NCBI GenBank assembly: GCA_010093815.1
Contig: ML996571.1
Length of the DNA stretch: 64,000 bases
Source of the DNA: Pseudovirgaria hyperparasitica
Lineage: Eukaryota
Strand: one strand, 5' to 3'
In this document: positions 1 through 64,000 of the stretch, in pieces
Layout: each line of letters begins with the position of its first letter
Numbering within the stretch: the stretch's first letter is position 1
Notes under the pieces: generated by a model
The model's input: the letters and a program-made list of their open reading frames with translations, nothing else
Databases searched by the model: none
What the model was told of the DNA's origin: nothing
Made by a program: the position numbers and the translations under genes

Positions 1-267
1 GGCTGCTCCTTTCCGATCATTTGGCATTTCCATTCTATGCTCATTTCACCGGGCCAACCCCCAATAGCACAGATTCACAGCTTTTAGATCGCGACGACAT
101 CAGTCACTGCTATCTCAATACAGTATACCACGCTCGCGCACTGTCCAGCTTCTACGCTCTCTCTCGTCGAATTCTCCGCCGCCAGTTAGATTTCCTCCGA
201 TAACGTCCACACCTGGTTTCTACACCAAATGCTGGCATAGAGTACAATTATACGAATCGCTCTAGCG

Positions 268-3200
268 ATGCCTGATTCCCAGACTTCGGCCGCTCTTGTC
301 GGTATTCTCTCCAACCTCGCCAAATCACACGATCCTTCACAAGACACCACATTTTCAGGACGCATAGCTGCAAATGGAACTCGGCAGTCCAAGATTCAGC
401 TGCCTGGCCCTGACGACCCAGAGAAACAGACGCTTGAACGTGAGCTGTCAAAATTAGCCGCCCGCATCTCTTATCTCGAAGCCAAAGCGAACGCAGTCAA
501 CGAACGCGCATTTCCTCTTACACCCAGCGAACCTCTTTCGTCTCCATTCAACCCAGATACCTCAGCTATCTCCGGCCGTAGTGCCCCTCCTGCCTTCACA
601 CGGTCTCAAACTGGGGCCACGAAAGAACAGAAGGCACAATGGGTCTCGAACTGGCTTGCTTCGAGGGACGAAGCCGACCAGCCTCCAAGTCAGGTCACTG
701 CTCTGACGGAAGAACAATTGAGCTACCTGCGAGACCACGTAAGCAAACAAGCGGAACAAATCCGTAGTCAACGAGAACACATTGAAGAGCTGCACAATGA
801 AGTCAAAACTACACTGGAAAGCCAGAATCGAGAGGTCAAGGAGAGCGTGGATGATATTGACGCTCTGAAAAGAGAGCTTGCGAAACATCAGCAGGCCAAC
901 CTTGCCTTCCAGAAAGCTCTACGTGAAATTGGAAACATTGTCACTGCTGTCGCCAACGGTGATCTCAGTTGCAAAGTTCTCATACACGCAAAAGAGATGG
1001 ACCCAGAAATTACTGTGTTCAAGCGCACTATCAACACTATGGTGGACCAGCTTCAAGATTTCGCCAGCCAAGTGACGCACCTTGCAAAGGAAGTCGGCAC
1101 CGAAGGCAGACTTGGTGGCCAAGCTTGTCTTCCTGGCCTCGGAGGTATTTGGGCTGAATTGACCGACAGCGGTATGTTGACGATCAGGCTTGTTTTGATA
1201 CCTGTCTAACCCTATCTAGTCAACGTTATGGCGAAGAATCTCACCGATCAAGTGCGAGAAATCGCTGTAGTAACAACTGCGGTAGCGGATGGCGACCTCA
1301 GTCGTAAGATCGAGCGTCCCGCACGTGGCGAAATTCTCCAGCTACAGCAGACTATCAACACTATGGTGGATCAGCTCCGTTCTTTTGCTACTGAAGTTTC
1401 AAGAGTCGCCAAGGATGTCGGCACTGAAGGTGTTCTCGGTGGCCAAGCTCAAATTGAGGGCGTCAAAGGCATGTGGAACGATCTGACAATCAACGTCAAT
1501 GCGATGGCCTTCAATCTCACGACACAAGTGCGCGACATTGCTGAAGTTACCACTGCCGTGGCTCAAGGAGATCTCACACGTAAGGTTCATGCTGAGTGCA
1601 AGGGAGAAATCCTCGAACTCAAAATAACCATCAATTCTATGGTGGAACAATTGCAGCAATTTGCACATGAAGTGACGAAAATTGCGCGAGAAGTCGGTAC
1701 TGAAGGCCAACTCGGTGGACAAGCCACTGTACATGGCGTCAAGGGCACATGGGCAGAACTCACTGAGAATGTGAACGGCATGGCCATGAACCTAACTACA
1801 CAGGTGCGCGAGATCGCAGAAGTGACAACTGCTGTCGCCAGGGGTGATCTCAGCAAGAAGGTTAATGCAGAGGTGCAAGGCGAGATTTTGGAACTGAAGA
1901 GCACCATCAACACCATGGTGGACAGATTGAGCACATTTGCCTTTGAGGTCAGCAAAGTAGCTCGCGAAGTCGGTACTGAGGGTCAGTTAGGAGGCCAGGC
2001 CGAAGTGAGGAATGTGGAGGGTAAATGGAAAGATTTGACGGACAACGTCAACACAATGGCCAAGAACTTGACTTCCCAGGTCCGTAGTATCTCCCAAGTC
2101 ACGCAAGCTATCGCACAAGGAGACATGAGCAAGCGAGTGTCGGTGAATGCCGAAGGCGAGATTCGTCTGTTGAAAGACACCATCAACGATATGGTGGGTC
2201 GTCTTGACGACTGGTCCCTGGCTGTCAAGCGTGTCGCACGAGACGTGGGCGTAGACGGCAAGATGGGTGGTCAGGCTGATGTTGATGGCATCGCTGGTCG
2301 CTGGAAAGAAATTACCACCGATGTCAACACAATGGCACAGAATTTGACATCCCAAGTGCGCGCCTTCGGGGATATTACAAATGCTGCCATGGAAGGAAAA
2401 TTCACACAGATCACTGTGGAAGCGTCTGGAGAAATGGACGAGCTCAAGCGCAAAATCAACCAGATGGTTGCCAGTCTACGTGAAAGTATTCAGAGAAATA
2501 CTGCAGCCAGAGAGGCTGCCGAACTCGCCAACAAGACCAAGTCTGAATTCCTTGCCAACATGTCACACGAGATTCGGACGCCCATGAATGGCATCATCGG
2601 AATGACGCAGCTCACACTCGATACGGATCTTACCCATGCTCAACGAGAGATGTTGACAATCGTGCACAACTTGGCTGGTCAACTTCTTACTATCATTGAC
2701 GATATTCTGGACATCTCAAAGATCGAGGCGAATCGTATGGTCATGGAGGAAATCCCATTCTCACTGCGTGGTACCATCTTCAACGCGCTGAAGTCACTGG
2801 CTTCGCGTGCGAACGAATCGAAGCTGAATCTGGCGTATGAGGTCGATAACACTGTGCCAGACTATGTAATTGGCGATTCTTTCCGCCTGCGACAGATCAT
2901 CCTCAATCTGGTCGGCAATGCCATCAAGTTTACCGAGGGTGGCACAGTTAAGGTCGCTATTGACGCCGGCGACCAGGTGAATTGCAGTCCTGACCAGTAT
3001 ATGTTCAAAGTTGTTGTATCCGATACTGGAATTGGTATCAAGCGAGATAAACTCAATCTGATCTTTGATACGTTCCAGCAAGCTGACGGTTCTACCACGC
3101 GAAAGTTCGGTGGAACCGGCCTTGGACTATCAATCTCAAGGCGACTAGTCACTCTTATGGGTGGAAGAATGTGGGTGGAATCTGAGTATGGAGTAGGAAG

Positions 3201-4425
3201 CCAGTTCTACTTTACCGTCAGGGTACGTTTCGGCAATCCTGATGTCAGCGTGCTTGCACAGAACCTGCACCCGTACAAGCAACACAATGTCCTCTTCCTC
3301 GACCAAGGCCACACCAATTATGGCAAAGATATCGCACAGCATCTCAGGGCACTCGAGCTCACCCCCCACATCATTAAAGCGGAGGACAACATCCCGATTC
3401 AAGAACTACATGCCGCCATCGGTAACGCTTACGATTGCATTATCGTTGACTCCAATATGACCGCTCGAAAACTGCGTAACGCCGAACGCTTCAAGTATAT
3501 CCCTCTTGTGATGGTCACGCACCGAGTTTCCGTCGGTCTGAAGTCCGCACTCGAGGACGGCATTTCCAGTTACATGACCGTACCATGTCTATCGATTGAT
3601 CTTGGCAATGCTCTCATTCCCGCACTCGATGGCCGTGCCGCGCCATCTGTGTCGGACCACTCCAGGTCATTTGACATTCTTCTCGCAGAAGATAATTCAG
3701 TCAACCAAAAATTGGCTGTCAAGATTCTCGAAAAATATCATCACACGGTAACTGTCGCAAACAACGGTCTTGAAGCTCTGGAGCACGTTAAGCTGAAGCA
3801 CTATGATGTGGTGCTCATGGACGTGCAGATGCCTGTCATGGTGAGACGAGCTTCCTGTATATATGCTTTTCCATGTACTAACTATATCGTCAGGGTGGGT
3901 TTGAAGCGACTGGTAATATCCGAAAGTGGGAGCGAGAGAATGGTATGGAGCGAACTCCTGTCATTGCACTCACGGCACACGCCATGGTCGGCGATCGCGA
4001 AAAATGCCTTGAAGCTGAGATGGATGACTACCTATCGAAGCCTCTCAAACAAGCACAACTGATACAGACTATTTTGCGTTGCGCTACCTTTCCACAACCC
4101 AGGAAAGAGCACGATAGCGGAAGCACGTCGAAGCAAGATTCCGAACCTCCAAGCCCAAACAGTGGCAGAAACTCTCTGAACCCAAGTAGCGCAAGGAGGC
4201 CCGGCATCGAGCCCAGAGGATATACCGAAACGGGTGGCCAGAGCAGCCCAAAGCTCTTGGCTACAGATCAAACAGATCAGGTTGATAGAGTGAGTGGCGG
4301 CTCTCCCGATCCTCCTCCTCCTTCCACCGGTTTTTTCGGCTCAATGCTCACTGCTATCGGTCTTCGTCGTTGAAATCATTGCTAACGCTCAGTCGTAGCT
4401 TTTGATCCGGTCACACAGCGGCTAA
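268..4425 (+). CDS. NIK1: Group III hybrid histidine kinase (NIK1/OS-1/NikA family; poly-HAMP, HisKA, HATPase, receiver). Predicted introns 1172-1219, 3841-3893, 4290-4398
   Basis: Five complete ~92-aa HAMP repeats (G.LGGQA...GxW..LT.NVN.MA.NLT.QVR) plus a partial sixth; H-box [17 protein letters not shown]-box [17 protein letters not shown]-boxes DTGIGI and FGGTGLGL; receiver LAEDN...LMDVQMP...ALTAHA...DDYLSKP. Splice junctions checked in frame; last exon LLIRSHSG*. Confidence 0.96.
930..2480 (+). repeat. Coding tandem repeats (~276-nt period) encoding the HAMP array of the histidine kinase
   Basis: Recurring nucleotide motifs such as gtcgg(c/t)ac(c/t)gaagg and atcaacac(t/c)atggtgga at ~276-nt spacing; boundaries approximate. 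Confidence 0.85.
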
Positions 4426-5904
4426 AGATGTGATCATCCTCTGCTATCTCTCTTTCGCATACTCGTCGACACATATCATGATCACCAAATACTGCGACCG
4501 TCTCGCAGCTATCGCCCCCGATCTACCCCAAAGCTGTGCGCCTGGACGACTCTTTCGTGTCTATGCCTTTCCTCTTGCGATCAATCCATCATCATACCTC
4601 GGTGTACAGGCGTTGATGATTGACATTATATGTCTATGATTTTTGTTATAGGGCTTGGGCTGGAGTTCCACCCGCGAATGCCAACGCGGCGGTTCCGCAA
4701 ACTGCAGTCCTTGGCCATTTCCTTTCTGCTCTCTCTCTTGGGACCTGGGCTCTGTATTTCTTCTGGTTGGAGAAGGGGGTTAGGTTCGTAGACGGAGAAC
4801 AATGTTCCCTTCATCTGCCAAAATGGCGCTCCCTACTACAATACCTAGTATTGCTGGTTGTGCCAGTCGCTCACTCCCTGTCGGACTCAGGTTCTCCCCC
4901 GCGGTAGTGAAGTCGGGTCCATGTTATGTTTTGAGCGTTCTTGCTTATTGGTTCACATGTATTCGATTTTTTTGACGGACGAGTGTGGGCATATTGTGTG
5001 GCATGGGGAGACGGGAGACAAGGGGGGAACGGAAATTCCGGACTGGGCGATGATGTGTCTGATGTCTGTTCCTCACGTCGGCATTGTGTTTTTCAAGCAG
5101 CCAGCAACCAGTAAAGTGCGAAAGGGTATTGCGCATACGCCACGGCGAATCGGACTGGTTCTAGCAAGTAATCAATCAACGAATGATCGAATCCAAACTA
5201 TGTTGGGTCAGAATATTCCTAGTCTTGTTTTCTTCGGATCGTGGTTTCATGGTGATTTCGTGGTGATTTTGTCATGTCATGGTGTTCTGCGTCGTGCGTG
5301 TTCGTGTATCTGTCTGTCTGTCTATCTACCTAGCTTTCGACGTATACGTACGTTGTATCTGGCAAAACGCATCAGACTCCAATCTAAAAAGTCTAGTCAA
5401 CCTTCCATCTCCCTCCCAGCAAGCCATCGACTTAGCAGCCTGAAAAGCAACCACCCCGACATCTGCAAAACCCTCGTGATCCCCGTCCGTCAGTCCGGAA
5501 ACGTCGTGTATGAGAGAGCCAGCCTCGCTGTGCCCGGATCATTTCGCTCTTATGAACGAATACATCAGACTGTGGAGCAGTGATATACATACATGTCATG
5601 TCAGAATTGCAATTCGAATGACAGACGTAGTTCTCTGGAGACTAGCCATCACTCTATTTGTCAAAACAGCAGATGAACGGCGATTTATAGGAGAAAGGGG
5701 TCATGATTTGATTCATCCCGGTGCGTGCACACAGGACGACCGTTGATTACCTAAATTCGTTGGGGCCATCGATCCCATTGACTCGTTGACCACGCACGCC
5801 AGAACAAGATCGATACCCAAGCACCGCGCTATGCATTTTATTCACACACACACACACATTTACCACCCCAGTGCCATGAGCACATCATTCCTATAAAATT
5901 GCAA

Positions 5905-7889
5905 TCACTCCTCCTGTTCGTTCCAGCCCTCTTCTTCCTTGCGCATATACTCGCGCATGATTTCTTCCTTAAAGATGCTCTCCTCGGGCAGTTTCGCCTT
6001 TCCATAATCGACGACCGGACCGATGACGCTGTTCCACGTAGCCTTTCTGTCCATGAGCATACGAATGGGCTCACCGACGGCAGGTCGTTGTGTGCCACCG
6101 GCAACCGGGTGACTGCCACCGCCCGCGCCGCCGGGGCGTTTCTGGATCTTCTTGCCCTTGCCCATGTTCCGGTTGCGCTTGAGATAGGCGGCGTTGAGCT
6201 GGTTGTCGAGGTCGTCGGCGATCTGCTGGTATTCCTGCATTGCCATGCGATCCGAGGTCAGCTCGCTGATGCGAGCTTTGCGCGCGCCATTAATGATGGA
6301 TTGTTTTCTTAGTTCGGACTGAAGCAGGCGCAGGCGAGCGGCTACTTCATCGTCGTAGTGGCCGACGTAGTTTGGAGTGTCTTCCGGTGCCAAGAAACCT
6401 ATGTACCGTAGCTCCTGCAACATTCGATCGTCGAGACTTTGGTAGTCGCCTTTGCCGACCTGAGGTGGAGCTTTCCAGCCGGGAGCCTCGGACTCTGGCA
6501 TATGTGTTGCAGGAGAGAGACCATTCGGTGGCTGTTGTGTTTCTCCGTCGATATCCATAGCGCCGGAGTCACCGTTGACGCCGTTGGGCTCGTTGGTAGA
6601 CTCGCGTCGCTCGGGCCTAAGCGTGGCGAGCAGACGGGATACGACCGGGCCTACCGAGATGTTGTTTTGCTCTAGCTGGTCATCGCCCATCTGATCGTAT
6701 GAGCCGCGAGGGTCGTACGGAGGATAATGTTCGGATGACGGGTCAATTGCCATTCCTCCGTCTTCCTCAGCCCATATCTCTTTGTAGCTGCGAGGACCGC
6801 GCGGTGGGAGGACAAAGGGGGTTATGCGGTCACCCTACATATGGTCAGCTATAATGCAGGAAGGGCTTGTATTGAAACGTACTCTTTCCTTGAGAAATGC
6901 TGCATCTTCTTCGGTCAGTGGCCGAATGTATGGTTCAACATAATGTCCGAACGCCGTCGCTGTTACCTGCGACTGGGCCTTTCCAGCACTGAAGTCTTGG
7001 TCCGGCGGAGTGCCAGCAGTGAGGTCGTGCAGGTCGCTCTTCGGGAAAACGTTCACACACAGAATCTCTTTCTTCTCTTCGTCGGACATGCCGGGTGTGA
7101 TATCTCGGATATGGTATACAGTGGGATCATCGAACTCGACTGGATTTGGACCAAAGGTTTGGAACTTGGGAACTGGTTTCATTGGAGGTGGTTGATGCGA
7201 GGCATCAGAATTCGTTGGTGAGGGGGCTCCATCTGCTGGAGCGGTGCCTGCGGAGGGTGGAGCTTGGGACACGGGAGATGATATCGAAGAAGAGGTTTCT
7301 GTATAATTTAGTGTGTGACACTTGGTACTCAAAGCAGGCCATATGTCTTGGGGCGAGCCTGTCTGAGATCCGGCGTAGAGAGTGCACCAAACATACCTTT
7401 GTGAACATCAACACCATCTTGCCTCGCCAGGCCGTGGGCCCCAACTGCCAGTGGCCGATCCTCTGAGGCTCGTTTACTCATCTTCTTGAGCTTGCGCTTC
7501 CTCTCTTCGGCCTCTAGATTCTGGCTCTCTTTGTTCCGCTCTTGCTCCTCATGCTCCTTCCTCTTCGCCGTGACTTCCCTCAGCGCACGGTCGCAAGTTT
7601 CTCCGCGTTGTTTCAACTGGTTCACAAATGAATCTTTAATCTTGTCTTGCATGGATCCAAGAGCAACCGAGCTAGGGATGTTTGGGCTGGTGCCATTTCT
7701 ATCCAATACATCTTCGAGTGTTATGGTGGGGTTCACAATAAGAGGGTTGAGTGAAGTGTTAAGGTACAGGCTTGTGTGGGTCGGCTCAACAGTGACGGAA
7801 ACTGGAACCGGAGTTGTGTTTCGTGACTTGGAACGACGGTCGCGCCCATGCGATTTGCTCGGCTTGCTTTTATCACTTGTCGGAGCCAT
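5905..7889 (-). CDS. NGG1: SAGA/ADA histone acetyltransferase complex subunit Ada3/Ngg1; introns near 7286-7396 and 6835-6882
   Basis: RPLAVGAHGLARQDG; PKSDLHDLTAGTPPDQDFS; EPYIRPLTEEDAAFLKER; DDEVAARLRLLQSELRKQSIINGARKARI, typical of the Ada3 domain. ATG at 7889. Confidence 0.9.
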
Positions 7890-9097
7890 GTGGAAGAGGA
7901 GGGGGATCGGATTCGCTTGGGCGGACACAGAGCGGTCTCAAAGCGACAGAATACGAGATATTTGACCAGCGCTCCTTGACTATCGCAGTACAGTGAAGGT
8001 CAAGCAGTCAAAGGCGTGTATTTGCTGCCGATCCGCCAAATTCGAGTGGCCGAGCGAAGTGTGAAAGTGTCCACGATGCGCACGCGCTGACAGTCTGCCG
8101 TTGCACTGAGACTAAGCCTGATTAGTGGTTTTGATGCCTAAGGCGACAAGGCCTATAGGCTGCATTGACAGGCATCTGCGGTTTATCGTCTACCGTCATC
8201 CGCAACGTTCGAGGTTTGACGGAACGCACATCATGGCAAGAAACAAAGCTCTCACAGGTGTAAGATATCCATGAAGAGTTCATGAGAGAGACCCACGCTT
8301 GTCTCTCATTCCACAGCGCAGATAAATGCTGGCAGTGGTAATTGAGCCTTTGATATACTATGTCCAGCTTTGAGATGACAGATGATGCCCCCCGGAACGA
8401 ATAGTGCGGAGTAAATAGCGAGGTAGGTTTGCACGACCCACGATCCACGACCCCAGCGGAGACGGCAGAGCAACCGGCTGTGACCACATTACACAAACAT
8501 GGGTCATGATCCTGACCATGTGAGGGGCCACGCGAGCTGCTCTGGTGTCCTGTACAATCCACACAGCAGACTGTTTATCTCGGTCCAGTCTGATGCCTTG
8601 ATGTTTGATGTGAGGTATCTCTTGAAACCTGCCCGAGTGAATTGCATGTTGCAGGAAGGAAGACTATAATTGGAAAAGACAGCCAAGGACTGAAAAGACC
8701 GAGACCTTCCGGAGCGATGGAAGTGGAGCCAGCGCTAAATGGTGGCACGACCTGAACAGTCCGGGAGGGTGGTCCTGTCCGTCCATAAGATCAGTGATGC
8801 TCTAGTATACCCGTGGACAAGGCATCGAGAATGTGTACAGAGGAGAAGCCAGAGTATAATCATTACGATCATCCAAGTCGTTAGCTGAAATGAAAGTGGA
8901 CTCGTCGACTTGGCCTTACGGCTTGGCAACCCCAGATAAAAAAGCTTGTTTATCGGCGCTTGGGACATTATGCGCCAATGCAACTGTCTCCGTCAACCGT
9001 GTTCCGTGCGAGCTACCCCGGGGAGACGGGCGTGGGCGTTCGGCCGCGATTCACTCTGCCTCCCTTACCGCCGCCGCCCACCACCCGTCGCTCACCC

Positions 9098-9132
9098 TCT
9101 CACTCACACACACTCTCTCTCTCTCACATCTC
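9098..9132. repeat. (CA)/(CT) microsatellite in the putative 5' leader of the RING gene
   Basis: ctctcactcacacacactctctctctctcacatctct. Confidence 0.7.
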
Positions 9133-9400
9133 TGTATACGTCCTTGTCCCTCCTCGTACCAGTCTTCTATCCCAGATCCCTGACTGTCGCGTGCTTGCAA
9201 CCACTATTTCTGCATATTCCTCATTTGTCGCTCGCTCAGCCTTTCTTTTTCCCCCAGCAGAGCATCCGGATGGCTCTGTCAATTTGAACGCCTTCCGCCA
9301 CCACCACGCTATCGTTCCATACTGATGCCGCTGTAATACCTCCATCACAATGCGCATTTGTTCTCGCAAACTTCCCTTATCTCGGTAGTAATTCCTCGAA

Positions 9401-11219
9401 ATGACTGCTCAGGCCGTCAGCTTCTTTACCATCGCCTTCCCAGACCCCTCACTCCCGACCACTGAATCAGATCAATATGACACACTGAACGTATGTCCAT
9501 ACAGCACCGTTGAAGCGAGAACCATGTTGCTGACCATAATGTCCGATAGTCATCCGTTGCCTTTCAATTCGGGTTTGCAAATAACATCCGAACTCTATCT
9601 ACAAACAACGTGCCTAATACCGACGGCGTCAAAGGCCTCCTCTACGTTCCCGACCTAACTACAGACGAATGCAAGAATGAAACTTCTTCATTAATCCCCG
9701 CGAATGCCACTCGACGAGAAAATCTCCCAGACGGAAACTATATACTCATAGGCCTTGCGCCATGGACCCGTCCCCAGTGTGTGCTGGAATTCCTCAATGG
9801 CACAAGCGGTTCTGCCATACATGGATTCATATTCTATCTACCCAACAATGGAACACAAATACCACCCTTGCCAAACGATCCCGTCTGGGGCCTAAATGAT
9901 GGAGGTCAATGGAAGAAGAATAACAGATTCCCTGTATGGACGATTCCTGGCTTGTATGGTGCAACTACAATGAACCAACTGGGGCTCTATTCTGGGAACC
10001 TTACGCAAGTACCACACGGTCACCAACTTGCAGATACATATCCGCCAAGCGAATTCATCAGACTATACACAGTCATTGGTATTGGTATGTTATGTTGAGA
10101 CCACATCGCTTTGTCTTTGATCCCTAATCAGCATCAGACAAATCGAACCCCCTCCCGAGCTTATGGGTCTTCCTCCTCATCACCCTGGGTCTACTCTTAC
10201 TCATCATAGGAACAACATCATTGTTCATGCACGTAATCCAACGAAAGCGTCGAAAGCTACTTCGACAGCGAATTGTTGATGGCGAAGTCGATTTGGAGGC
10301 TCTAGGAGTCAAGCGCCTCACTGTTCCGCAAGAAATTTTAGACAAGATGCCAATACATGCTTACAAAGCCGATGTTGTTTCCGAACCACTGAACCCTTCG
10401 AGAGAGACGGTCCTTCGGCAGAGCTCTGCCGAGTCAATTGCTGGCTGCGCATCGAGCCCGACGAGTTTGATAATTCCGAATCATGCGCAATCCAGTCTAT
10501 CTCAGCCGACATGCGCAATCTGTCTTGATGATTACATACCTGAAGAAACTCTAGTTCGCGAATTACCTTGTAGGCATATCTTCCATCCGGAATGTGTCGA
10601 TACGTTTTTGCTCAATAACTCTTCTCTTTGTCCAATGTGTAAACATTCGACCCTGCCGAGAGGTTACTGTCCGTCGGTAATTACGAACGCGATGGTGCGA
10701 CGTGAACGAATGGTCAGGAGACAACGAGAGCGTGCAGCTGCCAATGCTGCCAATGCTGCGATACCGCCGCCTGATGGTAGTGTCTCTCGTGTTCACACCG
10801 GCCCTAGTGCTGCAATGCGTCGGGCTCTGACAGGCATTAGTGGTCGACGAAGCCTCAACGCGTCTGATACACTCGGAGCAAACGGCAATATGACCACAGA
10901 CCATTCAGCTAATTCACATCGATCTGGTCGCGATATCGAGATGGCTACATCGATCCCCGTTCCCGCTCCAGTCCTATTGAACGCATCCTCAGGCACGAAC
11001 GACGAGCGGCCTACTCACTCAGCTCCTCCTGTTCATGCGACATATGATGAAGTTTGCCCGGTACCGAGCTCTGCGCCACCGCAAAGTCGAAGCGAATGGG
11101 CTCGAGGTCGAGCGATGCATCTGCTTGGACGTCATTCCCGTGTAGTCGACCCTGACGAAGAAGAGCGACACAGAGGTACTATCAAACGACTATGGAATCG
11201 TGTATTTCCCAGTTCATAA
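9401..11219 (+). CDS. Single-pass membrane RING-H2 E3 ubiquitin ligase (PA-like lumenal region, TM, RING); introns ~9491-9549 and ~10085-10130; start codon uncertain
   Basis: RING-H2 CAICLDDY...VRELPCRHIFHPECVDTFLLNNSSLCPMC; TM segment LPSLWVFLLITLGLLLLIIGTTSLFM followed by QRKRRKLLRQR; N-glycosylation sequons upstream of the TM. Confidence 0.85.
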
Positions 11220-11880
11220 TGCTCTTTAGCCTCAGATCTTCAGTCTGTTCTTGCTGTTTCACGAAGCGTAGTGGTCATGGCATATAAACTTTTTTGCACG
11301 ATTGTTCATGATTCATATCCTAGCGTACATATACCACGGTCGTCTGTTGTATTAGGTAGGTGCATTGGTGGACTATACGTATTTCTGATAGGAGGTGGCG
11401 GAGCTACATACCCCATGAGCTCGTTCTTGAGCTACGAGCGACGTTGCATTATTAATTCAGACTATACACATTCTTCCTCTACTATAATCATACTCACTCC
11501 TTGGAGCTGACTTACCCTCACTTGGGCGACATGCAACTTAGCTACCACTTTCAACATACATACTACTTACACCTCATGCGAAAGCTCCTGCATTCACCTG
11601 ACTTCGCAGCTATTTTTGACGCTACAGGCAATGGCATAGCAGGATCAATGACCGCCTCCGCTGACTGTAATCACTAGATGCACATGACAAGTCCACGAGT
11701 GTCTGTATATACTGTAATATTTCATTTGAAGGAGTGACAAGGTATCTGACCCATATTTCCAAGGAGCGTCCAGTAGTCCCACTTTTCCATCATAGACCGA
11801 TTCCCTTTGTTGCTCATCCTCATTTTTATTGCATTCTTTACCTCTTTAATTCCACGCGATATGGATGATTCATGATCAGG

Positions 11881-12576
11881 TTACGCCTCAACAGCGACCT
11901 CCTGCATCATCTCAACACCCTCTACACCGCGCATGATGCGCGAGATGGGCTGTGCCTCGCGCTTCGCCAGAACGCTTGAGATGGCGCTCAACAGGCTCTG
12001 GAGCAGGCCTGTGACCGTCGACGTGAGGGTCGAGATCTGGCTGGCGCCGGATGCGACAGCGGACGTGAGAGCGCTCAGGAGTGAGGAGACGCCGGAAGTC
12101 AGGGCCTGCACGGCGGTGTTCAATAGTGCTCCAGCACCCGGGATGTTCTTCAGAAGCGCGACCTTGGCGGTGAGGGAGGTGATGAGCGTCTGGGTCGCGG
12201 TGGTCATGCCAGTGAGCGCGGACAGGATGGCGGTCGTGTCGGTGGCGGAGGATACGGTGGGCAGTGTGCGGACGAGCCCGACGGCCGTGGTGGTTCCGGT
12301 GGTGACGGTGGTCAGGCCGGAAACGATTTGCTGTGGAGAGAGAGTGTGTTAGTGAGTATTCTGGTCTGGCAGGAGAGGGGAAGTGAGATAGGGACGGCTT
12401 ACAGGGAAGATGATGGCGGCGTTGGCAGAGGTGAGCTGGTTGACGGTGGTCTGGAGCGCTTTCACGCGTGTGGTCACATCGTTGAGGCCGGAAATGACAT
12501 CAGCAGCTGTTGCTGCCATGGTCACTGGCACGGACACGGCGACGGCGGCGGTGAAGATCTTCTTGAAGGAAACCAT
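11881..12576 (-). CDS. Secreted Cys-free Thr/Ala/Ser-rich helical protein, 207 aa (UVI-1/HsbA-like cell-surface protein suspected); intron 12331-12402
   Basis: Signal peptide MVSFKKIFTAAVAVSVPVTMA; GTAAG..CTAAC..CAG intron joins the two ORFs in frame; strong GC3 codon bias; family call is from recalled resemblance only. Confidence 0.8.
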
Positions 12577-12713
12577 TTTGAAGGGGGGTTTTGAAGTATC
12601 AACTGAAAGTGTTGAAAGACTTGAATTTGTGTGTGTGTTTGTGTTTGGAAGTTGTTGGAAGTGTTGGATCTGTTGCTGGATGAAGAATCAGATATTGGGG
12701 GATACCATGACCT

Positions 12714-12720
12714 TTTTATA
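12714..12720 (-). promoter_or_regulatory. TATA box of the secreted-protein gene
   Basis: TATAAAA on the minus strand ~140 nt upstream of the ATG, followed by a CA-rich leader. Confidence 0.55.
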
Positions 12721-15202
12721 TTCATCTTCCCCTCGGTGGACTGGACAATTAGATACGATGAAGACCTCTTGTCGATTGGGGGAAGCCGATCTCGAACATG
12801 CTGTCAACTCTCCGCAAACGCCATCAATGAGGTTGAGAGATCGCACAGCACTTGAGATATGTCTGTGCGAACCATGGTTCGCAGAGGTATGGATGGATGG
12901 GATCCAAATGCCAGTTCAGCCAAGACTGGGGGAATAACCTCATCCATATTTCCAATAGGGCTCCATACCTCACATTCGGGACTAGGCTAGATGGTATCAG
13001 GACAGGAGGGTCTGTTTTGGTTTCCTGAACGGGTCGTTTCTATGGGCGTGCATGAGGTACCCCAGCATCCCCCTATTTCCGCCCGTTGACCGCGTTTGAT
13101 GTCCGACAGTTGGAGGGCACCGTTGAGACATACATAGAGGCAGTCTATTGCTGTCGCTGTAGCGCAAATTGCTTCAACATCACAGAGCTACACAAAGCCA
13201 CACTGAGCTACTCAGCTTTCTAATTCCAAAACCCCCACTCTGGTTACAAATTCCATAGCAGCCATAGACCACACTTGCGGAGCTGGCGTCCGACCCATCC
13301 AGCCACTGATGTATACAATATCTAGCCATGTAAGCTTTTTCACTCCAACCACTAGTGTACTACCATGAGCACAGGGACCCAATGCGCCCCAGAAATCTAG
13401 AGGCGGCTCTCGCGGGTCGCACACACGGACCTTTTCCGGAAGTCTGGGTCGGAGGATAAGGCTGAATATACTACATACGCTACCTGTCTGGGGAACGGGG
13501 CAAAGCCATTCGGAATCAACTCCAGGTCAGAATCTAGACCGGCTATATGGAGTGCTCAAAGCCACAAAGATGGGGGGCTTAGGGCCGTCAGCTGTGATGG
13601 GATTCTGGTGTTGAGAGTTTGCCGGGGGAGGGGCTTTGACTGTGGCGTTTGTTGAGGGAGGGTTTGGACCATGGGTGGGTGGTTGGGTGCTTGATCAGTA
13701 TGTACGTATGTGTAACTGTCAGCTGAGGATATTGTTGGGATTGCGGTCTACTGGCCTTGGGGTGCTCTTTGGGTGTTTAGAAGGTACTAGTTTAGGTATG
13801 TGGTTTGTCGACGTTGCAGGTATGATAGAGTACACGTTAGGCCTACATTGCACTCAAGAAAGCTGTGCTGCTGCAGTGTCTCAAGGATAGACATGACCCT
13901 GCCTAACCTCAATAGCTTCACAGCGATTCGTCAATTTCCGCCGCTACGGAAAATATCTTCGTCGATGTCCAAAACGTCCGCATTAAAGCATTAGATCCCA
14001 GCCCCTACCTACTCCATCACGAATGTCACGAGGTCTTGAAAGTTATCAAGCTTTGATCAATGGTTTGGTACAAACACTAGTAGTAGATCGTCTCATCGAT
14101 CGCGAACCATTTTTCAACATCTTAATACGATTTTGACACCTTCTCATAGCTCTTGTATTCTGCATGCATATAAGATTTCCGGACTGTCTAGACTAGTCTG
14201 TCAGCCTCTATAAAATCTACGCGAAACTACTCCAACCGGATTTGGTATAGCCCTTTCGATAGGGATATTTTCGTTCTGACATCCATGACAGCGTGGCATG
14301 AGAGAGAGTCCAGATTAACATGGTTGACAGTTACGGATGGCTATGTAGACGGTTCGGCCGACTTTTTACAGGCGTTGCTTGAGTGTCTTCGAGCGCGGAT
14401 TGTGGTGCTGCTGTGGCTGATTCAATGATTTGTACATATCGATCACATCTCTGACGCCCTGTCTTCTTGCAGAGTCGTTTGACATGCAGATTGTGTCGAG
14501 TATAATGCTGTAGAAACTCATATGAGGTTCAAATACTAGTCTACCTGGCTAGAACAGTAAATGAAGATAGCTTTAGTGTCTAATTAGTAGAAGAAACGAT
14601 TCTACCACACTATCAAGGGGCATAGTAAATTAAGTTCAATATTAGTCTCTACTCAGTATTAGAAATTATCTCTAACTACTGATCAAGTGACCAACATAAC
14701 ATACAACCACAGTCCTACCTAAAGTAGACTAGCATGTCAAACCTTATATAAGTTCCTTGGTCTTGTGGGCCTGCTGCGCTCAGCTCTTGCAGACTATCGA
14801 TCACGGGTTAAAAGCCTGTGTATATGTTGTGGCTCGGAAGGATCTCCGACATACCGGACATGGCTGTGTCGTCGAGTATGAGGTGACCGGACATTGGTGC
14901 CATGCTCGTGCTTGTTGATAGTTCGATTGATAGAAGAAAACAAACCTCAAGACACAGTTCTCGTACGTACAGGTTCTTGATTCATTGGATCTTTGATAGG
15001 GATTATCCTTGGCTCAGGTACCTTGTGTTATACACATCCTTCTAAAGCAGTCACTACAATAGTGAACACTTTGTCTTAGCATCATATACCTACCGTGGTT
15101 TGGACTGAAAAGCGATACTGATGGGAATTCTGCACATGAACTCTGGTGCACGATTCTAGCCTAGCATAGCCCTCATGATTCACAACCCTATTCAAGAACA
15201 TA

Positions 15203-16628
15203 CTACTTCTCCTCCAGACTACGGCTATATCCAGGAAATGCCTTCAGCTGGTCATCGTCGAACCTCGTCAAAAGCGGACATCCGAGCCCAAGCAGCGCCT
15301 TGCCAGCCTCGCCTCCAAGTGTGCTCAACAGAGTCCTCAACAAGTCAGGCTCTGCCTGTGCTGCAAACTGAGACGCAAGACAAAACGCATTATTGCCCTC
15401 TGCCAGCGTCTTCACATTGAACACTCCACCAGATAGATCCCCGAGGTCAACGCCAGTAAACGTGTTGACCTTTCCAGTATTACCGCCGATATCCAAGAAC
15501 TTCGGATGGACGAGAGCATCCTTGAGGAAGTCGGTCTGGAAGAATGGAATGCTGTACTCATCGCCGATGGCACGTTTATACCAGTTATCGGGGATGCGCT
15601 CGTAGCCGCGTCCACCAGACCACGAGCCATCGGCATTCTCTGTCATGCCGAAGAAGGATTTGAGGACTTCTTTGGTAAGCTGACCGTCGGGGTGTTCGGC
15701 GGATTTGTTGCCCATGAAGCGGTAGATGAACGTATATGCCGCAGGCTGCACGGCGACTCCTGTGAATCTGTAGGAACGAGGTTAGTTGTGCTTTCGTATA
15801 TGTCATATGCCAATGCACTTACGGTCCATTGAAGAAGTATGGGTTATTGGCGATCTGTTGATCGAAGCGGCGAGAACGGAATTCGCGGAGCAGCTCGAGG
15901 CTGTAGTTTGAGTCTTCGTTCGGGACGTCTTTTTGGAGGTCGTAGAGCTCTTGCCATTGGGAGAGGACGACTTCGTAGTTGTTGCCAGCTTCGTAGAGGT
16001 CCGGTCCTGGCGGTATGTTAGTTAGACTGGATGGTATGATATTCAAGGGACTTCTAACTGCATGGGCTGACGTCCGACTCGTATTTGTTGTGGCTGCCAA
16101 TGAGACCTGTAGCCCCTAGACCAACGGCAGGATGTGGGCCACCGATACTCCAACTTGTACCGTCTCCGTCAAAGCTGGCGCCTAGGACAGCAAGAAAGGC
16201 TCCTAGATCGAGGCTCATGCCGAACACTTTGAATGTGCCTAACACGAAGTCCTGTTGTGCGTGAGCTTACGTTAACAATGGAAGATGGTATGTAACATAC
16301 TGTAATCGTACCGACTCCATTATGAGGCAGATAGCCGTGATTGGCCATAGCATTCAGACCTACACCCTGTTAGCCTATCTTCTGTCGATATAGTCTCTAT
16401 TGAGGTACCTGGACATGGACCACGGGCATCTTCTGTCGTCGGAGCGACCCAAGAATGCTCGCCAGTGGTGTCGATATACTGAGCTTCAGCATTGAAATAC
16501 GAGATCAAGTCTCTCCGATCGGGAAGAGCATCAGAAGAAAAGCCAGCAGCCGCCAAGTCGATATTCGCCGGAAAAGCTGAGGCTGTGACAGCCAAAGAAG
16601 CCACAATACTAAAACATGATGGCCGCAT
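15203..16628 (-). CDS. Secreted heme-thiolate peroxidase / unspecific peroxygenase (Peroxidase_2, chloroperoxidase-like); 4 introns (16360-16408, 16252-16300, ~16007-16058, ~15768-15822)
   Basis: Signal peptide; spliced proximal motif DARGPCPGLNAMANHGYLPHNG; distal SHNKYESDVSP; NPYFFNGPF; ERIPDNWYKR. Confidence 0.92.
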
Positions 16629-18009
16629 TGTGAATGTCTAAACTTACGCAGATGTCCGCCTGTCGGTCAGAAGTGATGGGTATATATGAATACCCATTTG
16701 CCACAGTCTCTCATATACCATTGTCCCATCGGCTCTTTCGAATACCCTTCTGCCCGACCCATCCAATCCACTGGTCACTCCTCGAACGCATACACTAGAA
16801 TAGGAATCCTCAAGTATAGTTCTGATTTACCACTGACGTGGCGCTACCTTCGCGCATCCCCGTTATATTTCATAATAAGATGACTCCTATTCGTTCCTGG
16901 GGACAAAGCACATATCTAGTGCTTGTTTTGGTGGTTGCTAGTCTCAATCAGGTCCTTACGATCGACATCCATGTGAGGTTGCGCAGCGCGCTATCATGCG
17001 GGGTCAAGTAAGATTCATCTAGGGGTAGTAGCAGCGATCTATCCATTAGCCAAGATGAAATCGATTCGGCTGTTGTCCATCCGTGCGCAATGGTATATCT
17101 TTCACTCGCGACTTGCATCTTCGAGGTGCGTCAATGGCTGAGCTTCATGGGTCATCGGTCACCTGTTAGTGATGGATGGACAGATGCATACAGGTTGATG
17201 CGAGGCTCTTTCAGCCACCATGCGCCTCAACCTGTAAATGGCACATGTCTAGGATTGCCGCCGTGATATGTAACATTGGACTGGTTGGCTGTCTGCATGA
17301 ACCAGCACTTCCCGGCCTGTTAAAAGTGTCGGTCGCGATACCGCTAAACCTAAAGCAGAGGAATGGATAACATTAAGAAGACGTCTGAGCAAGTGTAGAC
17401 CCACTTGCGCAAGACAACAATACAACGTCTCCATTCTTATTGCAGGTCGATTGCTACAACTGTACCAGATTACAGCTGCGTGCGTTCGATGCGCTGGCCT
17501 CGTCATAACAGCACATCCCATGAAGAAGGACAAATTACTCGCGTCGTGGGACATTCGTGGCCCGTGGGATAGTCTTCCGGCGCAGCTTTATGTTCGATTA
17601 CGGATAAAGTAGTACTGACTATGCTGCCTGCTATCTGCCATTTATTGATGAAGCCCAACGTAGCTTTCAACTTTGCCGCTATGGTGAATACGTATAACAG
17701 GCTGTGTCTAAGGATGCAGAACCAGGTCGGTTGACATTAGCTATACATGATCTCATACGTTTGTAGAGCCTGAACGAAGATTCTAGCCACTTCATTTGGT
17801 ACAGGTCGCGCGCACGCTAATGGTCAATCTCGGTAACACGTAAATAGGTACACAGGACATGACACATTACTAGAAGAAGAATCAAGTTTACGTTCAATTG
17901 ACAGAAAAGATTTGACGTCCTTATTACTGTTGAGTGCTATTATTACAAACGATGCACATCCATAGCCCCAAATCGAACTACACCTAACTACAGACAAGCA
18001 AGCAGGGCA

Positions 18010-19574
18010 TCACTTATGGATGATGTGAACGTCTCCAAACGCCTTCATCTTCTCCATGACCGCCCGCTCACTCATCTGCAGCTCAGTGCAGATCTCATCG
18101 AAGCTATGGATGCCATCCATATACTTCTCCAACGGCAGCTCGCGCACTGCCCCAGTCGCAGAGCCCGCCGTGGCGGGCGCACCCTCCTCTCCCCAGAACT
18201 TCCCGCCTGGAAGCTCCGTATGCGGAAGCGATGCGTCCGCCTTGGCAGGACTTGGTAGTGCTGAGGATGCTGCAATGACGTACTTGTGTACGCGGTACAG
18301 GAATCCTTTGATTACCCCGAAGGTAATCAGCCGCCGGATATCGATGCCGGCTAGCATCTCCAAGTTCTCGAGCACCCAGTTTTTGAGTGTAACACCTTGG
18401 CGCAGGGAAACGTAGAGCATGATGAGGGTCATTGGCTCGATGACGGGTAAAGAGGCGGCCATGTTGGCCGTGTCGTACGCTGAAGTCTCATTCATTGGAC
18501 CGGCGGCACCTGCGAGGTCTGGCTGCGATCTTGGGACGGTGACGTAGCGAACGCACTCCCGCTGCAAGGCTTCGGAAGTTACGAACGAGTGGATGTCTGG
18601 GGTTGGTGCATAGATTGCCCCGAACTGAAAGATGTCGAGAAGGAGCACGCAACTGTAGTAGACCAAGTGACGAATTGCTTTTCTAGTCAAACTGAGATCG
18701 GTGTCTGCTAAGATGGAGATGTGAGAGACCGAATTGACGCCGTTGATGTAAGGTAACACTCTTTGAAGAGTGAGATCAGAGGAGATGTGCTGCGAAGAGA
18801 ATGCAGAGAGATTGATTGTCAATAGCGGAACGTGCCAAGCATGAACTGGAGCAGGCGCTTTGAGCAAGGGAAAGAGCTTCAGGTTGATCGTGTTGGCTTC
18901 GTCTGTAGAGCGGTTAGTAGTGTCTCCTGGAACGATGACGCAGGTATGCTTACCGATTGGAATCATGCATTCACGGTAGTTGTTTAGATCCTCAAGAATC
19001 ATCTCGCACAAGGCGTAGATCTTGCCCTCGGGCACAGCAGATTCCGCAGCCTTTGTACTCGATGTCTCTGGGTCTTTACCAGAAGTAGCAGATCGGTCAA
19101 CAGGTTTCGCAAGGCTGGCCTCTTCCTTGCTGAGGAAACCACTTTGCTCCTCCAAGGCTCGAAGAAGTCGTCCAAGCTTGCGAATAATGTTCGCGTAGCT
19201 GGTCCAATCCTCGACGTCTTCATCAATGACCAGGGCCAAATTGAAAATGAACTCGTTTCGAGCGTACTTGCCGTCGTAGTCACTAATGCAGACCGGGTAG
19301 CCAATGATACGGTGATCGGAGATGGCCACGGTGAGAAGGTGATCACAGAACTCCTGACGTGGGATGATGTAGTCAGAGACAGTGGAGAAGTCGAACAGTG
19401 GCTGACGCAGAGCAGAGGGCGAAGTCGATGGTGTAATCGAGCCTTCTGGGACCTCATGCACAATTTTCGAACCTGGAAGCATTTGTTAACGCGGATTCTC
19501 ATTGCAAAGAGCAGACTGATACCTCGTGTACCTTCAGCGGTGTGGAAACGGGCATAGAACATTGATCGAATCAT
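18010..19574 (-). CDS. NPR2: Nitrogen permease regulator 2 (SEACIT/GATOR1 subunit); introns ~19477-19529 and 18903-18953
   Basis: MIRSMFYARFH..EG; SDYIIPRQEFCD; KYARNEFIFN; EDLNNYRECMIPI; TINLKLFP; LLDIFQFGAIYAPT; IDIRRLITFGVIKGFLYRVHKY; HSFDEICTEL. Confidence 0.95.
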
Positions 19575-20651
19575 TTTGGTGAAGCTTCCAAGCTAGAAAC
19601 GGATGTGATGGTGAGAGACGAACGTCAAAGGATGGTGTTTTTCTTGCGCAGCCTGAAGTGCAAGCGTGCAAGAGATATAGAAGCGGGGTCCCAAGAGCCT
19701 GACATCTGTGCGCTTGTTGACGTGTCAATCTCTTGCGCGAGATGAAAGTGAATCAAGTCAACCGAAGTGAATTGAGTAAGATCGAAATGAACTTGAAGTC
19801 AGTCCTGGTTCTGTAGACCGACAGCCCGTTTCGGGCTAGGCCCAATTAGGCCAGATCTTCATACTGAGACGACCTCAGCTCTTGTCTCGCGCTGCGCGGA
19901 TTGTTTTCCTTCTTGTCTCATTGCGTTAACATCCCAGTGGTGGATATCATATGATTTCTTCATGAACAGATACGCATAAGATTAACTGGTTAGTATGACA
20001 ATGCGTTGCGTCTAGAATCGATCATCTATAGCCGTAACCCATCCTGGATCAAGATCTCACCTCGCAATGTACGAGCACATCATTACATCCTTTCTAACAA
20101 TCAGCTTAGCAATTCTGTCGAATCTTGAGACGGGGGTGTTTTCTGGGTTCCAGCCTCATCGTGACTTTTCCCTGTATTTGATCGCCGCAATTGCAAACGT
20201 CGCGCTCAGCAGAGCCTCAAGACATCGAAATTCGTAGCTAGTGACATGGATACAATCGGCTTTGTGACCAGCATGATGTTTTGAACACATACGAAGGATA
20301 CTGCTATACGACTCAATATTTACAGGACCAAATAGTATCGAAAGTCTGTATTTCTGTGTGGACAAACTATGACTCTGACGACAGTATAGTTCTCGGTGGT
20401 GACATAGCCAGAGGAAGCAGCATGACAACTGTAAACCCCGAGAAGCTGTCGAACGTAGCCATGAAGCTGCTACACGAACACTCACGAAACTTAAGAGCAT
20501 AAGTAATTATCCATTCTCAGGACAGTCGACTTCTAGTTCATTGGGATTAGTCAGCATAAAGAGCTCCGAGTCATTTAGTGTCACTACTGCCTTGCTTCTT
20601 TGTGATGAACGATATTTCCGAACTTCGTGTTACCAAACTTAGGTTTTACCA

Positions 20652-22193
20652 ATGGCACATCAAGCCCATAACATCCCCTGGAACACTGTGGCTTCTCATT
20701 ATAAGTACAAATACACTCCAACGAATCGTCAAGGCATCACCAACCTCTACCCGCGGGATCGACCTGACCAGGCCACTACACTCAACTACTTCGCCAATGC
20801 TTTTGCCAAAACCATAGCAGAACATGCAGTCACTGAGAAGCCAAAGCACACTGTCAGCACCGACGACTTCGACGACGATGAGCTCCTGATCCCCGACAGC
20901 ACAGCCGTCCGCATCGCCCCCAGCGTATATCGCTACCATACAGCCCTCTCTACCCGCGCCCATCGTGAAACACTCAAACCCGTCCAGCCCATCTTCAACC
21001 GCCCATGCACACACTTTCCTCCCTCCTCGGATCCTGAAACCTGTGTATGTCCACTTCCTAGATCTGCCCGCTACCTATCTGCATTCCTCTCATCCCTTTC
21101 TCACGATCTCTACGCCATGTGCTGTAATTCCACCGTCCCCTTTTCCGCTAGGCTCAACATCGAACTCATCAAAACCTTGCTCCTGTACGGCTCTCTTGAG
21201 CCTCTTCTCCGCCTCGCCGCCCACCCATCCGTCACCACAGTACCACGCTGGGACTGGGCTGATTGCGGCGGCGATGTAAGCGAGGGCGTGAAGGGCATCG
21301 CCAAATCTTGTTTGCGTAGTTATATAGCGCTGAACATGCTTGCTTGTTACCCCGAGCTCCGCCCGGAGCATATCAGTGAAAGCCGCGCAGGAGAGCTAGG
21401 TAGAGACACAGATAGTTCTGGTGGTCACGGCGAATCCGACTACCGTCTCACCGCCGGATATCAGAAACTCATCCTCCTCAACACCGGCACAGACAAATGC
21501 TGGTACCGCGGTCACGATACACATTTACAACCACATCGCCAGTTCTTCGGTGTGCGCGAGGGCGCATATCCGCCATATAATCGCTGGCTCGATCCCTCGA
21601 TCCTACTTGGTAGTCGCTCGCTAATCGCATGGACTGCATCGTCCGCTTCATCTTCTTCAACTTCTTCCTCATGTTCATATCTTGCATCTGCAGACGACGT
21701 CATCGTCGTACGAGCCATGCTGAAGTCTTTCTTGCCGACTGAGCTGGCACTGCAAGTAATGCTAGACGCAGGGTATGTCGTCGAGCGACGACTGCGCGTG
21801 CGGGATGATCCATTGCATATAGACAACGCAGCGGAGCTACGGACATATCTGACGTATTGCTGGGTGAGCATGGTCCGGTGCGAAGTGCTTGCGCAAGCGT
21901 GTGGACAGTGGATTGATTGGGCATCCGGGGTACGCTGCGTTATGGACGAATTATGGGGTTCGCCGCGAGTGAAGACGAAGGCTATGTGGGCAGATGGGTA
22001 TTACGATAGTAATGATGACAGCGAACAGATGGAGAGGCGGAGGACTCGATTGTGGGTGGTACACGACTTTTTCATTATGTTGGAAGTTTCTGATCATTCT
22101 GAAGGGCTCTCTAATGCGAAGACATCGACCCAATCGTTTGGGATCTGCCGACCGCCTTCCAGGGCTTCCGCGATGTATCGCTCACCCTCGTAG
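20652..22193 (+). CDS. Hypothetical protein, intronless 513-aa ORF
   Basis: Long ORF with ATG in good context (accaATGg) and protein-like composition; LPTELALQVMLDAGY and DDPLH..NAAELRTYL..CW motifs; no function recognised; C-terminus uncertain because it overlaps the amidase. Confidence 0.7.
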   Translation: MAHQAHNIPWNTVASHYKYKYTPTNRQGITNLYPRDRPDQATTLNYFANAFAKTIAEHAVTEKPKHTVSTDDFDDDELLIPDSTAVRIAPSVYRYHTALSTRAHRETLKPVQPIFNRPCTHFPPSSDPETCVCPLPRSARYLSAFLSSLSHDLYAMCCNSTVPFSARLNIELIKTLLLYGSLEPLLRLAAHPSVTTVPRWDWADCGGDVSEGVKGIAKSCLRSYIALNMLACYPELRPEHISESRAGELGRDTDSSGGHGESDYRLTAGYQKLILLNTGTDKCWYRGHDTHLQPHRQFFGVREGAYPPYNRWLDPSILLGSRSLIAWTASSASSSSTSSSCSYLASADDVIVVRAMLKSFLPTELALQVMLDAGYVVERRLRVRDDPLHIDNAAELRTYLTYCWVSMVRCEVLAQACGQWIDWASGVRCVMDELWGSPRVKTKAMWADGYYDSNDDSEQMERRRTRLWVVHDFFIMLEVSDHSEGLSNAKTSTQSFGICRPPSRASAMYRSPS

Positions 22194-24002
22194 CCCCATT
22201 CGATTAATGCATTCTCGTTATTCCAAACGGCCTGGCCCATGAGGCCGATGGGAACACGGCCTTCGCCTCCTTTGGGCTCTGCGTATCCGACCGGGAATGT
22301 CAGACCAGGCAGTCCGCAGAAATTTGCCAGCCATACATATTCCATGTTCTGAAGAGTCTGATTAGCATCTGTTACTCCGTGCTTCAGGTCGCCTTCCGCT
22401 TCTATGTGCCAGCCTGCTTTTGGAGTCGTCGGAGTGACGATGATCATATCTGGGTAGGTCTTGAATAGGGATGCGAGGTGTTGCATGAGAAGGTTGCGCA
22501 TCTTCTGCGCAAGAACAAAGTCCGTTGCAGGTGTCTTGCTGGCTACCGAAAGGAGCAACTTGTTCGGCGCTGTCAGAAATGAGATATCTGGGAAGTCGGA
22601 CAGCTGTTCGTTGAGAATGGTCATAGCATGCGCGGTCTGGCCCTCGTGGACATATGGGATATTGATATCGACAACCTCGTAGCCGAGCCGCGTGATATAC
22701 CAATCCACCGCACGCTGACATGCGAGTCGAACTGACTCTTCGGCACGGTCGGACCACGGCTTGTAGACGCCTAATATCTTCTTCCTAGGTTGCTGTGAGG
22801 GGTACGCCAGTGGGAAGGAGGCGTTGAGATTTCCATGAGGATCAGGGGCCGCCATAACGCGAAATGCGACCTCGAGGTCTACCATATTCGCAGCTATGGG
22901 ACCTGATACAGTCACGCTGGAGGTCCCGGTCGGGTATGAGGAGACACGACTGTGTGAGGGCTTCAACCCAAAAGCACCACAGAAAGAGGCTGGAAGACGC
23001 ACTGATCCGCCACCATCAACGCCATGTGCGATTGGGATCAACCCCTTTCCTACACAGTAGCCGCTGCCTCCTGACGACCCCCCAGTATAGTAGTTCTCAT
23101 TATAGGGATTCCGCGGAGTTCCCCAATTTGGATTGTTGTTGGTAGTATCTATGTACATTATTAGTCAAGTTCAACATAAACAGTCCATACGTAATGCGAT
23201 GTTCTGTTTCGCCTTTTCGTTGAATGTAAGGGTGCTCACCCATTCCAATTTCATGCATATTAGTCTTTCCAATCACCACTGCCCCATGCTCTATCCACTT
23301 CTCTATGCACGAACTGGTCAGTCCATCTTTATTCGTATAATCCCTCACAGATCCCAACGTTGTCCTGTAACCGCTGAGCTCAACCTCGTCTTTAACTGCC
23401 ACAGGAACACCATCGAGCACGCCAAGCGGTTTCCCTTCCTTGTATCGTAGTGTTGAAGCTTCCGCAGCTTTGAGCACAAGCTCGACTTTTGTATCTATAA
23501 ATGCGATAGAGTGCTTGGTCGGGGATGCAACATCTTTCCGGATGAGTGGGAGAAGTGACTGCGCGACGGCTGTGGGCGTCAATGTTCCGGCAAGATACGC
23601 CTTATGATAGTCGAGCACGGAGTAGAAGCGGTGTTTGATGTCCCCGGGAGGTTCGCGTAAGCCATCAGCGTTTGCAAAATTGGAAGTGACCTGTGGTGCG
23701 GCGGTGGATGCGATGGGTGTTACGGTCGGATCATGGCGTGCAGAGAAATCTCGCAGCTGCGGTATGGAGCGGAGGACATCGAAGCCAGCATTTGTCCATA
23801 GATAGTTCTGGAGTATACTGGAGGAGGCAATGCTGCTGTTGTTAGATAGTGACGTTCACTCGGGAGGTAAGTCTTACATAGACGCGCCAATAGAGAGTGG
23901 GAGGCCCCTCACGATGGGGTTGCTTGCGGCTTTCGGACTCTTGTATTCGACCTCCGTAGCCTTGGCTACAGGATAGCCTAAAGAATCGGGAGCGTTGCTC
24001 AT
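22094..24002 (-). CDS. Amidase-signature enzyme (FAAH / GatA-like); introns ~23833-23877 and ~23149-23239
   Basis: LDGVPVAVKDE (catalytic Lys); GKTNMHEIG; TGGSSGGSG; GVDGGGSVRLPASFCGAFGLKPS; ANFCGLPGLTFPVG; ATG at 24002 (MSNAPDSLGYP). Confidence 0.92.
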
Positions 24003-24436
24003 GGTAGGAACAGGTTAGTAGAAGACTCTTATATGGCCCGTGAAGACGGTCTGGTTTCACTTTGATTGCGTGTCACGTAATTCGAAGAGCGGTAATACGG
24101 CACCCATATATCGTATTCATGCGCTAAGAACAGGGTACCGACGGGTACAAAAGACTATTTCGAAGGCTCGTGGCAGCACAATACAATCACAATACCACAA
24201 TACCGCTCATCTATCCTAATTTCTTTAGACCTAACATGCTTAAGATTCCAAAATTAGCATGCTGCGTGAATCGTTCCAGTGGTGTGTTGGGATCTGGCTC
24301 TCATCAAGAAAGCATCCTCTTTGTTCAATCCGGCTCTTACTCAAGTAGCTACCATGAATTGACCGTGTAAGGTAACGCAACGAGCACGCTGCAGCTAGAA
24401 GTACACTGCAGGAGTCATGGAGACACGAGCGGGAGT

Positions 24437-25300
24437 TTATTTAGTCTTCTTCGGGGTACCATCCTTGGGAGAGATCTCGTCACCCATGCGGTTGTACTCG
24501 CGTGACAGACCCTCGGCTTGTTTCTTTAGATTCTCAATATCACGGTCTTTGGCTTCAAGCTCTTTCTTTAAGCGGCCAATCTCGCCGGCGTTACCGGCGT
24601 TGCCAAGTGCGGCAGAGTCCTTGCCCTTGCCCGTATTTTCGCCTTTGAAGCGCTTGTTTTCTTCCTCCAGACGAAGCTGGTCAAGAATCATGACGTAGGT
24701 ACGGTTGAGGATAAGGGACAGAAAGAGGGTGAAACCGCAGAGGTACATGTTTCGCTGGGAGTAGAATTTGCGAGCCTGAACCTCCATGCGTTCAGAACCC
24801 ACCACGGCAGCGCTAGATCATGTCAGCCAAAGGTTCGATATCATGCTGGGGCGAACAACGTACGCCCCACGAGAGTCTTTGCTGTACGCAGCGAGCTCCA
24901 CCTGGACACGGTAGACGCGATTGACAGAGTCAATGAATAAGATGAGGATGAAGATGAATGTAATCTATAATCCGGTTAACTCTGCAACTCATGGACATTG
25001 GCAGACTACATACCTTCATTCCATATTGTAGTTTCGCTATAATTGGACTTTCCGATATGAAAGTAAAGAGCTTTCTGCGCCAGGTAAATGGTAGAGGGAC
25101 GATCAACGACATGAAGACGACCATCTCAAACACCAAAAGGAGGAAGACCTAAGGACGACGCGTTAGCGATGGTTTCTCTGGTAATGTCGCTGTCTTGCCG
25201 AAGCACTTTTTCTCTCGACATAGACATTGAGATGAAGCCATTCTGTCTCATTTGGCTTCCTGGAGAGGGGTGCACTGACGAGGCTGTAGTAGAGCGTCAT
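24437..25300 (-). CDS. BAP31: B-cell receptor-associated protein 31 (BAP31/Yet-like ER membrane protein), 3 introns
   Basis: MTLYYSLVF; PLPFTWRRKLF; ARKFYSQRNMYLCGFTLFLSLIL; coiled coil LKKQAEGLSREY; C-terminal dilysine KKTK. Confidence 0.93.
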
Positions 25301-25661
25301 GATGGCTAGATATTGCGAGGCTATAGGTGTCGTGTGGAGGGTGTTGTGGGCGCCGTTCAAGGGAGATACAGCAACTAGATGTTTTACTGTTGCCTGGAGG
25401 GTTGATCAGGTTATGAAGTAAACAGGTGTTCAGACCGGGGGGTTTGTGAAGAGGAGGAGTTCCTGAGCAAGCAGGCCATGCGAGCTGTGCGAGAAATAAT
25501 ACGTCACCTCACTAGCCACACCCGTCGCGGCTACCGAAACGACTAGTCTATTTCCGGCATACCTCCAAAATACCTTCACATTACACTCCCGTGACTTCAA
25601 CCATTGCATATATCATAGGACGGAAGCTGGAGAACTTGTCTCAGTATCACCAGCTAACAGT

Positions 25662-27943
25662 ATGGAGCCATCAGTGGAAGATCTTGCAGTCCCACAGTCA
25701 ATAATGACCACAGATTCTGTTACAACCAAGGCTGAAAAATTAGCACGGCATGACAATGGAGAAATGAACGACTACGAGGAGCCTCCAAGCAAAAGAGCCC
25801 GCACAGAAGGAACCAATGGAGCATCCGAAAATTTACAGACAGCACCTCAGCCAAGAGAGAGGGTCAGAGGGGTCGCCCCAGTGAAAGCAGAGTGAGACAC
25901 ACGTGGAAGTCGGGGACGTATATCAAATTATGCAATCGAACTAACAGTTGCAAAGATACATTCTTCCTGTCCCAGACAACAGGACGAAGCAGGAAAGGGC
26001 TGCCTTTGACGATGATGCTGCCGAAGCAGCACACCACGAGGGAGAAGGACGGCCTGGAAAGAAAGAAAAGAATAGAGGCCAAAATAAAGGCCGCGAATTT
26101 GGCAGCTCTAAGGATGCATTGCCTCTATGCGCTTCGGTTATGCTCCAGCCCGAATTTTCACCACTCGAATGCAGATTTGGTACTAAGTGCAAGTTTGAAC
26201 ACGACCTGCGAAGGTACTTGAAGGAAGGGAGGAGAGAAGACCTCAAAACGTTCAATGGGCAGTGCCCGATCTGGGATCTGAAGGGCCACTGCGAGATGGG
26301 ATGGAAGTGCAGGTTTGTTGGTTCTCACTCCACAGAAAGGGAGGTTGATGGCAAGAAGGAGCTTATACTTCTCGACGATGACAAGCGGAAAGCCCAAGCT
26401 GCGGCAGCAGGAGATGCGAATGGTCAAGTCGGGGTGGTCAACGATGTGCATCTAGACAGGAAAAAGGAGCTCAGCAGGAAGAAGTTTCCGCTACCAAAGT
26501 CGGACAAGTACGTACAATGGTTGAATGAGAAAGACAAGGCGAAACAACGCCTCGAAGGTCTCAAGAAGGATGAAATCGACGAGACAATGGACAACCGCGC
26601 ACAATTCGTCGATCCACCTCTACTCCCATCCGAGAAGCGTCGCATCTACTATGGTCCCGAAACTCCTATTCTCGCACCACTCACCACCACCGGCAACTTA
26701 CCCTTCCGCCGGCTTTGCGTCGGATTCGGCGCCCAAGTAACATGGTCCGAAATGGCCCTCGGTCTGCCCCTGATCACTGGTCACAAAGGCGAATGGGCGC
26801 TCATGAAAGCCCACGAATCTGAGACCCTTCCACCCGCATTCACTCCCGGAAGTCCTATCATACGCGGCTACTCCAACGAGAACGACCTCAAGTTCGGAGC
26901 TCAAATCGCCGCAAACAAACCCTGGCTCGCACTCAAAACTGCCGAAACGCTCAGTAACCTCTGTACCCACCTCCGGGCTATCGACCTGAACTGCGGCTGT
27001 CCCATCGATCTCGTATGCAATGACGGCGCCGGCTCTGCGCTTCTCGACCACCACGCAAAGCTCGAGAAGATGCTACGCGGCATGAACACAGTCTCCGGAC
27101 CTATTCCTATCACTGTAAAGATTCGCATGGGCACAACAAACTCTCACCCGACCGCCGAGAAACTTGTCGCGAGACTGATTAACGGTGGCGCAGAAGAATC
27201 AAGTCCTTGCGGCGTGGCAGCCATCACGCTGCATGGCCGGTCGCGCCAGCAGCGATACTCACGGGCTGCGGACTGGAGCTACATCTCATCTTGCGCAGCA
27301 CTCATCAAACGCACAAAGGAAACCCAGGACGCCCTTGTCGACACGACGGCCGAGCCCGACGCACGCTTCGCCGCGCCGGACGGCAAGGTGTACTTCATCG
27401 GCAACGGCGACGTCTACTCGCACGCCGACTACAACGCACACCTCAACGATGCAAACGTCGACAGCGTGATGGTGGCGCGTGGCGCGCTCATAAAGCCGTG
27501 GATCTTCGAGGAGATCGCGTCGGGGCAGTACCTCGACAAGTCTGCGACGGAGCGGCTCTCGTACATTGAGACATTCGTCAAGCACGGACTCGAGGCATGG
27601 GGCTCGGACGAGATGGGTGTGGGCACGACGCGGCGGTTCCTGCTGGAATGGCTGAGCTTTGCGTGCCGGTATGTACCGATCGGGCTCTTGGAGCATTTAC
27701 CGCCAAACATCCAGGACCGGCCGCCGAGGTACAGGGGCCGCAATGAGCTGGAGACACTGTTGAGCAGTGACAACTACAGAGACTGGATCAAGATCAGGTA
27801 CGTTGGACATCATCGCGGACTGGGGGGGCCGGGAGTGTGCTAATTATGGTGACAGTGAGATGTTTCTGGGCCCAGCGCATCCAAACTTCCGGTTTGAGCC
27901 GAAGCACAAGTCGAACAGCTATGAGATTGAAGCGGAGGGTTGA
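25662..27943 (+). CDS. DUS3: tRNA-dihydrouridine(47) synthase; introns 25892-25955 and 27798-27856
   Basis: CCCH fingers ([25 protein letters not shown]); [52 protein letters not shown]; last exon [29 protein letters not shown]. Confidence 0.95.
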
Positions 27944-28784
27944 GTCGTGATCGAGCGAAAACACTGTGTACGATGGAAGGATATCTAGTCACGAACACGT
28001 CAAGACATGTCAACCAAGGGAGGAATACCAAACACCAAGACCAAGACCAAGCCTTGTTCCCAAAATCCACAACATCACAATCACATATAGAAGGACCAGC
28101 CAGCTCCAGGTTCCACAAATTCAAACCATTAAAACCCCTCAACTCACCCATCTCTGCTGCCCTCCCATCACTGCGCCCCCTCCTCCCTTCCACAACTCTG
28201 AAACACACACCCTCATCACGGGAACCCTCACCCCCCCTGCTCTCCCATCCCACGTCCCACCAACCAAGCATCGGCCATCGGTCATCCCAAGCCCTCTATC
28301 CCTCACTCATCCCACAGTTCTCCCAGTAGAACGGGCAGAAGGAAAGGCAGACAGGCAGGCCGTGCCCTCTATGCCATCACGTTTTATAACTAATCACAAC
28401 GTGGGCAGACACGACGAGGAGATGCAAAAAATAAATACAGCTGCACGGATGGTAAGAGTTGCGATCATGCACACACGCGGTAACGGTTCGTTTGACGGTG
28501 GTGGCTACGCTGCGAGAGAGACAGAGCAGATGGCCAGCAGGGTACTTACTTATAAGAAAGTATCGCAAACAAAGGAGACATGCAGTCGAGAGTAGCACTG
28601 ATGGATTGATTGATTGATTACTAGGTGTCAATGTTGTATACATACATACATAGCTACGTCCGTCCATTCATGGTAAATTACTACCACGAACGGGCACACA
28701 ATGCATTACACACCACACCGCACCATTACCACACCAGTAACTACCACACCAACGCCAGTACCATAGAGATAGATATAAATAGAT

Positions 28785-28810
28785 AAAACAAAACAAAACA
28801 AAACCAAACA
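28785..28810. repeat. (AAAAC)n microsatellite
   Basis: aaaacaaaacaaaacaaaaccaaac. Confidence 0.75.
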
Positions 28811-30925
28811 TCCATAATCACATAGTCCCCTTCTTTCCTTTTGCACGTTAACAACGTTTGCAACGTGCGCAACGATGCTCCAAAGTCTCACCACTATCCA
28901 TCCCCTCTTCCAACCCGGGCCATGGTACTTTTTTCTATTTTGTTTTGTTCGATGTTGTTACTGTCAAGGTTCCTCCTTCCACCACATGGAACCTAGGATG
29001 TCATTGCTCCAATCACAGCGCATGAGCGACAACGGGCGGATGAGCCGGGGATGCACGGGATGTCTGAAGAAGGAAATCCGGTGGGTGCACCGGATGTGGA
29101 ATAGCGGGGGTTTGGGGGTGGGGAGGCAGCCCTACGACCGGGACCTGTCTGTTGAGAGACTCCTCCAGACCGCTACTATCGTTTGCATCTCTACAACAAC
29201 AATAACCTCGAGGACAACTCTCAGCTTGAAGAATTTAAATCTTTGCTTGAACCTCATACGGTTATGAGCGTGCTCTGTGCACTTTTTTACCTTTATAGTT
29301 TTGCTTACTGTTCGATCCTACGCGCGCAAGAGAGACGTAGATTCACGAGGAGTGTGACAAAGGCTGCAGACGGGGCATGCAATGTGTATTGGGAGGGGAG
29401 AGACGGGATTCGATCCGATTCATGTGATATGTGCGGTGCGAAAGGTAGAATACGAGGCAGGGTGCGACATCGGGCGAGATCTGTCTTGGCCAAAACAAAG
29501 CAAGGAAAAAAAGAAGGGCGATCGATTCGGATGGTTCGAGGCGAGAGCCCAAGGCGATGCTGTTCATCGGAGAGGATTGATAGGTACCTTAGTTAGCAGG
29601 TGTTACGATCCTCTGGGTGTGAGAGTGTGGTAATGCATGTGGTGGTGGTGATGATGATGATGATGGATCCCGGCAAGTGCGTGCGTAGGTCGCCGCCGCT
29701 CGGCAGCGGACTCAGGGACTGGACAGGCAGGAGCGCTGCGGTGTCATGCTGGGAAATGTCAGTATTGATGGAATCCCAGTACTGGCCTTGTTATTATAAC
29801 GATCATCAGGATCATGATAATCATCGTAATATCAGCGTCTAAGACGAGACGACGACTGTTCACTGTGTTCAGCTGGATCTGGAGTGCAGTGTGCAGACGA
29901 CATGTGAAGGCGTTCGGCTGAAGGCATTCGGCTGCATCCGGCAGGCTCAGCCGATCCCGAACAGTTGACAGATGCTCGCCCATTTGCCGTCCCCCTGAGC
30001 TGGCGGCCTTCCTGGCGAAGATGGCTGACCCTTTTGCGGTAAACACGGCGACAAGCAGTGACGGTTGACGGGGTCTAGAGCTAGGACATGCTCGGTTGGC
30101 TAGAACAATTCGGTCGAGTAGCAGCATCTGTCACCCAGTCCGTGGTTTCAATGTATGCTAATGCTACTGTTCGTCCGGAAATAGCCTCATACTCGTCTGG
30201 TCTGGTCATGGTCTATACACCATTGGTTTAGGGAGATATGGAGGACGTGTCTCGGATGGGGCATGGTTAGTCTAGTTATGTAACGATTATCCTTCGAGAG
30301 CGCGTGCTTCGTGGACTCGTGGACGTGTGGTCTGTGTACTGTGGACTGTGTGGACTGTGGCGCTCAGACTGGTGCAATATATGATGCAGCAAGTCGAGTG
30401 AATTCAGCTGAGGCCGTGCGATGTTACTGAGTGCATACTTGTCGTGAATATGGTAGGCAGTAGAGTAGTGGGTGGTAGGCAATATCGTGGTTCTGAACAG
30501 ATTGAATAATCGCATGATACCACGCAGACGGAATGCAGGCCAAACGGACAAAGGCGCTTCTCGGTCAATTGGAAGCGGCTGCTGGACAAGTGTCCGTCTC
30601 GGTGACGTCCACTTCACGGTAACGTCAACGTCAACACGTCAACGTCCGGACATCAGCCGTGGTTATAGCCACGATGGCAGGGAAATGATCTACGATCCGC
30701 ACCACTAACTGACATCAGGCGAGTTAATAGACGAGACGAATAATTGCATCAGCGTGATGATGATAGACGGTCTTGCTTCCCAAGTTCGCTATATCAGATG
30801 TCAGTCAGACGGGGATGGATGGGGGTGATGGGGCAGTCGGGGGAGGTCTAAGCTTGTTCCAGAAAGCCCCTAGAAGCGCTACTATGTCCAATCCTAGTGG
30901 GTCGTTAGGCAGATTCCACATCATC

Positions 30926-30969
30926 GTGTGTTGTTGTGCGTGCGTGTGTGCGTGTGTGTGCGTGCGTGC
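30926..30969. repeat. Imperfect (GT)/(GCGT)n microsatellite
   Basis: gtgtgttgttgtgcgtgcgtgtgtgcgtgtgtgtgcgtgcgtgc. Confidence 0.75.
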
Positions 30970-32977
30970 ACGGAGAGAGACAGACGGAGACGGCTCCTGT
31001 GCTATTCTGTAGAGATTGACCTGTTGTTCATTACTCGAGCACCCCCTTGCATGGTGTCGCACCTTCGCCGTTGTTGGCTTCACGAAGCCACGTGAGGAGA
31101 TGAGGATGAGGTTGTCAGTTGAGAACAACACACGCACACGCTAGGCCGGATCTCCGCTGCAGAACTGGGGTGCAGCCAGCAGCGATGGCACTCAACACCA
31201 TAGAGGAGGGTTAATCATGCCACTCAATAGTAGCAGTAATAGTACATAGCATATGATAATAGAACAGAAGTAATATGTAAATACTGGTAGAACGCAGTAA
31301 GACTACACATCTTTCTCTCTCCCTCTCTCTCGCGTGGTGACGGCTTAGGTCGGCATCCTGCTGGGTGGGGGATCCTAAGCTGCATCGCCGCAGTAGCCTC
31401 GACGCGAACCGGGCCTCTCAACTTTAACCCACTATAGCGACAGGCAGCGGCGGAGATATTAGGTAGAAGTGTAGGTATAGGTGGTAGATGGTATGTAGTA
31501 TGTGGTAATTAGGAGGTCAGTAAGCATGGTAGGTAGTAGTATAGTAAATGTAGCGGTGACGGAGCAGCCAACAAGCCAAAAAGCCAGCCAGCCAGCCAGC
31601 AAGGGGATGGATGCCAATGTAGTGCGCGCACTCAACTTCATGGATGGATGTGAAATGTGTCGTCAGGTATTAATGAGTAATTAGTAGCTTACAGTAGATG
31701 CTTCAACATGAGATTAGACAGTGGCAGCGAAGTGAATGTCGTCGTCAAGCCTCAATGCTCGCACGGCCAGACAGACCCCCTCATCGTTCGTCGCTGTCGT
31801 CGTCCCTTCTCCGCCATACAGCTTCTGCTTCATACTACCCATCCATCTCATCCATACCATCCATGCCCATACATCCCTCCCCACCTAAACCCGCCAAGTG
31901 GTTAATAACTTTGATACCCCGGACCACTTTTTACTCTTAATATTGCTGTTACATCTTCTACTTCAACAATCTTCCATTGCTACAGCTGTTCACTATTATT
32001 ACTCACGCGTTCAACAATCGAATCACTTGCTTTCTGTCGAGTCTTGTTGTCGGTAACGAGGGCGCTGCCTTACACACGCTACAAGCAAATCCTCATCATC
32101 AACATACACTCACTCTATCCCTCCCACCATTACTCACTCGCTCTCCCACCCTTTCTCTCTCTCTGCAGCTCTCACTGGATTGGAGCGCATATCGCACTGC
32201 ACCCTACATCACTAGAGTCGACCAACGAGTCAACCACCACCACCACCCGCCTGATCTTCTGTCCAATCATCACGACGAGTCTGTTACCCGAAATCGACTG
32301 CAGGCCTGGTCTCCGAATACTATAATATACCCTACTTCGCCTTCGCCTTCGCTCTCACCGCCACCGTCCATAATACTTTTCTGCCATCCTCGACGCTCTG
32401 CTGCCTCTCCAATTCTTTTGGCTTCACGTTGCAGAACGTACTGCCCGTTACCCGACGCTCGCCAAGCTACTTCCGCAACGACTATAGTACCTAGTCTAAC
32501 AACCAACGAACCATACCGCTACCGCTTACACCATCTCCATACAGTCCCCACAACGTCCACGACTGTGATCGCCCCATTAGCCGGCCTAAACATCTGTCAA
32601 CCACTCTCCGCCGCTCTCGTCCAATCCACCTTGCCTTTCCTCTCCAGATAATTCTCACCACCGCGAAACTGGATTCCTCAACCGCCTCCACGCCTCCCCT
32701 CTCCTACTCGCCCATCCAAAGTGACAGGGAACGCGAGTCGACCGCCGAGAGTACGCCAATCACAACTCCTGTCACTACCTCCCTCGATCATACATTCTTC
32801 GCTCGACAGCGTCGTGATAAAGACCTCTACTTCAGCTGGCATCGCAAGAGCGCAAACGACACAGATCCCACAGACTCGTCTGGGAGTGACTTGTTGTTCG
32901 AGGACGCAGGCGACTGCAGCTTCCCGCTGTTTCCTGAGTCTCCACCATCCGCCTCGTGCTTCCCCGCCGCCGCCACA

Positions 32978-34839
32978 ATGGCTACTCAGGTTTCGCCCAT
33001 TGACATCAACACCCCTCCCAGATACAATTCAGCAAGCCCTCGGAACCAAACCTCCAATCTGACCTCTGCTTTGCAACAAGCGAGCGCGCACGGCAACCAA
33101 CAAGTACAGGACTCGATACTCGGTCCAGACGAGCCACGGGTCTCCATCTCGGACCCGTCCGGTCGCAACGAGTCCATAAGTCATGCATTTGGCTCTTATT
33201 ATGGCTCAGGTGCGCGCCCAATTTCCACAAAGGATCGCCCTCGTCGTGAGAGCAACACTGGCGCTGGAAGCTACCTCGGCATGAGCTGGGGAGGTATGTC
33301 TGTGGGAAGCTGGATCAACAACGAGTAAGAGACAAAGACTTGTGTCGCAGAAGCAGGAATTAACGCTGACGCTCTCATAGTATAGCCATGCAGGGCACGT
33401 CGCCAGCCATGCAGTCACCTTCCTTCCACTCTTCTTCGTACCTGCCAAAAATGGAGGCAAATTTTATGAAAGATTTCACATGCTGCGGCCTGACACTTGA
33501 CTCACTACATGAACTCCTTCAACATTTTGAAGAGGCACATGCCCAAGCACCCGGTCAAAATTTACCTAGAACGTCAACCAGTGGTCATAGCGGCCTCCCA
33601 CAAAAGCCGGGTGCTATGCCTGCTTCGTCAAGTCGTGCAACACAAGCGGATCCTGCTGCATTCACCCAGCATGGCTTTCAGACTACTCCACGCCCACAGC
33701 CCACACAGTACAACATTGCACGGTCCCAGCGACTGGGATCAGATGGTTTCAGCAAAACGAACCTGTCTACCGTGCATGACATGGACAATGTGGAGGACAT
33801 GGAGATGGATGATGTGGGCGTGATGCCGTCAATTGATGAGCAGCACCACTTTGACATGCAGCAGCAACAACACTTCAGCAATCTTCCCCAACTGAATGTG
33901 AACCTTGCGAACTTGCAGAATCAAGGTCTTCGAAATTCGAACCCCAATACCCCTCTTGCTACAGCTTCGCCCTTCGGACTTCAACACAACCCCACTGTCT
34001 CTTCTGTCAACACGCCTACACTTAGCACAGCACCACTACAACAGCAAAGTAGGACACCAGACTCATCTACACCGGGTACTCCTGCAGAATTTGACCCAGA
34101 TTACACCATGGGCTTACCAGGAGGACTTCCGATGAATAACCAGATGAACGGTATGAATGGACTAAACGGAATGAATGGCATGAACGGAGACCTAAATTTC
34201 AACATGAATTTTGGCACTGGAATGGGGGGAGCCTTCGATGGTACAATAGACCAGCCAGCCAAGCGCCTCTTCAGCAAAAATGGATCCGGCGTCACCCAGG
34301 CACAGCTAGCGATGGCAATTCGTTCCGCACAGGGAGCTGGCGACGTGCAGCTACAGAATCAGCTTCTTGCAAAGATGCAAGGTCTGCAACAGCAGGAAGA
34401 GGTCAAGCCTTTCAGATGTCCTGTAATAGGATGTGAAAAAGCATACAAGAACCAAAATGGTTTGAAATACCACAAGACGGTCAGTTTGTACAGCCAAGCT
34501 ATGTTGTGCATATCCCGCTAACACTTCTTCCAGCATGGTCACCAAAATCAGAAACTCAAGGAGAATGATAACGGAACCTTCTCTATCGTCGATCCGGTTA
34601 CAAGCGTTCCTTACCCTGGCAGCATGGGCATGGAAAAAGAGAAGCCTTATCGCTGTGACTACTGCGGGAAGCGCTACAAGAACCTGAACGGCCTCAAGTA
34701 CCACAGACAACACTCAGCAAATTGTAACCCCGATCTCGTCAACCAACTTGGCCCGCTCAATGGCCTTCAAAATATTCAAGGTCTCAACGTCAACGTTGCT
34801 GGTGCAGGCCTAAGCGGCATCGAAGGTAGCATGTTCTGA
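32978..34839 (+). CDS. SFP1: Sfp1-like split C2H2 zinc-finger transcription factor; introns 33325-33380 and 34480-34533; possible CUG-initiated extension from 32669
   Basis: SSYLPKMEANFMKDFTCCGLTLDSLHELLQHFEEAH; KPFRCPVIGCEKAYKNQNGLKYHK.HGH; EKPYRCDYCGKRYKNLNGLKYH. Confidence 0.93.
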
Positions 34840-35949
34840 GTATCGAAACCACAGCGTGTTCTTTCCTTTTCACTTGCTTTTCATCTACTGCCAGATATCT
34901 GTCAGAGTCTTTTGTCGAATACCCAGCTTCAACCTTTTACACACGCTAAGGCCACTAATACGCTGTCACGGCCGCACATGATGAACCGATAGACTATGCC
35001 TCTCATTTGTTCATATACCGGCTGGCGGCACATCCTTCGGCATCATCATATCACATTTCAGGCGTTTTTAAAATACCACCCAACCAAAAGTTTGTTGATT
35101 TGTTGTTTGTTTTTCCGGAGTATTTTTCACTTGTCAATGTCGTCCCAACTCACTGCGTATACTGTCAGAAACGGGGTTTAAGCATTCCCGCTTTTTTTGT
35201 AATTTCTTGTGGATCAATTTCGCCCCTGTTTTTCGGGTCTCCCTACCCAACGGCAATGCTGATGTGTCTATGTGCACATTGGTTGCTCGCTGCTCTTGCA
35301 GTTCTCGTTATTCTCCATCCTCCTTATTTGGGTAAAAAAAGATTTACAAAAAGGGAGGCGAATTTCGGGAAATTTTGAAAAGAGAAATGGCGAGCATGTG
35401 CATTATGGGCGACTTTGGGTTGTTTTGGGGCACGCGCATGGGCGGAGCGTAATGTAGGTGGTACCTCTTGAAAAGCGTACCTAACCTAACCTACCTTTGG
35501 ATTTTTGGTTGGGGATGAAGATGAAGGAGAAGAGAGCGGGTGGGTGGGCGTGATGGGAAAGTTCTATAGATCGATCTCTCTGGCAGTTTAGCGAGTCTAT
35601 ATAAAGCAAGCACATGAGACTGTGTAGACTTCTTTCTGTTTTAGCTTAGCTTGCTTAGCTTTGAGCCATACATATACGAAGGAGGCTACTATTTATTTAT
35701 TACCTCTTGAAAAACTTTCTGGCTGCCGCTGGTTTAACTTGACTTTTTGCAGTTTTTTTTTGGAGGGGGGGGGCAGCAAAGGATCGGTCGGACATGAAAA
35801 TATGATTCCGTTTTATCGATTCATTCTTTGGGGAGGGGTGATGTTCCCAACTACTACTAAAAACCCACGATGCGCTCGCTCTGCGCTCGTCAACAATGGT
35901 ATTGAATTTTCCCGTCATGTTCTCGAAACAACCCCAAAAAAACCCCTTC

Positions 35950-38813
35950 TCAATGCCCAATCCCACCCGCTGCCCAATCCATGAAATTCGGGTCATCGCG
36001 GTCTGGAAACATGCCTCTGTCCTGCTGCTGCTGCTGCCCGCCAACAACTCCACCGTCTGCACCGGCCCCACCACCAACACCACCAACACCACCACCATTC
36101 ATTGCATGATCCCCTCCGCCCTGTGCATGCTGCTGCTGCTGTTGCTGTTGGTGTCCGTCCTGATGATGGCCCCCCTGTTCCATGCCCTGCGCCTGCCTTC
36201 TATTCCGCCAATATACCAGGGCCCCCAGCGCCATAACGACACTCATGATGAGCAAGGTATCGAGGATGCCGTCGTCGAGGTCATCGTAATATTCGCCTTC
36301 GCCACCAGGCATGCCGTCGGTCGCAGGGGCGTCCCAGTCATCGACCTCATTCTCGTAGGCGGCGTCGCCGCCGTCATACCACGCGTCGGTTGCGTCGAGG
36401 AAGTTCTGGAGCCATTCGGAAAAGGAGACTTCTTTTTGGGTTTCTGGAGTACAAGGTCAGATTGGGTTAAAATACTTTGGGGATGGCAAGAAGATTAGAG
36501 GGAATGGGGGCTAAGGAGAATAGGTGTAGAGGTATAAGGAGGCGTACCTGGCTCATTCTGGATGGATTTGATGCGGCCATCAGTAATATCATTCCACCAG
36601 CTGCGCAGACGCAGTTTATAGAGGGCGAGTGTGACGGGGAGGTATGCTTCGCGGGGATTTGTTTCAAGTGCTAGATCGTAGTAGCGCTTTGCAAGGTGGA
36701 AGTCCTGCTCGACGCCGATACCATTCTCGTGCATCCAGCCGAGATTCCACATCGCTTGCGCGCACTGCATTGTCTCGGCGGCAGTCTGGTAGCACGTCGC
36801 TGCTTTCTCGCGGTCGAGGGGAGTGCCGCGGCCCCCGAGGTAGTAGTCGCCCATCTTGACCATGGAGTCGATGTTTAGTTGCTTTGCGGACCGGGTCCAG
36901 TAGATCAGGGCCAGGCCGTCGTCAGTGAGATTCGTTGCTTTCTTCTTAGCCCAGGAGAGGGTATCTTCCCAGGAGCGACAATGCTGAGCACGGTCAAGAA
37001 GGTAGGCAACATTGGCCTGCGCGGACTCAAAGCCTTGTTCTGCTGCCATCATATAGCCTACGAGAGCCGTCTGGAGATCTCCTACTTCGTATGCTTCGTT
37101 GGCTTCTTCAAATGATGAATGAATCGACTCTGCTTTCTCCGCTACAATCTTGTAATACACGGCAGCCATCCCGCAATTCTTGTCACGACCAACGCCTTGA
37201 AGTGATAGATCACCCAAGTAGTAGAAGGCTTCGATATGGCCATTTCTAGCGGCAAGTTCGAAATACTTCGATGCTGTGACGACATCTCCCTGATCAAGAA
37301 ATAGAGCTCCAAGCTTGACCTGGGCTGATGCGAGGTCTTGGTCCGCTGCCGGAAGGAAATACTCGGCAGCTTTGACTGCGTCCTGGGGAACTTCCCAGCC
37401 ATGAAGATACATCAGCCCCATGTGATATTGAGACAGTGCATCTCCATTGGAGACCCCACGCTTGAACCATGTCTGGGCAATGTCAAATCTTTGCTCAACT
37501 CCTTCGCCACGCATATACATCCGCCCAATGTAGCCAGCTGCCTTAGACGCAAGTTTCTCGGCTTGTGGAGACACATCACCAACCAATTTCCCATCTTTTT
37601 GCCATAGGAGCCGAGCTACACTGTAGAAGTATTGTTTGGCCATTCGATAATCAGGCTTGAGGCCGCGGGCACCGTCGTAGTACGTCTTCGCTAGATTGAA
37701 CGTTGCTCTAGCATCTCCGGTTTTATGCATCAGCTCGATATAGTCTAGGACATCCTCAAGGGCAGCATATGCGTCTGAATTTGGTCCTCCTTGTCTAGCG
37801 TTTGGTCCGGAGCTGCTAACACTGGCGCCTTCACCATAGACGCCACCTTCCTCATCTGCGATGCGAAATGAATCTTTGTACAATACATGACCCCCTGGTG
37901 GCCCTGATCGCAAGTATTCAATTGCTTTGTCGGCCACCTTCTGGTAGTAGTATACAGCTGTATCGCAGTTCCTCGGGGTTGAAATGCCACTGTGGTGGCG
38001 AAATGCAACAGTCATTTCTGAGCGAATGTCACCCCCTTCTGCTGCAAATGTATGGTACAGTAGAGCTCGGGCCTGATCTGATTTCACCGCACCTCCTATT
38101 CCTGTAGCGTAGATGAAACCCAGCATGTGCTGAGCAGTGCTATTCTCATACTCAAAGGCCAGCTCTTGATATCTCCGGAACGCTTCTGTATAGTTTCGAG
38201 GATATGAATAGTTTCCGTGGAAATTCATCTCGGCCAGGAGGAAAATTGCATCGGGATTCTTCATTTCTGCCGACTTTTCGAGTAACTTCACCGCGTTGGT
38301 AAGGGGTCTGCTCAGCTTCTTCTGAGGTTGCGACGTAACGCCATCTTGTCCGGGCGGAGTGTTCATGAAAAGGAAGACGAAAAGCTGCTTTGCATAGTGC
38401 CATGTCAAGTCTATGGGGCCCGACAGCCTGGGTGAATTAGACGGCTTTTTTGCTGACGACTTGATCTTGCGAAGGATGTCGGTTGCCTCTGCGAAAGCAG
38501 GTGCGCCTAATTCATGTCAAAACCCATCGAATCTCAATGAATAGTCTATGCAGACTCAATTGAGCCTACCAGGATATATTTCACTCTCTTGTGTTGTTTG
38601 CATATCTGGGTCGAGGTTCCTCGATGTCGACTTGAGGTTGCCAAGAGGCTGCTGACTCCTTCTCGTATCATCTGCATGTTGTTGCGCGTAGATCAATGAA
38701 GAAAATAAGATAACTGCCCTTCCAAAGTTAGATACAGCCTTGGTGGAACATCCACTCCAAAAGTCTAGCTTACCAAGGAAGAGCGGCAGAAGCCGCCGAG
38801 GTTGCAACTTCAT
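35950..38813 (-). CDS. HRD3: ERAD component Hrd3/SEL1L (SEL1 repeats, C-terminal TM and Gln/Gly-rich tail); multi-exon
   Basis: Many SEL1 repeats (AQHMLGFIYATGIG; AAEQGFESAQANVAYLLD; DSMVKMGDYYLGG; AMWNLGWMHENGIGVEQDFHLAKRYYDLA); N-terminal signal; TM DTLLIMSVVMALGALVYWR. Confidence 0.92.
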
Positions 38814-39324
38814 AATCGCGTAAAGTTAGATATTGGAGAGGTCGTGAGCTTCATATCGCAGCCGAGTCGCTGGATTCAGCAGCACGTGAGCGGAGTAGCG
38901 AAGCCTGCGGCAAGTGAAAGGGACAGATGGCGTTGTTGAACTACTGAAGGAAGCTGAAGATAAAGCCACCTTGAAGTCACCGAGCTTGCATGCGCATAGA
39001 CGCGTGCTATAGACGCGCGCTAGAGCTAAGCGCGTGTGGCGTGCCCCTCACTCATGCAGTTATGGTTTTTCTGGCCTGAGGCTGCATGACCTGTGATTTG
39101 TATCAATCCATCTCCATATTTGTCAATGACTCGCCCTCTTCCAACAACATGAGTTTTGTACGACTTCGTTTCATTGCATTCCGCGGCATAGAGGCTACTT
39201 AGACGGTTTACACCTAGTGCGACCACGTATTGCATAAATCTAGTCTGCTCGGCTTTTCGTTCGCCTTCTGAAATTGGCACTCTGCGGCCATACAACTTTC
39301 GATTCATTCTTCCCTAACCTAGCT

Positions 39325-41209
39325 ATGCTTCCTGGCGATGACAGTTCTGCAACGGTGACAGAACAGTCTTCCCTGCTACACCAATCGAGACCATCATCCA
39401 GATCCAGTACCGGTACAATTGCGAATGGCCAAGATGCGGGAGGAGCGAGCTTCCAAGATCCTCAGGTTGAGAAAATTACAAGCATGACTGCGACTGAATC
39501 TGTCATAGTTTGTATCTCTATTGGAGTCTTGATGTTCCTTCTAACGTCGAATATGTCGATGATCACCACCATTCAATCCGCGATAGCTACTGATCTCGAC
39601 GCGTTTGAGGAAGCTGAGTGGTTTACAACTGCATATATGGTGACTATGTCTGTTATATCACCTTTGATGGGCCGATTAAGCCAGACGTTTTCTCCGCGCA
39701 TTTGCATGGTCGCAGCAAGTGTATTAATGGGAGTCGGATCTATCATTACTGGGGCATCGTCAACAGCCCGTGTATTCCTTTTCGGCAGGGCAATTACTGG
39801 TCTCGGCGCTGGAGGAACAATGACTGGCGCCACGATTATCATCATTCACCTGGCTCCTGTAGCTACTAGAGGCGTATGGCTGGGAGCGGCTGCGTCAGTT
39901 ATGACGGTCGGTCTCTCCTTGGGAGCTGTTATCGCTGGCGGACTAGAACCATATGTTGGATGGGTATGTAAATGTACCAACTTGGAAAGCGATGAGCTTC
40001 GTACTAAGCCATGATAGAATTACCTTTTCGGGATGCAGGCACCAATAAGTTTTGTTCCCGGTCTTTGTCTATTTTTCTTTTTGCCCACTCACACAGGCCT
40101 CAACCACAAAAGAGTAGCTTTGAAGCGCCGCCTGCAAAACATAGATTACCTAGGCGCTATAACATTGGTTAGTTGCCAATTGCGGGCATATAGTACCAAC
40201 TGACCATTGCACTCAGGCTGTTGGGATCACCATGTTCTTGATCGGCGTATCAGGACGAAGCATTCTGCTCGTGCCAACATTGTCGTCATTACCTGCTTTC
40301 ATGATATTCGTGTTCGTAGAACGCTTCTTCGCCGTTGAGCCCATTATACCTCTCAGTGTACTGAAGTCTCGAGGTGCACTTCTGACGAGCCTCGCTACCC
40401 TCGGTTTCATGATGTCACGCTGGGCAATCTTGTTCTACACGCCTGTATACGCGATCGCTGTGCGTAACAGATCACCCGCCGTGGCTGGCTTGATCCTGAT
40501 ACCGACCAACGCTGGCTTCGGGCTTGGAGGACTGCTATCAGGATGGTTTCACATTCGGCGCGAGGGCAGTTTCTATATGTGAGTTAGGGACGCAGGCCAC
40601 GTATCTGGGCTGCTGACTCACAATCGCAGACCTTCACTCGTCAGCATGGCGATTTTTCCGGCCACCATGCTTGCTATTGCACTCATCTCCACTCCTACCT
40701 CCCCCAATGCTCTATATGTAGCCTTCCTGTTTTTGAACGGCCTGGCCACAGGCTGCGTAGTGAATTACACGCTTGTCCATGTGCTTCACCTTCTTCCCAA
40801 AGAGGTACATCCAATCATGATGTCACTCGTGGCAACTTTCCGTGGGCTTGCAGGCTCATTTGGCAGTGCTGTTGGTGGTGGTCTATTCCTGCGGATACTT
40901 GCATCTTCTTTAGATGATGGTTTCAAGAAACATGGTATCTCTGGTCGAGAGGATCTAATCAAACGCCTCCTTGGGAGTCCCGCAACAGTACAGCAGCTTG
41001 TGGGGAAAGAGCGGCAGATCGCATTAGCCAGTTATGTCGTCGGTCTTCGAGGACTCTTCCTTGCTGGCGTTGGATTGAGTGCCGTTATGGTATTCTTGCA
41101 GGCGGGGACAGGTTGGACAGGGTATCACGAGAAAAACCAGCTCCTGACTCGATCAGACATCGATGGCGACGAGATACATGTTGAGGAATCCCTTCTCGGG
41201 ACATCGTAA
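39325..41209 (+). CDS. MFS transporter (DHA2/Vba-like); introns ~39964-40017, ~40168-40216, ~40579-40629
   Basis: TEQSSLL N-terminal dileucine-type motif; ITTIQSAIATDL; PLMGRLSQTFSPR; FLFGRAITGLGAGG; AVEPIIPL; many TM segments. Confidence 0.88.
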
Positions 41210-42601
41210 GTGTAAGCACTATACCTCAATCTTGCGAGCATATTTAGCGACGTATAACAGATTGTGGTCAAAATATAGACAAAAATGTGGCCAATTCTGT
41301 CGGGCCTGTTGCTCGTTTCGGCAAATTCGCATCATCCGAGCATTTTCTCTACTTACAGGGTAATAACGAGCTTAGCATCAAAGTCTATAACGTTGAATGT
41401 AAGAGCCTACTGCGCTTGAGCATACACCAGGGAAGGTAGGTAAGGATATCCATGTGTGACTTTTTTGGTTAGGGCATACGGTTCTCGCGGCGTAGATACT
41501 GATCCCGCTCCGTAACACTGGTATCCAAGTAAAGCTTCCGCTGGTCCAAAACAAGATCACCACTGTTAAGTAAGAGAGCTTCGCTTCGACTATCACCGAC
41601 AAGTAACGATTTCAACAGCCCTAAGCTCATCACGATCCGCTGCCTTACCCTACGACTGCCGCAGATAACATCCTACTCGCCGAACCGGCTCCCGAAAGAT
41701 TTTGAAGCACGAAATTATGTACACATTCCGCCGTACAGTTCAACAGCTGGGCTCTACGCCGGCTTGAGTCCCATCGCACTTAGTCAGAATCTGACCATGA
41801 ATGGCGAGGGTTTGCAGATATCATGACCCTATTTGCTTGAGTGTTCTCTGGTCTTTGATGGAGGACCGATAGGAGGGCATATACACCTCATAGTTACTAA
41901 CGAAAATGGTTTCACCTGAGCCCTGCTTTGGCTGTTGAAACATTTGAGGCTAGTCATGGAAGAGATCAATTCTAATCAGTCCTATAGTCTGAACATCTTC
42001 GTGAGCCCCAATGCCACCTTTTACTCAAAGGAGCGTTATTGAAGTACGCGAGAGTCAATTTAGACATGGAAGGCTGACATATTAACTACATAAAGGCGTT
42101 GGGACAAACCAATCGGAAGATGGAATTATTGAAATGACTCGTAAGTATTCTGGTGCGCGTATGGTGCACATCCAACTCAATTTTCGTTTCCAGTCACTAC
42201 GCCGCAATTGCTGGGTATGTGCAAGGAGCTTAGTGCATGCCGACCATTTCAAATCGATTATTCGCCAATCATTGCCCTTTGTCAAGTCGAAGATCGCTCA
42301 CATCACAGATAGGTACCGTACCGCCTCCTAGGCGCGTTGGTGCCTCCCCTGCACTACATCTGAACTTATGGCCACGGCAGATGCCAACTATCATCATATC
42401 ACACAGATTTATTCATGGTATGGTAGGGATGCCCTAACGAAGATGGTCCGCATTCGATGTTTTCGCTCTCTATATGTTAACTACTCTTCTCGTCCTGAAG
42501 ATGTGTTCAAAGGCCTCGACTGGACCCATATCAATCCCGCTTGATGGCTACCAGAGCCTGAATTCTCTAAGGACACGTGTAAAGGACAAACACACAAATC
42601 C

Positions 42602-44621
42602 ATGGCTCTCACAGAAGAAGATGAGGCCAAAGAGGTCAGATGCTCATCACCGACAAGGCATGCAAAACGTAGTCCCAAACGACTAACGTACGTTATATCA
42701 ATGTCGTCTCATGTTTGGTAATAAAGCTAACATATATTTCAGCTGTGTTCCATGCAGAGAACGAAAGGTCCGCTGCGATAGAGCATTCCCAAAATGCGGG
42801 CGATGCTCACACCTAGGTCACAATGGTGTGTATCGTCCAAGATCTAGCAATCGAGCAAACCAGGTTGCTTTGATCAGCCAACTGCAGGAGCGCATGTCCC
42901 AGGCAGAAGCACGACTTGCTTTGCGAGCATATGGAGCATCTTTCGGCTCTGATCATGCACACAATGCCTCAGTCACTGGTATCTTTATGGAGCCCACTGT
43001 CCAATGTTATCCTCAGCACAGTGTACCGATCGAAAGACAACACAGCGGCCCACCATTTGTTTCCACAGATATATATCCCATACCGAGCAGTTCCAGCACT
43101 ACAGACTCCGCCATTTATTCAGATCTAAAGTCGACGGCTTTTAGACTTGGGGATTTTGAGCAAGCGTTCGTCCAACCAGCCTTGCCTCCAGTTTCGAGTT
43201 CCGAGGTGGTCGTTGCACCACATGACACATATCGCAGCCAATGGTCAAATCTGTCACCATCGTTCCATTCAAGAAGTTCATCTGAGGCTTCAGACATTTC
43301 GATTACTTCCGAAGACCTCGTTGCTCTTCATCAAATATTCTTCGAAAGTCTAGAAGCATCATTTCCAATCATATCGCGAAACCGGTTCTATTGCGAGATT
43401 CGGAATTCACCCGCGGATCCATCCATTCAAGCACTGAGCTATGCTATTGCCCTCATGACCATATCAGTGACTGGAACGCAGCTGTACCCTGAGAAAGGCT
43501 TCTACCTACGAGCTCGTCGCCTCCTAGATGAAAGTGAAATCTATGGCGATGGGAGATCACTGGCAAACTTGAATATCTTACAAACTTTGATCATTCTACT
43601 ACGCTACGAGATTGGTAGCCAGCGTAATGCCAGTTCGTGTCTGACTGCGGCTCGAGCGACTCAGTTAGTCAAGATGATGCGTCTATCACAAATTGATTCT
43701 CGAGAGTTGTTGTCAGGATACAAAGCTCGGTATCCTGATGTGTCGCTACCCCTAGCGAATGACCCAATAGAGCTTGAAGAGAGACGCCGTTGCTTCTGGG
43801 CGCTCTACGTAATGGAGGGCTATCGTAATATCATCAACGGAGATACTGACAAGATCTTGGACGAATCTACGGTAAGCCTCCCGACCACGTCACTCTTATC
43901 ATACTAATCCCACACCTAGCCTCTAGTATGCCTTCCCTCTCCCGGTGCTCTCGACAGCTCATTCATCCCTATCCAAATGCCCTATCTCCACGACGCCCCT
44001 TCAAATCTTACCCCGTCCGCCCTTTCTCACTTCACCGCAACGATTCTCACCACCCACCTCACCCTTCGAATTCTCACCCACGCCTCTCAACCTCCAAGTA
44101 CCTTCTGGTGGAACCACCACCACGACCTCGTCGCCCGCTTCAACTCCATCGGCGCCCTCCTTCACAATCACTCCGACGTCGACGCTCCATACGCCGACCA
44201 AACCACTCTCGAACTTCACCTGATCCTCTCCACGCTCGACTCCCACCTGCACGCCGTCGCTCTAGCTGCAAGCGCGCTGACAGAAATCGCCGCCGTCGTC
44301 AGCGAGGAAAGCAGGCGGCGCCTCGGCGACAGTGCGTTACGGATGGCGAGTGTTGTGCGTGCGAAGTGGTGCCATCGCCTGGATTTGCGGGCGGATCTGC
44401 AGCAGGATAGTACTCGCCAGGGCTCGCAATCGCAAGCTTGTGCGCTGTCGCTGGGCGCGATGTTCTTGCCGTGGGCTCTGAACACGGCAGTGAGGATGCT
44501 GCGGACGTTGGGTGTGGATGATGGGGATGCCCAGGTGGGCGAAGGCGTGCAAGTGCTGCTTGCGGCGCTAGACAATGTTGAAGAGAGAAGTGGGCCGTGG
44601 CATCAGTCACTAAGGACGTAG
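42602..44621 (+). CDS. Fungal Zn(II)2Cys6-type transcription factor with Fungal_trans middle region; sixth Cys replaced by Gly; introns 42688-42742 and ~43872-43927
   Basis: CVPCRERKVRCDRAFPKCGRCSHLGHNGVY; FPIISRNRF; ELEERRRCFWALYVME. Confidence 0.85.
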
Positions 44622-45173
44622 GTTGCTCTTTGTTGGGGATGACGAAAGTCGCAGAGCGTAAGTGGCTGTAGCATACATAGATCGCAAGATTTGTGTTCTG
44701 GTGACTACCTTATCATTCATTCTGTATCTGAACATTGCATGGTTCTGGCAGTATAGCGTTTACAATGTAATCGAAGAGGCGCACCAAGCCTGGCTCATAT
44801 GTGAAGTGTGAATCATTTGTTACTCAATGATGTGATGAGATCTGACCCAGGTCTACCACAGCCCGTCGTATATATGCGGTCTCACAGGTCCAAGTCACAA
44901 ACATATCGGTTTGATCGTCATGCAATTGTCTCGACTCAGGATGCCCGAGTGAGAGCCAATGAGTATCTTATAAAGTCTAGATAAAGTCCTCAGAGCGAAG
45001 CCGCCGTGACTTTTGGCCACGCTGACTTCTTCACATTCAAGGTGCTTTCAAATGCACCTCCCTGCGCACGCTATGTTGATTGCGCTTATGGCAAAAAGCC
45101 TCTGCGCCCAGTATCGTCAATCCCACGTAGTTCTTTCAGCATCCCATTTAACATCCATCAGCTCGTGAATCAT

Positions 45174-46070
45174 CTACAAGTCAGCATCATCCTCATCGGG
45201 AAGAGGCATCTGAGCTGCGTCGGCCATCTCCTTCTGGTACTGCTCCATAACAGCCTGGTCAACGGCGACCTCTGGTGGGGCCAAAGCTGGGGCAGCAACG
45301 AATTCCTGGACATCAATCAGTACTTGCTACGATAGCCCATTAAGTTGCATTTACTTACAAGACTCTGGTTACCAACAAGCTTGCGGGCAAGCCACAGGAA
45401 AGGCTTCTCGAAGTTGTAGTTGGACTTCGCGGAGATGTCATAGTACTGGAGATTTTTCTTGCGGTGGAAAACAATCGTCTTTGCCTTCACTTTGCGCTCC
45501 TTAACATCAACCTTGTTTCCAGTCAAGACGATTGGAATGTTCTCGCAGACACGGACCAGGTCACCTGCGACGCGATCTTTAGTGTTCACTCTATACGCCC
45601 ATTCGTCGTTACTTACGGTGCCAGTTTGGAACGTTCTTGTAAGTGATACGAGATGTGACGTCAAACATAATGATGCCGCATTGCCCGTTTATGTAGTATC
45701 CATCACGAAGACCGCCGAATTTTTCTTGACCAGCGGTGTCCCAGACGTCAAATTGGATCTGTCCGAGGTTCTGTAAAGGTCAGTGATAAGTCGCATATGT
45801 AAGACTCGGAGGAGAATTACGGTGGTGAAACCAAGAGGGTGAACTTCGACGCCCAGAGTCGCAATGTATTTCTTCTCGAATTCTCCCGTCAAATGACGCT
45901 TTACGAAGGTGGTCTGCGGGGCAATGATTCGTTAGTTATAGGCCTGGGTATTTCAAATGATATTTCAGGATGCGCCTGCTGCACATCCAGAGAGTCAATC
46001 TTACCTTTCCAGTACCACCGTCGCCGACAAGGACGAGCTTGAAGGTTGGGACGCCCGTGCCTTCAGTCAT
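45174..46070 (-). CDS. GSP1: Ran GTPase (Gsp1/Spi1), multi-exon; probable additional 5'-UTR intron 46104-46174
   Basis: [83 protein letters not shown]; acidic tail PDEDDADL*. Confidence 0.97.
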
Positions 46071-46584
46071 TATGTTGAGTCGTCGGAGGACGAAAGATAC
46101 TTGCTGCAGAATGAGGATTAGGCCAATTTCAGAACAGAGAGAAGGAAGATTTGGTTAGGAAAGGAAAGGCGTACTGTTCAAAGAGAGATGTTCCAATGCT
46201 TGTCGGGTCGTAAAAAAGTTGCAAGTGGTGGGGAGCGGGACTGGTGGACGAAGGTGGGAGGTGTAGTGTGTGATGATCGTGGGGCGAGAGGAACTAAGGA
46301 CGAAAACGAAATTGTTGTTTGGTGGCTGTTGCCGGGCGGTGACAGGCTCTTGGCTTCTTATATAAGCCACGCACGTGACCATACCCAAGGCAGAACACCT
46401 CACATTTCTAAGCCATGGCTGCCTAGCGAACTAGCGAGGTTTCTTTCATTCCATTTTTTAGGCATTGCCCAAACCACAGCCTGTACTACTATCATACACC
46501 TTGCTAAGACCTGTCCATGTGGCTAAAACTCCATTCCATGCGCGCCACGAAGGCGATTACTTATCGGCAGACTACGTTTCGCGA

Positions 46585-47468
46585 CTACACTGGTAGAAGA
46601 TGACATCCTAAGAGTCCCCGCCCTCCCCAATCGCGCCGCGGTGTCAACTGGACTGAGACCCGCTCGCCGGTTCGAGACAGTTCCACTTGTATGGGTCTCT
46701 GCAGAAGATATTAGCCACGCTCGCTGTCCATGCCTAGAAACAGGGCGATTTGGCATGCGCGCGCGCAAGATAGTGTGCAGACGTACTCCTTCACTACTAG
46801 CAACTGCTTCTGCCACCTTGGCTAGCTTTTCATGGTTCGCCCAATTTACTGAGCCGAACTGTGTTATCAAGTCACCCACTTTCATCCCAGTTTCATCCGC
46901 GGGGCTGCCAGAGACCACACTGTTTACTTTTGCGAAAGGGATGCCTGTAGTACTGCCCTGAATGTCTGGTGCGCTTGGTGCACTTGCTGCGACTGGTCGA
47001 CTGCTAGGAGGAGTGGAGGAGCCATTCTGAGTGATCTGGTTGGCGTGATGCGCATGGAGTCCCTTCTCTATACGACTCATGAGATCTTTGTAGTCGTTAC
47101 GTAGGTGTATTATTCGTGCTCTGGTAGTTCGTACTATGATCCTGTAAGCAGAGGTTCGAGGCTCTGCTGAGAAAAGGAAGACCGTACTCTGGGCAACATC
47201 AATATCACTTCTGGGAAAGCCGTCGAAGGTGGTGAGACCAGTGTTCATGTTTACGCTATGCTATATTCTTGTCAGTCCTGACACGCAACGAAGCCTCTTC
47301 TAGGCTCACAGAGTCCAGAACTGATCCAAGCGTAGAGAGCTCTGCCTCCACTCGCTCTTTCTCGTTGATCAGCTGCAGAAGAGACAGTTTGTCTTTGTTG
47401 ACTCCATTCGAAGAGTCTTGCACAGTTACCGGTCCCGACGGAACTGTGGGCGTATGTATATCATCCAT
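46585..47468 (-). CDS. NAS2: 26S proteasome assembly chaperone Nas2/p27 (Nas2_N plus PDZ), multi-exon
   Basis: MNTGLTTFDGFPRSDIDVAQ; RTTRARIIHLRNDYK; PFAKVNSVVSGSPADETGMKVGD; C-terminus LTPRRDWGGRGLLGCHLLPV*. Confidence 0.93.
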
Positions 47469-48174
47469 CCGTAGATTGGTGTTGGTTGAAGCCGTAAAAC
47501 AGTTGCTGTGTTGAGATGCGCATGAATTCGAAGCTTGGTAGCTGCTGAAGGAGGGGAGGGGTATCCACAAGAAGCTCCAGCTGAGGGTGGAACACTATAA
47601 GACTCGGTCTAGCCCAAGTAGGTAGAACTAGCAACATGGATGAATAACAATTAGAGGCGTGAGGTTGTCACTTCGTTCTTCTTTCTAGGATCCTTTCGTA
47701 CACACGTTCTGCTATCCTCACCCTGCGCGTCATGTCGCAGACTCACAGCTTAGAGGTCTCGAGATAGCGTACTTCTAAAACTATATGTGCACTGTCGCAC
47801 AGCCAATTCGTCCGAGAATACATTATCGGATCTGATTTGCACGTGGCACGGAAGATGCGAGATGATTCGAAACATTCTCACCCGTACTGAATGGCACCAG
47901 TACTCAATGGTGCAATTGAACAGACGCCTCGTTCCTGGACCATTTGAAATGATGCGATGAGCCGATCGCAATTGCTATTAAGAACCAGTATCATGTTGTT
48001 CTTTCCACTCACGCATAATCAGCAGCGCATCCATGACCTTCAGATCGCAAAAGCTTTCCATAGGTCGGCATACCTACCTTCGTGCGCCAGACAAGCTTGT
48101 CATCTTAACTTAATGTCATCTTCTGTTTTCTCGCATTGTCATACTTAAGCCTGGTGCTAAACACAGATACCGTT

Positions 48175-51100
48175 ATGGCTTACATCCTCTCATTGCCGCC
48201 ATTGAGTCCCTTGAAACGATCATTCAGCGACACGTCCTACATCAAGACCGGCTCACCTAGGACAACTTCACCTTTAGTAGATGATACCTCAACGATTCGT
48301 CATTTTCCCGCACGCAATGTTTCAGGCTCTTCCCTTCTATCACTGACATCTATACAATTATCTTCGTGGACTCCAACGAAAGAGAATGTCTCTCCACGAC
48401 CGCAAGACCACAATGTACTTGACTTGCTTCAGGACCTCAAAACGCGGGATTCTGCGCGACGACATTCCCAGAACATACCGCGGAAGCCCATCTGGGTAAT
48501 TGGGCGCCATCCTCATCCGGAGCGCACTTCCAGCTTACCCAGTCCCGGACGATCATCTAGTGTCTCGAACGGCGCCGAACAGAGCTTTGCTCGTCCGATT
48601 GTTGGATCGAGAGCAGAAGAAATTGAAGACATTCTAGCCAGCCTTGACGAGTCATGCGGGCCATTCAGTGAAGGTTCTTCACTGTCTTCCTCCTGCTCGA
48701 AAACCCACATATCCTCTTGCGATACAAGTACCTATCATGACACTGTACCTGAGCAAGTCGTACCAATACAGACACATTTCCGCCGATGGATGAGTACCCT
48801 CCGAAGGCGTAAGATTGACAACGAAGTGCTGCCAGGTGGATCATCGACCTGTGAGTCTGAAGTATCTCGCGCTCTAGTATTGAATAGAAAACTATGTAAT
48901 CGATCTCTCAGGCTCCCTCAAGCAACTCATGAAAAAAGTCTTTCTCTATCATCGTCCATGGGATTCGTCACAACTGTCAAATCAGCATCGATCACCCTTG
49001 CAAGCACACATCGCCCTCCATGGGCTACAGGAAACCGGTCGATCAATAGCAGGCGTGACAATAGTGGAATTGAGAATGGTGACGCTAGAATCTCCACGGA
49101 AAGTACGCCCGCTCAACGTACTCCCCTCATGGATGAGCGATCCTGGGATCGAGCACGGAAAAGAGGAGAAATCCTTTCCGAGCTTCTGGCTACGGAGGAG
49201 AGCTACATCAGCGATATGAAAGCTCTCGTCAATGTACGCAGACGAACTACACTTATACCCCTGCTCATACTGATCAGTCATCCAGGTATACTTCACCCTA
49301 CTAGCATCAATTCCATCATTCTCCACAGAAACTCGTCGATCATTCCACAGGAATGTCGCACAGATCATCCAGCTACACGAAGATCTACTGCGTGACCTCC
49401 ATGCAGCAATTCCAGGATCTGAAAGTATCAAGGACGTAGCGAAGCCTTCCCTCACCACATGCAGAAGGCCGAAACACGTTCGATGGAAGAGCGCTGAAGC
49501 AGTGTCTGAAAGAGAAGTGTTTAGGAAGCTCGGACGAGTACAGAGACACTCGATTGATATCAGAGTAGGGTCCAATGAAAGACAGAAGCAAGTTGTCGAT
49601 ACGATCACTGCAGGTAGTGTTGCAAAAGTCTTCAACAAATATGTTCGTATCGATACACGAGTCTAGGACTTTCTAACCCTCTCGTCCCGGTCAGTAACTG
49701 ACCAGCACGTAGATGAAACGATTTTTTGCGTACGAGCAATATGTCGCACACTTTGAGGAGATGAAGAAGGACATGGAGCAAAGCAGGGAAAATGTACCAT
49801 TGTCTGACTATGAGAGAGGCATAGAAGCACTCTCGACTGCCCTGCTCTCTCTGAATCACCGTGGATCTGAAAGTCGAAAGGGGCTTACAGTGCAAGACCT
49901 TTTCATAAAGGTATGCTGAACGAAAGCCACTATCCGAACAACGAGTCACTGATTGGGATATTCAGCCTGTACAGCGCGTGACTAAGCTATGTCTCATGTT
50001 AGAGACCCTTTCGAAGCAGACACCAGTCTATGATGATCCGGAGTCACATGCGGAACTTGAGAAAGCGCTCTTCCGAATGCGGGAAACGAATAGAGAGATA
50101 GACAGAGCTACGAATAATCCTGCGGCCAGAAAGCTTATGGAGATATCGTGGATTTTGCAAGATAGATTTGATTTCGAGCACCAGGTAGTACCGAATCAGT
50201 GCGACAGCGTGAGTGTGTGCTGACACAGTCTTATAGACCTTGTCCAAGCCCATAATTTTCAGCCTCCTTGGCCATGTAATGCTTTGTGGTGTTCTACACA
50301 TTGCATACCAAGCGAATGACCGAGTATTGGGACAATACATGATTTGCGCATTGTATAGATCATGCCTAATTCTTGCAACGCCGAATCGGTCGTTTTCGTC
50401 GTACAGTGTTGTCGCGGCGATTGCTTTGGCAGGTGGTTCACTCGAAGAAGCCGACAACGGGAAGGGTACGTTACGATAACACTTGGGTTAGGTATTGGAC
50501 ATAGCTAACAGCCCTAAAAGGTCTCCAGTGTTACACTGCCGCCTTTACATGGAAGTTAGTCTTCGAATCCGAACACAAGCTGTACGAGATAGTTATGAGT
50601 GCTTGTTCAGCAGAAGAGGAAGAGCAATGGCGGCGAAATCTTCGGGAACGCATCGCATCAGAGAATCATGATTTCGCGGAGGGCCGACTCTCCGTACAAG
50701 ATATCTTTGCTTGTCGTCACCTCGATCTCAAGTCATTGGGATCCGTATTCGGACAAGCCGAAAGCTTCGTGCGGCGACTGTCAGTCCATCGAGCTCAAAC
50801 ACTTGGTCCTCGGATAAACATTCATCAGGTTATAATCAAGAATACACAAGCTCGTAAACTGTCAGATCCTGGACAGCCAACGGTACAAATACCAGTAGCG
50901 AGGTCGCATTCCCTTTTGTCAACAAACAATGTGCCTATTCTGACACCCCGAAGAGCAGAGCGTGTTCGACTAGAGAATGCTCTTGTAGACGTCTGGACGA
51001 AAGAGGTCTTGCCATATCCTGGTATGTCCGGCCGTCGCAGCGAAAATTCCATCCGAGCTTCTGCCAATGCTGTGATGCGAAAAATGAGTATGGCTAGCCT

Positions 51101-51623
51101 CACGAGCAACTTCTCCAAGAGGTCTGCCAGCGTCAACAATTTGAGTCGACGCCGGGCGGAAGATGCTTTGAGAAGCGGGCGGAAGACTTCACCGCCTGTC
51201 CTGGGTTCGTCACATAGCATAGCTGGGAAGCGGCCCAGTCCCCCTCATGTGGACTTCCATAACGATCCATTGAGATTCTTACCCGCCGACTTCGACCTTG
51301 CAGATAGGCGGCATAATAGAATCCAGAAGTCGAACAGAGTGACTAGTAATCGTCACAGTATACGGTCTTCAAGAAGAGTGTCTAGACCAACGTCTTTCAT
51401 TGCTGGTCGCAATCGGCCTCGATCAGATATATCGATGGCAATAGAGGCCTCCAGCACGTCTCTTTCGGCATACACATTCTCAACACCGCCGAACGACAAG
51501 ACATGTACCGAAAGCGAGTGGATGAAACCCAAACATAAAGCACCATCGGGTAGTTCCGGCCTTGGTACTATTTCGAAAACAATTCGCAAACAGAAGAGTC
51601 GGTTCTGGAAATTCCTGCCCTGA
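48175..51623 (+). CDS. Rho guanine nucleotide exchange factor (DH plus PH-like), multi-exon; start may lie in an upstream exon
   Basis: ILSELLATEESYISDMKAL; LTVQDLFIK-PVQRV; LLGHVMLCGVLHIAY; GLQCYTAAFTWKLVFE; MSACSAEEEEQW; acceptor-like gctaaacacag just before the ATG. Confidence 0.85.
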
Positions 51624-52353
51624 TACAATGGTATACTCAAGGGTCCAGGCCTAAGACCTGCACAAGATCATGTCATAACGGTGAACCTTCACGACTCGAC
51701 TCGAGTTTATGTTTGGTACTCCGAGGAAGGTCGCCGATCAAGATCTACGCAACGGCTGGATCTGCAAGGTACAGCCGCGCTGTCCCGAACCTTGTCGTGC
51801 CTTGTATGGTGTTGAAGTCTGTCCGTGCACGGGAGGTATGTTTTACGATGGCGTCACGCATTCTACAGCTTGCATGCTTGACTAGGATATTCTTGCGCGT
51901 GGACGGTGGAATATCTCTCGGAATTTGGATGCTCGTAATCCTACTAGCATGACAAGCAAACAGATACAAACGCAAATAATACTCTTACTCCAGCATGCAA
52001 CGTACCGCTTGTGAGCACCTTGAATGACTATTGTGGTGTTATTGAACGGACTTGATACCACTACTGGCATGTTGTTGTAGATGTTCAGATGGTGGCCCGT
52101 GATGCCATCCATGCGTTGGCACCGTGATTGCTGCAACCTTGTGTTGATAGAGGGGGAGCTTGGGGGAATGACGTAACTTGCGCGCGTGCCAACTGGAGGA
52201 CTGGGCGGCAGCAGCTTCGAGAGCTCTCATAAAGCTCGCCAGTCCGCAACTCCTACACTGAATATCGTCCAACTCCATTGCTCCTCGCACAAACACATCC
52301 CAAGCCGAACCACTCTACAATTCAATCTCACCCATTCAGATACTTCCATCATC

Positions 52354-52828
52354 ATGCCTCGTGGTAATGCTACCCAGACCAGAGTTCACTACAAGGGACA
52401 AGAAGATGACTTCGTGATTCTTGTCGACGATGCCAAGGCTGTCGAGGACTGGAAGACCGACAAGACTATACCGTTGGCTCAGGTAGTCAGTGGCTGGAAG
52501 GTCTTCGTCACTCACAAGTCAGTACAATTACGTTCTCGAGTTGCGTTGACTGCCGTGTCGTGTTAACGCATGCATACCGTAGGCATGGCAACCAAGGTAT
52601 CCTTGACACAGCCTCCAACTCAGCGCTCGACAACGAGTTCGGCACACACAAGGATGATGAAGTTGTGAAGTTGATACTGGAGAAAGGCACTGTTCTTGAG
52701 AATGAGGTAGGTTCTCTGCGAGACTATGCATTTGATCTCACCACAAGAGTCATGTACTGATAAGGCGCCAGAATGCCGAGAGACAGGGCGAGAAGAACAT
52801 CACGCAGGGCGGAACTGTTGCTCACTAG
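52354..52828 (+). CDS. RTC3: Rtc3/SDO1-like protein (SBDS N-terminal domain only), 2 introns
   Basis: MPRGNATQTRVHYKG..DDFVI; IPLAQVVSGWKVFVTHKHGNQG; LDNEFGT; ILEKG. Confidence 0.88.
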
Positions 52829-53357
52829 ATACCCTCGATATATGAAGACACACTTAAAAAGTCCCTGCCATGACTATTCTTGATACATATGTTACCTTTA
52901 TAAGTGCATGGACAAGAGCGCATGGACTCAAGCGCACCAGTTGCATTCAAACAAACAGCTCTACTAGGAGTAATTACCACAATTAAATTCAACGTTAAGT
53001 AAGGTGTGACTCGGCACCACCTGATTTGGTGTGTAAGTGAATTCGGTTTCGGTAGGGATCGTCTTATGCAAGCTGTGTACTTCACGTCTGGTTCATATAG
53101 TTGAACAAAAACTTTCACTTTGGCTAGCACTGTAATATGGCAGGCACGCTGTTCCGTTTAATAAGGTTAGATTAAACAACGTTCGGATGCGTTACCGTGA
53201 CACGAGTTCACGTCTAAATCACACACCGAATATCTGCACTTTCCAAGCTCATCTTATCCCAGAGAAGACACTCTTTTCGTCACAACTCTCATTCTAATTC
53301 TCTTATATTCATGACTATATAGTACGTTAATATTCTATTCCCTCTACTATCTCAACC

Positions 53358-54851
53358 ATGACAAATTCAGACGTACCATCAGAGTCTCAAGACACTGCAG
53401 GTCCGCCTGAAGATTCGCATAGTGAACATACGGCGGATGAGAATGCGGGAGACCTTCCACCTGATCGAACGGCAGAATGGGACCATCCAGGTACAGACGA
53501 AATCATTCTGCAGAATCTTGCTTCCCTGAGACCCCGGCTCCCTGACGAGGTCGTTGATCTTATCAAATCCAAAGTTGATAGCCTCGATCCCACATCGTTA
53601 GAACACGAGATGTGGAACATGGTGTTGTCCAGGATACGTGAGAACCCAACAGCTAGATCAGCTCAGTTGCTCTGGGAACTACCACTAGAAATACGGAGGA
53701 CGATCTACGAATACTTCCTGCCGCCAAAAGACAGCATTTTCGAAATCCGTCCAATAAGACAGGCGCGTGATATGCCAGATGGCCACGTGGATGGTTCGAA
53801 TTGTCCTGTCTGCAGTGTTGACATCACTGGTATATCAGATGCAGACAAAGATGTACATGTCAACAATTGTCTGAAAGGCAGCCCTACAGAATTACCAGAG
53901 AAGACGCGTTGGTCATACAAAGGCTCTAACAATGCATTAGCATTACTTCTCGTCAACTCACAAATGTGCCAAGAGGTTGCTACCATTCTTTATGAAAACT
54001 ACACCTTCGAGCTCGATCTTTCCGAACACGGCGTAAGATTTCTGGATCTTCCCGTCATCGATAAGATCAACCAGTACGGCTTTAGTCTCTCACACGGCGA
54101 CACCAAGTTCGGCAACAGGGTTTCCAGCGCAGAGGGCAATCGGCAGTCAAATTGGATCTTTTCATTTGCGCGAATCCATAAGCTAAAATTGAATATCTGG
54201 GGAGGTACAGTTCCCTTGTCCAATTCTGAAGGCCAACAATGGAAAGCAAAGGAAAAATGCCTTGGGATGCGGCAGAATCTTCAGAGCTTAGTAGAGCTCT
54301 TGACAAAAGGCCCCACTAAACCGCATCTTCTATACTTGGAAGTTACTCTCTACGATGGTGACCGAGGGCTTGATCTTGTAGAACCCTGGGCGGGATTTTG
54401 GCGCCTTGGAAGAGGATTGACTCCGCGTTGCAGTCTGTTAGCCGCAGACGAAGCGGATGGAGGCATAGCCCCATCGACTGCACTTTACACTAACGAGAGA
54501 TTTATCATGCAGCCCCTTGAAGCCATACGAGGTCTAGAATGCCCATGGTTCTTCCGCTACCAAGGAAACGACAGACACACGAGATACAGGCTCTGCATGG
54601 ATTACATGCGAAGCCAGATGAGGCGCCATCCATCGAGTGGGTATGTGCCGAACCCAGAATTCATTCGACATGTGTCACAATTAGAAGATGCACTGAGAGA
54701 TTGGAAGGAGCATCTCGCGCGTCAGACTGCAGAGCGTAATCGTAAAATGGAAGCTGAACGCGATGCTTGGGTCGACGCTACGATCGAAGAATGGGGATCC
54801 GACGATGGACACGCAACGCAAGAAGAAGACGGCGAAGAGGACGGAAATTAA
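53358..54851 (+). CDS. Hypothetical protein, 497 aa, with an F-box-like helix and a C2HC (UBZ-like) finger
   Basis: Intronless ORF, ATG context accATG; LWELPLEIRRTIYEYFL; CPVC-x14-H-x3-C; ALLLVNSQMCQEVATILYENYTF. Confidence 0.78.
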   Translation: MTNSDVPSESQDTAGPPEDSHSEHTADENAGDLPPDRTAEWDHPGTDEIILQNLASLRPRLPDEVVDLIKSKVDSLDPTSLEHEMWNMVLSRIRENPTARSAQLLWELPLEIRRTIYEYFLPPKDSIFEIRPIRQARDMPDGHVDGSNCPVCSVDITGISDADKDVHVNNCLKGSPTELPEKTRWSYKGSNNALALLLVNSQMCQEVATILYENYTFELDLSEHGVRFLDLPVIDKINQYGFSLSHGDTKFGNRVSSAEGNRQSNWIFSFARIHKLKLNIWGGTVPLSNSEGQQWKAKEKCLGMRQNLQSLVELLTKGPTKPHLLYLEVTLYDGDRGLDLVEPWAGFWRLGRGLTPRCSLLAADEADGGIAPSTALYTNERFIMQPLEAIRGLECPWFFRYQGNDRHTRYRLCMDYMRSQMRRHPSSGYVPNPEFIRHVSQLEDALRDWKEHLARQTAERNRKMEAERDAWVDATIEEWGSDDGHATQEEDGEEDGN

Positions 54852-55483
54852 TTGCCAGCTGGAGTATCTAATTAGCCTGGAAACGGCCCAGCACGAAGAA
54901 GAGGAAACCGTGAGATAACCGTAAGAAACTTGTATGATCTTCTGGTATGGTGGTATCTTTCGTCACCTGAGTCGGTAAGCCATCCATTACGAGCAGTGAA
55001 TATATGCATGCGGAAGAAGTTCGTGCGATTATGAAGACCTTGCAGGCGATAGATGGCAAGTTGGGTGACTCCTAATACCAGGCGAGGAATCGGAACCTTG
55101 GTGGATGAGGTGACGTGGGTAATCCATGTATATCACTAGACATCGACATTTCTAAATCAACGGCTATTTGAATCCGACTGGCATGCATAACATCTCATCA
55201 TATGCAATACAATTGAATGTAATCGTATTCAAGACCGACCCCACATCATCTAAAATCCAGGATCTGATGAAATCAGATTCGAAGGATGCTTAAGGGACGA
55301 GTAGGCTGTGGGACCGTACCTAGTCGGAACTACCTTAGCTAGTGCTAGCAGGAAATCAAGTTCCTGGATAATTACCCCGCCTACGATTGATTTTACGAAC
55401 AGTCATCTCTCGTAGAAACATTAATTGATCCCCAAATCCTGTCAATTGGAGCAGAAAGAGATACAGTTCCCCTAGTAGACACG

Positions 55484-58153
55484 ATGGTATCCTTCATCCC
55501 TTCCATCGATCTGACTAAGTACGCAACCACAATTCAAGGCTTGACACCGAAAGAACTTAGTTACATTGGAGTCGTGCATGCGCAAGTGGAGACAGCCACC
55601 CTCGACAGTGCTTTCGCATACCTCTACGAAACACTAAAACTATACCAGACCTACTTCGATGTTTCTAAGCTCGACTTGATTGATGACATCGTTTCCCTCC
55701 TTGACTCCGGCGCATCAAAAGTGTTCGTCAGCAGTTTACAATTAGAGCGCTTGAAGGCCATCGAGAATTTGGACTTCGATCGTGTCGTACTTGCCATCTC
55801 TGGCGAAAGAAGAGACGAGATCATCGATACAATATCAGGCACCAGTGTGGGAGTATATTTCCACGCAGTAAAAGACGCAGAGATCGTGGAGGCTTGGCTG
55901 AAAGAATACGGTACGGATCGACCTGACGTCTATGTGTCGTTCGCGCAGCCATCTTCTGAGCATCTCTTGAAGGTAACGGCGCTTTCTGCCATTTCTATCA
56001 CCCCAGCAACCCTCCTCACAGTCGACACTGAGGCCAATCCAACCCTGATAAGCGTCGCGACTTTACTCCTTGCGAACGCGAAGAGTGACCGACCGGATGG
56101 CTTATTCACAACTCTGGTCACCGACGAGAGAGGAATTGCACTTGGACTAGTATACAGTAATGCAAAGAGTGTGGCTGAAAGTCTCCGGACGGGCCGAGGT
56201 GTATACTGTAGCCGCAAAAGAGGTCTTTGGTACAAGGGCGAAAGTAGCGGTGATATCCAGGAGCTTGTGCGAGTTGAGCTGGATTGTGACCAAGACTGCC
56301 TATGCTACGTTGTACGACAGAAAGGCCGAGGCTTTTGCCATCTGGCAACTCCTACCTGCTTTGGTGCATATAGAGGTCTATCAAAATTGCAACGAACACT
56401 GCAGAGCCGTAAAGAGTCTGCGCCGGAAGGATCATACACTTCGCGGCTGTTCAATGATCCCGAGCTATTGAACGCAAAAATCATGGAGGAAGCAAACGAG
56501 CTTTGCGAGGCGAAGACAACTTCAGAAGTTGCATTTGAAGCAGCTGATGTTATGTACTTTGCTCTCACAAAATGTGTCGCCGCTGGTGTATCACTTGAAG
56601 ACGTTGAACGGAATCTCGACCTGAAAAGCTTCAAGGTAAAACGAAGAAAAGGCGATGCTAAAGGACCATGGGCGCAGAAACTCGATTCCCAGAACGGCGC
56701 ATCACAGGAGCCTGAAGAGAAAGAGATATTGAAGGAGGCTGCATCCGTGCCGAAGGGTGTTCATGATCCAGCAGGACTTCAAAACGGCAGAATACAAATG
56801 CGACGCTTCACAACGGCAACAGATTCTCTCGAAACCATCTCAGATGTTCTAAAAAGACCTTCGCAACGTTCTACAGAGAAAATCATGGGAATTGTCAAAC
56901 CTATCATTGAAAATGTACGAACAAGAGGAGATGTCGCGGTTTTGGATTACACGCACAAATTCGAGAAAGCGACATCACTCACGAGTCCAGTCTTAAAAGC
57001 GCCGTTTCCTGCATCCTTGATGCGACTACCTCCTGAAACGATCGAGGCGATTGACATATCCTTCGAGAACATTCGTCGCTTCCATGCTGCGCAGAAGGAA
57101 GAGAAACCGCTGATAGTCGAGACTATGCCCGGCGTAGTCTGTTCTCGGTTTTCAAGACCAATAGAAGGCGTAGGTCTGTACGTCCCTGGAGGCACTGCCG
57201 TGCTCCCATCCACAGCCCTGATGCTTGGTGTCCCTGCTATGGTTGCAGGGTGCAAACGTATTGTACTCGCTTCACCACCTCGTTCCGATGGATCTATCAC
57301 ACCCGAAATTGTATATGCAGCGCACAAGGTTGGCGCCGAGAGCATCGTCCTTGCCGGCGGTGCTCAAGCAGTCGCTGCAATGGCGTACGGGACGGAGAGC
57401 ATCAGCAAAGTGGACAAGATACTAGGACCAGGTAACCAATTTGTGACAGCCGCCAAGATGCTCGTATCGAACGACACGTCGGCCGGAGTCAGCATTGACA
57501 TGCCTGCTGGCCCAAGTGAAGTTCTTGTCGTGGCTGACTCGACGGCCGATCCATCGTTCGTGGCATCGGATTTGCTGAGTCAGGCCGAGCATGGTGTAGA
57601 CTCTCAAGTCATCTTGATTGCTGTGAATCTGGCAGAAAAGGAGCTCCAAGCCATCGAGGATGAGCTTCATACCCAAGCGAATGCTCTACCTCGCGTTGAC
57701 ATCGTACGTGGAGCTATCAGTCACTCTGTGACCCTTGTAGTCAAGGACATTAGAGAAGCAATGGTCATGAGCAATCAATATGCGCCTGAACACTTAATCT
57801 TACAAGTCAAGGATGCTGAGCAAGTAGTTGATTTGGTAGAGAATGCTGGTAGTGTCTTTGTCGGACCCTGGACCCCTGAAAGTGTTGGTGATTACTCTGC
57901 TGGTGTAAATCACTCTCTTCGTAAGTGAATGGAAGATGAGGGACAAGTGTCCTTTGCTGACCAGAGAATAGCAACTTATGGGTATGCCAAGCAGTACTCA
58001 GGAGTCAATCTAGGGTCATATGTTAAACATATCACTAGCGCCAACCTCACCAAAGAAGGTCTGCAGAATGTGGGCCCTGCAGTGATGCAATTAGCGAAGG
58101 TTGAGGAACTGGAGGCTCACAGAAGAGCTGTTTCTATCCGTCTGGGATTGTAA
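55484..58153 (+). CDS. HIS4: Trifunctional histidine biosynthesis protein (PR-AMP cyclohydrolase / PR-ATP pyrophosphohydrolase / histidinol dehydrogenase); intron 57921-57971
   Basis: GLWYKGESSG..Q; LDCDQDCL; FCH...TCF; SYTSRLF; KIMEEANEL; GLYVPGGTAVLPST; GPGNQFV; IDMPAGPSE; SQAEHG; APEHL; ESVGDYSAGVNHSLPTYG; ELEAHRRAV. Confidence 0.97.
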
Positions 58154-58812
58154 GTGTATCATGTTCAATGTTGTGCATATTTTACGTTGCCCTCGTAGCC
58201 ACATAATCGGTTTTGGTATATACACACTATAGAGTTATTTGATTTCGCCATAGAACATATATGTAAGTTCAGGAGCAACAAAATTATAGTTTATGAACTC
58301 ATTAAGTCTACTACCGACGACATATGTACTCTACGTTCATCCGGAAGCCACATATCATCTGGCTGGTTGTACTCCTGCGTCTGGCGCACAGTGTCACATA
58401 GCCGCAAATCATTCTTAATTCATTTCACGATCTGCCTTTGCCACTGGACTATTTCCTGGCCAGGGCACGAAAATCATAAAGAGAATCGTTCATTATTAGA
58501 TTACCATGGCTGCAATCACCAAAATGCCAGCAAAAGCCCCCCGGCCAATGCCTAAGTTCGTGCTTGCGACTTATCAACAAGATGCAGCTGTTGATTGTGT
58601 ATTTGAGCTTTGGATGCTCTGGTACATAAATGCGACACTTTCCTGTCGGATCTTTATCCATCTATCTGATACACGGCAGAGGTTGATATGAAATGCCTGC
58701 TCCCAATCCAACCATTTTAAATTTCGGGCCCCACTTTATTTTCAAACTTCAAAGAATCCTGTCTCCGCGATCTGAAGGTTCAACATGCACAATTGCACCA
58801 GCACACTACAAC

Positions 58813-59799
58813 ATGTCTAAGAAAAGCACTGGAATCGCCAGTGGTACTGCTGGAGACTTTGCGATACTGCCACTGACGATACTGCCTCATCCCGCATTTC
58901 CAAAGTCCGCAACACATTACCTCTACGTCCGCCCAAATGCGCCTCGAAACCCCACCCCGGAAGAGGAGCAACTCCAGAAACGGCAGCTTTTCTTGGCCAA
59001 TATACCAATAGATTCTGGCCTAACGTCGATCAGGACCCTTTTCAAGACACTGGTAGGAGAGGCGGGACGGGTCGCGGATGTCTCGTTCGGAAATGATAGA
59101 AAGATGGTGCGGGAAAGTGAAATGGCAGATGATAATGGCGAGGCTGTAAGAGGGGGGACAAAGGTCAAAAGAAGTATTGCTGAGCTCAAAGTAATGCTGG
59201 AACAGGACGCGGATTTGCCACAAGTATGGGACACGCAAGTCCACACCAGTGGAAGCTCGGCTGTAGTACTCTTTGTGGACTCAAAAAGTGCGGATATAGC
59301 TATGAAAGCCATTAAGAAAAGAGCCAAGAAAGGGGAAGAGATTTTATGGCAAGGCGAAGATCTATCAAAGCGTAAGTCTCAGCTTATGTGCGACGAGAAT
59401 ACTGCTGACACTACCACAGGCTACAAAGCACACCATGCACTGAAATTCCCGAATCCCGATGTTCTGACTGCGCACATTAACTCTTACCTCACTACATTCA
59501 ACACTCTGCAAACCTTAAAGGAGAGAAATATGCGGAAGCTCAGTGCGCCTGATGAGGATGGTTTCATAACAGTGACTCGGCAAGGCTCACGTGCTGCACC
59601 TGTAAGCCTTGCGGCTGCAGAAGCAGCCAAAGCCAGAGAGGATGAGCGCAAGAAGAAGGCTGCGGAGGAACTGACGAACTTCTACCGCTTCCAAGGTCGC
59701 GAGAAGAGGAAGGCGAGAGAAATGGAGCTGAAGAGGAAGTTCGAAGAAGATAGAAAAAAGGTGGAGGGCATGAGGCAAAAAAGAATGAAGACATCTTGA
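58813..59799 (+). CDS. RRP7: Ribosomal RNA-processing protein 7; intron 59372-59419
   Basis: THYLYVRP; RQLFLANIPID; PDEDGFITVTR; LTNFYRFQGREKRK; KFEEDRKKV. Confidence 0.9.
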   Translation: MSKKSTGIASGTAGDFAILPLTILPHPAFPKSATHYLYVRPNAPRNPTPEEEQLQKRQLFLANIPIDSGLTSIRTLFKTLVGEAGRVADVSFGNDRKMVRESEMADDNGEAVRGGTKVKRSIAELKVMLEQDADLPQVWDTQVHTSGSSAVVLFVDSKSADIAMKAIKKRAKKGEEILWQGEDLSKRKSQLMCDENTADTTTGYKAHHALKFPNPDVLTAHINSYLTTFNTLQTLKERNMRKLSAPDEDGFITVTRQGSRAAPVSLAAAEAAKAREDERKKKAAEELTNFYRFQGREKRKAREMELKRKFEEDRKKVEGMRQKRMKTS

Positions 59800-59845
59800 C
59801 TTATTCATTCGCACGGGCATTTGTGTCATGACATCTATGGTCTTG

Positions 59846-60952
59846 CTACTCGGGAGGAGTGTACACCCAACCTGATGGGTCGAGAACAACGCTGAAATCG
59901 ACACCCCCGAAAACACCGACCACAGGGAAGAGATCACACTCGCCTTTCAGACCGACTGCGCCTTCGGCACTTTTTGAGTCTAATTCTGCGTTCCCGTCCC
60001 ATCCCCCCGTCTTCACACCATCTCTCGTGAAGAAGACCTCGATATCTAGCGGATTTTGACTTCCTCCCTCGTACGTAGGTGGTTTTCGAGGCAAAGAAAA
60101 CGTCATACCTATCCCAACAACCTGGGCATCGTAGAACGGCGTAGTAAAATCGGACCCTCCTTCATCGTTGTTGATGTACTGATGCCCGTCGTCAGAGTGG
60201 ACCGCTAGACTCCCACGATGCCACCCTGGCAGCCGGAATGGCGGATACGGCGGCGCGCAGTAACCTATGGCTATCCCGGAGTCCGTGTTCTGCACCATGT
60301 TAGATGGACCAGAGGATGAGACCTCTTTCTGTTTGTTAGACGAGCGCGAAAACAGTCTCGAAAAATTCTTGATTCCGTGCTTTTCGCTCTTCGTCACTTC
60401 ATGCTGTGGTCCAGAATACTGGTTCGATTGTCCGTCACGACCTAGCACCAAGGGACGTATCTCGAAATATATTGTTTTGCTTCTTCCCGTCACTGATGGG
60501 CTATCATGCAACGCCGAATAGGCTGGCAGGTGCGTCAATAGGATCGAATCTGCACAGCTGGCATGTGTTCTGCAGCTATATGTGCCTGGTCTACCGTTTT
60601 CGAGGACGTCTCCGAGATATGGATTTTGTTTGATGAGTCGCAGAGATCCTGCTTGAACTTCTTCGCGCTGCTCTGCGGTTAAAGGTCGTGGTGCCCATAA
60701 TCGATTCTTTAAACACCATTGTGCTCCGCGATAAGCGTCTCCTGGAGAAGCATTTGCAGCTGGTGAGACTTCATATGATAGCGATGGCGGAGGTGGAAGC
60801 TCCGAGGTATCAGGAATGATGGTCCAATTGTGAGGATATGGAGGTGATTGCGTCTCGTATGCTGGAAGTTTCTGGCTCGGTGGTGGTCCTGGAGGAGGTT
60901 GATAGCTCTGTTGACCTGGTGGAGGACCAGGCGGTGGATGGAAGCTGGACAT
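59846..60952 (-). CDS. SPRY-domain protein (Ssh4/Ear1-like) with Pro-rich N-terminus
   Basis: KTIYFEI; IAIGYCAPPYPPFRLPGWHRGSLAVHSDDG; VVGIG; VFFTRDG; LFPVVG. Confidence 0.85.
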   Translation of the reverse strand: MSSFHPPPGPPPGQQSYQPPPGPPPSQKLPAYETQSPPYPHNWTIIPDTSELPPPPSLSYEVSPAANASPGDAYRGAQWCLKNRLWAPRPLTAEQREEVQAGSLRLIKQNPYLGDVLENGRPGTYSCRTHASCADSILLTHLPAYSALHDSPSVTGRSKTIYFEIRPLVLGRDGQSNQYSGPQHEVTKSEKHGIKNFSRLFSRSSNKQKEVSSSGPSNMVQNTDSGIAIGYCAPPYPPFRLPGWHRGSLAVHSDDGHQYINNDEGGSDFTTPFYDAQVVGIGMTFSLPRKPPTYEGGSQNPLDIEVFFTRDGVKTGGWDGNAELDSKSAEGAVGLKGECDLFPVVGVFGGVDFSVVLDPSGWVYTPPE

Positions 60953-61444
60953 TTCAGGATTGTATACTCGTTACTACTTGGCGACTGCTTCGATATGCAA
61001 TATTTTCTTGATTTGGATGTATTGTGAAGCTACTAGCTAGATACAGTACGAGGGAAGTTGAGGTACAAGAGTATGGATATTATAACTGCAAGCTGGCTAG
61101 AGTAACAACGTGCATCAGATGCTCACTCAAAAAAAACATCCCCGCTAGCGCATGTCATGTGCTCGTTGAAGACGCAGGTAATTGTGATAATGAGTGAAGG
61201 TGAATGAATTTTGAAAGAAACATGTTTTGTTCCACCCCGCAGAGCCCGTGCGGCTGTGCTCCCTGCGCCACCCGCTCAGAAACGTGCGGCTCGAGGCGTG
61301 GCGTGCGCGTGCATCGCGGCCCCAAGCACAACTAAAATGTGCTGAGGAAGTCTATGACATGTCGTCTGCTCTGCATATAATGTCTGACCTACACCCTACG
61401 GCGCTGCTCATCACGCCGTCAACGTTCCCTCGAGCAGCGAAGAA

Positions 61445-62586
61445 ATGACTGACACGCCTGCTGCGCAGCTCCAAGGCGACCTCCGCGCCTCGATAGCACA
61501 ATCACTCGAGGCACAACGACCCCTATTGCATCACCTCAACGCCGATTCGTCCTGGCTACTGCAGATTCCACGGCCAAAGGGTGGACGGAAGAGTGGGAAT
61601 TTCAGGAAATTCTATAATGTCCTGATTGATCCGTGGTTAGCGGGTGGTCAGAGTGATGTGGCGAGCTGGTTCAGCCAGCAGTTTCATGCGACTGAGAGCA
61701 AGGTCGGGAGCATAGAAGAGGTGGAGCAATTGATACGTCGTGTTGAAGGTGGAGGTGGTGAAGAAGAGGGTCTTAGGGTCTCGTCTGAGCCAGGACCTAG
61801 CCAGATTGATGTCGTGGCTATCAGTCATGAATTCACAGATCATTGTCATAAGGAAACGCTCATGCAAGTACACCCCGACGTAGCAGTATTTGCGAACGAT
61901 GTGAGTTCAGACAATCATACGCAGACCTATGTAATCAGAACTGACTGACGCGCCAAAAGCGTGCGGTATCGGTTATTCAAGGCTTCAAACACTTCCGCAC
62001 CATAGTGCCCATCCCCGCCTTCCAGCCCGACGGTGATACAGACTGGCGCATAACCTCTCTTCCTCCTCTGCCGGACTGGGTCTCCATCACACGCCTCATC
62101 AATCCTGCCGATGCACTCTACTACCATGCCGCGCTCATGATCACATTCCCATCCTCGCAGTCCCAGAAACCTGCCGACTCGCCAATATCCTCACCTGTCG
62201 ACATGCCCGCGGAAGCGATCATATACACACCGCACGGCATATCCGCGTCCGCGATCCCAGACCTGCGCTCTTTGTCGCCTCCGATCCATACGCTCGCGCT
62301 CTTACACGGACTACACGCCATCACGCTCACGAAGCAGAAGCTGAATCTAGGTGCTCACAACGGGTTGCAGGCGCAAAGGAAGCTGCAATCGCGATATTGG
62401 ATTGGTACACATGACGAAATCAAAAGAGGCGGTGGGATCGTGGCGAGGTTTCTGAGACGGAAAGTGATTACGCTGCAGGAGGCGGTGGAGCAGGAGAAGC
62501 AAGGGATGAAGGAGGAGGAGCGAAGGCAGTGGGCAGATGTTGGGTTCTTGGAGGTGGAGAATGGTGAGAGTGTGTTGCTGAGATGA
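61445..62586 (+). CDS. Hypothetical protein with metallo-beta-lactamase-like motifs; intron 61901-61959
   Basis: HLNADSSWLL; LIDPWL; ISHEFTDHCH; YTPHG; WIGTHDE; intron joins the two ORFs in frame. Confidence 0.8.
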
Positions 62587-64000
62587 CGGGGACGTAGAGA
62601 TATAGATGTGCATAATACAAGTATCAGTAGCAAGCTGAAGGAGCATAATTCGTGATTGACTGCTCATGTTGTATTACTATGCACGCGTGCGGCGCAGTAA
62701 TACCCAGATCTTCACTGTGTACTGTAGCTAGCTGTGCAAACGGGAAGATCCGTTGGGTGGGTGCAGGCTCGGCGTATACGCAGCGTTGGGATGGCAGTCC
62801 CGCGTATATCTCAGCATACCAGCGCACAAGAGGGCACTTGGAAAGCCAGGCAGGTATAGACGACGAGATCAACAACCCATATCCACCCACCCATCTTCCC
62901 CGCCGATTTAAGCGACTTTCAGCGGGCACAAGGCGGCGACGGCGGGTGGTGCTTTGATGCTTTAGAGTACATTGGTGCTTTGGTGCCTTTGGTGCCTGTG
63001 CTAAGGTGTGCTAAGCGTGCTAAAAGTGTCTGTGGAGTCGACGGGAGGGCTAAAATAGGCTGAGAGACCGTCGCAGATCAATCAGTTCTCACACTCTCAG
63101 CCTCACTTCTGGCAATATCATTCGCTATTTGCTATCGTGGTCGACTGTGCTGGAGATGATCGGTGGAGATGGAGATTTGCAGACAGTAACTAGGTTGGAA
63201 GGTGGAGTGGCGCACGATGTGATTGATGATCAACACAACGGCGGCAGAGTTTGTTCTTGTCGATTTAGTGCTGATGGCTGTACCTAGCTAGCTAATTAGC
63301 CACCCTGGATGAGCGTCGTAAGCATTACAGTACCTTTGAAGAGGACTATTATGGTACCTACATAGCTATCGTTCATGTAAGATACAGATACCTACCTGGT
63401 AATTAGGTAGTAACTATGAACCAACCTAACTAAGCAGTGGGGGATATGTGGACTCATCTCCATCTGATCCTTGAAGGCCCCCCATATCATCCGCGACTCT
63501 CCGCTTGGTGCATTTCCACACCAGCATCCAAACAATCCCAAACAATTCGCTGGTCGCGCCATGACCATACTATACACCTTGTATATCATCCAATTGTGTT
63601 ATTGTGCGTCCCGTCTGCCCCATGCTATGTCTCATATCCCTGCCTGCCTGCTTGCTTACCTCCACCTCCACTACGAGTTATGTATGCTCCGTGGCTTGTA
63701 TACTTTGTATCGGGCGCATGGCAATCTTTCTCGCGTGGGCTGATAGGCAAATAACAGCAGGATACCGGTAGCAAAAGCCATCTAATCAAAAACCGCGTAG
63801 CTATCCTCGGACCAAACTCCTCGAGGACGACGCCAATAAAGTGACAGCGGAACGTGTTCAAGTGCAGCCTTTCTTCTGCAGGGAAACCCTCACACTTAAC
63901 CCGAGACGGCCTGGCTAATAAGCCTATTCGTGTTCTAGACTGTTGTTTTTTGCGCTGATTTCTATTCCCTTTTTCCAGTCTCGACCTTCCCGCAACGCTA

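Follow-up and report, generated by a model that had tools for sequence, protein, structure and literature searches.

A conserved upstream coding region that lacks an AUG suggests a CUG-initiated long isoform of the transcription factor Sfp1 in Pezizomycotina

The present study analyzed a window of 64,000 nucleotides of contig ML996571.1 from Pseudovirgaria hyperparasitica (GenBank assembly GCA_010093815.1), in which SFP1 is encoded on the plus strand. We propose, with a probability of about 0.8, that Sfp1 carries a 103-residue N-terminal extension started at a CUG codon, and that a long and a short isoform arise from one mRNA by leaky scanning. The region upstream of the first AUG shows coding-type conservation, is present in spliced mRNA, has no usable AUG, and begins with a near-cognate codon that is conserved together with its context. 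Judged from these sequence comparisons, the region is a real, conserved protein-coding extension without an AUG, the long form most likely starts at the conserved CUG, and Sfp1 is probably made in two forms from one mRNA. The features of the locus are as follows.

31866..32668, + strand: 5' leader upstream of the CUG (ATG list; RNA-derived contigs of runs X1 and X2 without a joint)
32492..32494, + strand: in-frame TAG, the 5' limit of the open SFP1 frame (frame reading)
32663..32672, + strand: conserved initiation context gcgaaaCTGg (alignment A3 and scored rows)
32669..32671, + strand: CUG at which the long isoform is proposed to start (conserved CTG/GTG column, codon choice)
32669..32977, + strand: 103-codon N-terminal extension (homology, dN/dS, AlphaFold2)
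32978..32980, + strand: conserved internal AUG, gccacaATGg, proposed start of the short isoform (alignments A1 and A4)
32978..33324, + strand: rest of coding exon 1 (RNA contig joint 33324 to 33381; translation)
33325..33380, + strand: intron 1, 56 nt, GT..AG (joint in both RNA runs)
33381..34479, + strand: coding exon 2, ending inside the first putative C2H2 finger (RNA contigs, translation, Pfam search)
34480..34533, + strand: intron 2, 54 nt, GT..AG (joint 34478 to 34533, "cut +1", in both runs)
34534..34839, + strand: coding exon 3, which encodes the second putative C2H2 finger and ends with TGA at 34837-34839 (translation, Pfam search)

The SFP1 frame is open on the plus strand from 32495 to a stop codon at 33326-33328, and its first ATG is at 32978. 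The CTG at 32669-32671 is in this frame, 103 codons 5' of that ATG, with A at -3 and G at +4 (gcgaaaCTGg). The initial annotation had described the same open frame and the same CTG in the same context, and the 103-residue peptide that it derived matches the translation from 32669. Because of the in-frame TAG at 32492-32494, an AUG located further 5' in the SFP1 frame is unable to read into the extension.

Sfp1 of S. cerevisiae is a split-zinc-finger activator that functions downstream of TORC1 and PKA; among TORC1-linked factors it is the main one activating the genes for ribosomal proteins and ribosome biogenesis. In the protein encoded here, two C2H2-like motifs, FRCPVIGCEKAYKNQNGLKYHKTHGH and YRCDYCGKRYKNLNGLKYHRQH, are visible at the C terminus, split by a spacer; its putative orthology is assigned by the names of homologues. 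The Pfam zf-C2H2 model gave 14.6 and 19.8 bits for the exons of the window, which is under the curated cut-off of 25.2, and 25.7 bits, above the cut-off, for one orthologue (P0054). The name Sfp1 rests on public names, namely "transcription factor SFP1" and "Transcriptional regulator of ribosomal biogenesis proteins". The named matches among the listed orthologues are all from Pezizomycotina. AFUA_1g14750 is given as the Sfp1 homologue of A. fumigatus in PMC10542180.

The codon at the homologous start position was scored in 34 distinct sequence rows. It is CTG in 21 rows and GTG in 2, and all 23 have A at -3 and G at +4, so that the start block across relatives reads G-Y-N-A-A-R-(C/G)TG-G. A near-cognate codon conserved in a good context, which the initial annotation had named as a point to check, was thus found wherever an AUG is absent, with GTG replacing CTG in two lineages. 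In the remaining 11 rows, an ATG stands one codon upstream; the base at -3 is a pyrimidine in 11/11, and G at +4 occurs in 0/11. None of these 11 rows has CTG in the start column. The share of CTG among other leucine codons is 24-26%. CTG occurs in all eleven deep lineages, for which P is approximately 2-4e-7 if the lineages are independent. However, they are not independent. As few as 3 changes in the kind of start suffice on the tree, and no more than 1 is required by its well-supported branches. Between the upstream stop codon and the CTG or GTG, an in-frame ATG is absent in 22 of the 23 rows, the exception being L058. Among 80 metagenomic loci, 35 were not scored for the start because the match fell short of the N-terminal domain or the contig was cut; on reading, two of these (L066 and L069) have AUG-led, divergent N termini.

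All 23 sequences of alignment A4 have the methionine of the internal AUG, and its conservation in A1 is at least 90%. Its context has a purine at -3 in 27 of the 34 rows and G at +4 in 30. Between the two starts, only 2 ATGs were present in 27 sequences against 69.3 expected, and in 30/34 rows there was no ATG in any frame; an equal length downstream of the internal AUG, used as a control, contained 128 ATGs against 84.0 expected. This depletion fits leaky scanning and two isoforms. The layout is that of a weak first start (CUG, GUG, or an AUG in a poor context) followed by a stronger in-frame AUG, and its retention in relatives suggests selection for an inefficient first start. The idea of two isoforms, already raised from the window sequence, has gained support from three features, namely the AUG depletion between the starts, the conserved strong internal AUG, and, where an upstream AUG exists, its weak context.

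Near-cognate starts are usually inefficient. This would agree with a situation in which one product matters, with the CUG being noise and the AUG form alone being functional; conversely, nearly all initiation may occur at the CUG, with the internal methionine being a mere conserved residue. We regard both versions as unlikely. Purifying selection on the extension argues against noise, and the shortage of ATGs between the starts, together with the strong internal AUG and the weak upstream AUG of AUG-bearing lineages, argues for use of the second start.

We also considered whether the extension is translated from a near-cognate codon 5' of 32669 (ATA 32648, ATT 32651, CTG 32594, or others), or from several codons as in cpc-1. 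Six in-frame near-cognate codons are present between the stop codon at 32492 and position 32669, and the residues before the leucine (mostly V or A, then K) appear mildly conserved, with mostly third-position variation among close relatives; translation could start slightly further upstream. However, relatives conserve none of the six codons; A at -3 is restricted to ATA 32513 and ATT 32651, and G at +4 is absent from all six. In the alignment, coding conservation starts sharply at x-K-L-D-S and is lost within about 9 nt upstream of the CTG. Upstream of this boundary, a frameshifting indel of 1 nt separates a close pair and the other alignments collapse, and in-frame stop codons of relatives occur as near as 14 codons upstream. 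The residue two positions before the leucine is V, A, E, S, T, R, or H in named orthologues, and the base at -7 is conserved despite the differing amino acids. These last two observations favor a constraint on the initiation context over an upstream start. We consider a start at any of these other codons to be distinctly improbable.

Since many relatives read V-K-L-D-S, a GUG two codons upstream was examined as a separate candidate. It was rejected because this codon varies among GTG, GTT, GTA, GCG, and GCA, and named orthologues have V, A, E, S, T, R, or H at this position.

By itself, the open frame exceeds chance expectation only slightly. Random draws at the C-rich composition of the leader gave 103 open codons in 4.5% of cases and 161 in 0.9%, and a run of 236 open codons (31941-32651) is present in a different frame of this leader. 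Therefore, the case for the extension rests on comparative and RNA evidence rather than on the open frame. The query of extension plus exon 1 was aligned over at least 85% of its length in 103 of the 120 orthologues listed; 15 covered 45-53%, because their gene models begin at the internal AUG, and 2 were intermediate (75% and 82%). The extension as the sole query matched 37 proteins at E<=1e-3. Its dN/dS was 0.09-0.50 in 19 of 20 pairs (one pair was saturated), with changes concentrated at third positions, and its frame was intact in 23/23 AUG-less rows. The conserved upstream frame with coding-type substitution that the initial annotation had named as a check was thus recovered. All refuting conditions from that annotation that the analysis covered turned out in favor of its proposal.

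We therefore regard it as very unlikely that the region is an untranslated leader, conserved as a regulatory element at the RNA or DNA level or as the decaying relic of a domain that this lineage has lost. The modest improbability of the open frame and the longer frame alongside it would suit such a leader; however, the third-position bias, the low dN/dS, and the intact frames do not, and the extension is homologous to AUG-initiated coding N termini of Eurotiomycetes such as Coccidioides and Aspergillus. A conserved hairpin 3' of the CUG, which might assist initiation, was not found: the consensus fold of 18 sequences contained 3 pairs (-0.46 kcal/mol) and no covariation, and the single-sequence fold after the CUG (z = 0.29) supported no structure.

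As a protein, the extension contains the conserved short motifs TPPL.YSP, ST.ESTP..TP, LYFSWHRK, and DLLFED.GDCSFPLFP. A Pfam search of the extension found no family. The AlphaFold2 model of the extension plus exon 1 had a mean pLDDT of 49.5 and no secondary structure in residues 1-103, and the extension is thus predicted to be disordered. The initial annotation had likened one acidic-hydrophobic motif to an activation domain or degron; the motifs of the extension may have such roles.

In RNA-derived contigs of the same organism, the stretch from 31866 to 33324 is uninterrupted, both introns are spliced out, and there are zero base differences; the depth of the main contigs was 399 and 166. 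We took runs X1 and X2 to derive from RNA because their contigs show spliced joints. The extension is located inside the mature mRNA in the one sample concerned. These data comprise two runs from one sample of one study in the form of contigs, and the 5' end and minor isoforms are beyond their resolution; the contigs of both runs start at 31866, which is a weak hint of a transcription start. Two metagenome contigs (L003 and L007) represent fully spliced mRNA with the same layout, with in-frame stop codons 41 and 18 codons upstream, respectively, and no ATG.

It is highly improbable that the extension is read from an AUG in an upstream exon spliced to the acceptor-like site at 32647, the arrangement that the initial annotation had set against its own proposal, or elsewhere in the leader: although the acceptor-like ctttcctctccag is present at 32635-32647, several public orthologue models invent AUG-bearing upstream N termini, and a low-depth contig of run X1 has a loose end at 32233, the main RNA contigs pass from 31866 to 33324 without a joint and yet skip both true introns, the loose end cannot feed the frame because it is 5' of the in-frame TAG at 32492, the invented N termini are mutually dissimilar, and the spliced mRNA contigs L003 and L007 have in-frame stop codons before the CTG.

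The 1112 nt from 31866 to 32977 contain no ATG in any frame, where composition predicts 8.6-9.6 (P of approximately 1e-4), a point missing from the initial annotation.

From these patterns we infer initiation at the CUG and the production of both isoforms, the ratio of which may be regulated. In the proposed mechanism, ribosomes would scan a leader of at least 1.1 kb that is free of AUG and would reach CUG 32669, which has the best context in the leader (A at -3, G at +4). A fraction of the ribosomes would start there, presumably with initiator Met-tRNA, and produce a long isoform of 686 residues. The first 103 residues of this form, rich in motifs and predicted to be disordered, would be a module that several Pezizomycotina classes have conserved. 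The other ribosomes would scan 306 nt without an AUG in any frame, reach the strong-context AUG at 32978, and produce a short isoform of 583 residues.

We tentatively speculate that Sfp1 of many Pezizomycotina is a sensor of start-codon stringency, although we consider this broader proposal doubtful. The ratio of long to short isoforms may follow start-codon stringency, as set by the eIF1/eIF5 balance, eIF2 availability, and amino-acid supply, and the two forms may differ in activity, localization, or stability through the N-terminal module, which would be phosphorylatable and is acidic-hydrophobic. Translation capacity would then feed back on the transcription of ribosome-biogenesis genes, and the translation state would be coupled to this program. 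Such a switch would be convergent with that of c-MYC1/c-MYC2, and may have been kept for hundreds of millions of years through exchanges among CUG, GUG, and weak AUG starts. If a deliberately inefficient first start gives rise to two isoforms of the Sfp1 orthologues in filamentous ascomycetes, growth control receives the fidelity of initiation as one of its inputs.

For this gene, the public models are inconsistent: they are cut at the internal AUG (15 of the 120 listed), carry unrelated invented N termini, or are marked as partial. A conserved CUG start explains all three inconsistencies and also shows how the models may be corrected. Moreover, the locus may show cleanly that near-cognate and weak AUG starts replace each other in evolution, here in a transcription factor rather than in a dual-targeted enzyme. 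Sfp1 has 0 occurrences in the main texts of PMC5487733 and PMC7049704, the supplements of which could list further genes. A literature search on non-AUG or alternative starts of Sfp1, partly by title and abstract, found no description of a CUG-started Sfp1.

Three known systems resemble the proposed arrangement. In cpc-1 of Neurospora crassa, the GCN4 homologue, N-terminal extensions are initiated from near-cognate codons (Ivanov et al. 2017, PMC5487733). Both genes encode a Pezizomycotina transcription factor with a long leader, a conserved in-frame extension, near-cognate codons, and long and short isoforms, which are proposed in the case of Sfp1. However, the cpc-1 leader, as presented in that source, has AUG-started uORFs and several usable near-cognate codons, whereas in the Sfp1 leader, which has no AUG, just one CUG/GUG position is conserved. 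This position coincides exactly with the 5' limit of coding conservation and can be swapped in evolution with a weak-context AUG.

Human c-MYC is made as c-MYC1 (p67, CUG) and c-MYC2 (p64, AUG) (Hann et al. 1988, as described in PMC12045569). That source puts c-MYC1 at 10-15% of the canonical form and reports that amino-acid supply and the eIF5/5MP balance shift the isoform ratio. Similarly to c-MYC, Sfp1 would be a transcription factor for growth and ribosome biogenesis, and we propose for it a CUG-started long form and an AUG-started short form from one mRNA. In contrast, the c-MYC extension has 14 residues against 103 here, the sequences are unrelated, and of the two, regulation of the ratio has been demonstrated for c-MYC only.

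A parallel in layout is provided by the fungal "DualAUG" and "DualNCC" aminoacyl-tRNA synthetases, which have dual starts by leaky scanning (Wallace et al. 2020, PMC7049704). That article describes multiple substitutions between weak AUG and near-cognate starts in fungi. These genes and SFP1 have in common a weak first start, a stronger in-frame AUG after it, and the interchange of weak AUG and near-cognate codons. However, the extension of the synthetases is a mitochondrial targeting signal on an enzyme, whereas that of Sfp1 is predicted to be a disordered module on a nuclear transcription factor.

The SFP1 frame on the + strand is open from 32495, directly after a TAG at 32492-32494 (listing of stop-to-stop frames), and its first in-frame ATG is at 32978. 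The initial annotation proposed that a CTG at 32669, in this frame and 103 codons 5' of the ATG (context gcgaaaCTGg), initiates an N-terminal extension of Sfp1. These readings were reproduced by script, and translation returned the peptide it had quoted. The coding exons of the gene model are as follows.

32978-33324, + strand: SFP1 coding exon 1 (AUG form)
33381-34479, + strand: SFP1 coding exon 2
34534-34839, + strand: SFP1 coding exon 3

Translated from the AUG, this three-exon model yields a product of 583 residues; counted from the CTG, the length is 686 residues. The 1112 nt from 31866 to 32977 lack ATG in all three frames, although composition predicts 8.6-9.6. The open frame by itself is weak evidence for a coding extension because the C-rich leader yields 103 open codons by chance in 4.5% of random draws (161 codons in 0.9%). 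Another leader frame, 31941-32651 (+), also stays open, for 236 codons without an ATG, which the abundance of C and the resulting scarcity of stops probably explain. A simple repeat lies at 30933-30985, with CA/GT-type repeats in the translations around it.

Searched against longer proteins, the extension joined to exon 1 gave 138 matches (E<=1e-3), and the best 120 of the 138 were analyzed. Among these listed matches, 103/120 covered at least 85% of the query, and hence the extension; 2/120 showed intermediate coverage (75% and 82%), and 15/120 covered only 45-53% because their gene models begin at the internal AUG. The named matches among those listed belonged to Dothideomycetes, Eurotiomycetes, Lecanoromycetes, and smaller classes, under the source names "transcription factor SFP1" or "Transcriptional regulator of ribosomal biogenesis proteins". 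An exhaustive HMMER search with the 103 extension residues as the sole query returned 37 proteins (E<=1e-3). In protein alignments, conservation begins abruptly at x-K-L-D-S-..-T-P-P-P-L and continues through the blocks ST.ESTP..TP, LYFSWHRK, and DLLFED.GD.SFPLFP to an invariant Met, corresponding to window position 32978. Codon alignments of 29 sequences (the window and 28 metagenomic loci) gave extension dN/dS values of 0.09-0.50 in 19/20 pairs, the remaining pair being saturated, and the differences cluster at third positions. These values were similar for AUG-less (0.12-0.50) and AUG-bearing (0.09-0.22) lineages. The signal is lost 5' of the CTG: an indel of 1 nt, located 28 nt upstream, separates the close pair of loci L017 and L020, and the alignment of three related loci breaks down 5' of ACCGTGAAGCTG. 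We conclude that the extension is very likely translated coding sequence.

RNA contigs came from two runs of the organism, X1 and X2 (one sample, one study, kind not on record), and were mapped to 30800-35800. They match the window without difference and derive from spliced RNA since they omit exactly 33325-33380 and 34480-34533, both GT..AG. The two main contigs, one per run (depth 399 and 166), span 31866 to 33324 without a break or joint; therefore, the CUG is part of the mature RNA, as are the in-frame stop at 32492 and an AUG-free stretch of no less than 1112 nt. An upstream exon spliced to an acceptor-like site at 32647, the alternative named in the initial annotation, was not seen in the X1/X2 contigs, the main ones of which run through this site; these contigs neither define the 5' end nor rule out rare isoforms. 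In the metagenomic loci L003 and L007, both of them mRNA contigs in fully spliced form, the ORF read from the CTG is uninterrupted for 689 and 687 codons, respectively; in-frame stops lie 41 and 18 codons 5' of this CTG, and no ATG precedes it.

Only small X1/X2 contigs (depth 3-6) lie 5' of 31866. The last upstream ATG (31863-31865) directly adjoins this first base of both main contigs, so the region without AUG and the leader covered by RNA begin at one and the same base; that the contigs start here hints only weakly at a transcription start. In one low-depth X1 contig, the 97 letters before 32233, next to sequence rich in CCA/CCG, are loose; the assembly may have become chimeric across low-complexity sequence. 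This loose end has no bearing on the SFP1 frame, being 5' of the stop at 32492. An X1 contig (6749 nt) extends approximately 2.9 kb beyond 35800 and the X2 contig stops at 35526; the 3' end of SFP1 may overlap the transcript of its downstream neighbor.

A scan of metagenome contigs gave 80 loci, 45 of which reach the N-terminal domain and, with the window, form 34 distinct rows. The other 35/80 were unscored for the start codon, the match beginning further downstream or the contig being cut. More distant classes are probably among them; L066 and L069, the two that were inspected, are AUG-led with divergent N-termini.

Start codons in the 34 distinct rows
CTG at the 32669 column: 21/34 rows; AAR before (A at -3), G after
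GTG at the 32669 column: 2/34 rows; AAR before (A at -3), G after
ATG one codon 5' of the 32669 column: 11/34 rows; pyrimidine at -3 in 11/11, G at +4 in 0/11

The former CTG position in the 11 ATG rows is TTT, TTC, CTC, TTG, or ATC, and CTG in none. CTG makes up 24-26% of the other Leu codons in the scored sequences, CTC being preferred, and was kept in 11/11 lineages with fourfold sites differing by a median of 68% (P ~2-4e-7 if independent). The exon-1 protein maximum-likelihood tree requires three start-type changes, with CTG occurring to either side of the midpoint root, and its well-supported branches alone force one; row counts by start codon are thus not independent events. Among named proteins, x-K-L-D/A-S without Met occurs in Pleosporales, Botryosphaeriales, Trypetheliales, and Lecanoromycetes, and a Met start at this place in Onygenales, Eurotiales, Chaetothyriales, and Venturia. 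From the upstream stop to the CTG/GTG, 22/23 such rows have no in-frame ATG. The exception, the GTG row L058, has in-frame ATGs 86 and 89 codons upstream (L058:1694-1705 region) with no stop before the conserved domain; its lineage may make a longer AUG-started product if those ATGs are in the mRNA. A conserved GUG start two codons upstream was ruled out, as that codon varies (GTG, GTT, GTA, GCG, GCA).

The internal Met is invariant in 23/23 sequences of the protein alignment A4, and the corresponding AUG carries a purine at -3 in 27/34 rows and is followed by G (+4) in 30/34.

ATGs in all frames, 27 distinct sequences
Between the two starts: 2 observed vs 69.3 expected
In equal length after the internal AUG: 128 observed vs 84.0 expected

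Both inter-start ATGs are out of frame (+1), at an offset of 181 nt after the CTG in two distant loci (L011 and L031). At the sequence level, the combination of a weak first start with an AUG-free interval and then a strong second AUG is a leaky-scanning signature, and this layout persists with CUG, GUG, or a poor-context AUG as the first start. The proposal of a CUG-initiated extension is thus supported as far as the sequence and RNA contigs reach. We put the probability at approximately 0.8 that the CUG at 32669 is the start and that leaky scanning would yield two isoforms.

A Pfam search of the extension gave no family match. AlphaFold2, using the 23-sequence alignment, predicted no secondary structure for residues 1-103 (mean pLDDT 49.5), and we read the extension as a putative regulatory module that is disordered and bears short conserved motifs. 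Among these are several Ser/Thr-Pro sites and an acidic-hydrophobic patch, for which roles in phospho-regulation, activation, or turnover may be envisaged. No conserved RNA structure was found 3' of the CUG. That the isoform ratio is a regulated link from translation state to ribosome-biogenesis transcription is hypothetical, and we consider it rather doubtful.

The extension also bears on the inconsistent public annotation of SFP1. The public orthologue models (P0001-P0120) from AUG-less lineages fall into several kinds: models of 573-604 aa that begin at the internal AUG, models of up to 1136 aa with long invented N-termini that bear no relation to one another, and models marked partial, starting at K-L-D-S or L-D-S.

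The case is relevant to the fields of fungal growth control and non-canonical initiation. A report tying Sfp1 to non-AUG initiation or leaky scanning was not found in the literature, judged mostly by listings and, for PMC5487733 and PMC7049704, by the main text. Near-cognate-initiated extensions are already an established class. N. crassa cpc-1 has conserved extensions initiated at near-cognate codons (PMC5487733), and in fungal aminoacyl-tRNA synthetases the first start is a weak AUG or a near-cognate codon, repeatedly interchanged (PMC7049704). c-MYC has a p67 form from a CUG and a p64 form from an AUG, the ratio of which moves with amino-acid supply (PMC12045569). Although c-MYC and Sfp1 are unrelated proteins, the parallel in CUG/AUG layout is notable because yeast Sfp1 has been termed a possible functional analogue of c-Myc (PMC3046052).
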